Assembly (NCBI GenBank): GCA_965202585.1
Contig: OZ241834.1
Span: 12,462,001 to 12,526,000 of the forward strand
DNA from: Thalia democratica
Taxonomy: Eukaryota
Direction of reading: 5' to 3'
DNA: 64,000 bases
Part shown: positions 1 through 64,000 of the stretch, piece after piece
Numbering within the stretch: the stretch's first letter is position 1
Layout of the letters: every line of letters starts with the position of its first letter
Program-made: the position numbers and the translations under genes
Notes under the pieces: model-generated
What the model was told of the DNA's origin: nothing
Database searches by the model: none
What the model saw: the letters and a program-made list of their open reading frames with translations, nothing else

Positions 1-1227
1 GGTATGTCAATTGCATTTTTCATTGTAACGTTAATCATATAAACTGTAATATATTTGTTTTTAAAGTTTTATTTATTACAAAGGTTATGGTATGTGGTAT
101 AATTAATAATTTTATGTATAATTTGTCAGTTCATACTTTTTTCTGATTTATATAGTTTTCGTTTTATTTAAATTTAATACAAGATGTTTTTTTAACATTT
201 TATTTCTCTAAACTCAAATTAGAAAATAAAAGCAATTTGAAGAAAGCGTGTTTTAGATGAAATCCGTACACAACCGGCAAGGTTATTGTAATTAGTTTGT
301 TAACCTCTTAAGAATAGCTGTGAACATGTTTTGTAACATTTTAGTTTTTGCTCTGTTTATTTTTGTGTTGTTTCAAATGTGTTTAAACCTAATTACGTCA
401 TACTTGAATTTGTTTGAAATATTTTAATGATTTATAATTAGTTATTGGTGTAAAAGCAGTCCAATACTTTTTTACTGTAAACTGATTCACACACAAGGTA
501 AGCCTTTTTGATTGTTTATAAATTTTGGTGTAAAATTAATAAAAACTTTAAAAAAAAATTATACTGGTAAACTAAAATAAAGGTAAATATGATTCTTAGA
601 ACTAGAAAACCTCATTATGTAAGTATTTTTTTCAAAGTTTCAATTACCAGCTAAATTTTTAGCTTAAGAAAAATTTATTGAAAAATTCTGACAGTTACCG
701 AAGTTCACCATAAAGGCATAAATAGAATTCTATTCGAGTAAGAATCACAGTTTGAAAATCCGTTCACGGTGAAACTCATTAACTGTCTGAATTTTTCAGT
801 AAATATTTTTTAGTAACTGAAATGTTAAATCTTTTTCAACCACATACTTAAATTGTCAGCTTTTCCAAACACTTTATTTTTTAAATTTCTTATGTAATAC
901 AATATCTAAAACTTGAAACGCTTATTTATCATTTAATTCCTTGATTTGGTGTATTTTTAATACAAATTTAAAGTTAGATATAACACTTTTTTTACTATAA
1001 AAATCTCCAAAATCGATCCAGGACACAGTCATTTTTTTAATAATTTCCAAGCATTGATCTAAATGAATAATTAATCAGAAGATATTTTATACAAATAATG
1101 TTTTTATAAACCATTTATTTTTTAAAGTTCCAAACACATCTATAAAACAGTTGCTTGAGTTTTATAAAACAATTTCAAAAATTTTCTACTTAATACTAAG
1201 ATTAAACAACTTTAGTTTTATATTAGT

Positions 1228-1347
1228 GTTTATTAAACGACAAAAAAGCGCTCAAAATAACTGTCCCTAGGGCCTGGTGTACTAAAAAAACTTTTCGGTT
1301 GTTGAGCCGTATACCACTTGGATACAGTTTAAAGTCTCGTCCAAGAC
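1228..1347 (-). repeat. Dispersed ~120-bp SINE-like core, copy 1
   Basis: Reverse complement of the core tcttggacaagacgttaaa...cgtgcaccaggtcctaggac...gcgctttt..tcgttcaataaac, seen 5 times in the window. Confidence 0.7.
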
Positions 1348-2530
1348 AAAATATTAGTCGTTGAAAAAGGACTTTTAGTTTAAAAATGTATGTTAAAAAC
1401 TACTTTGTATAAATAATACTTTTTTAGTCATTTAACTTTGTACAGTTTATAAAAATTTTATAAAACATTGAAAAAGTTCAATTTATACTTTTACGCGGCT
1501 TAATAATCCATCATTATATTGATATCAGTACTTACACAATATTTTTCCAGATTTACTCATGATTTTGAACAACATTTAAAACAGCAGAGTGTAATACTTT
1601 AATTGAAATTGGTATATATTTTTTGTCAAGTTAAATTCAAATACTTATTTCTAATTTGTAATATTCGACAAAACTTTACTTTATCAGATACTTAAATCAA
1701 CTCAGTTAAATATTTTATTATTTCAAAACTGTTTTTTATTAGAACAATTTTGATACTACTTAGCTTTTATGATTATGTTTTTTTAACCCCTTAAAATAGT
1801 TTGTGAAAAATAATCTTTGTAAACTTTTAATATAACTCAATTTAAAAATAGATTTTAAACAAAAAATAAAAGTTAATGTTTTCCTAAACTTTTTTATGTT
1901 GATGTGCAGTTATGTTAAACTATAAAGTTCACCTTAAAGTTGCAAGACTATGCTTATTCAGAAATTACTTAATGATTAAAGTTTTAGTTTATTAATTATT
2001 TTACTTTTTAACAGCTAAGTTTATATCATACAAACCGGTAATTAATTTTTATATAAAACTCGAACATTTATTTCCAAAAAACCTATTCTTTTTTCTATTG
2101 TCGGAAGAAATTTTGTTCTATTTAAACACATTATTAAACACATGTATTTTAAATTAATAAATAGAGTCGCAACATATGAAGGTATAGTGCAAAACAAACT
2201 TAGAAAATTTGAAAAACTCTGTCTAAAAGCTACAAAACTTAAATTGGAACATTTCGTTTGACTTTTGAAAAAGAATCAGAGATATAATTCGAAAAGCTTT
2301 AAGTTTTACAAATTTTTGAAAATTAAAAATATATTTTGTTAAGTTGCAATTGGTATTTAATTTTTTTTTTGTTTTGGAAATTTATTAGATGATGAATAAT
2401 ATTTGTATGTTATTTTGTAAACTCTATTTTAAACCTTGATTTTATATATGTTTTATTGTATTCAATTAAGAGCTAGATTACTAAAACAAACCTGATTACT
2501 TTATATCTACACACAGGCTGCAAATTACAG

Positions 2531-2896
2531 ATGAGAAGCAAAACTTTCAAGGAACGTTTCACTTATCAGGACCGACAGAAAAAGTTCAGCAAGTTCAAAG
2601 AAATTTACCCGAAACGCGTTCCGGTTGTCCTGCAGCCGGAACAAAAGCACAACAACAGCAGCAGTTTGAAGCCGATGAAGAAAAATTTCTACTTATTTGG
2701 TGAAGACGTGTCATTTTGCAAAGTGCTGCAGTTCATAAGGAGCGAAATAAAAATCGGCAACGAAACAGCAGTGTGGCTGTTTGTCAACGGAATAATGCCG
2801 CAGATGACTTCAACGCTGAACAGTTTGTACGAAAATAACAAAGACAGCGACGGTTTCCTCTACATTGTGTACTGCGGTGAATTAACTTTTGGCTAA
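2531..2896 (+). CDS. Divergent ATG8/LC3/GABARAP-family ubiquitin-like protein (121 aa), single coding exon
   Basis: Intact ORF with ATG8 hallmarks YPxRVPVV, WLFVN, DSDGFLYIVY and terminal TFG-stop. Splice-acceptor-like cacag and tacag lie just upstream of the ATG, suggesting a 5'UTR intron. GC is higher than in the flanks. Confidence 0.9.
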   Translation: MRSKTFKERFTYQDRQKKFSKFKEIYPKRVPVVLQPEQKHNNSSSLKPMKKNFYLFGEDVSFCKVLQFIRSEIKIGNETAVWLFVNGIMPQMTSTLNSLYENNKDSDGFLYIVYCGELTFG

Positions 2897-3362
2897 AATC
2901 AACTGTGATTCTCCAATGAAAAAAGTTGTAGTTTTAAAAATAAAAAGTGATGTTGTTACAAAACTTTGGGAACATTTTTAAATTAATACTTACTATTCTA
3001 TTCAATAAGATATTTACTATAACTGAGGATCTCATTTATTTAGTGAAACATTTTGGCCGACTTTAAAAATATTACTTCTTAATTTATTAGACATCATAAA
3101 TTTTTAGATTACATATATTGATCAAAGTTTTAGTAAAAGAGAGTTAATATAGTGAAGTATTCAGTTTTGTAAATATATTGTAATTAAATTGTTAAAAATA
3201 ACTGAAAATTAGGTTTAAGAATTATCAACATGTCTGTAACTTTAATCGAATCTGATATGCATGAAGTTGAAACGCATACTCTAATCCAACTTGTTAATAT
3301 TCGAAACAGTATTATTTTTTATTGGAAAGCTGAACTTTTGTTCATCAGATCATAGCTTATAC

Positions 3363-3674
3363 TAGGAGTCGGCAAACTTCGCCCTGAGGACCAAGTACGG
3401 TGTAACTTTCAGGCGAAAATATGCTATAAAAATTAAAAAACGGATTTTTGTAGAAAAAGCTTACAATTAAGTTTTAATTTTGCTAGTTAATAGTTTCTAG
3501 TTCTTTATTATTGCTTATTTTATTATAATTTTGGTTTAAAATAGTATATTTTTACTGATTACTACAACTACTTTGATTAACTGTGGCTCACGGAAGACTT
3601 TTTGCTATGTAGTATGTCAAGCAACTCTTTCTAAGATTTTTTTTTCGTTACCTACAAAAGGCTGCTGACCCCTG
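3363..3674. mobile_element. hAT/Charlie-like MITE (degenerate)
   Basis: Left end taggagtcggcaaac and right end gctgctgacccctg resemble CAGGGGTCGGCAA...TTGCCGACCCCTG termini. The 8-bp flanks (gcttatac/gtttaaat) match only loosely. Confidence 0.55.
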
Positions 3675-5923
3675 GTTTAAATTAATTATTATCAACATGT
3701 TTAAAACCGTGCACATTAAACTACTTGGAAAAATTTTCTGTGCGCACTGCACACTAGAAATTTTTTATTTTTTCTCCTAAAACTTAATATTACGCTCTCA
3801 TATATAACTACTTTTATTAAGCTATACAATATTAAAGTCAGGTATATTACGCATTTATTAATAACATTTTAACTATTTTAACTTAAAAATAATATCATGC
3901 CTACTACTGTATAAAGTGTATATATTAACTAAAATTACTTTTAAATACTTTATTTGGATAATTGAACCATAGTCATGAAGAAGAGTTTCTAGTTTGTCTT
4001 TTATTGCATGTAAACTATGAACAATACTTCGTACTTAATGAGACCCATAGATAGGTCATATTGTGTTGAAAGATTAAAGTTTTCGTTAGTTTGATTGGAT
4101 AATAGATTTAATAATAATTTAGTTAAATCATTTTACAAGTAGTCATCCAGTCTTTTTTGCTGCGATAAGAATCCATTTACTTGAAAGAGCATAAGTAAAG
4201 TTTTATTCTTGTAAAAACAAAAGTCTATAAGTTAATAATAACCACACTAATTTTATAACAAAAAGTCTACGGAGTAGGCACAAGCACTACGCAAGCAAAC
4301 TGTATTAGACAAAGTTTAAAGATAGAAATTGACCTATGTTTTAAAAATTTACAAACATTTTTTGTTGTGGAAATTACAAAGTATTTGAATTAAAAATAGT
4401 AATTTAGCTTACTTCTAATTAACACGTATCTTCATTAATTGGATCGATATAAGGTGATTGATTAGTTTTTAGTCACTTGATCTCTTTTTTTTTTCATGAC
4501 ACACCACTACTTATTTTTGCTTTTCAGATTTACAGTTATAAATTCTGGTGGAGTTTTCCTGAGTCAATCTTTTTGTACGTTATCTATTGTACTATAACAA
4601 AGTTGTTTTTTTTATAACAAATGAACCAGAACCTATCTATAGAACTTTATTTAACTATTAGCTAGAAAATTACAGGTAATAAACAAAAAAAATAACTACA
4701 TTTGGATTGCATAATTAGATTCGGTTGGATCTGAATTAAAAACAAAAATCAGATTGTAATTTGTGGAACCGGTAGACCACAACTTTAAACTCACTATATC
4801 AGCAAGCTTTTTATATGATGAAAAAATATCAGTACGTTGTTTTTCTCTTTGCTACGAAAAAACCTTGTAGAAAAGAAGAAACATAGTTACATTGTATAAA
4901 TTTATTCCACTCCTTTAATAACCAACACAATCAAAAGTAAGCTACATTTATAAATTGAAAACCCTTGGTTGAAAGTTATTTATTACACTCAGACAGTGCT
5001 CAATTATATAAAAATTAATCCAGTTTAATTTGCTACGTAACTTCAAGAGAGTTAGACTTGATAAACTGGTATAAAAATAAATTGTAAAATGTAAACTAAT
5101 CAAATAAACGACTACACGATAGGACATCATTCTCTCTTAAAAAATTTATAATTACTTACAGAGTTACTTTACTATAAAAACTACTTATGTATTTTATTCA
5201 AGTTTGTTTAAACTAGTTATACTTGAAATTTTTTAGAGAACTTATAAGAAAAAGAGTCTAACTATATAATTTATTTTTTAACCAAATACATAACGTTTAG
5301 TTAATCTTGAATTTAACAAAAGAAACTTAATTTTTCTTAAATATTTTAAAGGTTATATTATTTCAAAGTCTTTAAAATAACTGACTTGTTTAAGACTTAT
5401 TATACTTTATTCAAAAATTATTTCTAATGTATCTTCGTTAAATTTATAAGTAAAAGTTTGATGATATCTAAATTTTCCTTCATAGATTTTATTATTTTAA
5501 GAATAATATATTGCAATTTAAATCAACGTAAAGATACAAACTACTACTAATTTTAATAATTAATTACGCATTGTTACGTTACACAGTTTATTTCCGTGAC
5601 AAGCAAATATGTCATCAAAACAATACGTTGTGTGGCAGCGTATAAAAGACGTAATAATACAACAAACACATAACTGGCAACAACTATTAATTGTGTTTTA
5701 GTAAAAAAGTTAACTTAAAAATAAAATTCACTCACATATATATTGAAAGTGGAACAAACAAAACAAAATGTAGTAGAATGTAATTTTCTTATTAAATACT
5801 AAAATAATAGTATATGTGCTTTACTCAAAGCAAAATCTTATATCTTTAAGGTCATCAAGTCTTAAGAACAGAAACTTCAAAGTCATCAGGATACAAAAGG
5901 ATAACATATAGCTTAGCTTGAAA

Positions 5924-6283
5924 TTAAAAACAGAAACCAAATGTATTTTCGCCACTATAAGCTACATACAAAAATCCGTCATCATCTTTATGATTACTAT
6001 AAATTTCTCCTAAAGTTGCAGTGGAACTTGGAACTATCTTATTAACAAACAAAAATATAGCTTTTTCAGGAGTTAAATTAATTCGTTTTCGTACTATCCA
6101 CATAAATTGAGCTACAGATATGTCAGCAGGAACCAAATATTTCCGCTTGTCTATGTCTTCTATGTTTGATTTTTCTGCTTTTTCCACAATAACAGGAATT
6201 CGATTGGGATACTTTTCTTTAATCTTTTGCGACTCTTTTTTTCTGTGCTCAAGAGTATGGTCTTCTTTAAATTGCCACTTCAT
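5924..6283 (-). CDS. GABARAPL2: GABARAPL2/GATE-16-like ATG8 protein (119 aa), single coding exon
   Basis: MKWQFKEDH...[11 protein letters not shown]...[21 protein letters not shown]...[20 protein letters not shown]. MKWxFKEDH and QFMWI are typical of the GABARAPL2 subfamily. Acceptor ctacag at 6325-6330 (minus); AATAAA on minus at about 5588-5593. Confidence 0.93.
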
Positions 6284-7200
6284 TGTAGTATTTCACAATA
6301 GAACAAAAACAGTTATTTACAACACTGTAGATTAAAATTATAGGTTACCTTAAAATTACTAGTTTTTCATTTACTTAGTAATATGTTTATTTTTAAGTTT
6401 AAATTTATGTTTACAAAGGTTTCTAGAGTTTTTTTGGTTAAGACATAATCAGCTTCACACGTAATTTTTGAGCTTTATTGTTGTAAATGTACTAGAAAAT
6501 GTACTTTATATTAAAAGAAGACAATTAAAAATTATAGAAAATATAATATAAACAACAACATAAAATATACTTAAATAGTTTCATGAATTCTTTTTTAATC
6601 TGCATGACTATTGTTGGGTTTTTTATTTAAAAAAAAATAATTAATCACCAAAAGTTTGAAACTAATCATTAAATAAATAAAAAGTTATATGGTTTTTGAA
6701 AAAAGTACAAATTCACAATAGTTTTTATATACCTATAGTATTTTACAAAATAATTAAATGCTGTACAAGTATAAATCTCAAATTTGTAAAAAACTATTTC
6801 AACCAACTTAAACTTAACACAGGTATACTAATAACTTAACAACAATAAAAGTAATTTTTCTTATATTGAATATATAAATGTAACCCAGCATGTTTAACTT
6901 TTTCAATGTTAAAGTTTGCTGAACTTTAAAAAAATCTAGGATTAATACTTATAAAATTGAATTTTGAACTGTTTTCTACTTGTTTGCATTTTTGACTAAT
7001 TAATAGTTTATAAAATTTTTATAAAAAGTAAAACAATAGCTAGAAACCTAACTAATATAAAAATTTTAATACACAATTATTATGTAGAGTAAAAACTGTT
7101 TTAAACACATACTGCTCAAAAATTTATCTATTTATACAAATATAAACAGTGATTATTAGTGAGTCATTGTTTACCAACACAAAAGTGCAACAACAGTCGC

Positions 7201-7208
7201 TCACGTCA
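7201..7208 (-). promoter_or_regulatory. TGACGTGA (CRE/ATF-like, one mismatch from the CLEAR core TCACGTGA) about 0.9 kb upstream of the GABARAPL2 ATG
   Basis: Plus strand reads tcacgtca in a small CpG-containing patch within CpG-poor DNA. Function is inferred only. Confidence 0.25.
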
Positions 7209-8064
7209 CAAAATTTAAATAACCATATGACTTATACAATGACAAATATTTCTACATTTATAACTAAAACATAAAAATAAGCTACTAATTAAGAAATTTC
7301 ATCATAGTTTTGTCTTGTGAGCAGCTACATATGTATTAGTAAAAACAACTATTGTTGTTTTAAAACTAAGCTTTCTTCAAAAAAAACAATTGTAAAGCTC
7401 CGAAATAAAATAATAATGCAAGAACTTAGGTAAATCAAACAGTGGTCTTTGAGAAAACAAGTTAGAACTTTACATGTTTACCTTATATATACTTTGAAAT
7501 TTTTTTAAAACCTACTTACGCAAACACATACTAGTTTTTTTACTAAGTGTGAAAAACAATTATCATAAATTACAACTAAACATATGATTATAGTAAGATT
7601 ATACTAAAATGGACTATAAACTATTTTGAAAGAACTATTTTACTAAAAAAATAAATATTATGTAATAAATTTTTAAATAAAAACTTTATTTGAAAAAAAA
7701 ACTTTCTTAACAGTATATCTTTTAAACAACTATCAAATAATTATACAAATTACAGTATAAATAAGTAAGATGTACAAATCAAGTTAATATTGAAGCACTT
7801 AAAACAAAATTTGACTATGTTTAAAAAAATGAAATTTGTATCGTTAAAAACCTTAAAAATGTAAGCTTTCCAAAAACTAAATTTTATATGTTAGAAAAAA
7901 ATCAATTATAACTCTAAGTCGGTTTTAAAAAAATAAAAATCATTTAAAAAACTTTAAAATTAAAAATACTAATAAAAGATGTTACAAAAACTCTAAATAA
8001 TGTGTATTAAATTTCATGATAGCTTTTTTTAGTTAAGTATCTTTTTAAATGCCTAAAGTACTAA

Positions 8065-8712
8065 GGGCATAGGGGGTAAAACACTTTTTTCAAAATTTGA
8101 TTTTATTTTATATAGTTTTTACTAAGCTACAAGATAATTTTTACAGGCTTTAAAAAATCAAAATAAATTTTTGAGATATAGCCGGTCAAAGTTGGGCGGC
8201 AATAGTAGGTTGCTTATGGGAGGCGCAAACTAAAACGGCAAAAATAGACTATTTCACTAAAAATCTATCTTCTCCTACATTTTTTGAGATAACTACCTCA
8301 AAATTTCAGGAAGTGTTCCTTGGTATATTTAGAAAATTCTGTCTGAAAAACTTTTTAATAAGTTAAAAAATTAATATGTTATATAAAAAAAAAACAAAAA
8401 AATAGTTTTTTTTTATAAAAATTTTATTTCTATTTTTTTTTAAATTCTGCTCTTACCAAATTTTCAGAATATTGCAAGGAACATTTCCTGAAATTTTGAG
8501 GTAGAAAAAACGTAGGAAAAGATATATTTTTAGTGATTTCTAGTTATTTGCGGTTTTAGTTTGCGCCTCCCATAAGGAACCTATTGTTTCCTCCGACTTT
8601 GACCAGCTATATCTCAAAAATTATTTTAATTTTTTTAAATCTGTAAAAAGCATTTTGTAGCTTAGTAAAAACTATATAAAATAAGATCAAGTTGTGAAAA
8701 AAGTGTTTTACC
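8065..8712. mobile_element. Palindromic (foldback) MITE, TTAA/GGGCAT family (Kolobok-like), right tip lost
   Basis: ctaa|gggcatagggggtaaaacac start; arms of about 300 bp are reverse complements (gagatatagccggtcaaag / ctttgaccagctatatctc). Same family as 33319-33974. Confidence 0.8.
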
Positions 8713-8989
8713 TGTTATTTAAGAATATGTTCAAAAAAATCCTGAAGTTGTAAGTACAAGTTGTTCAACTTTTTATTTTGTAAATAACTGAATAAATAAA
8801 ATATAAAAAGAATTCAAGTGTATTAAAGGTTACTTTTTTTTAAAGTGAGTCTAACTTTTAACAATAATATCTAAGCTAACAGATATTTACAATTTTTACT
8901 TCAAATTCAAAGTAACTTTTGAAAGGTAAGGAATCAAAGTTAGATGGTTTAATAGGCTCTTTATTTTAAAAAACATCTAAAATGCAAAA

Positions 8990-10026
8990 CAGATATATAA
9001 CTAAAATTTTATCTTCTCCTACAGCTTTTGAGCAATTAAATTTAGACTTTTTTTCTAATGTTTAACAAAAAATTAACAGCTTGTAGAAAACAAATATTTT
9101 AACTTCAAATTTTTTTTAATTCAATTCCTACATCTGTTTGTAATAATGCAAAGGTCATTTACTAGAAGTTTAAAGTAAATTGCTCAAAAGTGAAGAAATT
9201 AACATAAAGGTTAGATCATACTACTTTGATCATCATACCACAAGCACTTGGTAGACTGGGACTAAAACTCGTCAGTCAGTGGCAACCAAAATCTTCCAAT
9301 TGTCAATCTAATAACAGTTTATGTGTTTAACCATGAAGCTACCGCTTGCTAGCATGATTTGTTTTGTTGTTTTTTTTTGGTTGCAACTGATTCACAAGTT
9401 TAAATAAAAACCAAATCCGGGTCTCGCTCCACCAAAGTTTTGTGGTCTAATGATAAAAGTGGTATAGTAAAATATTAATGACTTGAGGTTGTCACACAGC
9501 ACAACACATAGGTCCAGCCTTTGGCTTGATATACTTTTACCAATGTTTTCTTTAAAAAATGTAGAAAGAGATAATTTTCAGTAACTTTAATTTTCCATGT
9601 TTTTACAAGAAACTTTTTACTAAACTTATTATTAATAAAATAAAATCTATTAAAAAAAATATTATAAAAGTAATTGATAGTATATACTTCAAGGTTTTAA
9701 AAAACTACCGTTGTTATTTGTTTATAAAATTGTTGGACCCTCTATGATCCTAAACAATCTAAATTTATATTAAGGTATTTTTGTTGCTTTTAATAACACT
9801 TATTTAGTTTAAAAAATATGCTGCAATAATAATTTAAACAAAAACTATTTTGAATACTTTTATCTCATCTACCAGATACTTTTTACAGCTTAACAAAATA
9901 CAGAGACGATTTTTAAGAAATGAGTAATTGCATTTTATAACTACCAACTTATAAATCATATTTTAAGCTTTCATATAAGAGCCTATGTTATTTTTTGTAA
10001 AAATAATGCCCTACCCCTCTATGCCC
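8990..10026. mobile_element. Fragments of a related TTAA/GGGCAT MITE (right terminus at 10026)
   Basis: cccctctatgccc|ttaa at 10014-10030; 9950-10026 is the reverse complement of the left arm of the 38214 copy; internal motif atcttctcctaca at about 9010. Left boundary uncertain. Confidence 0.5.
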
Positions 10027-12275
10027 TTAAGCTAATTTATTTAATTTAAAAAGAATAAAAATAAAGTACTTTTTAAAATGCTTAATGTCAAGCTAATTTT
10101 TAACTTGTTTTTCTTCATATTAGAGAACTCCATTATACTTCTTATAAGAAGACAGTTAGAGCACAGTTCAGTATAGGAACCTTATTTTTGGAAAAATATT
10201 GCACGTATATATTACTATGATAACTCTATATTTAATGTAAATAAATACTTTAAAACTTCATGCTGATGAATCCAGTAATAATGATGTCATAACAAAAAAA
10301 AATATTAGCTAAGAAACTTACATTTCCAAAGCTGTTGAGCAAATACTAATGAAAATTTGTATACATAATATTGCAAATCATTAATATACCTTATTTAAAT
10401 TTCTAAATAATCTATAAATAAAACAATTTTATTTAATGGTAAAATAACCTTAGTTTCAAACTCTACCCTTAGCAATGATAAATGTGTTGTAGGCAAAAGC
10501 AAGTAAGTGACATTATGTGTAATTTTACCTGCCTCATTTACTTTTATTTGACTAAAAAATTAAAAAAAAACCTTGGTGGCACAATTGATGGGTTTGTACA
10601 ATTTAAATTTTTTGTAATAACTCTATATTTATTAAATTCATCAACTTGAATTTTAAAAAGGTAATATAATGGTCTCCATAAGTACTTACACAAAATTATA
10701 AGTAAAATACACAAACTTAACAAACTATCCCTTTGTAAAGTTTAAAAAGTATACCTAACTAATTTGTATGCTTTGTATAATTTTCACTGTTAACTTAAAA
10801 CTAATTTTATTTTTTCAATACAAAATATATGAAAGCATAAAAATTGTTTGCTTTTTTATAAGCAATAATAGTTTCTAACTAAGCTTTTTTGTTACTTGGT
10901 AAAGGTGCTCTCTTTTATAAAAAAAAAAATAAGTTGACTTTAAACTTTGTAAGAAGTACATAGTTGTTGTTCTTAAATTTTGTGATAATTATTCAAAATA
11001 TACAAAGCATTAAAATTAATTGTTTGGCACTTTTTTATCTTAAAGAAATAACAGTTTATGTAATTTTTGGTTTATTAGTAAAAGTGTCAAGTTTTATGGA
11101 GAAAAAAGAAGTAAAAAATTACCTTTATTTTAATCTCACATAAACTACATGATTACTATTTTCTTTAATTTTAAGTTAACCAACCAACATCTAATAAAGC
11201 ATGTCTATCAATGTAGTTGACATAAAGCATATAGTTAAATTTGGTGAGTTTAATTACTTTAATTCCTGGTTTGACAAGTTTACAAAACTTATAATTATTC
11301 AACTAGGTTAAGCATTATCTACTGTGTATTCTGGCTTTTGTTTGTATAGTTTGTTTTGTATGGTTTATATCAAGAAATTTTTAAGAATTTGGTTGTTATA
11401 TTAGTCCCTACTTATCAAATTATAAAATTTTAGCCTAACGAAACTTTACTACCAAACATGTTTAATTTCTAATGAAATTTTACATATAATTATTTATATC
11501 GAAAAAAATTACTTTTTTTCAGTTAACAAGGTCAAGGTCAAATAAAACTATTGATTTTTATTTGTAGTGCTCTTTATTAAGAATAATTATATTTTTTAAA
11601 TTATTAAATTAATTAAAAAGTTATAATCAACTTTACATACCACATAACCTTACTGTTGAACAACTAGAAAAAAAGAATATATAAACAATGATTTATTTTA
11701 AGTTTTCTTCAAAATCTTCAAAAATTTCAATTTATTTTACTTGATTTACTTTTTTTGTACACCGTTATTATGTTTTAAGATTATAAAAAATATTTAACTT
11801 TTTTTTTTTTTTTGGAAACTTAACTTTCTTCATTTATTATTTTGAATATGATAAGGTTTACTTTATTATAACATAACAAACTCCTAGGAAGCCTACAAAC
11901 AACTTTATTTTTGTATTAAAACTAACCATAGTTTAATTTTTTTAATTAAGATTGTGTTGTGACTTTTCATTGGCAGTAATGGTAATTTACAATGAAGCAT
12001 ATACATATACAACTAACATCTTATTTAATAAAACATAACCACTTCACACTTTAAATAACAATAAAAGTTTTTGTTGTGTAAAAACATCATAAGGTTCTAT
12101 AGGAGAAAAAATACTACTTATTTACTCAATTATTTGTTATGATCTTTTCAGTGGTACTCATTGATTTTGTTGTCATATGATCTATTGTTTATGTTTATTA
12201 TGTACTTTGTTAATTTTGCTCAATGTATCATCAGTCGTTCTAAAATGAAGAATAGTTTGTGCGTTGAGTTACGAT

Positions 12276-13993
12276 TAGTGATGTACCGGACCCGGATCCG
12301 GACTTTTTTTTCAAATTAGAATCCGGCCAGAACCGGATCCGGACTTTTTTTTCAAATTAGAGTCCGGCCGGAACCGGATCCGGACTTTTTTTCAAATTAG
12401 AATCCGGTCGGATCCGGATATCTGACAAAAATGGCAATATCCGGCCGGACCCGGATAGTGAGTCCGGTACATCACTAGAATAATCTAGCCTGAGTCAGAA
12501 TGAGGTTTTTAAAAACTGAAAACAAAAACTTTAATCTAATAATAAGTAGAACAGCTAGCCACAAGTTTTACAAATTTAAGTGTTATTTACAATTAAAAAT
12601 CTGAAATCAAGTTCTTGAACAAAAGACACTAGAAAATAACAAAATATTGAAAACTGGATCAGCTCAAACTCATTCAAAATCTAAAAGAAAACTAGCCTTA
12701 GTTTTTATAAAAAACTAAACTAGTCTGAGGCAGTCCAAGATTTTCTAAAATTCCCAAAAATTTTCAAACTAGCAGGGTTGCCACTCTTTAAGTCAATAAA
12801 ACTAGCTAGAGTGAGTATAAACAAGCCTGAGTCAGAATGAGGTTTTTAAAAACTGAAAAAATTACTTTAATTTAATAATCAGTAGAACAGCTAGCAAAGG
12901 TTGACAATTTGGTAGTAAAGTTGTGGACTGATTGTGGTACAACTAATTTAATAGTACTACCCATAATAATTAAATCCTACCTTATTTAATTAATATCTAA
13001 CAAATACTAAATTTTAACTGAGACTTCTTTCTATAATCAGACACGACAGATTTGAGTGATGAATCTTTTATATAAAACACAACAAGAAATACTATCATAT
13101 ACAAAATTATTAATTACTTTGGTAACACTTTAAAAACTGGAAGCTATTTAAATCTATATCAAAAGACTTAAAACAAAAAACTAAAAATTAAATAAAACTT
13201 TTAGTAAACAAGAAACTGTAAAATTTTTAATAAACTATTAAACTATAAACCTGGCTTAAATATTTAAACAATTAAACACTTGTTGAAATATTCACTTTTA
13301 AAATAAAGCACTACTTACAATAAGCATTCACAAAAACGTTCAAGATAGTTTGTTGCTTCAAGCTACACACCAAACTAACTAACTGCTTACATATAAACTG
13401 CCTGTCATGTTCTGATGATGTTTTGTTACATCACTATTTAGTTTGAAACAATTCGTCATATGATTCTCATTGGCTCGTACATTCAACCGTATTAACTCTA
13501 AATATTCTCTGAGCTCAACTTTAAACAATAAATAGTGCAAGTATTCATTCCAAAGTTTTCAATTTTACAACATATGTAAAAAGTTGCATTTCATGAAATG
13601 TTTATTTCATAGTTTTTATGTAAACAAATGTAAGTTAGTCACTTGTACAAAATGAGTCAATCACGGTTGGTGTTTAATTTTAACTGACGAAAATTACTTT
13701 TATTAATTTACACAGGGTTTGTTTTTGAAAAAATACTTTTCAGTATGCTCTTTTTTACTAACTAGATCCGGGTCCGCCCGGATCTCTGTTGGGATCCGGT
13801 CGGACCCGGACTTTATTTTCAAATTAGAATCCGGCCGGAACCGGACCCGGACTTTTTTTTTCAAATTAGAATCCGGCCGGAACCGGATCCGGACTTTTTT
13901 TTCAATTTAGAATCCGGCCGGATCCGGATATCAGACAAAAATAGCAATATCCGGCCGGACCCGGACCCGGATAGTGAGTCCGGTACATCACTA
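12276..13993. mobile_element. Composite hAT-like non-autonomous element (MITE + 1.3 kb spacer + second partial MITE) with 8-bp TSD
   Basis: TIR tagtgatgtaccggac (12276) / gtccggtacatcacta (ends 12477 and 13993). Perfect direct repeat gttacgat at 12268-12275 and 13994-14001. Internal ~45-bp ccggatccggactttttttcaaattagaat repeats. Confidence 0.85.
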
Positions 13994-14000
13994 GTTACGA

Positions 14001-14295
14001 TAGAGGTGGGCTGGGCGACGCAAAGCCCGCGGGACGTTTTTTCAGCTTGAAAACATCTTGTGCAAAATAAGAAAATTGAAATTGTTAACCAAAAAATCTT
14101 TTAAATTTTGCTTATTTTTGTCTTTAAATTTTACAGAACTCATAAGTGCTTATTAAAAAATTACTTAAATTTAGTTTAAACTTCTAACAGTTTAAATAAA
14201 TTTAAAGTTCTTTTTTTTTTAATTACGCAGCCCGCTAACAATTTTTTTAACAAATTCGGCCAGCAAAAAAATTTTTTGCTAGATTTGGCCAGCCA
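14001..14295. mobile_element. Degenerate hAT-like MITE
   Basis: Starts tagaggtgggc with gcccgcggg motif; ggccagc motifs near 14260-14295; right TIR eroded. Confidence 0.4.
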
Positions 14296-14337
14296 ACTAT
14301 AAAGTTTTTGATACTAAACATATTCATAGGGATACAA

Positions 14338-14453
14338 GTCCTGGACAAGACGTTAAAAGGTATCCGTGGTGTGCAACTCGATAAACAAAAGGTTTTTTCG
14401 TACACCAGGTCATAGGAAAAAATATTTTAGTGCTTTTTGGTCGTTCAATAAAC
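14338..14453 (+). repeat. Dispersed SINE-like core, copy 2
   Basis: gtcctggacaagacgttaaa...ggttttttcgtacaccaggtcatagg...tcgttcaataaac. Confidence 0.75.
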
Positions 14454-16149
14454 TATAATACAATAATTTATCATCTGAATAAGATACCTACAAAATTGTT
14501 TTCTGCACGAACAGCACACGTCTGAAACATTTTCTGCCCAACCAGTTTACTCCAAATCGATTACATCTTGTTATCACACTCCACAAGTCTGCTACAGAAA
14601 GTTTCCCATTTTACTTTTTACCTAATTAATGATCCGATAAATTTTGAATTTTTTTTTTTATAACAATTCTCAGTTTATCCGACTAGCCTCCACGTTATTT
14701 TTTTTTAATCTAATTTTTTTTAATATATATTTTAACTTCTTTATTTTTTCTAAAATTTAAAATAGTATAACTTTTAAATTATTTGTAATACTTTTAGATT
14801 AAATTTATACTAGCTTAAATGCATAAATTGACTATACATCCTTTATTTAACTGAACTTAGATTTTTAAAGAGTTTTAGTTCTCTAGAAAGTACAATCAGA
14901 AAATAAGTTTGCATTTAAAATATTTAAACTGTGTCTAGCATTTATTAATAAGCTTTTTAAACAAAGTAAATAAATATGGTTTGACCATAGAAGTTTAATA
15001 AATAAGTACAAATATTTAATTATTTATATTCTTTGTACATATAGACTAAAACAAGTCCCTAAAAATAAAAAAAAAGTTCTCACTTTTGACTTGAGGGATA
15101 TTTAGTTTTTCTTTTAAACTAAATTACTTTTTTTTGGATATGAACTACTTTCAGTTGAATTATCAAACATTTTTATTAAAATAAGTCGGGTGTAGGTCAA
15201 AGCGCTGTGAGTTAACTTTAGTTATGAATTGATTAGATATAATTTTAGTGGAAAAAGAACTGACTATAAAAGAATTGATTTAGAATAAAATACTTGTATA
15301 GAAAAAACAGATGAAAACTAGTTCAATTTGGAATGATCAGATTAAATAAATGTATAATAAAAGTTAATCACAGGTTGCAAATTAACAGTTTAAAATTAAA
15401 TATCTAAATTAGAAAAACTATTTAGCAAATGTTTATTTGAGTTAAAAGCTCATTAAGATTATTTTTAAAATATATATTCTTTATTAGATTCATATTAATA
15501 GTTTGTTAAAGGTTTTAATTTCTTATTTATTACCAGTTCATGTTTCGTAGTTATTACTTTTAAATTTTATTCTAGCAATTATGACCACGAGTAAAACACT
15601 GATGAGTTTGGACAGAAAGTACTTCTGTTTATTTTTTTATGTTAACAAAATATTATGGATATCTAGCTGTCTACTTTTATAATGGAAAAACCATTGTTTC
15701 ATGTTTGCAAAAACTCATACAAAGACATTAAATAAGCCAAATAATAATAAAAAAACTCATAAAAAATGCATAAATTTTATTTTTTTATTAGAGAATATAA
15801 TCGAAAACGATAAAACAAAAAGCACTTGATACATAAGTGCTAAAAATAATGAATCTTCATGATACCTATTTTAATAAAAAATCGTTTTGCAAATTTTTTT
15901 TTTTCAATTTCGTTGTACTATATTTACTTTAATGATAAGTAATCTTTTAACGAAATTTATAGCATTAATTAAAACTGTTTATCTTAGTTCTTACATAATT
16001 TTTCATTAAGCTTTGCACTTTATAGTATAATTTTGTTACGTTAGTTTTATAGGGTTTTTCTAACTTACTGTTTTTACTTTGTGAAATTATAAAACGATTT
16101 TTGCAGTGTTCTCCTTATGAAAACTGATCGAACTATTGATCTGTAATTT

Positions 16150-19100
16150 TAACTAACTAATTAAATTTACAACTTAAATAGTATTAAAGTTCATTAAACC
16201 CCAAGACTAAGCACACTACTTGTCTACAAAATTTAAACTAGTTTATTTCTAAAGATTTCTGAATAGGATTTGAACAAAAATATTAGTGAACATTGTCAAA
16301 GAATTAACAAATATGAATTAGTAATAAAAAATGCATGTTAGTAAAAACATATTTAATAAATCAATACTGAAAAACATTAAAGTTTATATAAATGAGAACT
16401 TTTTATACTTGTTTTTGTATTCTTACTTAAAAAAAAATTTAGTTATCATAATGTTGCAAAAATGATCTAAAAATTATTCAACAAGTATTAGGAGAAAATA
16501 AAATGAAAAAAGAAGAGTTTAAGTCACTTTATCGAGTTGGTAAAATTGCAGCTAACAAAATCAGACCAATTATAGTCAAATTAAATAATTTAGCATCCAA
16601 ACACAGACTGTTAAGACTGAGAGATTTGAAAATGTTTAATGGTGAAATTGAATCAAAAATCTACATCAACCCTGACAGAACTCTCTTGGAAATTGAAGCT
16701 TTCAGAACATTGAGAAAAGAAGTTAAAATAAAGCAAGCCATCGCTGATGAGAATAAATTGGACATAAAATATGTTATAAGGAACAACAAGATAGTTGAAC
16801 TGACAAAACAGCCCTTTCGTTACCGCTCCCAGAACATCTTTTGGATTAGTGGAGGAAATCGTGAGTCAACGGGTATAAACTTATTAAGTGATAGGATTAA
16901 TTTTAACACTAACAAGTTTTCCTATATAAATTGTAATAACAACTATTTAAAAGTTTGTTACACTAATATAAGATCTGTTTTAAATAAATTTTATATTTTA
17001 GAGAACTATATAAATTTAAATAACATTGATTTATTTTTTTTGACTGAAACATGGTTGACTAATAAGGTCAACGATGCCACAGTGTGTACTTTTAACTATA
17101 ACATTTACCGAAGTGATAGGTCTAGTAGGGGTGGAGGTGTTGCTATCCTTTTCAAAAATTCGCTTAAAGTTATTAAAGTTAAAAACGATTCTATCTCTAC
17201 TAGCAACATCAATTTTGAATACCTATGTGTAGATGTAATTTTTAAAAAGATGAAATTAAGATTTTGTTGTGTCTACCTTCCTCCACTGTCTGCTAGATGC
17301 GCACTGACTGTTCAAAATGTAATCAAAATGATTAAAATGGTTTCTCCAAAAGAGTGTTCTTTTTATGTTCTTGGTGATTTTAATATGCCAAATATAGATT
17401 GGAGGATTCCTAGCACAGATTTCAATAAACCCCATGAGCGTTTTCTTAATTTTTGTACAGACAATTTTTTAACCCAAGTAATTGAAAATCCAACCCATAA
17501 GAATGGTAACATTCTCGATCTCATAATTTGCAATCATTTTGGTCTAGATAGAATCATATCACACTCAACTAATTTTCCATTAACAAACACTTGTGATCAT
17601 AACTTGCTTTCACTAACAATTAAAATTGAAAACAAAATAATACCTATTGCTAAAGAAGTCTCATATGACTATAAAAAAGCAAATTTTGAAAGCATCAATG
17701 ATTTCCTGTCAAAAATTAATTGGACCTCTTTATTTAAAAATTCAGAAAATCTCCAGCATTTCTACGATCAATTCATTAGCTCAATCCAAATCTCAATCAA
17801 ACGTTTTGTTCCAATTTTTTCTAAAAATAACAAAAGTAAAAAATATCCATCTCATATTAAAAAGTTATTAAAAGAAAAAGCGAATCTATACAAAAAAAGT
17901 AAGACAAATAAATCACTTTTGATAAAATAAAAAAACAAGTCTAAAGAATATCAATTAGCTGTTAAAAAATACAACTTTGAATATGAAAACAAATTCTGCA
18001 AAAACCCAAATTTAAAAAAGTTTTATAGCTACGTGAAATCTAAACTTAAGTTAAATAATTCCATACATCTCTTATATGATAATGATAAAAACAAAACAGT
18101 AACCTCAGATTTTGAAATAGCAACACTTTTTAACATAAATTTTCAAAAAGTTTTTAAAAAAGACGAGAGTTACCAGTCTTTTAAGCTACCCCAAAAGAAT
18201 TGTAGTAAGATGCAAAAATTTTCATAACCTATGAAGACATTATAAGTTCAATTAACCACTTAAAAGATAAAATCATAAGAACGCCAGAAAAAATTCCACC
18301 CTATTATATCAAGCATGTTATCCAATCAATAATTTTTCCACTTTCATTAATATTTAATTGCTCTCTAGAACTATCTGATGTTCCTAAACAATGGAAAACA
18401 TCTTTTATTATTCCTGTGCACAAGAAAGGTAATATACACGATGCATTAAATTACAGACCAATATCTCTAACAAGTGGCTTTTCAAGAATTTATGAACATA
18501 TTGTATCTGTAAAAATTCTCAATCACCTCTTTGATAACAAATTATTAACTAACAAACAGTTTGGTTTTGTTCCAAACCGCTCATCAACCATTCAACTGTT
18601 AACATGCTTACATTCTTGGTTAGTTCCTTATCTCAAAAATGAATTTACTAAAGTAGTTTATACGGATATTCAAAAAGCCTTTGATTCAGTATCACACAAA
18701 AGATTATTAAAAATTTTAAATCAGTATGGGCTACATGAAAGCTTAATTGATTGGTTTGATAACTTTTTAAATAATAGATCACAAAGAGTACTCATCAATA
18801 ATACGCTTTCTGACTCTTTAACAATCTACAGTGGAGTACCACAAGGTGGTGTAGTTGGTCCCCTTCTCTTTTTAATTTATATTAATGATATTTGTTCAAA
18901 CATTGATATTAAAAGTGAGTTAAGCTTATTTGCAGATGATGCCAAAATCTTTAGTCAGTCAAATACTTCATTACAACTATCTTTAGATAATATTTACATA
19001 TGGTTAAAAACAAGAAAACTAAACTTAAATCCTAGCAAATGTAAAATTCTAACCATTAACAAAAAAGAATCTTCTCCAACTGACCTCTTAATCAATAACA

Positions 19101-20135
19101 TCAAGTTACCAGAAATTAAAGTTTTTAAAGATTTAGGAATTTATATTTCCAAAGATTTGAAATGGAATGAACATATCAACTATTTATATAAGATTGCAAA
19201 AACTACATGTTATCAAATATTGAAAAGTTTTAAAACTAATTCTGCTTCAATTCTGATAAAACTATTTAAAACATACGTTCGCCCTAAACTTGAGTTTAGT
19301 ACCCAAATTTGGTCACCCCATTTAAAAAAGGATATTAACAAAATTGAATCTGTGCAAGGGAGTTTTACCCGTCATATTTGTAGTCGTTGCAACATATCTT
19401 AGACGTCATATAATGATAGAATGATTAAATTTGGCTTGAAATCTTTGGAATATAGAAGATGTGAATTTGATTTATTAATTCTTTACAAAATTATCAATGG
19501 CAAATATAAAAGTTTTTTTAACCAGTTTTTTAATTTTTCTTAAAATAAATATCAACTAAGAGGAAATAATTTGAAAATAAAATGTAAACATGATTTTCAA
19601 AACAGTCAGTGGCAAGGCGCATTTTTTCACAGAGCAAAAGCTATGTGGAACAGACTACCTCAGGATATAGTATCTTGTGAGAGGGTAGAACAATTTCGTT
19701 TAAAGCTAAAAAGATTTGATTTAAATACGATAAATACCAGTAAAATTAACTAATTTTCCACTATAACAAAAGGAAAAATATTCGTTTCCCTACGCCTCCC
19801 CCCTACAAACTATTAGTTTACTTATATATTTTGTAGTTATGAATTTTGTTTTATAAGCCATGATTTTAGATAAACTTCTTTACTGTGTGTACTAAGTAAT
19901 ATATAAATTTGAATTTTTTGAACTGAATTTTCAATTTAGTTCATTTGTTTATCATATTGTGTTTAACTTTGTGTTTCTATTTAAATTATGTTTGTATATA
20001 TATATATAATTTATCTTAAAGTTTTGAATATAAGTTTATTTTCTTTTTCTCTTTTTGTGTGTCCTGTTTAAGTGGCTCAGGTTTTGATGCCTGAGTCCAA
20101 CATTGCACAATAAACAATGTAATAATAATAATAAT
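16150..20135 (+). mobile_element. CR1/L2-group non-LTR retrotransposon, near full length, inactivated
   Basis: ORF1 C-terminus (RPIIVKL...IYINPDRT), APE endonuclease (YTNIRS, LTETWL, RGGGV, GDFN, NILDL), RT (YRPISLT, YTDIQKAFDSV, GVPQG, LFADD) and CR1-type tail (SLEYRRCEFDL..YKIING). Premature stops at 17928, 19400 and about 19540; frameshift near 18225; ORF2 ends 19753. 3' stem-loop ctcagg..cctgag 20076-20095, AATAAA 20109 and (TAA)n 20120-20135. 5' end approximate. Confidence 0.95.
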
Positions 20136-23100
20136 TATCATTGAAATTTTAAAAATATAGAATAAATAAAAAACAAAATTAACCATCAATGGAAGTAAAT
20201 ATTAGATATCAAAATAAAATATTTTCCTTGTAAACTTCATTAAATGCTACATTAATCAAAAGTTTTCACTAATTACTTTTTAACTCAAGTATATTTACGT
20301 TCAAAATGAGAGCATACATGGACTATAAAAGCTGCAAACTGATTAATAACTTCTTTAACCTTTTTATAAGTCACTAAGTTTTTACAAGTTGGTAATAATT
20401 GAACAAAGTGTTCTAAAAATCTAAAATTTTACAAATAGCAAGGTTTAAATTAGATATATATTTATAACTAGCAAAGTCATTTTTGTTATTGGTCAGTTTT
20501 TGTTTTTGTATTTAGTTGTTAATTACCAAAAAAATATAATTTATTATAAAGAAAAAATACTTAACAAAACATAATAAGAAATAAAAAAGCTTTTACTCAA
20601 ATCAGTAGTCTTTAACCTTTTTAAAAGCCGTGCACAGTAATTTAGTGGAAATTTGTAAGCACACTAAACTATAAAAAGTAAGAATTATTACTAAAGAACA
20701 CTACTTATTTTTAAACTTTTAGAATAATAATGTATAAATTACGTCTAAAAACTTGTTAGTTTGTGTTGTAATTAGCTATACAAAACAGACGTTATTTAAA
20801 AACATCTTTTTGCCTTACTGAATTTGCATTGCACGTTAAACATTTTCTAATCACTGCACATCGTAAAGACTACTGATTTAGAGAATAAAATACTGCTAAC
20901 TTTGATAATAAAATTAATAAGACTAAATTCTACTTGTAGCATAATAAAAACAAATAAATCGTTGTTAAAACTAACTTTTTGAAAAAAAAAAATTAAGTTC
21001 CTAGGTCGTTTTTTTTATTTGGGAGTAATAATATAAGTAGTTTAATAATAAAACATAACTACATTGAATTAAAATGTAAAAAATTATTTTCGATAGGAAT
21101 TTAAATTTAATAAAGTTTTGAAATCAACTAGTGCAATAGTATTAAGATACATTCCAGTGATAAAAACATGGGCTAATATCAAAATATTTTTTACCTGATA
21201 TCTTTAAAGTTTTAAACTTGTATTCCGATAACTGATAATACAAAAAGAAAAATACAGTTTTATTACTGTTGCAGACAATTACATAAAACAAATTTGTACT
21301 TAGTACTAACCTGTAGCCTATGAAAGTCTGATTTAGGTTTAGTTAAGAAAGATAAAAATACACGTCAATTTGAAAAATTTTGTGACCTAAATCCATAGAC
21401 TTTCAAAAAAAAGATTTTTTCAATTTTGCTAACCATGTTTACTTTATTAAAAGTTGCTAGTTACCAAATTGTAGTTAATTTATTACATAAGTGTGTTATT
21501 TTAATCTACATATATTTATTTTTTAAACAGTTTTTGTATGTGTAATTTTATTAAAACTCAGAAATTAAAGCAAAATCAAAATGATTCGAAGACAAATTAT
21601 TGAAAATATTTTGTATGTATATGTAGTTTGAATTAAAAAACACGTAATATTTGAAAAATTATGGAGTTTTAGAAATATTTTAACGATTATGTAAGGACAG
21701 CTTTGGTTATTACTTATCATAAAAACTTGTTACTAAATATTCTACGAGTCTTTATAAATTTAAAAATAAAAACTTCTCTTGTTCTTAACAAACTCAAAAC
21801 AAATAATTATTTTTGACTTAGTTTTTTTCATACCTAGTTAAGCTAATCGATAGACCTAGTTTTTAATATAATGTGCTTTACACTTAGTATTTATAAAACT
21901 TTAAGTAAATTAAACAAGTTTTTCCTAGAAAGAGAACTAGTAGACTTTATGTTTGTTTTTTAATAGACTAAGATAGCTTAAGTTTTCAACTTAGCTGAAG
22001 TTAGTGGTGACTAAACATACATTAAATTTATTCGGTAATAACACTTTTCTTAATTGATTTCCGTACAAATAATCCATTTATACGAACAATTAAAAAAAAA
22101 ACAATTTTACTAAAATATCCATAGTGCTAATAAACTAACGTATGTAAAAACTATGATTCAACTTTTAGTACTATATTTGTAGATTTATGTTTAGCCTTAA
22201 AGCTTATATTTCCCCGATAAAATTGCAACAAACGTAACAAATATTTTTTAAAACAACAGTATATGAAAGTTTTCTACACTTCGTTTTAATGAAAAAACGA
22301 TTTATTTATTGTCAAAGTTTCGTCAGCAACAATAAAATTAGACTAAAAATATTAACTGGTCACATTATACAGAATATACCCAAAAAAATGACATATGCTG
22401 TTTGTAACATGAAAAGAATTGCAATAGCCGAAGGTAATAAGGACAGAACTCTAAATATTAAAAATGAACTTGGTACTATTTGCCCCCATAACAAATCTCA
22501 TCTCTTTTTAGTTTATTTAAAGTATATACTTTTTATTTGTTAACTTCGACAGTTTTTCTATTAAATAGTTTCTCTCAAGTTAAAACAATTTATTTAATTT
22601 ATACGTTTATTATCTATCTTTGATTTTCTTACAATATTTAGTTAGTTATGACTTGTTTATGATAACTTTGTTTTTTCTTTTCATTTACTAAGAACTAAAA
22701 CTTTTCGAAATTGTTATTCATTTACTAGTTCAATACTTGTCTACTAACTATTCCCCATTTAAGAAGTTTAATCATAAACATTTAAGAAAGTTTTTGAGAC
22801 TATGAAGAACTAAAAATCAGGCAAAACTCAATAATTTTATGTAAAGCTGTTTTATTTTCAATGATTTATAGGTATACAATGTTTAAACTTTTAATCACCG
22901 CTATATAATTGTCGAAAATTAAAAGCTTGTGATTATTAAACATAACTAGTCTAGAGGTTTTCGTGGATAAGTTATTGCAAACCTTTTAAGTATGTAAAAA
23001 GGTGCATTTTAGCATCTTTTATAGCAGGCCCGGTTTGTAGGCACTTTATATCAACTTTCAGTTGTATTCGGCAGGGCTATAAAAACGCTCATTTTTTCAA

Positions 23101-25028
23101 GTTAGATTGCTGTTTGTACTATTAATATTTAAGTAATTTTATGAACATATACTGTTAGTTATCTTGTCGTTTTTTAATATTTGTTTAATGTTTATCTGAA
23201 CTGCTAAGAGAAACTTCATTGTATTTATTAATAGTGGGTGAACGACGAATCAAATTTCAAGTTCTAATAGTTTAATTTTTTTTTCGTTATTATCTTCTAC
23301 CACTTTATATAAGTCGGCTCTTGAGTTTGTTCTCACTTTACTTAAAATTCCATGCAAATTTTAAGTGTCATACTGTTTATTTATTAGTAGATACTGTTAA
23401 ACAAGCGCGCGCATAACAGGTCGTAGTATCAATCTGTATAAACGTTAATTCATCATAGCTTATGTATAAAGTTTTACAAGCCTTGATTAGATTATAAGTA
23501 TTCGAAAAAAAATTTTTGAATAATAATGAAATCATACTAGATTTATAAAACAATTATGGTTTCGTAAGTTAGATAAATCGTTGTAGTTATCTATAACTTC
23601 AGTTGGTACCATATAACTGAAATAGTTGTATTTTAGTTGATTTATCTATCATCGTATTTTTTATTATTGAAAACGTAGTCAAATTTCAAGGCTAATATAT
23701 TTGTAACTACACACTATATGAAAGTAAAATTATAGTTTTTAAATATTTGACCACGAGACAACTCTGACTTAAGTTTATCAAACGTGTGATATTATAAAAT
23801 TCTTGTGTTAAGCGTTGTCTTCAAAACTTTTGATGATTTAACTTAGTGATTTGTTTAACAATATTCTTCAGTTCGCTTTTTAATCAGCTGCTCATTAAAA
23901 TGCATCTTTAATAACTTAGCCCATACGTCCTTATTTTTAAGCAGTTAGATTTATGCAGTAACAAAAAATTTTTTAACAGCTTTGAAAAAGAGTTTGCAAT
24001 ATTTCTTCTTTAATTTTTATTAAATCTAGTAATTTTTATTTAGAAAATAATATAGTTTATCTTTTCCAAGCATCGTTCCATAAACAAGAACTTCCCAATT
24101 AACAGCATGTTCTTTTTTTATTGTTAACTAAAAAAATAGGTTAAAAAGTTTACTTACAGCGTTAATTTTATTTTAATTTAATGCTAATTTTTATTTTACT
24201 TATCTTTAATAACTTCCCATAACTACTTTAATAAAAACACATTTTTTGTGAAGCATGTTTATTGGTGCCTTTTAGCTTAAGCTATGTGTGGCAAACTTCG
24301 TTCTTGGTTCAACACATGCATTTTTGTTTTTAACTCAATAAATGTTAACGTATCTCTTAACTAAATCATAAAATTCTTAACTAAATAAAAGAAAACATCA
24401 TCAACAAACGTAATAACTCGTAAAACAATTTAAGCACCAACGTTTGCGGCGGTTTAAGCTAAAAAACAAACAACATGTTCGCACACATTATTAAAACACT
24501 TAAGACAGTAATAAAATTAAAGTTCAACTGATATTCTTTTACAGAAATTTTTAGTACAAACATATGAAAATAGTGTGTAATATAACTACTAAGTAAGCGT
24601 TACACTGTACCATTATACATTAAAGACAAATAAAAATTGATCACTGCACATACAGAACTTATAATTCACAACCTTACACTTGTCATACATATAAATAGTA
24701 TACGGCATATGGCGTTTAAGCTGGCAACTAAATCTATAAAAATTTAAAAGAAAAATAAAATGCAATAAAACTATTTAACTAACCAGAGAACAACAAAGGT
24801 CGGCTTAAAATTGCCAATGGGTTTTATAAAAATTTAGTAGAAAGCTTTTCAGACACAACGCGTTAAAATGTGGAACAAATGGTGTTTTAAAACTGAACAA
24901 AAAGCAGCAACGAATTACTTGAGATGCGCACTGTGAGAGGTTCTGCCTGGTGCGCAGCCACCTCGCGCGCGTGTAACTAAATGGCAGTTGGCGAGCAAAA
25001 AGCAGCCCAGCATCAATTGTGCTTAACT

Positions 25029-28000
25029 CTATTTCTTTGGTGAGTCCTTTTTGGTTGGAGTTTTCTTGGTGCGAGCGAGCGCAAAACCCTGGTTTGTTGA
25101 ACAAAGTATTAAACGAAATATGTATAAAATACAAAATACAATGGCAAGATTTTACTTATTTTAATAATTAAACAAAGGTACTTTTTTTTTTTTGAAAAAC
25201 TTAAGTATTTAAGTTTTAATATATTTTTTTTTAATATAAGTTTACTAATCTGATCAAAAACAAAGGGCACACTAATATCGATTGCAATTTCAACAAAAAA
25301 TGCATTAGTTAAAATAATATAAGACAATTAAGGAACTTACTGGATGGTCTTCAGTTGGTCCTTTTGGTTGACGAATGACGGATTGTTGGAAGGAGTCAGA
25401 CAAACTTTTGACGCGCAGTCTTTCCGGTCGCTGGTTCTGTTTGACCGAAGTAGCCGTGTACGTCCTTGTGGGGGGCGAAGACTGATTCAATTTCAAGTTG
25501 ATCAGCTTGACTTTCGAGGCGGAGTACTTTCCTGTTTGTATTTGCTTTGTTACTTTTAAGAACTTAATTAATTTTTAACTATTCACCCACCACTACGTTG
25601 GTTGTACACGACAGAAAACTCCACGGTTGAGCCGACAGAGAGGAGGGCCGGTTCGTCGCGCACTTCAGACATGTGAAAGAAAAGTTTTCCGACTCCCGAT
25701 TCATTCGAAACTTCGTAGTCGATGAACCCATACTGTTTGGTAATTATATAATAGAAACCTTACTTGTATTAGACTTAGATAAACCTCACCTCAGTATAAA
25801 CTATTTCAGGGTCTACCAAACTAGGTAATACTGTCTTTTAAAATCAATTTAGACTATTGTTAGTTAGACATTGAAAAATTAAAAAGGTAATCTAGAATCA
25901 AAAGGGCGATATCTATGAGATAAAGGCAATTATTAATTTCCGTCTAGGCGGCGTTTATGAAAATGAATCCGCTAAATTATTGATTTTTTTAATAAAATTT
26001 ACGTTTGCAACCTAGTTAATTTTTAACTGGTTTACCATGTTTAATCATGCTTTACTTGGTTATTATATACCAGTTTTTATTTTTTCAGAATTTGGTTGTT
26101 TTTAAAAAGTTTAAAATTTTACTACAAAAACTTACTTCTCCCTTAATGCTATCAATTTGCGCTGTTTGAGTTTCTCTGTTTACTTTAACGTTGACTGCAC
26201 GCTCAGTGTTGTTGCTTTGCTCTCGACAAACCTTCAAATAAAAAACACTTTATTCACCGACATTAAAAGTTTAACTAATTTTAGTATTCCAATTAAGTAA
26301 CCTGGAAAGTAACTTGATCTCCTATCTGAATGAAATCCCGACGGTCTTCCAAGCTCAACGGGCTGTACGCGATAGTCTTTGTAGTCATTTCACCTGATTC
26401 ATTTTAATAATTCGTTTAATTTGTACAACAGCCGTACACTTTTTTACTTCGATTTAACTTAACAATTACAAATGAATTAAAATTTGACTTAATTTAGGGC
26501 TACCTGAAGAAGTGCTTTCTCTGTATTCAATTAATCCTTGATAAGATGATTGAGTAGGATTCACGGATTTAAGTGGTTTCAATACTTTTCCTGTTAATAT
26601 ATTTATATTTTTCTCAGGGTGTTTAACATTTGGCTTAACCCTTAAATAGATATAACTTACCGGTCCAGGTCTTTTTGTTAATAGTAGGTGAAATTCCGAA
26701 CTTACTGACGAAACAAATTTCAACGTTTAGGGCACACTGCTTTTCATCTAAATTTAATTTTTGTTTAATTTCTCTTAATTTTTATTTATTTTTTAGAATT
26801 TCTAACCTTTAACTCCCATGTAATAGGAAACTGGCATTCCAGTGTGATAACTTTCAACCGAAGATTTTAGCTCGCTAAAATGGAAAAATATTTCGGAATT
26901 ATGATGCAAGTCTTCAATGAAACCAAAGGAGTCTTTTAAAGTTCCAATCCAACCGTACATGATTGGCTGTATTTTTTATTTGACTTGATTCAAATTACTC
27001 GTATTTATACTTTTGAATATCTAAGTTAAGTTGTCTCTAATTTAATATTTTTTTTTTTCACTTAATCTAATCGAAATTACTATTTAAGTACAAAAACCTT
27101 ATTTTCTAGCTCAGGTGAAATGGAGCTAGTTGATTCGTTCATTGAATTATTCCTTATGTAAGCAGCACTCATGCAACTTTTATTTGAAATTTCAGAATCC
27201 GTAACTGACAGCGTTCTATTGACTGGGCTAGAATATTAAAAAAAAAATTAATAATCGGTTTAATTATTTTTTTAATGAATACACGAAGAAAAAATTATTT
27301 ATCACTTAATTTAAAAGAACAACACCTAGTTGACTTAATTTATTAGTTTTCTAGTTACGGACTTAATACTTTAATCACGAAATGCTTCAATAAATATTAT
27401 AATCATCTTAATTTTTTTTTTAAACAAAGGTGTCAAAAAGCAGAATGATTAAGAAGCTATTGGTTGATAGCATTTTTACATGCTTATTTTGAGTTAGCAA
27501 ACTTTGGATTTTGTATTTACTTTACTTTTACAGAGTGATTTGCGCTCGTCACATTTATTTAGTTTTCTTTAATCGATGATTTTAGCCGGTTTTACAGTAC
27601 TATTAGCTTAACTTAGTTTTGAGTTCTACAATTTTTCAGTCTAGAGAATTTTTTAAATTTAAGATTTATCAAGTTTTTATCAATTGTTTTATTAGTAAAA
27701 TAAAAATGTTTAAGAAACATGCAGAAAGCAAGACTTTTCAAAGTTTATTTTGTATTAAAAGATTTTTTCTCCTTAACGATAAGAATGCTTTATTGTTGTC
27801 ACTGCTAAATAAAAGGTTTTAAAAAGAGTTTAACAAGTTTAAGTGAAGTTAACTTTTTATTAATTTTTGTGAAATACTTTTATTTAATGAAGTTTTTGCT
27901 CTGCCTCTTTTTAAATTATATATATTTTAGTATGAACTCCTATACTTCCAACATTTTCGTGTTAGTTTTATTTTACAACTTAAAAGTTTAAAAAAAATTT

Positions 28001-31000
28001 TAGCCTCAACTTGCGACCCAAACAAATTAGTAGGTCAAAATTTATTCAACATGAGCTCTTTGTACAAATATTGTAATCAATTTTTTAATTAAAATACAGG
28101 ACGTCAAACTATATAAAACTTAACATCACGTGGCGGCTAGATAGTTCAGTGTTTGTTAAAAAGAGCTAATAATATTCATATTACGTAGTAAAACACATCG
28201 AAAAAAGACAACAAGGTATCCGCTTCGCCACAACAACGAAGCTTCTGTAAAATTAGTTTTTCGTATGATATATGGGTGCGCCGCGGCGTCACTCATGCAC
28301 AAGCGTACACAATCACTTCGTTTATGTTTTCATACTTTTTTAATCTGTTTTGCTAAACCTAAACAAGTCTGTGCGCAACTTTAACTTTTATTTTGGTAAA
28401 CCAGCAATGTATTAAATAAAATCTAATAGTTATTTTAAGGCGTTCATGTTTTAAAATGTATGTTGACCTTTGTCCACAATTAAAAATTCAAAAATAGCAT
28501 TTAATTTGATTGTTTGACATCACTATCAACTTGTATTCTTAATTTTAAAAAACTAAGCCTTTGCGCTAACTGTTCAACTGAGCAGCGTTTTTAAGTTATT
28601 TTTTCAAGCTTATTTAAATTGATCGTCTACTTTTGTAATTGTTAAGGTTTGTTTAATTTAGTACTTAAAACTCCAAACTACTTTTTTTTTTACTGAAGGT
28701 AAATAAAATATCTGTTTAGTACTGCACTTAATTCGGTTTAAACTTACTTAAACAAATGTTATTTGTTTTTCCTTATCAACTACTATTTAATACAACTATT
28801 AATCAATTACATTTCGGTGGACTTGGATGAGCGTCTCTCAATTTGTATATCTTCGGTGCTATCATCAATTCCATTGGCTGAAGACGGGCTGTTTTTACAC
28901 TCTACGGACATTTTAGATAGTGATAAGGATACTTGATCTGTTTAGAGAAAAACATATTGACGAAAGTTTTCAGTTTTTATCTATTTTATATTCTTTAATG
29001 TATAAATTGCTCTAAATTATCGCTATAAGCACAATTTTTTTTTTCAAAGAAAAATTACATAACATGTTTAACTTTTTTGAAACTCATATAAAAATGTTGA
29101 CCTTGTGCTTCTTCGTAAAGCGGCGATAGTTTATCTGAAACGTTGGAGGCACAGTGGCTGATGGATCGACGAGGTGAAGGAAAATAAGAAGCGCTGTCCG
29201 ATTTTATCAAGACAATATCAACAGCATTGGTGGCACCCGATCGCTTTACTTCACAGATTTTGAAATTAACCTATCAAAGTTAATTCTTCGTTATTATTTA
29301 TTTTTCATAAACTTTTTTTCTTTATTTATATCAACAAATAAATAAAAATTTAATAAGTAGGTTTTGACAATAGACTTCAACTGTTTTGCTCAACTAAATA
29401 AGAAATGTTTGAGAATTAAGTAAACATTTGTTCCATGTATACTCACTTTATCTCCTATCAAAATATTGGGTGAAGGAGTCCTGAAGTCTTTACTGGTAAA
29501 AGTGAGTTTCTGAGCGTCAATATAATCGCCTCCACTGCAGTCTTCATCGTCTGACGACTCTTTACAAATTGCAATAGTTCCAGGCGTAGTAGTGGGTTGC
29601 ATATTGGAAAAGATGAAATCTCCAGGGCTAATAACAGTTTTAGTTTTTTAGGTCACACTAGATCTACATATTATTCAACTTTTTTTTTTATACCAACTTG
29701 CTTAAGAATAATTTTTTAATTCATAAATACTTTAGATTTTGCTTCAAAAAACTATATTTAGGTAAACTATTTTTATACCTTCTTATAGCTGCTCTGTTAG
29801 ATACTGAAGGCAACATCACAATTTTACCATAATATCTTTCGCTTGACACAGAGTGAAAAACTACACTATTCTTTGGTAGAATACTGATTCTTGTTGCGTG
29901 CATTCTAGACATATTGTTTATGTTTTACACAACTAACCATTATATTCTAAGAATAATATCGTTTACAACATGTTGAATTGGCAAAAAAAAAAGTTTGCTT
30001 CATAAGAACTTAACACATATAAAATTAACTAACCTCTGTTTTTCAGCAACAGGGTCAGGTAAAACAGTAAACTCAACTTCATCAGACATTCTGATGTGAT
30101 GCCTAGGGTCCAACAATTCGCAGCAATGGAAAAATAACCTGGACTCACGTTCAACACACTTAATAAAACCAAATCCTTCTTTTACAGCAGCTACTATTCC
30201 CTGTTTTTCAACACTTATTTATATTCTAATATCTATTACTTTTAGTTGGAGTATTCATTTACTTCACCTTCTTTTCTATATAATTTTAACTACTATGCAT
30301 TTATTTTGTTTTAGTTCATTATAGTAAGTTAAGCTTTTATATATAAATCAAATTTTAGATTTAAGGTTTACTTAATTATCTTTCTATTTTGTTACTTTTA
30401 ATAATTTGACTAAATTTCTAGTTTTCTTTTAATGTTAAACTGATTGACTTTAAATTAATAACTCAAAAATTATTTAAGTTTTGTTACTTAAAACTAATTA
30501 TGGATTCAGCCTTGGGTATATAACATAAGACTTGATTAGTTTAACAACTCTAGTAATTAAGAATGTTATAAGGTTTATCGTTCAATGTTTCAACTACATA
30601 TGTACTTTATTTTCACTTGCGCAGTAGGTTATTTTCTATTTAGTACTGGAGTACTGTATTAGAATTTATTTTATAAAATTTACTTACATTTTCACGCTTT
30701 TCTTTGCTGATGTAAAGCGTGTCTTGCAACATGAGACTTACACCTGCTGCTCTCTGCTGGCCATCTCGCTTGTCAGTTATAGTCACAAATGTCACCTACA
30801 AATTGTGTTTATTAGCGTCAAAAATATAAAAGAGTATTTATTTGAAAATTTACCTTGTCTCCTTTGCAAAGTGTGTGTAAACAATTAGCAGCACGGTCTT
30901 TTTCACCAAACCGGATAGTTTTCTTTCCAGTTGGAGAAACGTACGAAATAATTCCTGCCAAGGCAAGCGAAGGTTGAGTCAAACCGTTGTTTGTTATACC

Positions 31001-34000
31001 ATTTAAATTTTTCATTCCAGGATTTGGTGAGGTAGCGTCTCCTCCAGCTATACACTGCTACAAATTTGTGTCACTATATAAGACAAAGTAAAAAAACCGA
31101 CTATAATTGTTTAGGACCACTAACTTATTAAAAACTAAAATAATGATGAAGATCAAATTGCTTACAAAAAACATTTTATTTTTTTAAGTACCGATCTAAA
31201 TAGATCTTAAACTTATTAACAGATTATTTTTAACAACTTGTTAATTATTTAGCTTACAGGCAGTTTTTGATTTTGTTCTTAACCCTTTTTTTTTAGATTT
31301 CCATTATCAACCAAAAACAATTTTCAACTTAAATATAACTTTTGTAGATTTGATGCTTTTAAGACTTTTTAGATCACTTATCAAAAAATAAATTGCCGAT
31401 TTTAAAACTTTAACTTTTTCAAAGAAGGTTTTATATATATAATGAGGTTAGAACACGCCTATAAAAAAAAGTTTCAGACTACATTTTTTCCCAAAAAAAA
31501 AATAAATTTAGATTGTTTTGATACCTCATTATTAATTGTTTTGTTAGGTGTTTTAGCAGGGAGTGGTAGCTCAATACTGCCTATATACGTCTCATTAGAT
31601 ACTTCTTCTAATTGAACGCTTCCATGAGGTAACAATTTAATTTCTGTTGCAACATCTTTGCTCTGTTAATATTTATTTATCATTTATTTTTACACATTAT
31701 TTATCTTGCTTTATTTAATTCTAGGGGTTATTGGTAAGATTAAAAGAAAGTGCTTTTCATTGGAAAAAGTGCACTTATATTACATGAATTATATTATCTT
31801 ACTTACTAAGACAAAACTAATTATTACTTTTAATTGCTTTACTTTGTTAAAATTTCTTTTTTTTTTTGAGTTTAAATTATTTCATTTGCTATAATCTGTA
31901 TATAGAATGGAGTTTATTTTTGCTGTTTCTATAACAAAAAAATTTACTATAACCATTTAACATTTATATTGAAGTTTTTTCTACCAGGTTTTCAATTTAA
32001 AATTAAAGATTTATCTTGGAGAATAGGCTAAGTTTTAATTGTAGGCATACATGTTTTAATTCGTTAAAATTTTAATACTACATGCTAGTTATTTTTTACT
32101 GATTAAACCAATACGCCTGTATCTTATATTTTCGTAAGATTAACTTAAATAAAAAATATATTTTTCTTAATTTTTTAATTCGAATTACAGATACCTGCAA
32201 TATTTTTTATTTAACTTACCTCACATGCCATCACAAGTTTTTAATATTTTTTTCATTTAGTTCATTATTGTGTTTTAAAAATTTTAATGTTAAAACTTCA
32301 TAAACAAACATTTCTTTCATGGATACTAAATTCAACATGATCTCCGATATTTAGGTCCGGAACGTTTGGAGTAACTTCACTGTAGTGAAAAAATATCTAA
32401 AAAATAAAAATTTGAGTTTAGAATTTTAGTTTTGAGCTTAAAAAATATAATTACCACAACTTGCCTCTTTGACTTGGTCAGCTCTTTCAATAAAACCAAA
32501 CGATTCTTTCATTGCTGTTACAATACCAAAAAAACGCTTTGGTGGGGCTCTTTCAACAAGAGTTATTTTTCTTGCTCTCATGACACCCGTTCTGTTTTAA
32601 ACTAGAGTTTAATCTATAGCTTGTTTAATTATTGCACAAACTTATATGGAAAAAATAATTTTTTTATAGCTTAGGAAAATTTTTACAAGTAAAAAATATA
32701 AATTAACTGTTTTAATTTATTTCTTATTTAATTTAGAAAAATAAGTATTTTACATTGCTCTTGAAAAACAATCCTTGAATATTTTGAGATCAATTTATAT
32801 TATTTATACAGTTATATTATTTATTAGAACTTCATACTTGAGCTTTGGACTTAGCTAGCATAAGTTCTTTTATCGTTTTTTATTTTTGAAGAAAATTTGA
32901 CTGGATATTTATTAACCAACTTTTTAAGTTTTATTTATATAACCTTAATAAATTTTTTTTTTTTCATTCTTAAAATAATTTTTGCTTTTTTATGTAGTTT
33001 ATAATTTTCTAGTGTATAGTTTTACTTGACAGTTTTATAATTTAAGTTACAAGCTAAATAAATAATATTAGAGTTCAGTTAGAGTTTTTTGGTAATAAAT
33101 TTAGTTTTTGTATTTATTAGAAGTTATTATCAAGTGTAAAATGCCTGAAAATTAGGAGTCTGGACAATACTATCAAATTATGACTAGCTAAGAAAAATCG
33201 TCTAGCCCTTGATAGTGAAGGATGCCTCTTTTTGAGTCAAAAAACTGTCTTGAGTCATATTGAGTTTTTTTTAAACCCTTTAAAAACTTTCGCATTTTTC
33301 AAAATCTTTAAAAATTAAGGGCATAGGGGGGGTAAACACCCTTTTTTGGTTTTTGATCTTATTTTATATAGTTTTTACTAAGCTAAAAAATGCTTTTTAC
33401 AGATTTAAAAATTTCAAAATAGTTTTTGAGATATAGCCGGTCAAAGTCTGAGCCAACAATAGGTTCCTTATGGGAGGTGCAAACTAAAACGGCAATATAG
33501 ACTATTTCACTAAAAATCTATCTTCTCCTACGTTTTTTGAGATAACTACCTCAAATTTTCAGGAAATGCTCCTTGCAGTATTTAGAAAAAATAAAAAGTA
33601 CAAATTTAATATAAAAATAAACAAAAAAAAAACAGTTTTTTTTTTGTTTTTTTGTTATAAAATCTTTATTTTTTAATTTTTTTAAATTCTGTTCCGACAG
33701 AATTTTCTAAATACTGCAAGGAGCATTTCCTGAAAATTTGATGTAGTTATCTCAACAAACCTAGGAGGAGATAGATTTTTAGTAATTTCTAGTTATTTGC
33801 CGTTTTAGTTTGGCCCCATAAGGATCCTATTGTTGCCTCAGACTTTGACCGGCTATATCTCAAAAACTATTTTGAAATTTTTAAATCTGTAAAAAGCATC
33901 TTTTAGCTTAGTAAAAACTATATAAATTAAGATTAAAAACCAAAAAAGGGTGTTTACCCCCCCCCCCCCATGCCTTAAGATACTTTATTAGGTGAATTTA

Positions 34001-35773
34001 TCGTACTTCTTCACCATTCGTTTTCTCTTAAGATTTTTAGTATACATTTTAGATTTAAATTAATAATAAAATTTCCTGAAAAAATCATTTATAACATACA
34101 ATCTTAAATTATAATTTTGGCACTAGAAATTTTCTAATAATATTCTACTTTAAATTCAGATATTACCTTTTTTCTGTAGCAATATTAAAAGAAACTTTGT
34201 CTCCTGAACATAACATTAAATTTGGGTTAGTCAGATCATTGGCAGAATAAGGAAGAAAGAAAAATTCCTGAAAAATAGTTTATTTAGTTTTATTTTTTTG
34301 TTATTTTGAAATTCAACTTGTTTAACTCACCCCACATCTTTCATATGACAGACTTCCCAATCTACCATTAAGCAACTGTTCGCCTTTTTCATTAGGCTTA
34401 TATCCATGCCCATTAACCTGTGTCAGACCACATGTTGATAAGCCAGACATGGAATTTTGAGCAGAAACTAGTGCAGTACTGGGGGGAGCAGGGCTTGTAA
34501 CTTCACCAAGAACTCGTTCCTCACTTAAAATTTCAAACATAACAGTGCCTTTCTGTAACCTTATTACTTGAATAGCAACAGGTTTCCCTGTTCTATTATC
34601 TAGGGAAACTTCAAATTCAACCTCATCTGAAATTATTTTTCATTTTGTTTAAATTAATTTTCTCAGTAAATTTAAAAGGTATTTTGACGTAACTAGTTGT
34701 TTGTTATCAAGTTTAAATTATTATTTAGCTTATATGGTAAATATAGACTTAATATACCATTAACACGTAGATTAGTTGCTTCCCCATGAAATTGACTGTA
34801 GTGAAAGAATAGCCTGCCTTCACGGTCTGCACACTTTATGAAGCCATAAGAAACAAGCAATTTTTCAATTATTCCTGTTTCACGGCTTCGGTAACCACTG
34901 GAAGTTAATGCAGGAGTAGAAGTACCTGAATTTAGAGTAGGAGAGGATGACCCAGAAATACGATGCTGGGAAGATTGGGCTGACAAACCCATTATTGATG
35001 CATGTGACTCAAAACTTGTAGAACGCTATAAAAATAAAAGTTTAAGATAAAATTACCAAGTATTATGTATAAATTTTGTTGAGCTACATTTCTTTAAAAA
35101 AATATATGCTAACTTGAAGATTTCTGTGATGTTTTAAGTTAGAAGTGCGGTTATTGTGAGTGTTATTAGTTGCTACACTCATGCTTCTTTGTAACTGCCT
35201 CCTACTACTGCTCAGCTGTTAATATTTTTTTGAAGTTAACCAACTATTAACTTTATACATTACTTATTTTCTTAAGCACTTGTAACATTTTAAAAAGTAA
35301 TACAATAATACTATTCAATTGTTCAATGTTTAAAATTGCTCATGAATACGGATTTAAACCTTAATATATTTTAAGAAATGATTGCTTTTTTTAATACTTA
35401 ACTACTACAATATATGTGTCTTACATAAGTTTATATCTTAGTATTGGATTAAAAGTTTAGCTTAATCACTTACTTGTCCATTAAATGTAAGTCCATCGTT
35501 AACATTTATGTTCACATCTGCAAAAAATAGTTTAACTTAGCTGAAAACTACAAAACATGCATAAAAAATTAGTTATAAGTTACTTGTTGATTGAGGCCTA
35601 AAGGGTGGTGCACTTAATAAATTAGAAAGAGAGCTGTTCATTATTAATGAAGGTGTACTAGCTGGTACTGCTGAATTTGCACTCCAAGCAAAATTTGACC
35701 TGAAAAGTTTTAAACTGGTCAGACAATTGATACAGTATTATCAAAAACAAAATTTTAATTTTTACTTGTTCAT
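25029..35773 (-). CDS. CSDE1: Cold shock domain-containing protein E1 (UNR), 26 coding exons, about 1137 aa
   Basis: Hand-spliced exons keep one frame: 35766-35773, 35584-35699, 35474-35517, 35114-35215, 34758-35025, 34331-34626, 34167-34267, 32465-32591, 32310-32396, 31525-31662, 30854-31057, 30688-30795, 30034-30200, 29779-29904, 29447-29627, 29102-29270, 28811-28937, 27098-27227, 26807-26966, 26661-26747, 26504-26590, 26302-26393, 26136-26231, 25591-25732, 25341-25531, 25029-25088 (3414 nt). Five canonical CSD motifs (YGFIKCADR..LFFHYS; FGFIERAD..EIFFHYSE; FGFIKCVER..LFFH; FGFIED..IFFHFSE; YGFIDYE..LFFHMSEV) and C-terminal SUZ-C-like VIRQPKGP..GF. Confidence 0.95.
28095..28330. promoter_or_regulatory. 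CpG-rich, promoter/enhancer-like island in CSDE1 intron 17
   Basis: E-box cacgtg 28127-28132, acgtca and gcgtca half-sites, and 10-bp palindrome cgccgcggcg 28279-28288. No exon is needed here for CSDE1 frame continuity. Confidence 0.35.
33319..33974. mobile_element. Intact palindromic MITE flanked by TTAA (Kolobok-like), in CSDE1 intron 7
   Basis: ttaa|gggcataggggggg...cccccccatgcc|ttaa (33315-33318, 33975-33978); near-perfect ~300-bp arms. TTAA target with purine-purine termini is the known Kolobok signature. Confidence 0.88.
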
Positions 35774-38213
35774 TTTAGGTTGTAGAAAGAAAGTTGGTCA
35801 GGTTTAATAGCACGTTTTTTCTTGAGCTGTTTGATTCAGGCTGAAACAAAATTCAAGTTAACGTAAAGAGAATTAACTATGTTTCTATCTTGATTTAAAA
35901 ACTAAACAAATAGTTATGTTACATTATGGTATCTAGATTCAATCATTTTTCTGTTTAAATCTTATCCTACTAGTTACCTCAGGTCATAAATCATTTGTGT
36001 TGACAGCGTTTTCACTCATAAAGGCTTTAAAAACTAGTCAAATTCCAATTTAATTTATAAAGTATCAAGAGCCTAAAATTGAACAATTTAAGTAATTCAA
36101 GGTCAAAAACAGGATAAAAGTGCCGCCTGGGAGCATGCAAATTTTTAAAACTTATATTATATGTTCTAGGCTTTTATGTGAAGAGCAAATAGAAAGGTCT
36201 TCAGCATATTTTACATTAACTTCAAAACTTGCACTAGATATTTTGGGTTTATAATAAAGAGTATTTACTAAAACTCTTAGTTTTGAAATACGGGAAACAA
36301 CCACCAAATTCCTGCTGACCCTTGGTCTTAGTGTTGTATACAACTTGTTTTTTTAAGACTATGGTGAATTTAGTAGAGTTTTAGATACATATGTGTGAAG
36401 AATTTTGGTTTTACATTACCAATATTAATGGATTTTATTTTTTTTAATTGTTTATTAAAAATTAATTTAATATGCATTTATGACTAAGTAATTAAATTTA
36501 ACATATTTAATAGAAAAAAGATAAATTTTACTCTGATTTTTTTTTAAGTAAAGATCATATTAATAAATATTAATAACAGTTGCTTAAAGATGTCAAGAAG
36601 TAGGATTAATAATGAATGTTTCTTTTTAATTTAGTCATTTCATAAGGAACTTATCAAACTCTCAAACTTAATACCTTTATATGCAAAACTAACTTAGACC
36701 TTAAAATAGTAGTAAAAAGTAACTGCTACGTGAGTAAAAAATCATTAAAAAGATATGAAACTGTAAAAAAGTGCCATACCAACTATGACCTTAATTGAGC
36801 TTACAATGTCTCTAAAATAGTTCAATTCTAATAACTTTATCTTTGCAAATACTTGTTCTCTACGTCTGCACTATTTTTTTTGTTAGTGAAAATGCTTAAG
36901 ACAGTTGATAATTAATTCAATAACAGTACTAAACTTGTTTATATTTATTTTTTTTTAGATTACTAATAATCTTATTAATATGAAATAGTTTAGTTTTTAT
37001 TTGAATTGTACTGTTTAATTATGCTTTATTTTGAACTAAATTTATGTCAATAATAGTTATTTATAATCATTTACTTTGTCATTAAATAAAATAAGAGCAA
37101 TTTAAAAAATTGAAGTCTTAATGTCACATGAGTGCCAGTTGTTGTATACAAAACTTAACATTTGGGCTTATTTAAAAGCTTAAAATATTAACTTAATAAA
37201 AGTATTGTTTTTTTATAAAAATTATCTATTTAACTTAGCATTTTTAGTCAGTCAGGTAATTTTTTTTTAATACCTACGCATGAAAGAAGTTTTTTCATTG
37301 GTTATTTCTCAGAAACCTTAAAATAGATTGCGTTTCTCCAAGTTTTTTATCTAGAAAATCAAACTTGAAGGATCTTACTTAATTTAAGCAACTTTTTGGG
37401 GGAGTTGTAAAATTTTAAGTTTTAAAATGACACTAACAATTTATAAGCATTTTTTTAAATTTGAAAAAAAATACTTATAAACGTAAAAAACTCAACATTT
37501 TATTTATCATCAAGTTTAAAAATTAGACTATAAAAGTTTGTAGGCAGTTACTTATAACTATAGAAGATAGATACTTTATAACTTGTTATGTTTTAGTTTG
37601 TGCCTTCCTTTAAGGATTTAACAAACTTTCCAGTTTTGATAATATTCACTTTCAAAGCTACTTTAAATTTCAAGAAAACATAAAACTATATTTTACTACA
37701 AGACTGAACTTTAATACAAATACTTATAGTAGAAGCTTGATAATTTTCTCATTCTTTTACTTAACATGAATTGTTTGGAATTAAAATTTTGCCCTAGTGA
37801 CATTGAAGTAATGAAGCTTTGTCATATTTTTCTATATGCGTAGTACTATAAAACTTAGCTTTAACTGTCAACTTAAGAAACAAAAAATAATAATTAACAC
37901 AAACTAATAGTAAATTAATAAACTATAAGTTGACAGTTAAAACTATTTTGTTTTATAATTCTATGCATATAGAATAACATGAAAAAGTTTTATTACTATC
38001 TTCAGGGTTTTACAAGTTAAAAAACTGGAGTGACCCTTGAGTCATCTCAAGTTTTCTCAATTTAATTAAGAAATTTTTTTAAACTTTACAGTCAACTAAA
38101 ATCATGCTTTAAAACAAAATTAGTAATAAATAACATAATATTAAAACTAGATCAAATAAATTCCATTATAATTATTTTTAAAAACTGGCCAGAGATTTTC
38201 AAAAAAGCTTTAA

Positions 38214-39319
38214 AAGCATAGGGAGGGGGAGTCCAACATTTTTTTTTTACTAAAAATAAGATTGGATCTTATATGAAAGCTTGAAGTTCAAACTACAAGT
38301 AGGTTTTTATAGAATTAAAAATCTTATTTAACTTTTGAGATATTGAAATTTTTAGAAAAATTTTCTGATACAAACTTATGGAACGCAAATTTTTCAGGGT
38401 CAATTTTCTTGTTAACTTAAAAAATCATCAAAAACCTATCTTCTCCTTCATTTTTTGAGCTAGAGGCCTCAAACCTTTAGCAAATGTTCCCTTTGTAGTT
38501 TAAAAGACTTTGAATGTTAATATTTACAGGGTTGCCACTCGTTTTTTCAAAAATTTTTGCAGGTTTTTCAAATTTCTTCCAGTTTTTGGGTCTATTTTTA
38601 GTTTAATGTTAAATTTAAGGCAAGTAACTGTGCTAAATAGTATAAAAAGATTGAAAAGATACTGTAAAGCTACTTAAAATGTGTTTTTTAATAAAAAAAT
38701 TTTTGGTAATGACTTAAATTTTTTATCTATATGATAAATTTTTTGAGTCAAACCGAAACTTTACTACTGAAGATGTTAAAGTTCTTAAAAACTCCAGGTT
38801 TTTCCATGTTTTTTTTGCCTAAATTGTCAAATTCCAGGTTTTTCCAGGATTCCAGGTAAAGTGGCAACCCTGTATTTAACAAATATTAAAAAACTATTTT
38901 TTTTATCAAAAAAAACAACCTATCAAAACTTAAAAAATTCCTGCATTTAATTTTTTTGAAATTAAATAATACACTTTCTGTTAAAATTTGAAGATTGTTT
39001 AAAAAATGAAGGAGGAGATAGAAATTTAGTGAAATGGTCTTTTTTTGCATTTTTAGTTTGCGCCTACTATTAGAAACCTATTGAGGTCACCAACTTTGAT
39101 CGCTCATATCTCAAAAAATACTTTGAAATTTTTCAAGGGGTTAAAAATGTCTGATAGCTCAGATAAAACTCTATAAAATAAGATCAACTTTTAAAAATCA
39201 AGCAACTTAAAGATTAAGTTATAGTTCTATATAAAATAACATAAACATAAACATCATAACAATAACTTGATATAAAATAACATCAAGTAGTAAAGCAAGT
39301 GATTTACCCCTGATGCCCC
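38214..39319. mobile_element. Older TTAA/GGGCAT-family palindromic MITE with nested insertion
   Basis: ttaa|aagcatagggaggggg ... tgatgcccc|ttaa; shares atcttctcc, tttagtttgcgcct and atatctcaaaaa motifs with 33319-33974. Confidence 0.7.
38527..38872. mobile_element. MITE with CAGGGTTGCCAC TIRs nested in the 38214 element
   Basis: cagggttgccact / agtggcaaccctg, flanked by direct repeat tattta on both sides. A lone terminus of the same type occurs at about 12774-12786. Confidence 0.85.
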
Positions 39320-40496
39320 TTAAATCAGATTATAAGTTTTGGAATTTTTCTATTTTGATTTTAAGCTTTTATTGTTAATTTAAAACATTTATTAAGTTCT
39401 CATACTTATACTTTGACTAAAAATTGTGCAGGTAATTTTAACTACTTATTTGTTAATGACCACAATACTACTTAAGTAATTTTTTTTTTTTTACTTGTAA
39501 CTTTTACTTAATATCATTGTTGGGTAAAGGAAAATTATGGGTAAAGGAAATTTAGGTGCTACAAGAGGCCAAGTTGTTAAGGTATATTATAGTGTTATTT
39601 CTATAGTATTTTGAAGTTAAAATGAATGTGTTAAGTTAATTTAACTAAAATATCTTTCTGAAAAATTACAGGAAATAGCTTTAGCAGCAAAATTTACTTT
39701 AGGTTTAGCTAGTAATTTAAAATTATAGCACAAATTGTTAAACTTCAAGTTTAAATTAAAAGATAATTAAAAAATTTATTACTATATCTAAAAAGATTGC
39801 ATGTTTTTAAAAGTTAAAATTTATACTTTTAAGATACCTAATTATGTTTATTTAGTAGGGCATTATATATACAAATACATTTCTATTTAATATTATTGTA
39901 ACTTTTTTCAGCCAATTATTAAAATTGAAGTATAACTTTCAGCAGAGTTGTAGTTAGTCCTTAAAAACTATTTTTTATTAAAACTAACAATTTACATACT
40001 TTCAAGTATTTATACAGAGCTAATTGATAAAAAACTGTTATTTTAATTTTTAATCAGATAGTTAATTTTGTTTTCAAAAAAAAAATTTCACATTTTAATA
40101 GCTTTAGTAATCTAAAGTGTTTCAATTGACTGCATTTAAGACTTTTTTTCTCAGATCAATCTGGATAAATTAACGTTTAGATATAGTTAACTATTATTTT
40201 TGTATATGTATTGTCATATATTTTTTTCAAGTAATATCATGTTTATTTAACAATGAAAAAAAAAATGTTGTTAACTTACCTATTGATAATGATGAAACTT
40301 TTTAATTTTCACTTTCAGTGTAATTTAGAAAGCATCAACTTATAAATGCAATGTGATTATTTATCTATTTTTGTGTGAAATTGCTTTAACCCAATTAGCT
40401 TATCTACTAAATTATAACTGCACTTGAGGTGCCAGCATCAATTACTTACATTATGATGGAGAAACTCATAAATCTACAAGTATGAAGATTTTAATT

Positions 40497-40506
40497 ATGA
40501 CGTCAT
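40497..40506. promoter_or_regulatory. Perfect CRE palindrome ATGACGTCAT, 4.7 kb upstream of the CSDE1 ATG
   Basis: Exact TGACGTCA in otherwise CpG-poor DNA; function unproven. Confidence 0.25.
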
Positions 40507-43500
40507 GTCATTAATTAAATCCTCTTTAATAAAAGTTTAGAAACAGTATACAACTAGCTCTTAAACTTACTTGACTAAAAATTGTAACAGTTAAGGTCAA
40601 TTTCTACCAAATTTCTTAATATTGTTAATAATAAAAAATTAAAACTTAAAGTGCAATTTTTACAAAAATATATTTGATTCAAAATCTTAGCTTTTGCTAT
40701 TTCAAATTATTTATATATCAAGTCCGTTTTGTTAAACAAAAAAGTTTCATAAAAGTTAAAAACATAAAAAATGCAAAAACTTAGATGCTGGATAAAAAAT
40801 AAATTCAATACTTATAAATATGTTTTGTTTTTTTTTTCGGTTTTTTCATATCCCTTTAACAATTTTCAAAATAAATTTGTGATATGTTCATTTAAAGCTA
40901 AGTTTGCAAGTATAAAAATAATTAAACTAAAATTTGTTATGCTTGATGTAAATCAATTGATATATTTAGAAATTTAAATTTCAATGCTTCTTCGACCATA
41001 AACTTGTTTTTGTAATTAATAAACTAAGGAAAACAATACAGTTATGTTTGAAAAATAAAAGTGGTAAAGTTTAAACGGGTTAGTGACTAAAGATTCTAAC
41101 AAGCACATGCACAGCCCGTTAGAAAACCTAAGCACCTTTTTTTCGAACTAAAATATTTTCTCTTATTTATAAAATTTGACTGAATATTTATAATTAAAAT
41201 TTTTACGAACCCTCTAAAGCAGATTTTCCAGAAATTTAGAAATACAGAGTTCTAAAAAATAATAAAATTTTGTTTGTTATAACTTAAAACGTCATGTTTA
41301 ATTAATTTTGGTATTTTCTCATAAAAATCTAACAATTATGCTAATAGTATAAAATGTAATTTAGTTAAAAAATGTTCAAAAATTTAGATTCAAAAAATAC
41401 TATGTAAAATTTTATTTTGGTACAATACTAAAACAAATTATTTGGTAGTCAAAAAAAAACATATTTATAATTACTATAATTTAAGTTCACTACATTGATT
41501 AGCTTAATTTAAGTTTAACTTGTGTTTAAATATACTCTGTTTTTTATAAACTATTACATTTTGTTTTAAATTTAAGCTTTTTTTTTCTTATTTAGGAGAA
41601 TTACGCTAAGTAAATGTAACTAATCTTATTATGTAGAAGGAAATATTTATCTTTAAAATTGAGCCTTTCGATTTATTTAAATGAAAAAAATATTGCACTT
41701 AAAATTCTGTTTGTTATTAAAAGTCATTTAATAATAAAATTTAAGCTAGTTTCTTATACAATTTTATTTCAAACTATTAAAGTAATTCTAAAAGTTTGAA
41801 ACAGTACATAAACCTTGTTTAATTGTTTACGAATATTACAACATATATAACCGGAACATTAAGAGTATTATTTAATTTTATAGTTTTGATTTTTATATCA
41901 ACTATATATAAAAAAACAGTGTATTACTTTCAAACTATTTTTTCTTTACTTACATATAATCTTAAAAGTTTTTTAAAGCAGTATAGTATTTAAGATGTTC
42001 TTTAAAATTATCGAGTATTCACTATGCACTTAGCAGGCAGCAGAGTTTTATCTTTAACAGTTTTCGTCAAATTTGAACTCTAACAAAGTAATGTATTCAC
42101 TTTGAAAAATGCTTAAATAATTTGTTTTTTATAAGATTTTAGTTTAAGAATTTTTGACAACTACAATAGAACAATTAAAACTTAATCACGTCATTTATAA
42201 ATCATAAAGAGTACTTATCTGAGCTCCTTTTAAAGTATATAAATCTCATTTAGTTTCTTTTTCATAAACAATTGTAATTATTTTTTTAATACAGAACTTT
42301 CGTAAATAAAGAATCTTTAAAAGTAGTGATGTTAAGACTAATAACTTTTTGATATTAGTTCTTCAAGACATAAAGCATGAATATCTAAGTGTAAGAAACC
42401 ATAAAATTTACAAACACTCAAATTATGGCAACTATGCTTCAATTATTTTATTAAATGTTTAACTTAAGATGTTGTAGAATAATGTTTAAAATTTTTATAA
42501 ATGTTGTAGAACTATTCAGCATGCCCTTTTATTGAAAATTAACTAGACATATTACTAGTTTAAGAGCTCTTTCTGAATATAGTTTAAAAAAACTATTTTT
42601 GTACTACTACATATCAAAGTCGCTACTGTATCTTAAGACTCTATCTATAATTCTGTGCTCAAATGTTTATTTTATATACATACAATTGTTATTAAGTTTA
42701 AGCATAAAATATAAAATCTTGACTCGTGCACTTATAAAGTGAAAATTAACCTGTGTTTTAACCTGAAAGAATATAAAAAAAACAGAAAAATAGAAATTAA
42801 GTTGCCCAAAGAATTGTTTTTAATTAATTTTAGCATTTACTTCTAAATTTTGACCCTAAGTTTCTGTTTAACAGCTTCTGTTTTTCAAGTATAACGTTTA
42901 AAAATTGCTTACACGCTTTTAGCCTGATATTTTATTTTGATACCTGAATTTTTAGCCTAAAATTTACATTTTGATACTTTATTATTTTTTAATTTTTATA
43001 CCTTACAATGAACTGATCATTTCATTTCAGTTACTTAACTATGAATTTACTGTTGTATCATTTCAAAATATTTTTTAACCTTTGCGTTGCTTGCTTCATC
43101 ATAAAATACTTAATACCACCAGGGTTGAAATCTTTAAATTTTATCTTATTAAAACTTATATGTTTAATAATTAAATTAACACTTAAATCTAGAACTACAA
43201 TAGCTTCATTAAATAAGAATATCTAAATGTAAAATAGTTAAAGTTTCAATTGATAATTTGAAATAACACTGCAGTAGTGTCTACAAATTTTTGATCGTTA
43301 TAATGACATAAACAGTTTTCAGTGAAACATAAGAATTTTTTTTTTTTATTCAAAGTTGTGCTTTGGACATTAAAGATTTGATTAAAATAGTTATGGTCAT
43401 AAAAAACATCGACGAAAGTAATCAGAAAAAAAAAGTCTAGACTTTTGTTTGACGTGAGGCAAGCTCAAGTTAACATAAAGATTTGAACAAGTGATGATCA

Positions 43501-45432
43501 AAACTTTATTTGAATTTAAATTGAACAAATTAGGCTAATACAAACTAGTTTGAATTTTTTATAAAGGTTTTAAGTCCTTTAGTTATGATTATAGTATCTT
43601 TAGATAGTAAAGCTTAAAAAACAGATTTTCACTTATAACAATTTTTTAAAACACTCTGAGAAATTCGTGCTGATTCAGATTAGTTTTGATATAAATAAAT
43701 TAGTTTAAGAACACCCAGGTTTTTTGTCTCAATGACCCTGTAAATAACATTATATTTCTTATTTACACTATCTTGACAAGGTTCATCTACACTAGTAAGT
43801 TTATAAATATCAATTTACAACACGAAAGCTTGAGAAATCATAAAAGCACAAAAAGTTTTTTTTGCATAGTTGCAGGCTCAATTTAATATTCTATGCAGTT
43901 AATATTAAGGTTTTACTGTGCAAGTTTTAAATAATTTCGATGTACAGTTTAAGAAATACTATCATAAGCCACATCAACTTATGATGCTAATTACTTCTCT
44001 GCGCAGTATCTTAAAAAAACAAAACAAAAAACGATTGCTTTTCTTATAAACTTGGTTTTTAAAATATTAATTAAGAACTCTTACTTTACTTGTGTTAAAT
44101 TTAAGAAGAAAAGTTGTTGAATAAAGTGTGCATATAAAAAATCGATTTCAATTATATTATTTTTTACTTTAGCTTCTTTATTGATTTTGTTTAATTAGTT
44201 TTAAAAATTTCTTGGTAAAAATGTCAAATTAATAAGAGCTTTTAATGCTAATGTGATATGTTAGTTTAATACCAACATGAAAAATTTATGTACGTACAAT
44301 TACTAAAAGTGTTTATTATAAATTAAAGCTAGTTTTAAAACATATTCAAACAAAAAAGTACTATGATATAATTTTGTATGATAAACATTTTATATTGTTT
44401 CTGAAACACCAGAGTGAATAAAGCAAATCTGGTAACCAGGGCTATGTATGTGGTGTATAGTTGGTAGGATTAGAACAAGGTATAAAAGACACCAGTTTAA
44501 TATTAAAACATAAGTATATCTATAAGTTTTGAAAGACTTAGATAGAAAAAATGAATTGTTTCATATATTTTATTTAAGTCGTAAACATCTATTTTATTTA
44601 TTTACAGCTAGTATACTTAGAGATCAGTCTGAGCTGATAAAGCTGAGTCAGCAAAAAGAAAAGGAGCTTTATATCATGTTTTTTTTTTATTTTAACTTTT
44701 TTAATTTTAATTTTTGATTAATTTTATATATAAAAAAAAGAAAAAAGAAAAGCTTTAAAAAAAATTGCTGATTTAGCTTTTTTTCTGCTTTACTTAGCTA
44801 AGGCTGGCCTTTAAGTATACTTTCCGTTGTTTACTAGTTATTATTTTAAGTAGTTTCTTCTGTATTTTCTTGTTAATAAATAAGAGTTTTTGATTCTATG
44901 TTTTAAATAATGATACTAATAAAAATTGAATACTTTTTCACTACCAGGTTTCAGTGGCAAAAAAAAAAACGACCCGGTCAAGTATAATAATACAGTAAAC
45001 TACCAGTCTATATTTTAAAGTACTTGGTGTTTCTTTAAAAATTAGCTATTGAAATAAGTTTTTAACTTTTAGTTTTATAACTAAGATTTGTACTTAATGT
45101 AATGCATGTTTTAAAATGTGTTTAGCTGTAAGAAATTAAAAAACCACTACAGTAATCTTTCAATAGATAAAAAAATATTTTTTAGGTTTCTACTTAACAT
45201 AAAACTTTGAAAAAAATATTAAAAAGCACAGAAAATTTTTATTTACTGGAACAAATTCTAGCCCAAATCGTGCCTGTTTGAATTATTTTCTGGCCGTTTT
45301 AATAATTTTGAACTTTTTATACAAAATTATGCCTTATTGGAACCCTCTAATTCTTATGCTAGCTTTCACCACATTTTTCCAAAATTGTTGTTGTTCTATT
45401 AGACATAATCTTTTTTCTTTATTATTTACGCA

Positions 45433-46576
45433 CGAGTGTTATCTTGGCTTGAATGGCTTTTTTTGTAATTTTATTCTTTAATCAAACTTTAAAACCAATT
45501 ATATTCAATTTCTTAAATGCTAACTTGAAACTTTTAATTTTAATTCTAAAGAACTTTGTTTAGTTTTTCACAATAATTTTCATCGAATTGGGGTTTTAGT
45601 TTTGTAGTGGGGCCCCTTTAAAATGTTGATGTTTGTTAGCTTTTTTTACTTTGCAACGTTTTTCTCTAAATATTTTTTTTTTTCAAAGTTTTTTATTATT
45701 AACATACTTATTAAATTGAATGACGTTAATAATTTTTTTTTCAAAAAATTTTTTTTATAACATATGCTTTAATAAATTTTTCAGAAAAATTCCAAATTTG
45801 TACGGTTTTGGTTCTTTTTTTACATGGTTTTACAAAAAAAGTAAATTATTTTTCAAATAATTTTTCAAATAATTTTTATTTTTAAGAGAGTTATATAATC
45901 AAGTTTATAACGTTATTAAATTTTTTCCCAACTTATAATTATTTTTCAAATATATGACCCATACAAGTTTTACCTAAACTGAGTAAACTCTTAATATTTG
46001 ATCAAGAAATCCCTCAAGTTACGTAATCAAAAAATTCAGGTAAAACTTGTATTGGTCATATACTTGAAAAAAATTAATAAGCTTGGAAAAAATATAATAA
46101 CGTTATAAAACTTAATTATATAAGTCTGTTAAAAATAAAACTTATTTAAAAAATAATTTACTTTTGCTATAAAACCATGTAAATAAAGAACCAAAACCGT
46201 GCATATTTGGAACTTTTCTAAAAAATTAATTTAAGCATATGTTATAAAAAAAATTTTTTTGAAAAAAAATTAATAACGTTATAAAACTCAATTCAATAAG
46301 TATGTTAATAATAAAAAACTTTGAAAAAAATAACTACATTTAGAAAAAAACGTTGCAAAGTAAAGAATGCTAACAAACATTAAATTTTTAAAGGGGCCCC
46401 ACTACATAACTAAAACCCCAATTCGATGAAAATTATTTTGAAAAGCTAAGTAAAAGAACGTTCTTTAGAAAAAAAAAAGTTCCAAGTTAGCATTAAAGAA
46501 ATTGAAAATAATTGGTTTTAAAGTTTGTTTAAAAATAAAATTACAAAAAAAGCCATTCAAGCCAAGATAACGCTCA
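45433..46576. mobile_element. Mutator/Foldback-like element, ~545-bp inverted arms, 11-bp TSD
   Basis: cgagtgttatcttggcttgaatggc ... gccattcaagccaagataacgctc(a); ttatttacgca at 45422-45432 and 46577-46587; ~55-bp spacer. Confidence 0.88.
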
Positions 46577-47395
46577 TTATTTACGCATTGTTAACAAAGA
46601 TTTGTTCATTTTTGACACTAACTATATAAGTTATAATAACATCAGGCTGGTTTTGATGAATTATGATAAAAAAAAACATAACTAATAAGATCTGTTAAGT
46701 GGTTTTAATTATTGCTTAATTGGAACTAATCAAATTAAGTACTTTAATCAGAAGAATTTAGGAGATTAAACTGTATTTAAGCCAAAGATGTTCAATAATA
46801 TCAGTTGTAGCTAAGAAAGCAAGCAGTAACATCTTCGGATGTAAAAACTGATTTAAAATAAATGAAGTTATACACAAATTAAGTATAGTTTTTAAAAAAT
46901 TTATTTTGATAAATTTAAGCATTAATGTTACGTGTATGTAAGTATATTAAAATAAGTTTATTTAACGGTACTATTAATTTTAATTGTTGAGTTTTATTTA
47001 CCTACTATTGGTATTTAATGTTGCAGTACAGTTTACTATTTATATTTACTATTTTGATATTTTTATAATTTCTATCTCTACCTGTTTCTAAATAAAAGAA
47101 CTAGTATCAGAAGTAAAGATAAAACTTATTGTTATTATTACTTACACGTTTTATATATATCAATTAAATTTTTCTTACCTTGATTGTTTTTAAAAAATAG
47201 ATAACTTTTGCAAATTACGTGGTGGATAAGTTAACTGTTTGTATTTATAAACAACTTTAAAGCTTTAGAAATAACAGTAGTTTTTTTATGACTTTTACTA
47301 CTTATTTTATGATATCATCTTAATCTTAGGCTAGCTTAATGTAACTCATGTAATTTTTGGCCACTGTAGCTGAATTTTTTGTTTCAAAGTAAACT

Positions 47396-47440
47396 AGGGT
47401 GCGCAATGTACAGCTGTCGGACTGGATCAATCCCGGCAAC
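47396..47440 (+). other. Possible degenerate tRNA-derived SINE head
   Basis: gtgcgcaatgt (A-box-like) and ggatcaatccc (B-box-like); no cloverleaf. Confidence 0.2.
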
Positions 47441-47559
47441 AGAAATCTCTAGACCTTGACATAATTTTAACATTAAAACATGTTGTCCAAATCAAATTGA
47501 GCATTTAATGAAGTGAGCAATCAATTTAATTGTTAATACAGGACAGTGCTAAGGTTACT

Positions 47560-47699
47560 AAATGTTTTTTTGATTTGAGTAATACCAATTGTTTTTAATT
47601 TTTTAGTACAATTATTGAAAGTTATGCGGCCCGCATTGACTTTTAAAAACAAAATTTACAGTTAACTGCTTTGTCAACTAGAAAAATAGCCCATCCCTA
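47560..47699. mobile_element. hAT-like MITE remnant
   Basis: gcggcccgc motif at about 47625 and right terminus gcccatcccta (reverse complement TAGGGATGGGC). Confidence 0.4.
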
Positions 47700-48020
47700 A
47701 CAAAACTTTAATTTTATCTCATAAAGAGTTTTAATTAAATTTTCTAAACTCACTTTTCTAAATAAGTGAAATATTGGTTGATCGTCTTTAAAAACCTTGT
47801 TTCCTCTAATATATAATTATTATTATAAGCTTTATATGCTGTAGTACGTATGACAGATTACTATAAAGCAATTTTGATTTTATGATTTTAACAACTATTC
47901 TTTAATAACTAACAATATAAGAACAGCAATTTGAATTTTTTTTTGAAATTTGTTCATGTTTTGTTTCTTGAAACTCTCGTTTGCAGACATAGACCATTTG
48001 ATAATAAACGTTTTTTGTTA

Positions 48021-48863
48021 CGAGCGTGAACTTAGCTTGAGAGCGTTTTTTAGGAATTTTATAAAAATGTCCAAACTTAATACCCAATTATGTCTTTATC
48101 TTAAAAGCTAATTAAAAATTTTTTTTTTATTCTAAAGAATGGTCCTTTACATTTAATTAAAAAAAAATCTATTGAACTGGGGTTTGACTTTTTAAATGGG
48201 GCCCCTTTAAAAATTTTGAGTTTTTTTCTAGTTTATTATTTATACAACGTTTTCTTAAAAATTTTTTTTTTTTTTCAAAATTTTTTTTTATACATACTTA
48301 TTAAAATGAGTTTAATGATGTTGTAATTTTTTTTTTCAATTTTTTTTTATACCACAATTCTAAATAAACTTTTCAGAAAAATTATAATTTTGCACAATTT
48401 TTGTTGTTCAGATATACAATCTTTTATGCAAAAATAAAATAGTTTTTTAGTAATTTTTATTTTTAACAGACTTGCATAGTTATGTTTTATGATGTTGTGA
48501 CATTTTTTCCCAGTTTATTATTGCTTTTAAAATACATGACCCATACAAGTTTTACCTAAATTCTTAGCAAGGCTATTTGAGGGATTTCTTGATAAAGTGC
48601 TAAGAGTTGAGGTACTACTTGTAGGGGTCATATATTTTAAAAGCAATATCAAACTGGGAAAAAAATATCACAACATCATTAAACATTACTATAAAAGTCT
48701 GTTATAAATAATAATTACTAAAAAAATTTTTTTTTTTTGCATCCGTTCTTTAGAATAAAAAAAAAAGTTTTAATTAGCTATTAAGATAAGGACATAATTG
48801 GGTCTTAAGTTTGGACATTTTTATAAAATTCCTAAAAAACGCTCTCAAGCTATGTTACGCTCG
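48021..48863. mobile_element. Second Mutator/Foldback-like copy, opposite orientation, right arm internally deleted
   Basis: cgagcgtgaacttagc ... gctatgttacgctcg; flanks gttttttgtta / tttttttgtta; spacer ttgagggatttctt is the reverse complement of aagaaatccctcaa in copy 1. Confidence 0.85.
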
Positions 48864-50041
48864 TTTTTTTGTTAGCCTCTTCGAAAAGACAAGTATAAAT
48901 AAGTGCTGATTTTGTAAAAGGAAAAGTGTGAAATGTTTAAAAGGAGTTGGAAAAATGTATTTTACTTTAGATAAAGCATTATGAACAAAACTAAAATTTT
49001 GGATTTAGAAAAGTTTAAAAACACATTGAACCTGTCTAAAATTAATTATATCCCAGAATTTTTCATTAACTTTTTTAGATATGAATATTATCCAGTGTTG
49101 AAAATGTTCATTTTAATGTTATTATAAGAAAATAAACTCACGAAATTATTCTTTCAAGAATTAATTTTACAAACTAAGTTTCGGTCAAAGACCTCGTCAG
49201 TGCTAAAATAAATCTAAAAAGGTATGTGACAGTCATGGAAAATAACATTTAAACAATTAAATTAAAATAAAAACAAGTTTTTACTCAAAATTTTTACTTA
49301 AAAAACTAAACAAATTAAATTTTAATATTAAGATTGAGTTTAAGGTAAGGTTTAAATTTTAGTTAAGTTTAAAATCAATATAACAACAATAATAATAATA
49401 AAAGCTGTATGTAGCTTTCTTTTTTCTTCTAGTTAATTTTCAACTTAAATATTAATTAAGTAAAAATGTAGTTAATAAAGTGAGCTAATAGTTGAGGTGC
49501 ATTTTAACGTAGCTTACTTTAATTCTGACGTAACTATTTTTAAAATTTAAACAATCTTGTGCTTGTTATAGCTATGAAAATTTGAAATCCTGCCCGAATG
49601 CTAAGAAGAATCAGATCGAATGCTAAGAAGAAAATAAACTAAAATAAACTAATATATTGAAAATTAGTTATTTTTTTTGAATATCAAATTCATTGTTTAA
49701 TTAAACTAAATGTTAGTTTTTGCTTATAAAATAGTATTAATACTGTAAAATACACTATACAAGTAATTTTTAAAACTATTAGTAATAAAGTAATACTAAA
49801 TTATAATCTGATACAATTACTTAAAAACAAATTTTGACCGAAAATTAAAAGCAAATTCTGAATTAAACCAAATATAATATTTATTTCTTTATTAATAAAA
49901 AACTGACCAGAATACAGTTTATATGAATATATAAACAACATGAAACCCACTATAGCTCTAAAATATTGTTTTTAGAAATTTCTACACGCTTTGAACCCTA
50001 CATAATTATACACAATGCTTTGTTCAAAAACTGAAATAGAC

Positions 50042-50886
50042 GAGTTTGCCGTGAAATTCCCGGCTTATAAATTATGTTTGTTAAATGTTTACAAAGCTTG
50101 AGAACAAAAATGGACGGAAGAAAAAGAGATACTGGACGCAGTGTTTGAGGAAACAAAAGAAGAAATTATTTAAATTGAAAAAAAAATTCTAGATGAAAAC
50201 TTGGTAAACAGCAAGACATTAAATAAAGCGGGAAGCGAGAAGTACAAGCTTGAAGCTTTGGAAAGCACCGATCCCGATTACGACCTGATTGATATAAAAG
50301 CCCTGAATTTGTTCGACGCTTTTCCAATGTTTGATAATGCCAACGTTGAATAACACAAAGTTAATCCGACGGACGCCAGCAGACACGAGTGCGACACTTC
50401 GGAGCGATCAAACCTGCTCCTGCAGTACGGTACGAAGGGATTGGGAGCAAAAAGAATTTTAAAGGAATGATCAGATCTTCGACGGGTGGATAGTTCGGTC
50501 CGAGTTTTAACTGACAGTTAACTGACAGTTTTCAAGCAGCTTACAACTACGCTTATTGCTTTGCAAATGTTCGGGAGTACCTGAAATAAAGCGCGTGCAT
50601 TTTAGTGAGTGAAGTGAAAGAAACGAAAGAGTTGGTAAAAAAACAAGAAGGAGAAACAGTAAATGGATGGAACTTATATAAAAACGATAGCTACCAAAAG
50701 TATTTTAGTCAAAAGTTTATAATGCAATTTTTTGACTGGAGAACGAAAACGAAAATAGTTATAAACGAAGATCTCTCACAAATGAAGTATGACATTGAAA
50801 ACACCCTAATCATTCAGGGTACATTTAACGTAGAACAAATTGATGCGAAAGTAATGACACAGTTAGACCTGCTTACTTCATTTTGA
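50042..50886 (+). pseudogene. Intronless decayed ORF (~280 codons), possibly a PARP/ADP-ribosyltransferase-fold domain
   Basis: One frame with 5 internal stops and an 11-bp duplication (aactgacagtt x2, about 50510-50531) that shifts into the listed ORF 50605-50886. Translation ..KYKLEALESTDPDYDLI..NLLLQYGTKGLGAKRILKE..VLTDSFQAAYNY..ACILVSEV.. follows PARP motif order (LLWHGS, YFAD..KSANY, LLxEV) by eye. The pseudogene call is firm; the family call is tentative. Confidence 0.5.
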
Positions 50887-51221
50887 TTCAAGAAGATACA
50901 AGTATGGACAATTAATTTTGGGAAGTTCCCATATGTGAAACTTATTACTAAATTCAACTTAAAGCTTACGCAACTTTGACAGTATTTAATAAGCTTTGAC
51001 TTAAAATTTATAATTTTTACAAGGGATTTCTGTCAATTTTTTTGTTATAATACAGTCTATGTTTTTTTTTTTTAAATTTCATTAGTTTTACACATTTCTA
51101 ATAAAACTAATTTTATATACGGGATAAGTTGTGTCTAATGTCATATTTCAAATATAAAACCACTGATAATTAGTATTATTATTTAACAAAAAAAACTATT
51201 TTATACTGTGTAATATTAAAC

Positions 51222-51320
51222 TAGGATGGAAAACGAATGGCCCGCGGGCCGGATCCGGAAGTGAAAATGACCAGCCTACCAATATTATAAAGTTTTAGAG
51301 GAATTCGGCCGTGAAAGATT
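51222..51320. mobile_element. hAT-like MITE left-end remnant
   Basis: taggatgg start and 12-bp palindrome ggcccgcgggcc at 51239-51250. Confidence 0.4.
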
Positions 51321-51431
51321 TTTCAGGTCAAAATAAAAATAATGAAGTTTTGAAATTTTGAAAGGTTTTAATTTTTTTATATTAAACAAAATACTAAAAA
51401 ATCATTACGAAATAAATTTAAATTGTAGTTT

Positions 51432-51540
51432 TCTTGGACAAGACGCTAAAGTATATCCGTTGTGTAAGACTCGATAGCCAAAAGGTCCTTCGTGCACCAG
51501 GTTCTAGGACCTATCGTCTTTTTTTGGTCGTTCAATAAAC
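51432..51540 (+). repeat. Dispersed SINE-like core, copy 3
   Basis: tcttggacaagacgctaaa...cgtgcaccaggttctaggac...tcgttcaataaac. Confidence 0.75.
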
Positions 51541-52181
51541 TGAAAACAAAGCTTGAAAACCAGTTTTAAAGAAGTCTAATATACTAATTCATAACAAACT
51601 TTATAAAAACAAAATTTACCCAGTTATATACAAAAAAAGCTTTTCCAGTGTTTTAGCAAAAAAAGATTTTGTTATTAAACAAGTTTGATTTTATTAACAA
51701 AGTTATATCAAAATAGCAGCGAAAAAATGCAGAAATGTTTTTTTGGTCAAAAAACAAACTAAGAAAATAAGTGGAACAGACACTAAAATTAAAACAAGGT
51801 ATTAAAAAAAAAACTGTTACATTATGTTGTTAAGTTTTAATCGCTATTAATCTTATATTTATACACTTATGAAACAAAGTATTAAAATTTTACAGTTTGG
51901 TCATAAAAGTAATTCAAAAAAAATTGTTCGGATAAAAACTTTAGTTAAAAACAATAGAGAACATAATTAACAACAACTTATTAAGTTATTTAAAAATAAA
52001 GTTTCAATTCATTGATTAAAAGTGTCTAAGAAATATTTGAAAATCTAATTTTATTTACAGTTAAATTTAATTACTTGTAATTAAATTAAGCTAGTAGAAA
52101 AGCAATTTTGGTTTAAATAAAAAAGTTATGAGTGATTACAGATTTTTTTAGATTTAATTTTTTTTTTAAGTTTGTTTAAAC

Positions 52182-55100
52182 CTGATGGGTAGCAATGGTG
52201 GTGTTTCCATTTCTTCATTGTTTTCATTTTTTGATCCGTTTTGACTTTCACCATTACTGTTTATTTAAAAACATTTAACAGCTTATATTAATATGATTTA
52301 ATCTAAATAAAAGTTTCATAGTGACTAGTTTATGTTCTAGAACATAAAATGATCTGACTTCAAAGATGAATTTTCAGTAGAAGCTTTTTAGGTGAAGATT
52401 AAAAGAAACTATAAAGTAAATAAAATTCTAAGTGTTTTACAGAGCTTGTGCAGCTAGTTTAACAACAGAACTTTTAATGATAGTGAAAAAGTGAAAAGTA
52501 TTAGAAACTAGATTCAATAAGTATTACTTATAGTTCTATTTAGTTAATTTTTGTATACGAAAACACTATTTATAATATTTCAAATTAACTCTTTAATATA
52601 TTGTCAATAAAAGTCAAATTTTTTTGCCAAAACTTAAAATTATTTTTATTCTCCGGTATTTAGGTTTTTATATTATATAATAAATGTAATAATTCTATAG
52701 TATATATGAGAAAAAAAAGAAACTGCTTTACACGTGGTTTAAACTTAATGCTTAATTCACGAAGTTATTTAGAAATTCTAGAGTTAATTATCTCTTACTA
52801 AATAATTTTACTGCAAAGTTAGTTGTTAACTTTTAAAATGTATATGAGAAGTAATTTTATGAAATTTATAAAAGTTATAAGAAGTCATCTTAAAACTTTA
52901 TTGTAAGCAACTACAAATTGGTTTTATTATTTTAGTCTACAAAATTGTCTAAAACGAAACCATACCATACACATGTGTTTATTTTAATTAAAATTATCTT
53001 TAAACTTTATGATAAATTCTGCATGTAGACTTGCTTTACCTTTGCCTAGTTTAGCCATAGCTACAAATTTTGATATAAGCAAAGCTTGTGTAGTCTTGCT
53101 TGGATCTATTTTGTTAGTAACTATGTACTTATAGTTGATAAAATAGATTATTCTTATACCTTAACTTTAGTCAGACCTTTAGTCTTTAAACACCGTTCTT
53201 ATATCTTAATCGTATTTAGGAATCGAGAAGTGTTTACCATAAATATAGTATTTTAAATATCAATTACTTTGAATTTTTTTTAGTTAATTTACGTATTTTT
53301 ATCATCGTAGTTATACGCATATAAATTAAGTTTAGACAAAGTTTTGTTAAACTATATCTTTAATCAATATACAAAAACAAAAAGGCTAACTTTTTGCAAA
53401 GCTGAAAAATATTAAATGATAAAGAAAGTATTTCAATAGTATAGTATTTTAGTAAGTAAAATAAGAAAAACAAAAATAAATAAGTTATATTACTAAAAAA
53501 CTACACTACTTTAAATAAATGATATTTATAAAAAAATGTATGTTGTTGTAAATTACTTACCTTAAGTTACTTATTTAAACGTTTAGTAATTGAGCTAATT
53601 GATATAGTTAATAGTGTTTGTACAATATTACAAAAACGAAGTTTACTATCTAGTCTTGGACAAGACGTTAAATTGTGTTCAAAAAGTGTACGAAAAGTTG
53701 TTAACCGAAAGGTTTTTTCGTGCACCAGGTCCTTTGACCAAATATTTTTAGCGGTTTTGTTTGTCGTTTAACAAAAATGTATCTAATTATTTTTAAAACC
53801 TTTAGAATAAGACTATTAAACCCACATGAAATAAAAAATAAAAACGCTATTAAAATTTCAAAGTTAGTTTTTATTAAAAATTATGCGTCAAATATTACCA
53901 AGAGGAGCTAAAATGTGAATTTAAAAATCAAAGTTACATATAGAAATATAAGTTTTGCTCAAGATCTTTAAGAATGTTAACAAATTAATGATCTTGCTTT
54001 TACTAACAACATTTTTCTACACTTAAGTATTACTACTTTAATAAATATTTTATTGTAAATAAAACTCAAAGTGAATTTTATAACTAAGAAAGCATATAAA
54101 ATGTTTTAAGTGATTTGCAAACATAGTATATGTAGGTTTTTCTTCTTTAGTTTTGCATTAAAGAACTTTTTACTTTAAAACTTACTGTTTTAAATCTGAA
54201 TAAAAACTTCATAATTTAGTCTATTAAAAACAGTAAAAAACTAAAGGATTATAGATTTTCTTAAAAAAAAATATAAAGTTGGATTAATAAATTTAGATTG
54301 AATAATTTTGATAATCAAATTAAGAACAAAAACTTATGAATAAATTTAAAAGGTTCACAGATTCCTCGTAAGCTTTTCCATCGGTGTACATAATTGTTTA
54401 GAACAAATTAAAAAAATTAGACGTTAAAAGTTTTGAGACTATAGTCAATGTGTATACAAAGTTGTTTAGTTTATTTTTTGTGAAAAAAATATCTTAATAA
54501 AATTCGGTTCTAAAAGCTCTATTCTGTAATAATTTAAAGTACGCAAAAAAAAAACTTGATTAAATATATGCTTTATTTTATAGTCTGTTTTGAAGCTCGT
54601 ATAAAAGCATTTGTTATAACAAATTAACGAAGTTAAATCTGGTTGAAAAATTGCACTTTTGTATGTTTTTTGACCCCAGTTTTACTCCTCTGGATACTAA
54701 CTTTTGACTATTAGTTTGAAAAAAAGTTTTATGTTATTTCTAAACAGATAGAAAGTTACGCAAAAATCTGAACAAACTCGCTAAAGAAAATTCACATAAC
54801 TTTTATGAAAATATTTTTTTCTTATTTCTTATTTTAAATAAAATATCGTCTCTTAATAAAGAAGTCCATTTAGTATGATAAAAAAGAAAAATGTGGTAAA
54901 ACAAAGTGGATTTTTTTTGTCGCAAATTTTTACTTTAAGTAAAGGTATAATTTTCTACATAAGTTTTACTCAAACAAAGTTTTACTTACTTTTTCTTCAA
55001 CTTTCTGACGAAATAAACTCCTACTAAGAATGATAAAACGACGATTATTAATGAACCTATAAAAAATAAAGTTTTTTGTAAACTTCTAAAAAACTCTGTA

Positions 55101-58100
55101 GTTGTTTTACTGAAAGTTTATAACTTGTACTTTTGAAATAACTTTTTTTTAAACTATGTGTTTTATACAATACTGTTTACAAACTACTATTAGAGATACT
55201 AATAAAAAGTACTTCAAATAGGTAATTAAATTATTAATGAGTAAAACAAGTAGACAAAATAGTGATAAAAGATAATTAGACTGTATTTTAGAAAAATGTT
55301 TAATATATGCTAAAAACCCGTGGCTAAAAAAAGAAGCAAAGCTATTACTTCTAAAGGTAAAGGTAACAACCCTAACCAGGCTGGGTCTGTTACAAATGGT
55401 GACCCGGATTTTAAAAGGGCCATGGGATCTCCTGATACTACGGATGTAGGAAGACCAAACTCTTTAAATTTAAGAAATGGCAGTAGTGTCATGATGGCGG
55501 AAACTTAACTTTTACATCAAGAAATCCAACAACAACTTTAGAGGATGAAGTAAAAGAGTTAAGGTTGGTGAATGAAGAACTGGAAAGAAAAAAGGCAGCT
55601 AGAGCATTAGAAGATGAATTACAACAGCTGCGGCGCAGAAACCAAGAGCTAACCAAGCAAATGTTTCAAGTTGATCAGAGTGAAGAAATAGGTGAAAGAA
55701 TAAGAACAAGTCATGAACAGTACAGTGTTGGAATTGGAAAAATTCTTTCCACAAGTGTAAGAGAACCCTTGCATTACAGTAAATCACCAAATTATTCAGC
55801 TAGAGATACTAGCATAAGTAATTTTGCTAGAGATAGTAGACAAAATCTACCTACAACTATAAGAGAACCGTTACACTTCAGGGAAAGACCAAACTACAAA
55901 GAGGTATATGAGAGTGTGTGAAGCATGAACCATGACTTAACTAGACTAGGAGATCACAGACTCAAGTGGCTGAAGGTCTTTAAATTTGACAGTGAAGATG
56001 CGAAGGCTCTGTTCTCGTACTTCGAGGAGAGAATGGTCAATCATGGCATTACTGATAACGCAGAGAAATACTGGGTGCTTCGCGAATTTTGGCCTAATAA
56101 TGACACGTCAGCCTATTTATGATGCACAGAACCTAATAATAGGAACTTTAGTAGTTTACGTAGATATCTCATGGAAAAAGATGGAGTACTAACAAGGGTC
56201 TTACTGCCAAAAAAAACTACATCACTCTATCAGTGGATGTGACCTAACCAACGAAGTCAGCAAGTGGTTGATGGAATTAGAAGATAATGAAATTTTACAC
56301 AAGCACACTTTCACTTGGGTTTGTTGATTTTGAAAGATATGTAATGGACATGTTTGATGCTGATTTAAAAAAAATTGGGAAGCAGCAAGGTTAGTTATTT
56401 ATTCTAACAAACCTCAACAAAAACAGCAATTTACGTTTCAAAAGAGAAATGAACCACAAACTAGACAGGTCAACTATGGGTACGGACGTCCAAAAAACTC
56501 GTTTGACAGCGCTCACTATCAAAACTACAGTAACAGACATAGAAATTAGGTGAATGATGAGCCTTGTTATAGACACCGAACTCAGGGCTACAATGCTACT
56601 CGATGCGATAGCCCTAACCTATGCCCAATGAGGGAAATGTATTGCGCCATTAACATAAAAAACAGCTACCCGTCCTCCTCACAGTGAGAGGATCAGAGGA
56701 TGGGGGTAAATGTCTTCTCTCAAAGACTGCTATGACTAGCAGAACCAACAAACTAAATTCAGTTGGTAGGTATTTCAAGAAAAAAAAACAAAATCAGCAG
56801 TTCTTTTACTAAAAAGAAGTAAACTGCCAGACTAAAAAGTTTTTTATGGACAAGGTTATTCTAAAAACTCATTTGACAGATTTTTTAACAAACAAAATCA
56901 GCGGTTTTCATATCAAGTAAGAAATAAAATGCCAGTTCAACAGGTCAATTACGAGCAAAGACATAATAGAAACTTCTTTGGCAAAAAATTTAAGTATCAA
57001 AACCAACTATTCTCATACCAAAGAAATGGTGAACTGCCAGTTCAACAGGTCAATTATGGGCAAGGACAGCCTAAGTCTAAACAAAACTATCATAAAGTCG
57101 AAAAGTTCTCAAGAAAATACAACCAACAAAGAAGTGATGTTTTGCAACAGCAGCAAAAAAGCAAGTCAAATTTTACTAAGACCTACCATTGTTAAAATCA
57201 GTTGTCAAATCAGCAAAAACAAAGTTTAACGAAAGCAACAGCACCAATAAGCATAACAAAAAAGAAGAGTACAACTCACAATATGCCTACTACTGATGAA
57301 AAAGTTATCAGACCCCGCAAGATATCACCCACTAATTTGAATTTTGGTTCAAAAAAGCTTTACTTCATTAAAAACACCTCCCAAACTTCATGTATTAATT
57401 TAAATTCCCCACATAGTAGATTGCCACCCCCTGGTTTTAATTCTAAAACTGTGAATCTTTCTCCTCAAGCTGTGCATTTTCAAAGCAACTTAATCAAATC
57501 AGCAAAATGAGCAGTTCTGGCCTGACATGAAGTTTCCAAACATATAAAAAATTGCTAACAAAAGAAGTAACCAAGTTAGCCAAATGACATCCAATATCTT
57601 CAACTCCATGTTTCAGTTGGTAAGCCTTCTGTCAACAGTCAATCTACAGTTATAAACACAATATCTTGGATTTTTTTGCTCAAAATATATTTCATGTAGC
57701 TGGAAATAATAAAATAAAATTTAGGAAATACTCATTAGTATTTGTTTGGTGAATGAGAAAATGTTTAGCGTAGGACTCGTTGCAAGGAAAGTTTTATCAT
57801 TTGTGTGTACAAAGTGCTCAAGCAAGTACACCCCGACACTGGAATATCCAGCAAGGCCATGACCATTTTTGTCTCTTTCATTACCGCTGAAGCTTCAAGT
57901 TTGGCTCAGTGCAACAATTAATTCATGATCATGTCTGGTTGTAGTAAAAAAGGAAAAGGTTTGAGAAAAGGAGGCGCCAAACGCCATGTAATGTTTTTCG
58001 TGATAACATCTAGGGTATCACCAAGCCCGCCATTTGCCGATTGGCTCGTCGAGGCGGTGTCAAGCGTATTTCAGACTTGATTTACGAAGAAACTCGTAGT

Positions 58101-60943
58101 AGTGTGCTGAAAGTATTTTTTGAAAACGTTGTTCGTGATGCAGTCACTTATACTGAGCATGCCAAGTGTAAGATAGTCACCGCTTTGGATGTTGTATGCG
58201 CATTGAAGCGTGGAGGACGTACATTGTACGGATTCGGAGACCGAGATTGTCCTGGGAGAGATAGCCAGTGGAAGTGGATAGCAGCTAATGCTTAAAAAAG
58301 AAAAGGAACACTTCAAAGGAATGATTATTTATGTTTGTTGTGATAACGTTTTGTACTTGTTTATGTAAAAATTGTTCAGTATAAAATATTTAATTTTTAA
58401 ACTTTAAGTTTATCTTTTGGTAAAAAAATTAAAAAAAACCCTCTAATGGTCTTCAGTTAGAGGATTTGAGGAGGGAAAATGTAACAAATTGTCTTTTGAT
58501 ATTTTTGATTTTAATTTTTACCACACTAACTTATAATTTTGCGCTAAAGAGTATTTATATTTGATTATTGATTTGTGTTATCAGTTGTTTAAAAATTTAG
58601 TTAGTGTATGTGTGTATTGCTTTTTTTTAATAAAACACTTTATCACAGTTATTGTTAGAATTTGATATATATTTTTGGCAGTAAATAGCTATTAATATTT
58701 TGTAATAAAAGTTGTAAATGAGTGATTCAGATAGTACATTCAGAGCTAAACGCTCAAAATGTGTGGCTAAAAATAGAAGCAAAGCTATTACTTCTAAGGT
58801 AAATGTAACAACCCTAACCAGGCTGGGTATGTTACAAATACACGTTAACGTTTTTTTTTAATCAATGTATTTAAATGACCCGAAAACAAAACTAAACCAT
58901 AAAAAATGCAAGTAGTCACAATACTTGATTATTTAGTAAAAATAAAACTTTTTTTTTTCAACATTGTTAGTTAAAAAGAATTAATTACCTGTAAATAACA
59001 ATAGAGTAGAGTTAGTTTTGCTACTACTTTTTTGTTTCCGTTTTTTGGCAGTAGCTGTTTTTATAAAGTAAAACTGAATTTATTAATAGATATGTTTTGG
59101 AATACTTTGTATATGTATATTGTATACACATACACTGTACAGTGTACTTAGCTTAATTTAGCAAAAATAATTTCTACTTCTTATCATAAAATGTTCGTTT
59201 ATATTTTTAAGATGAACTTAACAAACTTGTTTGAAGAATCTGATTTGTTTTCAATGTTGTTTTTCTTTTATCTACAAAAAATTTACAAAAACTTGTATGT
59301 ATTTAAATTGCATATACACAAATAGGGTAGGTGTTAAATTTGCACGTGTGCACAAAATTACACAAAAATAAAATTGCACGAAAAAATTTTTACACGAAGA
59401 TACTTTTGCACGGAGGGTCAATTTTGCACAAAAACATTTTTGCATTGACATCGGGTTAAAATTTTGTTTAATTTTTTTTTAATCATAAAAATTTTTTTTT
59501 TACTTTCACTGTTACCACTAACCCTTGACCTCGGTCGGTAACTTATTTTTTCTTTATATTTTTTATTAGTTATTTTATTTATTGGTTATTTTATTTTATT
59601 GTCTTTATATTTTTAAATATTAGTTATCATTTGTTTTTTTGTTTTATTTTTACTATCACTATTACCCCTAACCCTTACCCTCAGTCGGTAGTTTTTTTTA
59701 AAAAATTTTTTTGTTTTTGTTTTTCTAGTCTTTTTTTAACAGTAAGTTTTATTAGTTTTATTTTTATTATCACTGTTACTGCTATCCCTTACCCTCGGTC
59801 AGTAACTTTTTTCTTCTCCTCGTTTTTTTTTATTAACTAATATTTTAGTTTTTATCATTTTTTTAGAACTTCTTTTTTCTCTTGTTTAATTACTCTTGTG
59901 CAAAAATGACCATCCGTGCAAAACTGTCACTCGTGCAAATTGTCTTTGTGCAATTTTGTCTCCTCGTGCAAATTTGTCTTTGTGCAATTTAGTCCCCTCG
60001 TGCAATTTTGACCCGTTCCCACACTAATACTATGTGTAGCTTCATTTAGCAAAAATTAAATACTTCTTTTTTATCGTAAAATTTTAGTTTTTGTTCTTAA
60101 GATGATTTAAACAAACTTGTTTGCAGAATTTGATTTGATTTCGTTGTCGTTTCTCTTTTTTCTAAAAATAAAAATTGACAAGAACTTTTATAGGTTTACA
60201 CATTCTTTATAAATAGCTTCATTTAGCGAAAATTTTATAGTAATACTTTTTATATTGAAATATTTGTTTATATTTTGAGATGAAACAAACTTGTTTGAAG
60301 AATCTGATTTGATTTCGTTGTTGCTTCTTTTTTTTCTAAAAAGTTGTTTTACTACAAGGAATTTAAAAGTCTTTATATATGACAAAAAAAAACTGTTTAA
60401 TAATTTACGATACTTTCAATTCAAATGATAAGTTGTTTTCAAAATGCTATAAAAAATTTAAGTTAATGGTTTTGTAACATATTAAAACTAGTAGTTTAAT
60501 ACTTACATATATGCATAATTATTAAAATATTTTTTAAAAACTATTTTTTTTACATAGTGTTTATAAAATGTATGATTTACTCAATAAAATACCGTGAAGT
60601 TGTTACATGAAACAAACCATTTTTATAAAAAATATAAATAAAAACAACTTATTTACCGATGCAGTCGTTTTGAAAAGTATTTCGATGTATAAGGCAACCA
60701 TTTAATTCATTCTGTGAACAAATTCTTAATTTTTTTTATTATCTAGATATTACTATAAGTAAATAAAGTATAGATTATTTGGAATACTAAATACTACAAA
60801 AGTTTAAAAACTAAAGCAGATTGTAATCAGAGTATCTACTTTGTAAAATTTTGTTTTCTTAAAACTTATACTGAGTTGTTAAAGAAAACGTTCAATACCA
60901 CATTAGCAAAAAATAAACGCTTTAGAATATTCTTAAAATTCAT
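52182..60943 (-). CDS. Putative micro-exon gene for a small type I membrane protein (3' end not found)
   Basis: AG/GT-bounded, phase-compatible exons: 60872-60943, 60657-60711, 60291-60335, 60117-60161, 59227-59271, 59000(or 58989)-59054, 58880-58923, 54990-55020, 52182-52256. Product: [155 protein letters not shown]. One junction needs a weak donor. Confidence 0.5.
53653..53772 (+). repeat. Dispersed SINE-like core, copy 4
   Basis: gtcttggacaagacgttaaa...aaccgaaaggttttttcgtgcaccaggtcc...tgtcgtttaac. Confidence 0.75.
55490..56690 (+). pseudogene. Decayed gag (coiled coil, DUF7041-like segment, C-x2-H...C knuckle)
   Basis: [34 protein letters not shown] resembles the invertebrate Gypsy gag motif PFxxxDPxLWFxxxExxFxxxGITxxxxKY; later [20 protein letters not shown] resembles CYYHxxFGxxAxxCxxPC. 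Several stops and frameshifts. Confidence 0.7.
57769..57930 (+). pseudogene. H2B: Histone H2B fragment
   Basis: [53 protein letters not shown] aligns to H2[27 protein letters not shown]...EASRLAHYNKRSTI, with an in-frame ~7-residue deletion; alpha3 and alphaC absent. Confidence 0.92.
57931..58241 (+). pseudogene. H4: Histone H4 pseudogene, full length
   Basis: [19 protein letters not shown] [1-nt deletion] [53 protein letters not shown]27 stop; R3C, R35C, R78C; no histone stem-loop downstream. Confidence 0.96.
58480..58836 (+). repeat. 3' LTR (357 bp)
   Basis: TG...CA termini with TGTAAC/GTTACA inverted ends, preceded by a purine tract; terminal 74 nt duplicated at 55320-55394. Confidence 0.85.
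59325..60020. mobile_element. Mutator-like MITE with TTGCACGA subterminal repeats and 9-bp TSD
   Basis: gggtaggtgttaaattgcacg / cgtgcaattttgacccgttccc; flanks acacaaata (59316-59324) and acactaata (60021-60029); three internal taacccttaccctcggtcggta-like repeats. Confidence 0.85.
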
Positions 60944-61267
60944 TTGTAAATATATTTTTGGTCATTTTGCTTTACTAAATAGTTGATACCAGTTTTGATG
61001 ATGTTATTTTTGATAATATTGAAAAAAAATACTTGCTACTTTTATAATTAAGATAACTAAAAAATAAAAATAAACGTTTCTAAAGTTTAATATTTCATTC
61101 GTTCTAAACCTAAATATTTTTAACTTTGAATTTGCAAGTTTTTAAAAGTTAAATTTCTCACATAGTATTTTTTCTTCTTATTTTTTAATATTATAACAGC
61201 AAAAAAAAGACATTCAGTTTAAATGATGGTAAATTGAAAATCTGTCAGTCAAAAATGTATAAAATAA

Positions 61268-61679
61268 AAAATATTTTGTTATATTTAAATTTGAATTTAA
61301 GTGCTTTATAGGCAAAGTAGAGCAATATGTATATAATATAAAACAAAGTAAGAAATACATTCGAGTAAGCAAAATAATAAAAGCAGCTAAAAGATTAAAA
61401 ACAAAGAAAATAAATTTAAAACTATAAGATTGAAGTAGTAAATTAAAATAATTATTAAAAAATAACGAATAAAACAAATACTGTATACAACTTAAGTAGA
61501 ATACTTTTGACATAGTAATAAACTTTATTAGTATCTTTCTAACATACACAAAATAAATTTTAAAATGAAAAGGTAATATTTTTAATATGCTTAAACTGTA
61601 GTAGTAATTTTACCGTACTGTACAACTTTAAAAAAAATAAATAGTCAAAAAACTGTAAGGTTTTACTGAAAAAAAGTAG
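61268..61679. repeat. Left arm of a long inverted duplication
   Basis: Reverse complement of 63508-64000 (for example tttaagtgctttataggcaaagtagagcaat and ttttgacatagtaataaac). Confidence 0.85.
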
Positions 61680-63338
61680 CAAAAGTGTAAGCTAACCCCG
61701 GTTAAACTAAAATCACAGTCACACTTCGTAAGATCCGTTTTTCTATCAAACCATTTAAGAAGTTTTCTGCAGTCTTCTTTATCCTTTTCTTTAATTGAAC
61801 AAAATTTACTCGAAGTCTGCAATTTATTTAATAGCGCTAAATAGTTTAAATTTTATCTTTAAGATTATAAATTAATAAAATCTCAAATAATAATAATTTG
61901 TATAAAAAATAAACTATAATAACTTAAATTTTTAGAACAATATTTCAATGCATTGTAAAAAATCAATTTTAATATCATTAGTAATTGTTTTTTAGGTACG
62001 CTTAATAGAAAAAAATTTGAGTTAAGTTATAAGTTGTTTTTAAAACATCGGATTTTAAATAACTTTCTGAGTTCTCTCAAATGTCTTTTGAGTTGTTATA
62101 AAAAAAAGTTATTTATTTAAGAAGTCTTGAGAAACGCTTTTAAAAATAGAAATTTCTAAAGTCTTGTTTAATCGTAAACAGAAACTATTATTTTTATCAT
62201 TCTACTTTAACCATGACATATTAAATTTGTTTCTTTTTAGTTGTTTGAAGCACTTTTTCTTAACTAAAAACCAAGGCTAATAAAAGTTATTTAGTTTGTT
62301 TGTAGCTAAACTTGGTTACACTTTGTACACAAAAAAACTAAAAAAAAAAAAGACAATATTTAATAACTTTATTATATATGGTCTCCCTAAATCTAATATT
62401 TTTGTTAGAAAGTAGTAAAAGCGATACTCAAAATTATTTTATGCTCAATAAAGTAAATTTCTCATAATGTTATATAAAAAAGATTATTGGTATAACACTA
62501 ATCAAAAATATTTTTTGAATCCTATAACAAAATAGATCTTTATATTTTAATCTATAAAAATGATTGAAATGAAAAAAAAAACGGCTGTTTAACACAAACG
62601 GTCAATGAAGTAATTATTGCTATAGAGTTTGTAAGTAAAAGAACTTGATTGTTCTTTAAAAATGTTTAATTTTTGTTTATATTTAAATGCATTTTTTAAT
62701 AAAAAAGCAACAAACATATTTTTCAAAACTTGTTCTATAGAGGTAACATAAACTTTAAACTTTTGTTTTCTGTTTTAAAAATTAGACAAACTTTTTTTAA
62801 TGAATACTATACGGTAGTTGTTCTAATCGACAGACGCAAAAGTATATTAAAAGAAATGAGCTCAAATGTATGACCAAGAAGTCTAGTGTATAAAAACAAC
62901 TTGATCTTTAGCCAAACATGTTTTTTTTTTCTAAAACTATTACGCAAAATTTCACTAGAACTGTTTTGTAATAGTAAAAATTTATTAAATTTCAAAAGAA
63001 GAAAGACATATACATAAAACTAATAAAACAAAATACAACACTCACTAAGTAACAACTTTACATGGTTATTTATATAATTAAATGGTAGAATCTGCATCAA
63101 AATATAAGCTTTAGCAAATTTATACAAAATTAATTTATTGCAAGCGCTTTTTATAAACTTCTTACAAGTTAATACGCCTGAGTTTATAATTGTAAGCAAA
63201 TTTTTTTTCTACCATTTATATAATATTTTTGTATTATAATATTTTGAGTTACGTGTAATACATTCTTTAGTACTCTACACTTTGTTTTGTAAAATTTCTT
63301 TGTTTTTTATTAACAATATTTTTTACACAGTCTAAAAT

Positions 63339-63505
63339 GGGAACGGGTCAAATATGAACGAAGACACTATTGCACAAAGGGGCATTTTTGCAAGAAGACA
63401 CTTTTGCATGAAGGGTTACTTTGCACAAGGGGTCACTTTTGCACGAAGACACTTTTGCATAAAGGGTCAATTTTGAACGAAGAGTCATTTTTTCACGAGA
63501 GTTAA
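63339..63505 (+). mobile_element. Left end of a second TTGCACGA-family element
   Basis: gggaacgggtcaaa terminus followed by ~19-bp ttttgcacgaagggtcac repeats; no right end in the window. Confidence 0.75.
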
Positions 63506-63507
63506 AC

Positions 63508-64000
63508 CTACTTTTTTTCATTAAAACCTTACAGTTTTTTGTCTGTTTATTTTTAAAAAAGTTTTACAGTACGGTAAAATTACCACTACAGTTTAAGCAT
63601 CTTATTACCTTTTCATTTTCAAGTTTATTTTGTATAGGTTAGAAATATACTAATAAAGTTTATTACTATGTCAAAAGTATTCGACTAAGATTGTATATAG
63701 TATTTGTTTTATTCGTTATTTTTTAATAGTTATTTTAATTTACTACTTCAATCTTATAGTCTTAAATTTTTAGCTGCTTTTATTTATTTTGGATACTCGA
63801 ATGTATTGCTTACTTTGTTTAACCGAAAGGTTTTTTCGTACACCAGGTCCTTGGACCAAATATTTGAGCGCTTTTTTTTCGTTCAATAAACAATAGTAGT
63901 GTTCAAATAAAAAATTTTTTCAATTTTTATATTATATACATATTGCTCTACTTTGCCTATAAAGCACTTAAATTCAAATTTAAATATAACAAAATATTTT
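63508..64000. repeat. Right arm of the inverted duplication (runs to window edge)
   Basis: Matches 61268-61679 except for the SINE-like insertion at 63821-63926. Confidence 0.85.
63821..63926 (+). repeat. 5'-truncated SINE-like core, copy 5, inserted in an inverted-repeat arm
   Basis: aaccgaaaggttttttcgtacaccaggtcc...gttcaataaac. Absent from the partner arm at 61268-61679, which shows the empty site. Confidence 0.75.

Follow-up and report, generated by a model that had tools for sequence, protein, structure and literature searches.

We identified an LTR element of ~3.5 kb, truncated at its 5' side, at positions 55304-58836 of a 64,000-nt stretch of Thalia democratica DNA (referred to as the window), which contains pieces of the core-histone genes H2B and H4. 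The element most likely is a dead, pol-less member of an old family of Ty3/Gypsy-type LTR retrotransposons whose ancestor captured host mRNAs through template switching, and the histone sequences would since have been carried as decaying passengers. We assign this explanation as a whole, including the capture and the passenger state, a probability of roughly 0.8. A previous sequence-only reading of the window had proposed that mRNA-derived histones characterise a whole family of non-autonomous Gypsy-type elements, which our data support; the same reading placed the capture in a pol-less family and considered a function of the cargo, and on both points our analysis departs from it, as detailed below.

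Architecture of the window element

All parts that had been listed from the letters of the window, i.e., an LTR end, a PBS, decayed gag, the lack of pol, H2B, H4, a polypurine tract (PPT) and a 3' LTR, are present (Table 1). The first ~265 nt of the 5' LTR of the window copy are missing, so that a TSD cannot be read for it. Read depth rises sharply at ~55268-55434, around the 5' LTR remnant, and a contig from an independent run spans the junction between the window LTR and its flank with zero differences. The LTR ends of the window copy differ by seven mismatches and one indel over 85 alignable nt (K2P 0.087). The four differences in 75 nt reported previously are correct for that shorter span, but not for the full 85 nt. 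With LTR ends ~8% apart, the window copy was inserted long ago, and most of its 5' LTR has been lost since.

Table 1 Features of the LTR element in the window.
Feature	Position	Strand	Basis or remark
5' LTR remnant, last ~91 nt	55304..55394	+	direct repeat with 58747-58836
PBS-like TGGTGACCCGGAT	55397..55409	+	read directly; 2 nt past LTR end
Decayed gag-like region, segments A1/A2, multiple stops	55395..56754	+	homology to pol-bearing copies
Segment B plus 68-nt 'preH'	56755..57766	+	Q/N-rich; internal ~105-nt repeats; occupies the place of pol
H2B pseudogene fragment, host CDS nt 62-233	57767..57917	+	tblastn, blastn, codon projection
H4 5' leader, -15 to -1	57916..57930	+	alignment of copies, comparison with host H4
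H4 pseudogene, CDS nt 1-307 of 312, without stop codon	57931..58239	+	tblastn E 1e-39
3' untranslated segment of the element itself ('post')	58240..58467	+	29 genomic loci
Polypurine tract GAGGAGGGAAAA, adjoins 3' LTR	58468..58479	+	read directly; conserved in other copies
Complete 3' LTR, 357 bp, TGT...ACA	58480..58836	+	at least 41 genomic matches

The PBS-like motif begins with TGG, and such a motif also follows the 5' LTR in L002, L003, L007, L009, L014, L023, L025 and L027. ARAGORN predicted no tRNA with a 3' end matching the PBS in the window and the fetched loci. The region 3' of this motif is 74-90% identical to the stretch from the PBS to protease/RT in L063, L065, L066, L067 and L069. 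We therefore consider A1/A2 gag-like, an assignment made by position alone, directly 5' of protease/RT in the pol-bearing copies. No Pfam domain was found in the frames of the gag-like region or of segment B. A degenerate knuckle-like motif in the gag-like region is common to the copies, and a canonical CCHC knuckle is absent from every copy examined. Similarity to pol was found nowhere within the window copy. A related type of element, which has no histones, contains segment B as well; L075 and L078 possess B and preH and then diverge exactly at the start of H2B, at a short stretch that resembles both parents.

The H2B fragment gave a tblastn match over residues 22-77 (E 6e-17) and contains the family-wide 21-nt deletion (residues VNDIFER). 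H4 is 90.5% identical to the host H4 CDS at the DNA level; it lacks one nucleotide at CDS nt 58, codon 28 reads TAG, 3 nt are inserted at nt 167, and there are several CGT>TGT changes. The latter, previously noted as R-to-C replacements compatible with CpG decay, are real, and several of them recur at CpG sites in other copies. Neither the host stem-loop nor the host spacer is present in the window element, and the comparison with host genes bears out what had been stated on both. We also considered a histone-doublet-like in-frame chimera and rejected it. The two fragments share a frame, but a TAA or TGA stands between them in three of four copies (TAA at 57919-57921 in the window copy). Furthermore, the H2B part is a pseudogene, and the junction of H2B nt 233 with the H4 leader is an internal deletion common to L062, L068 and L012.

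The histone block is shared by an old LTR family

The copies analysed comprise loci L001-L080 plus coordinate tables for genome-wide loci. Of 220 candidates from a genome search with the 3' LTR, at least 41 match at 79-87%, and many of these are solo LTRs flanked by 4-bp TSDs (ATGC, ATAT, CATT, TCTA, ATCT, CTTT). Locus L062 represents a full pol-less copy with both LTRs and the TSD TTTT, collinear with the window copy at 84%. The K2P distance within LTR pairs ranges from 0.07 to 0.10 across copies, and all copies of the family are old.

Beside the window, H2B and/or H4 sequence was found in 17 fetched copies, and at least 16 fetched copies contain the H2B-H4 block with identical junctions. The 'post' segment occurs at 29 genomic loci, ~20 of which span the H4-to-post junction. 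The recurrence test proposed for the window element thus turned out positive, with the block at the same position in other copies (~20 loci). As judged from these alignments, the block is family-wide and goes back to a single origin. A histone-free ancestor of the element was not recovered among the loci examined.

This recurrence bears directly on a much simpler explanation, namely that LINE machinery put a processed histone pseudogene into one copy that was already dead. Such events are frequent in general, which is all that speaks for it. The block, however, has an unchanged position and identical junctions at ~20 dispersed loci, in some cases in elements with their own TSDs, and lacks poly-A and TSDs at its edges. 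Its recurrence refutes a later LINE-type insertion, to which we give practically no weight. A poly-A tail or TSD around the block, or a lack of histones together with the presence of pol in all other copies of the LTR family, had been named beforehand as findings that would argue for this scenario; no such tail or TSD flanks the block, and other copies do carry histones.

The capture preceded the loss of pol

In copies that retain pol, the histone block is located ~130 nt 3' of integrase. The pol domains read were protease, RT (L063) and the integrase core (L039, L012). In L063, a DTG protease motif and then RVT_1 (37.3 bits, above the cut-off) are located 3' of gag, and the PDB matches of the RT N-terminus are exclusively Ty3 RT (E 5e-4). 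The integrase core is found directly 5' of H2B in L039 and L012, at the 3' end of pol, and an integrase tail is joined to the histone block at two further loci (C5:5076 and C1:6675). The nearest integrase relatives are located at C8:22889306, C6:22356646 and C6:29242553. L007 and L012 constitute the two ends of one element (C5:52165716-52178383, TSD AACA), whose LTRs are 93.9% identical to each other and at most 90.4% identical to the other LTRs compared.

Because pol-retaining copies hold this block with unchanged junctions, the capture preceded the loss of pol. The proposal that the histones were acquired within a pol-less family does not hold, as copies with integrase, RT and protease are among the carriers. 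Pol-bearing elements with the block kept transposing, and derivatives arose by deletion and recombination. In the type found in the window, pol has given way to segment B, which meets H2B near codon 17-21; the sequence from H2B nt 234 through the H2B-H4 spacer is deleted. The window copy is a later, internally deleted and mosaic or recombinant derivative, and non-autonomous copies of this kind were probably mobilised in trans by their pol-bearing relatives.

Host mRNAs as the probable source of the cargo

The captured sequences resemble only the transcribed parts of the host genes; similarity starts 13-26 nt 5' of the ATGs, near a TCATTC motif that resembles an initiator and follows the TATA box by ~30 nt. 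Host transcription start sites were inferred from these promoter motifs. The similarity covers -15 to nt 307 of H4 and about -1 to nt ~348 of H2B, and both H4 limits as well as the 3' limit of H2B are identical in all copies. The order in the element is H2B followed by H4, as compared to H4, a 411-bp spacer and H2B in the host clusters. The H2B-H4 spacer of the element shows no similarity to the host H2B/H4 flanks above shuffled controls and has zero genomic matches outside of element copies. A host H2B paralogue closer to the captured sequence was not found either, the best non-element matches being the canonical clusters at 76-77%.

Further evidence comes from a sister subfamily, which contains, in this order, a fragment of a spliced RRM-protein gene, nt 36-288 of H4 and the 5' 300 nt of H2A, the latter being similar to the host gene from -13/-26 to nt 298. 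The RRM fragment (RRM_1, 20.3 bits) joins three exons of C8:36512818-36518920, which demonstrates capture at the RNA level, by template switching. Microsimilarity is clear at the junctions of H4 nt 268-288 with the H2A leader and of H2A nt ~290 with 'post', and suggestive at H2B nt 233/H4 leader (AACAA vs AATAA) and at preH/H2B. We therefore infer that, during the active period of the family, host mRNAs were packaged together with element RNA and the element RT switched to them as templates. This would have inserted, in sense orientation between the end of pol and the PPT, an H2B mRNA copy, an 85-110-nt spacer and an H4 mRNA copy. The expected H2B 3' stem-loop is missing, which fits less well with a simple run to the mRNA end.

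Alternatively, the block might have been acquired at the DNA level, by recombination with a genomic histone cluster or read-through into it. Histone genes are intronless, so that the intron-loss test is inapplicable to the histone segments themselves, and the lack of poly-A would agree with a DNA-level event, though histone mRNAs are without poly-A anyway. Against this stand the limits of similarity, which ends 13-15 nt 5' of the ATGs and before the H4 stop codon, the absence of promoter, stem-loop and spacer from the block, and a gene order and spacing unlike the host cluster. Moreover, the same family has demonstrably captured a spliced mRNA. Acquisition from DNA thus appears very unlikely to us.

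The histone sequences as probable passengers

Seven long copies allowed us to follow the fate of H2B. All of them share the 21-nt deletion and a TAG at codon 98 (7/7), and 1-nt deletions are found at nt 256 in 5/7 and at nt 288 in 6/7; a 4-nt deletion at nt 64 is common to L012 and L039. H2B was thus already disabled in the ancestor from which the sampled long copies descend. H4, in contrast, shows no disabling lesion common to the 12 copies of the main group, and near-fixed element-specific changes amount to 15 in H2B vs 2 in H4. Stops or frameshifts interrupt H4 in every copy but L012, which has the sole uninterrupted H4-like frame.

We compared non-synonymous (N) and synonymous (S) changes by a spectrum-aware binomial test, whose neutral expectation is built on the observed mutation spectrum. 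For changes shared between copies, N58:S16 was obtained for H4 (omega-like 0.82, p=0.46) and N43:S19 for H2B (omega-like 0.72, p=0.24), i.e., no constraint indicative of purifying selection on either gene was detectable in these shared changes. The comparison of shared with private histone changes yielded Fisher p=0.08-0.12. Among the deepest shared H4 changes, non-synonymous ones fall short of the expectation, though not significantly (N10:S5, p=0.17), and H4 may have gone through a short early spell of constraint. Overall, the histone sequences seem to behave as untranslated passengers, with H4 having drifted neutrally as far as these patterns tell. Passive capture, one of two options offered by the sequence-only reading, fits this evidence. 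The other option, a cargo that affects chromatin or packaging, is not supported in view of the broken ancestral H2B, the neutral shared H4 changes and the spread of a subfamily that has only a fragment of H4.

One might argue that the ancestral autonomous element used its histones, at least the H4-like frame with a 10-residue C-terminal extension, as an accessory protein that was lost later, and which may have chromatinised element cDNA or interfered with host silencing. Indeed, the block is located 3' of pol, the usual place of accessory genes, and does not replace pol. It also persisted through the diversification of the family, up to the lineage of L069, in which identity falls to 69% in the LTR and ~75% in gag. 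H4 starts with the ATG of the histone gene, a TAG 10 codons beyond the junction closes its frame, L012 retains an open frame of 105 aa, and both the missing common H4 lesion in the main group and the weak non-synonymous deficit in the deepest changes would agree with such a use. However, 58 shared non-synonymous changes have accumulated in H4, a protein normally near-intolerant of them, at an N/S ratio indistinguishable from neutral, and they include a near-fixed G57S as well as the widely shared L23F, R36C, R41Q and T81I at conserved residues. The accompanying H2B was already defective in the ancestor, and H2B and H4 are not heterodimer partners in the nucleosome. Finally, the subfamily with only the internal H4 fragment (nt 36-288), lacking a start codon, multiplied to at least 8 copies. 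We consider an ancestral accessory protein unlikely.

More generally, the element could have kept core-histone sequence for a reason, either as an expressed H4-like protein with C-terminal extension or as an RNA or DNA segment acting in cis, affecting the chromatin packaging of the cDNA or the integrated copy. If true, the repeated uptake of three core histones would reflect selection, beyond plain mRNA abundance. We regard this as improbable and favor neutral passenger carriage.

Discussion

The process seen here is a known one, LTR-mediated retroposition or transduction, and does not constitute a new type of system. Tan et al. 2016 (Genome Res, PMC5131818) described LTR elements in animals that switch templates in a microsimilarity-dependent manner, and also chimeras of several genes and secondary retroposition. 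As in that study (PMC5131818), the T. democratica family contains partial copies of host mRNAs, in sense orientation between two LTRs, several parental genes are joined, here with microsimilarity at H4/H2A and H2A/post, and the chimera forms a non-autonomous element that was retroposed again, as complete copies with their own TSDs testify. The retrocopies of Tan et al. 2016 (PMC5131818) replaced part of the ORFs and were young, polymorphic insertions, whereas pol-bearing copies here hold the block 3' of integrase and the family is old, with tens of copies. The passengers differ as well, being three of the four replication-type core histones and an RRM gene in our case (compare Tan et al. 2016, PMC5131818). 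A limited literature search returned no report of histone-carrying LTR elements.

The window element also resembles Bs1, a pol-less, non-autonomous and trans-mobilised LTR element that includes pieces of several host genes. The chimeric protein encoded by Bs1 is expressed, whereas the histone frames described here are broken and evolve neutrally; also unlike Bs1, the same cargo is found in pol-bearing relatives.

In Rous sarcoma virus, cargo derived from a host mRNA is located 3' of intact replicative genes and was gained by recombination during reverse transcription. The Thalia family shares this arrangement, as its mRNA-derived cargo resides 3' of replicative genes, which stay. Retroviral cargo is expressed and selected, however, while the histone cargo offers no evidence of either, and the carrier is an endogenous invertebrate Ty3/Gypsy element without env. 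Histones are also encoded by viruses: the H2B-H2A and H4-H3 doublets of Marseilleviridae and the bracovirus H4 are intact, expressed and nucleosome-forming. Common to these and our element is core-histone-derived sequence in a mobile or viral genome, with two adjoining segments. Yet the Marseilleviridae doublets pair natural heterodimer partners, whereas H2B and H4 in the window are non-partners that contain stops and frameshifts and are not conserved.

The family offers a well-resolved natural case of LTR retrotransposons shuffling host genes in an invertebrate. A single family has assembled fragments from three of the four core histones and a spliced RRM gene, and both pol-bearing elements and their deletion derivatives contain this cargo, with junctions at mRNA 5' ends and at microsimilarity. 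It thereby documents serial template switching and the carriage of ~0.9 kb of useless cargo over a long family history. In genome annotation, such elements will be mistaken for histone genes or for 'doublets' of histones; the element-borne pseudogenes in this genome amount to ~20 H4-like and ~15 H2B-like matches.

Anatomy and age of the element

According to the sequence-only reading, the window holds a Gypsy-type LTR element without pol that carries H2B and H4 sequence. We searched the window with tblastn, with H2B and H4 from intact host genes at two fetched loci of the same genome (L041 and L043) as queries, and obtained matches with E values of 6e-17 and 1e-39, respectively. A repeat search of the window furthermore paired the two LTR ends as a direct repeat. 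The anatomy as drawn is therefore correct, with sequence, repeat pairing and tblastn in agreement. The earlier figure for LTR-end divergence has to be corrected to 7 positions and one indel over all 85 alignable nt (K2P 0.087), and the gag label is supported by position only, because no Pfam domain was found in the gag-like frames. A TAA at 57919-57921 stands between the H2B fragment and H4.

Features of the window copy (window coordinates) and of the cargo of its sister subfamily
Feature	Position	Remark
5' LTR remnant, last ~91 nt	55304-55394	read directly
PBS-like TGGTGACCCGGAT	55397-55409	two bases beyond LTR end
gag-like stretch, 1.36 kb, stop-rich	after PBS	
Q/N-rich stretch, 1 kb, internal repeats	between gag-like stretch and H2B	
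H2B fragment	57767-57917	
H4, 15 nt leader and CDS nt 1-307	57916-58239	
AT-rich segment, 228 nt	between H4 and PPT	
PPT GAGGAGGGAAAA	58468-58479	read directly
3' LTR, 357 bp, TGT...ACA	58480-58836	
Sister-subfamily cargo	L018:1997-2921	G000:C7:41921100-41922024

The element belongs to a real, old LTR family. In the 802 Mb assembly, where the window occupies G000:C10:12462001-12526000, its 3' LTR has at least 41 genomic matches at 79-87% among 220 candidates, and many of these are solo LTRs between 4-bp duplications (ATGC, ATAT, CATT, TCTA, ATCT, CTTT). A complete pol-less copy on contig C2 (L062) aligns collinearly to the window copy across 3.5 kb at 84% and retains both LTRs (K2P 0.074) with the TSD TTTT. 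The two LTRs of an element are K2P 0.074-0.10 apart, as compared to 0.11-0.13 between nearest copies, and all sampled copies are therefore ancient. A contig from an independent run on this organism bridges the 3' LTR/flank junction of the window copy without difference, and a marine metagenome contig does so at ~95% identity, in keeping with an old insertion that is fixed in a marine animal. About nine integrase copies belong to the family (≥75% aa identity to that of L039), and their open frames do not exceed 569 aa. In other Gypsy-type families (≤68%), pol frames are intact at 1100-1700 aa, and as these are uninterrupted in many near-identical copies (e.g., C7:23150162, C5:61679194, C1:92941440), such families look recently active. 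The LTR-locus pairs L005/L010, L011/L017, L013/L019, L024/L026 and L025/L027 also match in both flanks at 78-96%; segmental duplication, not transposition, multiplied these LTR copies.

The histone block is a family feature

In a genome search with window positions 57700-58479, host H4 genes matched the H4 part only, at 88-90%, while dispersed loci matched histones and element flanks together, at 78-85%. Segment mapping and tblastn on 80 fetched loci revealed 17 copies, apart from that in the window, with H2B and/or H4 sequence. The last 27 nt of H4 joined to the element's own 3' untranslated segment ('post', 58240-58467) found 29 loci, with the junction bridged in about 20. Recurrence of the histones at the same element position, as a family-level proposal supposes, is thereby established. 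The boundaries to the host genes are identical in all copies: H2B extends to about nt 348, H4 starts at -15 and breaks off at CDS nt 307, short of its stop codon, and in most copies the H4 frame continues 10 codons past the junction, to TAG. Such identity across all copies means a single origin of the histone block (H2B, spacer and H4, between integrase end and PPT), followed by transposition. Late insertion of a processed pseudogene into one dead copy, the alternative raised earlier, is excluded by the shared boundaries across dispersed copies and by the family-wide recurrence of the block.

The block also occurs in pol-bearing copies

L063 has the same gag-like sequence, followed downstream by the protease motif FVVDTNSNVVFLVDTGSE and YFDDILVYS. 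Its RT piece scores 37.3 bits to RVT_1 (cut-off 29.6), and Ty3 RT is the only match to the RT N-terminus among solved structures. H2B in L039 and L012 is directly preceded by integrase core and C-terminal pieces; there it begins at its own ATG, after a leader of ~15 nt (about 130 nt from pol end to ATG in L012). At two further loci, C5:5076 and C1:6675, H2B and the spacer are linked to an integrase tail. The LTRs of L007 and L012 share 93.9% identity with each other, as against ≤90.4% with any other LTR compared, and AACA flanks the element at both sides; C5:52165716-52178383 is therefore one integration event, which holds gag, protease, the RT start (L067), integrase, H2B, H4 and PPT along with nested insertions. 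At the pol-bearing locus C8:4325, an unrelated repeat occupies the position of the histone block; since the same repeat is nested also in L023, this looks like a secondary loss of the block. The repeat, ~0.8-1.1 kb long and probably a separate small mobile element, is nested in two family copies (L023:418-1268 and L004:~1990-3160), inside gag in one and instead of the histone block in the other.

As pol-bearing copies have the block, the window copy is a derivative. Segment B (56755 onward) stands in the place of pol and is also present in a related histone-less element type (L075, L078); the B/H2B junction lies within a ~10-nt stretch resembling both parents. Window positions 56755-57700 are shared at 74-78% with L075, L077, L078, C4:75138001, C4:75241262 and C4:75255045, and this other type departs from the window copy exactly at the H2B start, histone similarity being absent. 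A deletion from H2B nt 234 to H4 -15, at AACAA/AATAA, is common to the window copy, L062, L068 and L012. That copies with and without pol share this deletion implies that family members recombined. Thus, the proposed capture of histone mRNAs holds at the family level, but its placement within a pol-less family does not; the capture took place in elements that still had pol.

Evidence that host sequences were captured as RNA

In the host clusters, H4, a 411-bp spacer and H2B follow each other on one strand, and a GGCTCTT(T/A)(T/A)AAGAGCC stem-loop follows each H4 and H2B. The order in the element is H2B, a spacer of 85-110 nt, then H4, and its histone block lacks stem-loop and promoter. Host similarity starts 13-15 nt upstream of each ATG, near a TCATTC motif ~30 nt past the TATA box, a region that we infer to be the transcription start. 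The H2B-H4 spacer is found in element copies only and gave no match to host flanks above shuffled controls. The replication-type histone arrays of the host, with H2A and H3 near the H4-H2B pair, are large and dispersed (G000:C10:27.98-28.62 Mb, C2:52.6-55.7 Mb, C9:3.15-3.20 and 8.12-8.14 Mb; L041-L060); their 17 distinct H4 coding alleles encode an identical protein.

A sister subfamily comprises L018, L074, L080 and five further loci (including C8:28419956, C8:27977770, C68:40239 and C8:29179931), with L038 intermediate. From the gag/protease linker to 'post', it carries an RRM-protein gene fragment, followed by H4 nt 36-288 and by H2A, which spans -13/-26 to nt 298 and matches the host gene at 86%. 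Three pieces separated by 5.7 kb and 0.1 kb in the RRM parent gene (C8:36512818-36518920) directly adjoin one another in the element, and these joined exons are direct proof of RNA capture. The H4/H2A junction overlaps ~20 nt of similarity between the H4 coding sequence and the leader and start of H2A, and GGAGGAG-like sequence is shared at the H2A/'post' junction; both junctions match the hallmarks of microsimilarity-guided template switching by LTR elements (Tan et al. 2016, PMC5131818). The sister-subfamily cargo is a second round of host-mRNA capture. Taken together, the case is an unusually rich instance of known LTR-mediated retroposition/transduction; no report of a histone-carrying LTR element was found in the literature searched.

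Decay of the histone sequences

Each copy was projected, unmodified, onto the host CDS, and was compared individually with the host genes throughout. Among the 12 main-group copies, each H4 lesion is private to one copy. H2B lesions are shared among the long copies: a 21-nt deletion (all), TAG at codon 98 (7/7) and 1-nt deletions at nt 256 (5/7) and nt 288 (6/7); a 4-nt deletion at nt 64 is common to both copies retaining the H2B N-terminus. Near-fixed element-specific substitutions amount to 15 in 264 sites of H2B compared to 2 in 307 of H4; this means an earlier capture of H2B, or a longer decay before the radiation.

With 17 H4 and 6 H2B alleles of the host as reference, changes found in one copy were scored as private and those in at least two as shared (hence mostly arisen while the lineage still transposed); the neutral expectation was derived from the observed mutation spectrum, CpG transitions included. 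Shared changes were N58:S16 in H4 (omega-like 0.82, p=0.46) and N43:S19 in H2B (omega-like 0.72, p=0.24). For a protein as constrained as H4, such near-neutral values rule out canonical function during the spread of the family. The deepest shared H4 variants (N10:S5) show a weak, non-significant non-synonymous deficit, leaving a small chance of early constraint on H4. An H4-like frame free of interruption survives only in L012, where it lacks 7 residues, and the subfamily holding only an internal H4 piece multiplied nonetheless. The suggested chromatin or packaging cargo is not supported: broken frames, shared H2B lesions and neutral-like N/S gave no sign of function in the element-borne histones.

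Other repeats

At G000:C1:31042212-31043401, H2B-like fragments (query 86-317, 76-77%) occur three times, regularly spaced by 468 bp; a piece of an H2B pseudogene may have given rise to a small tandem array here. A minisatellite with 17/34-nt units (TTGCACGAAGACACTTTTGCA-like) lies at window positions 59372-59489 and 63336-63489. Its summed contig depth reaches ~1e5 in two runs compared to ~100 for single-copy flanks, so it is very abundant in this genome.
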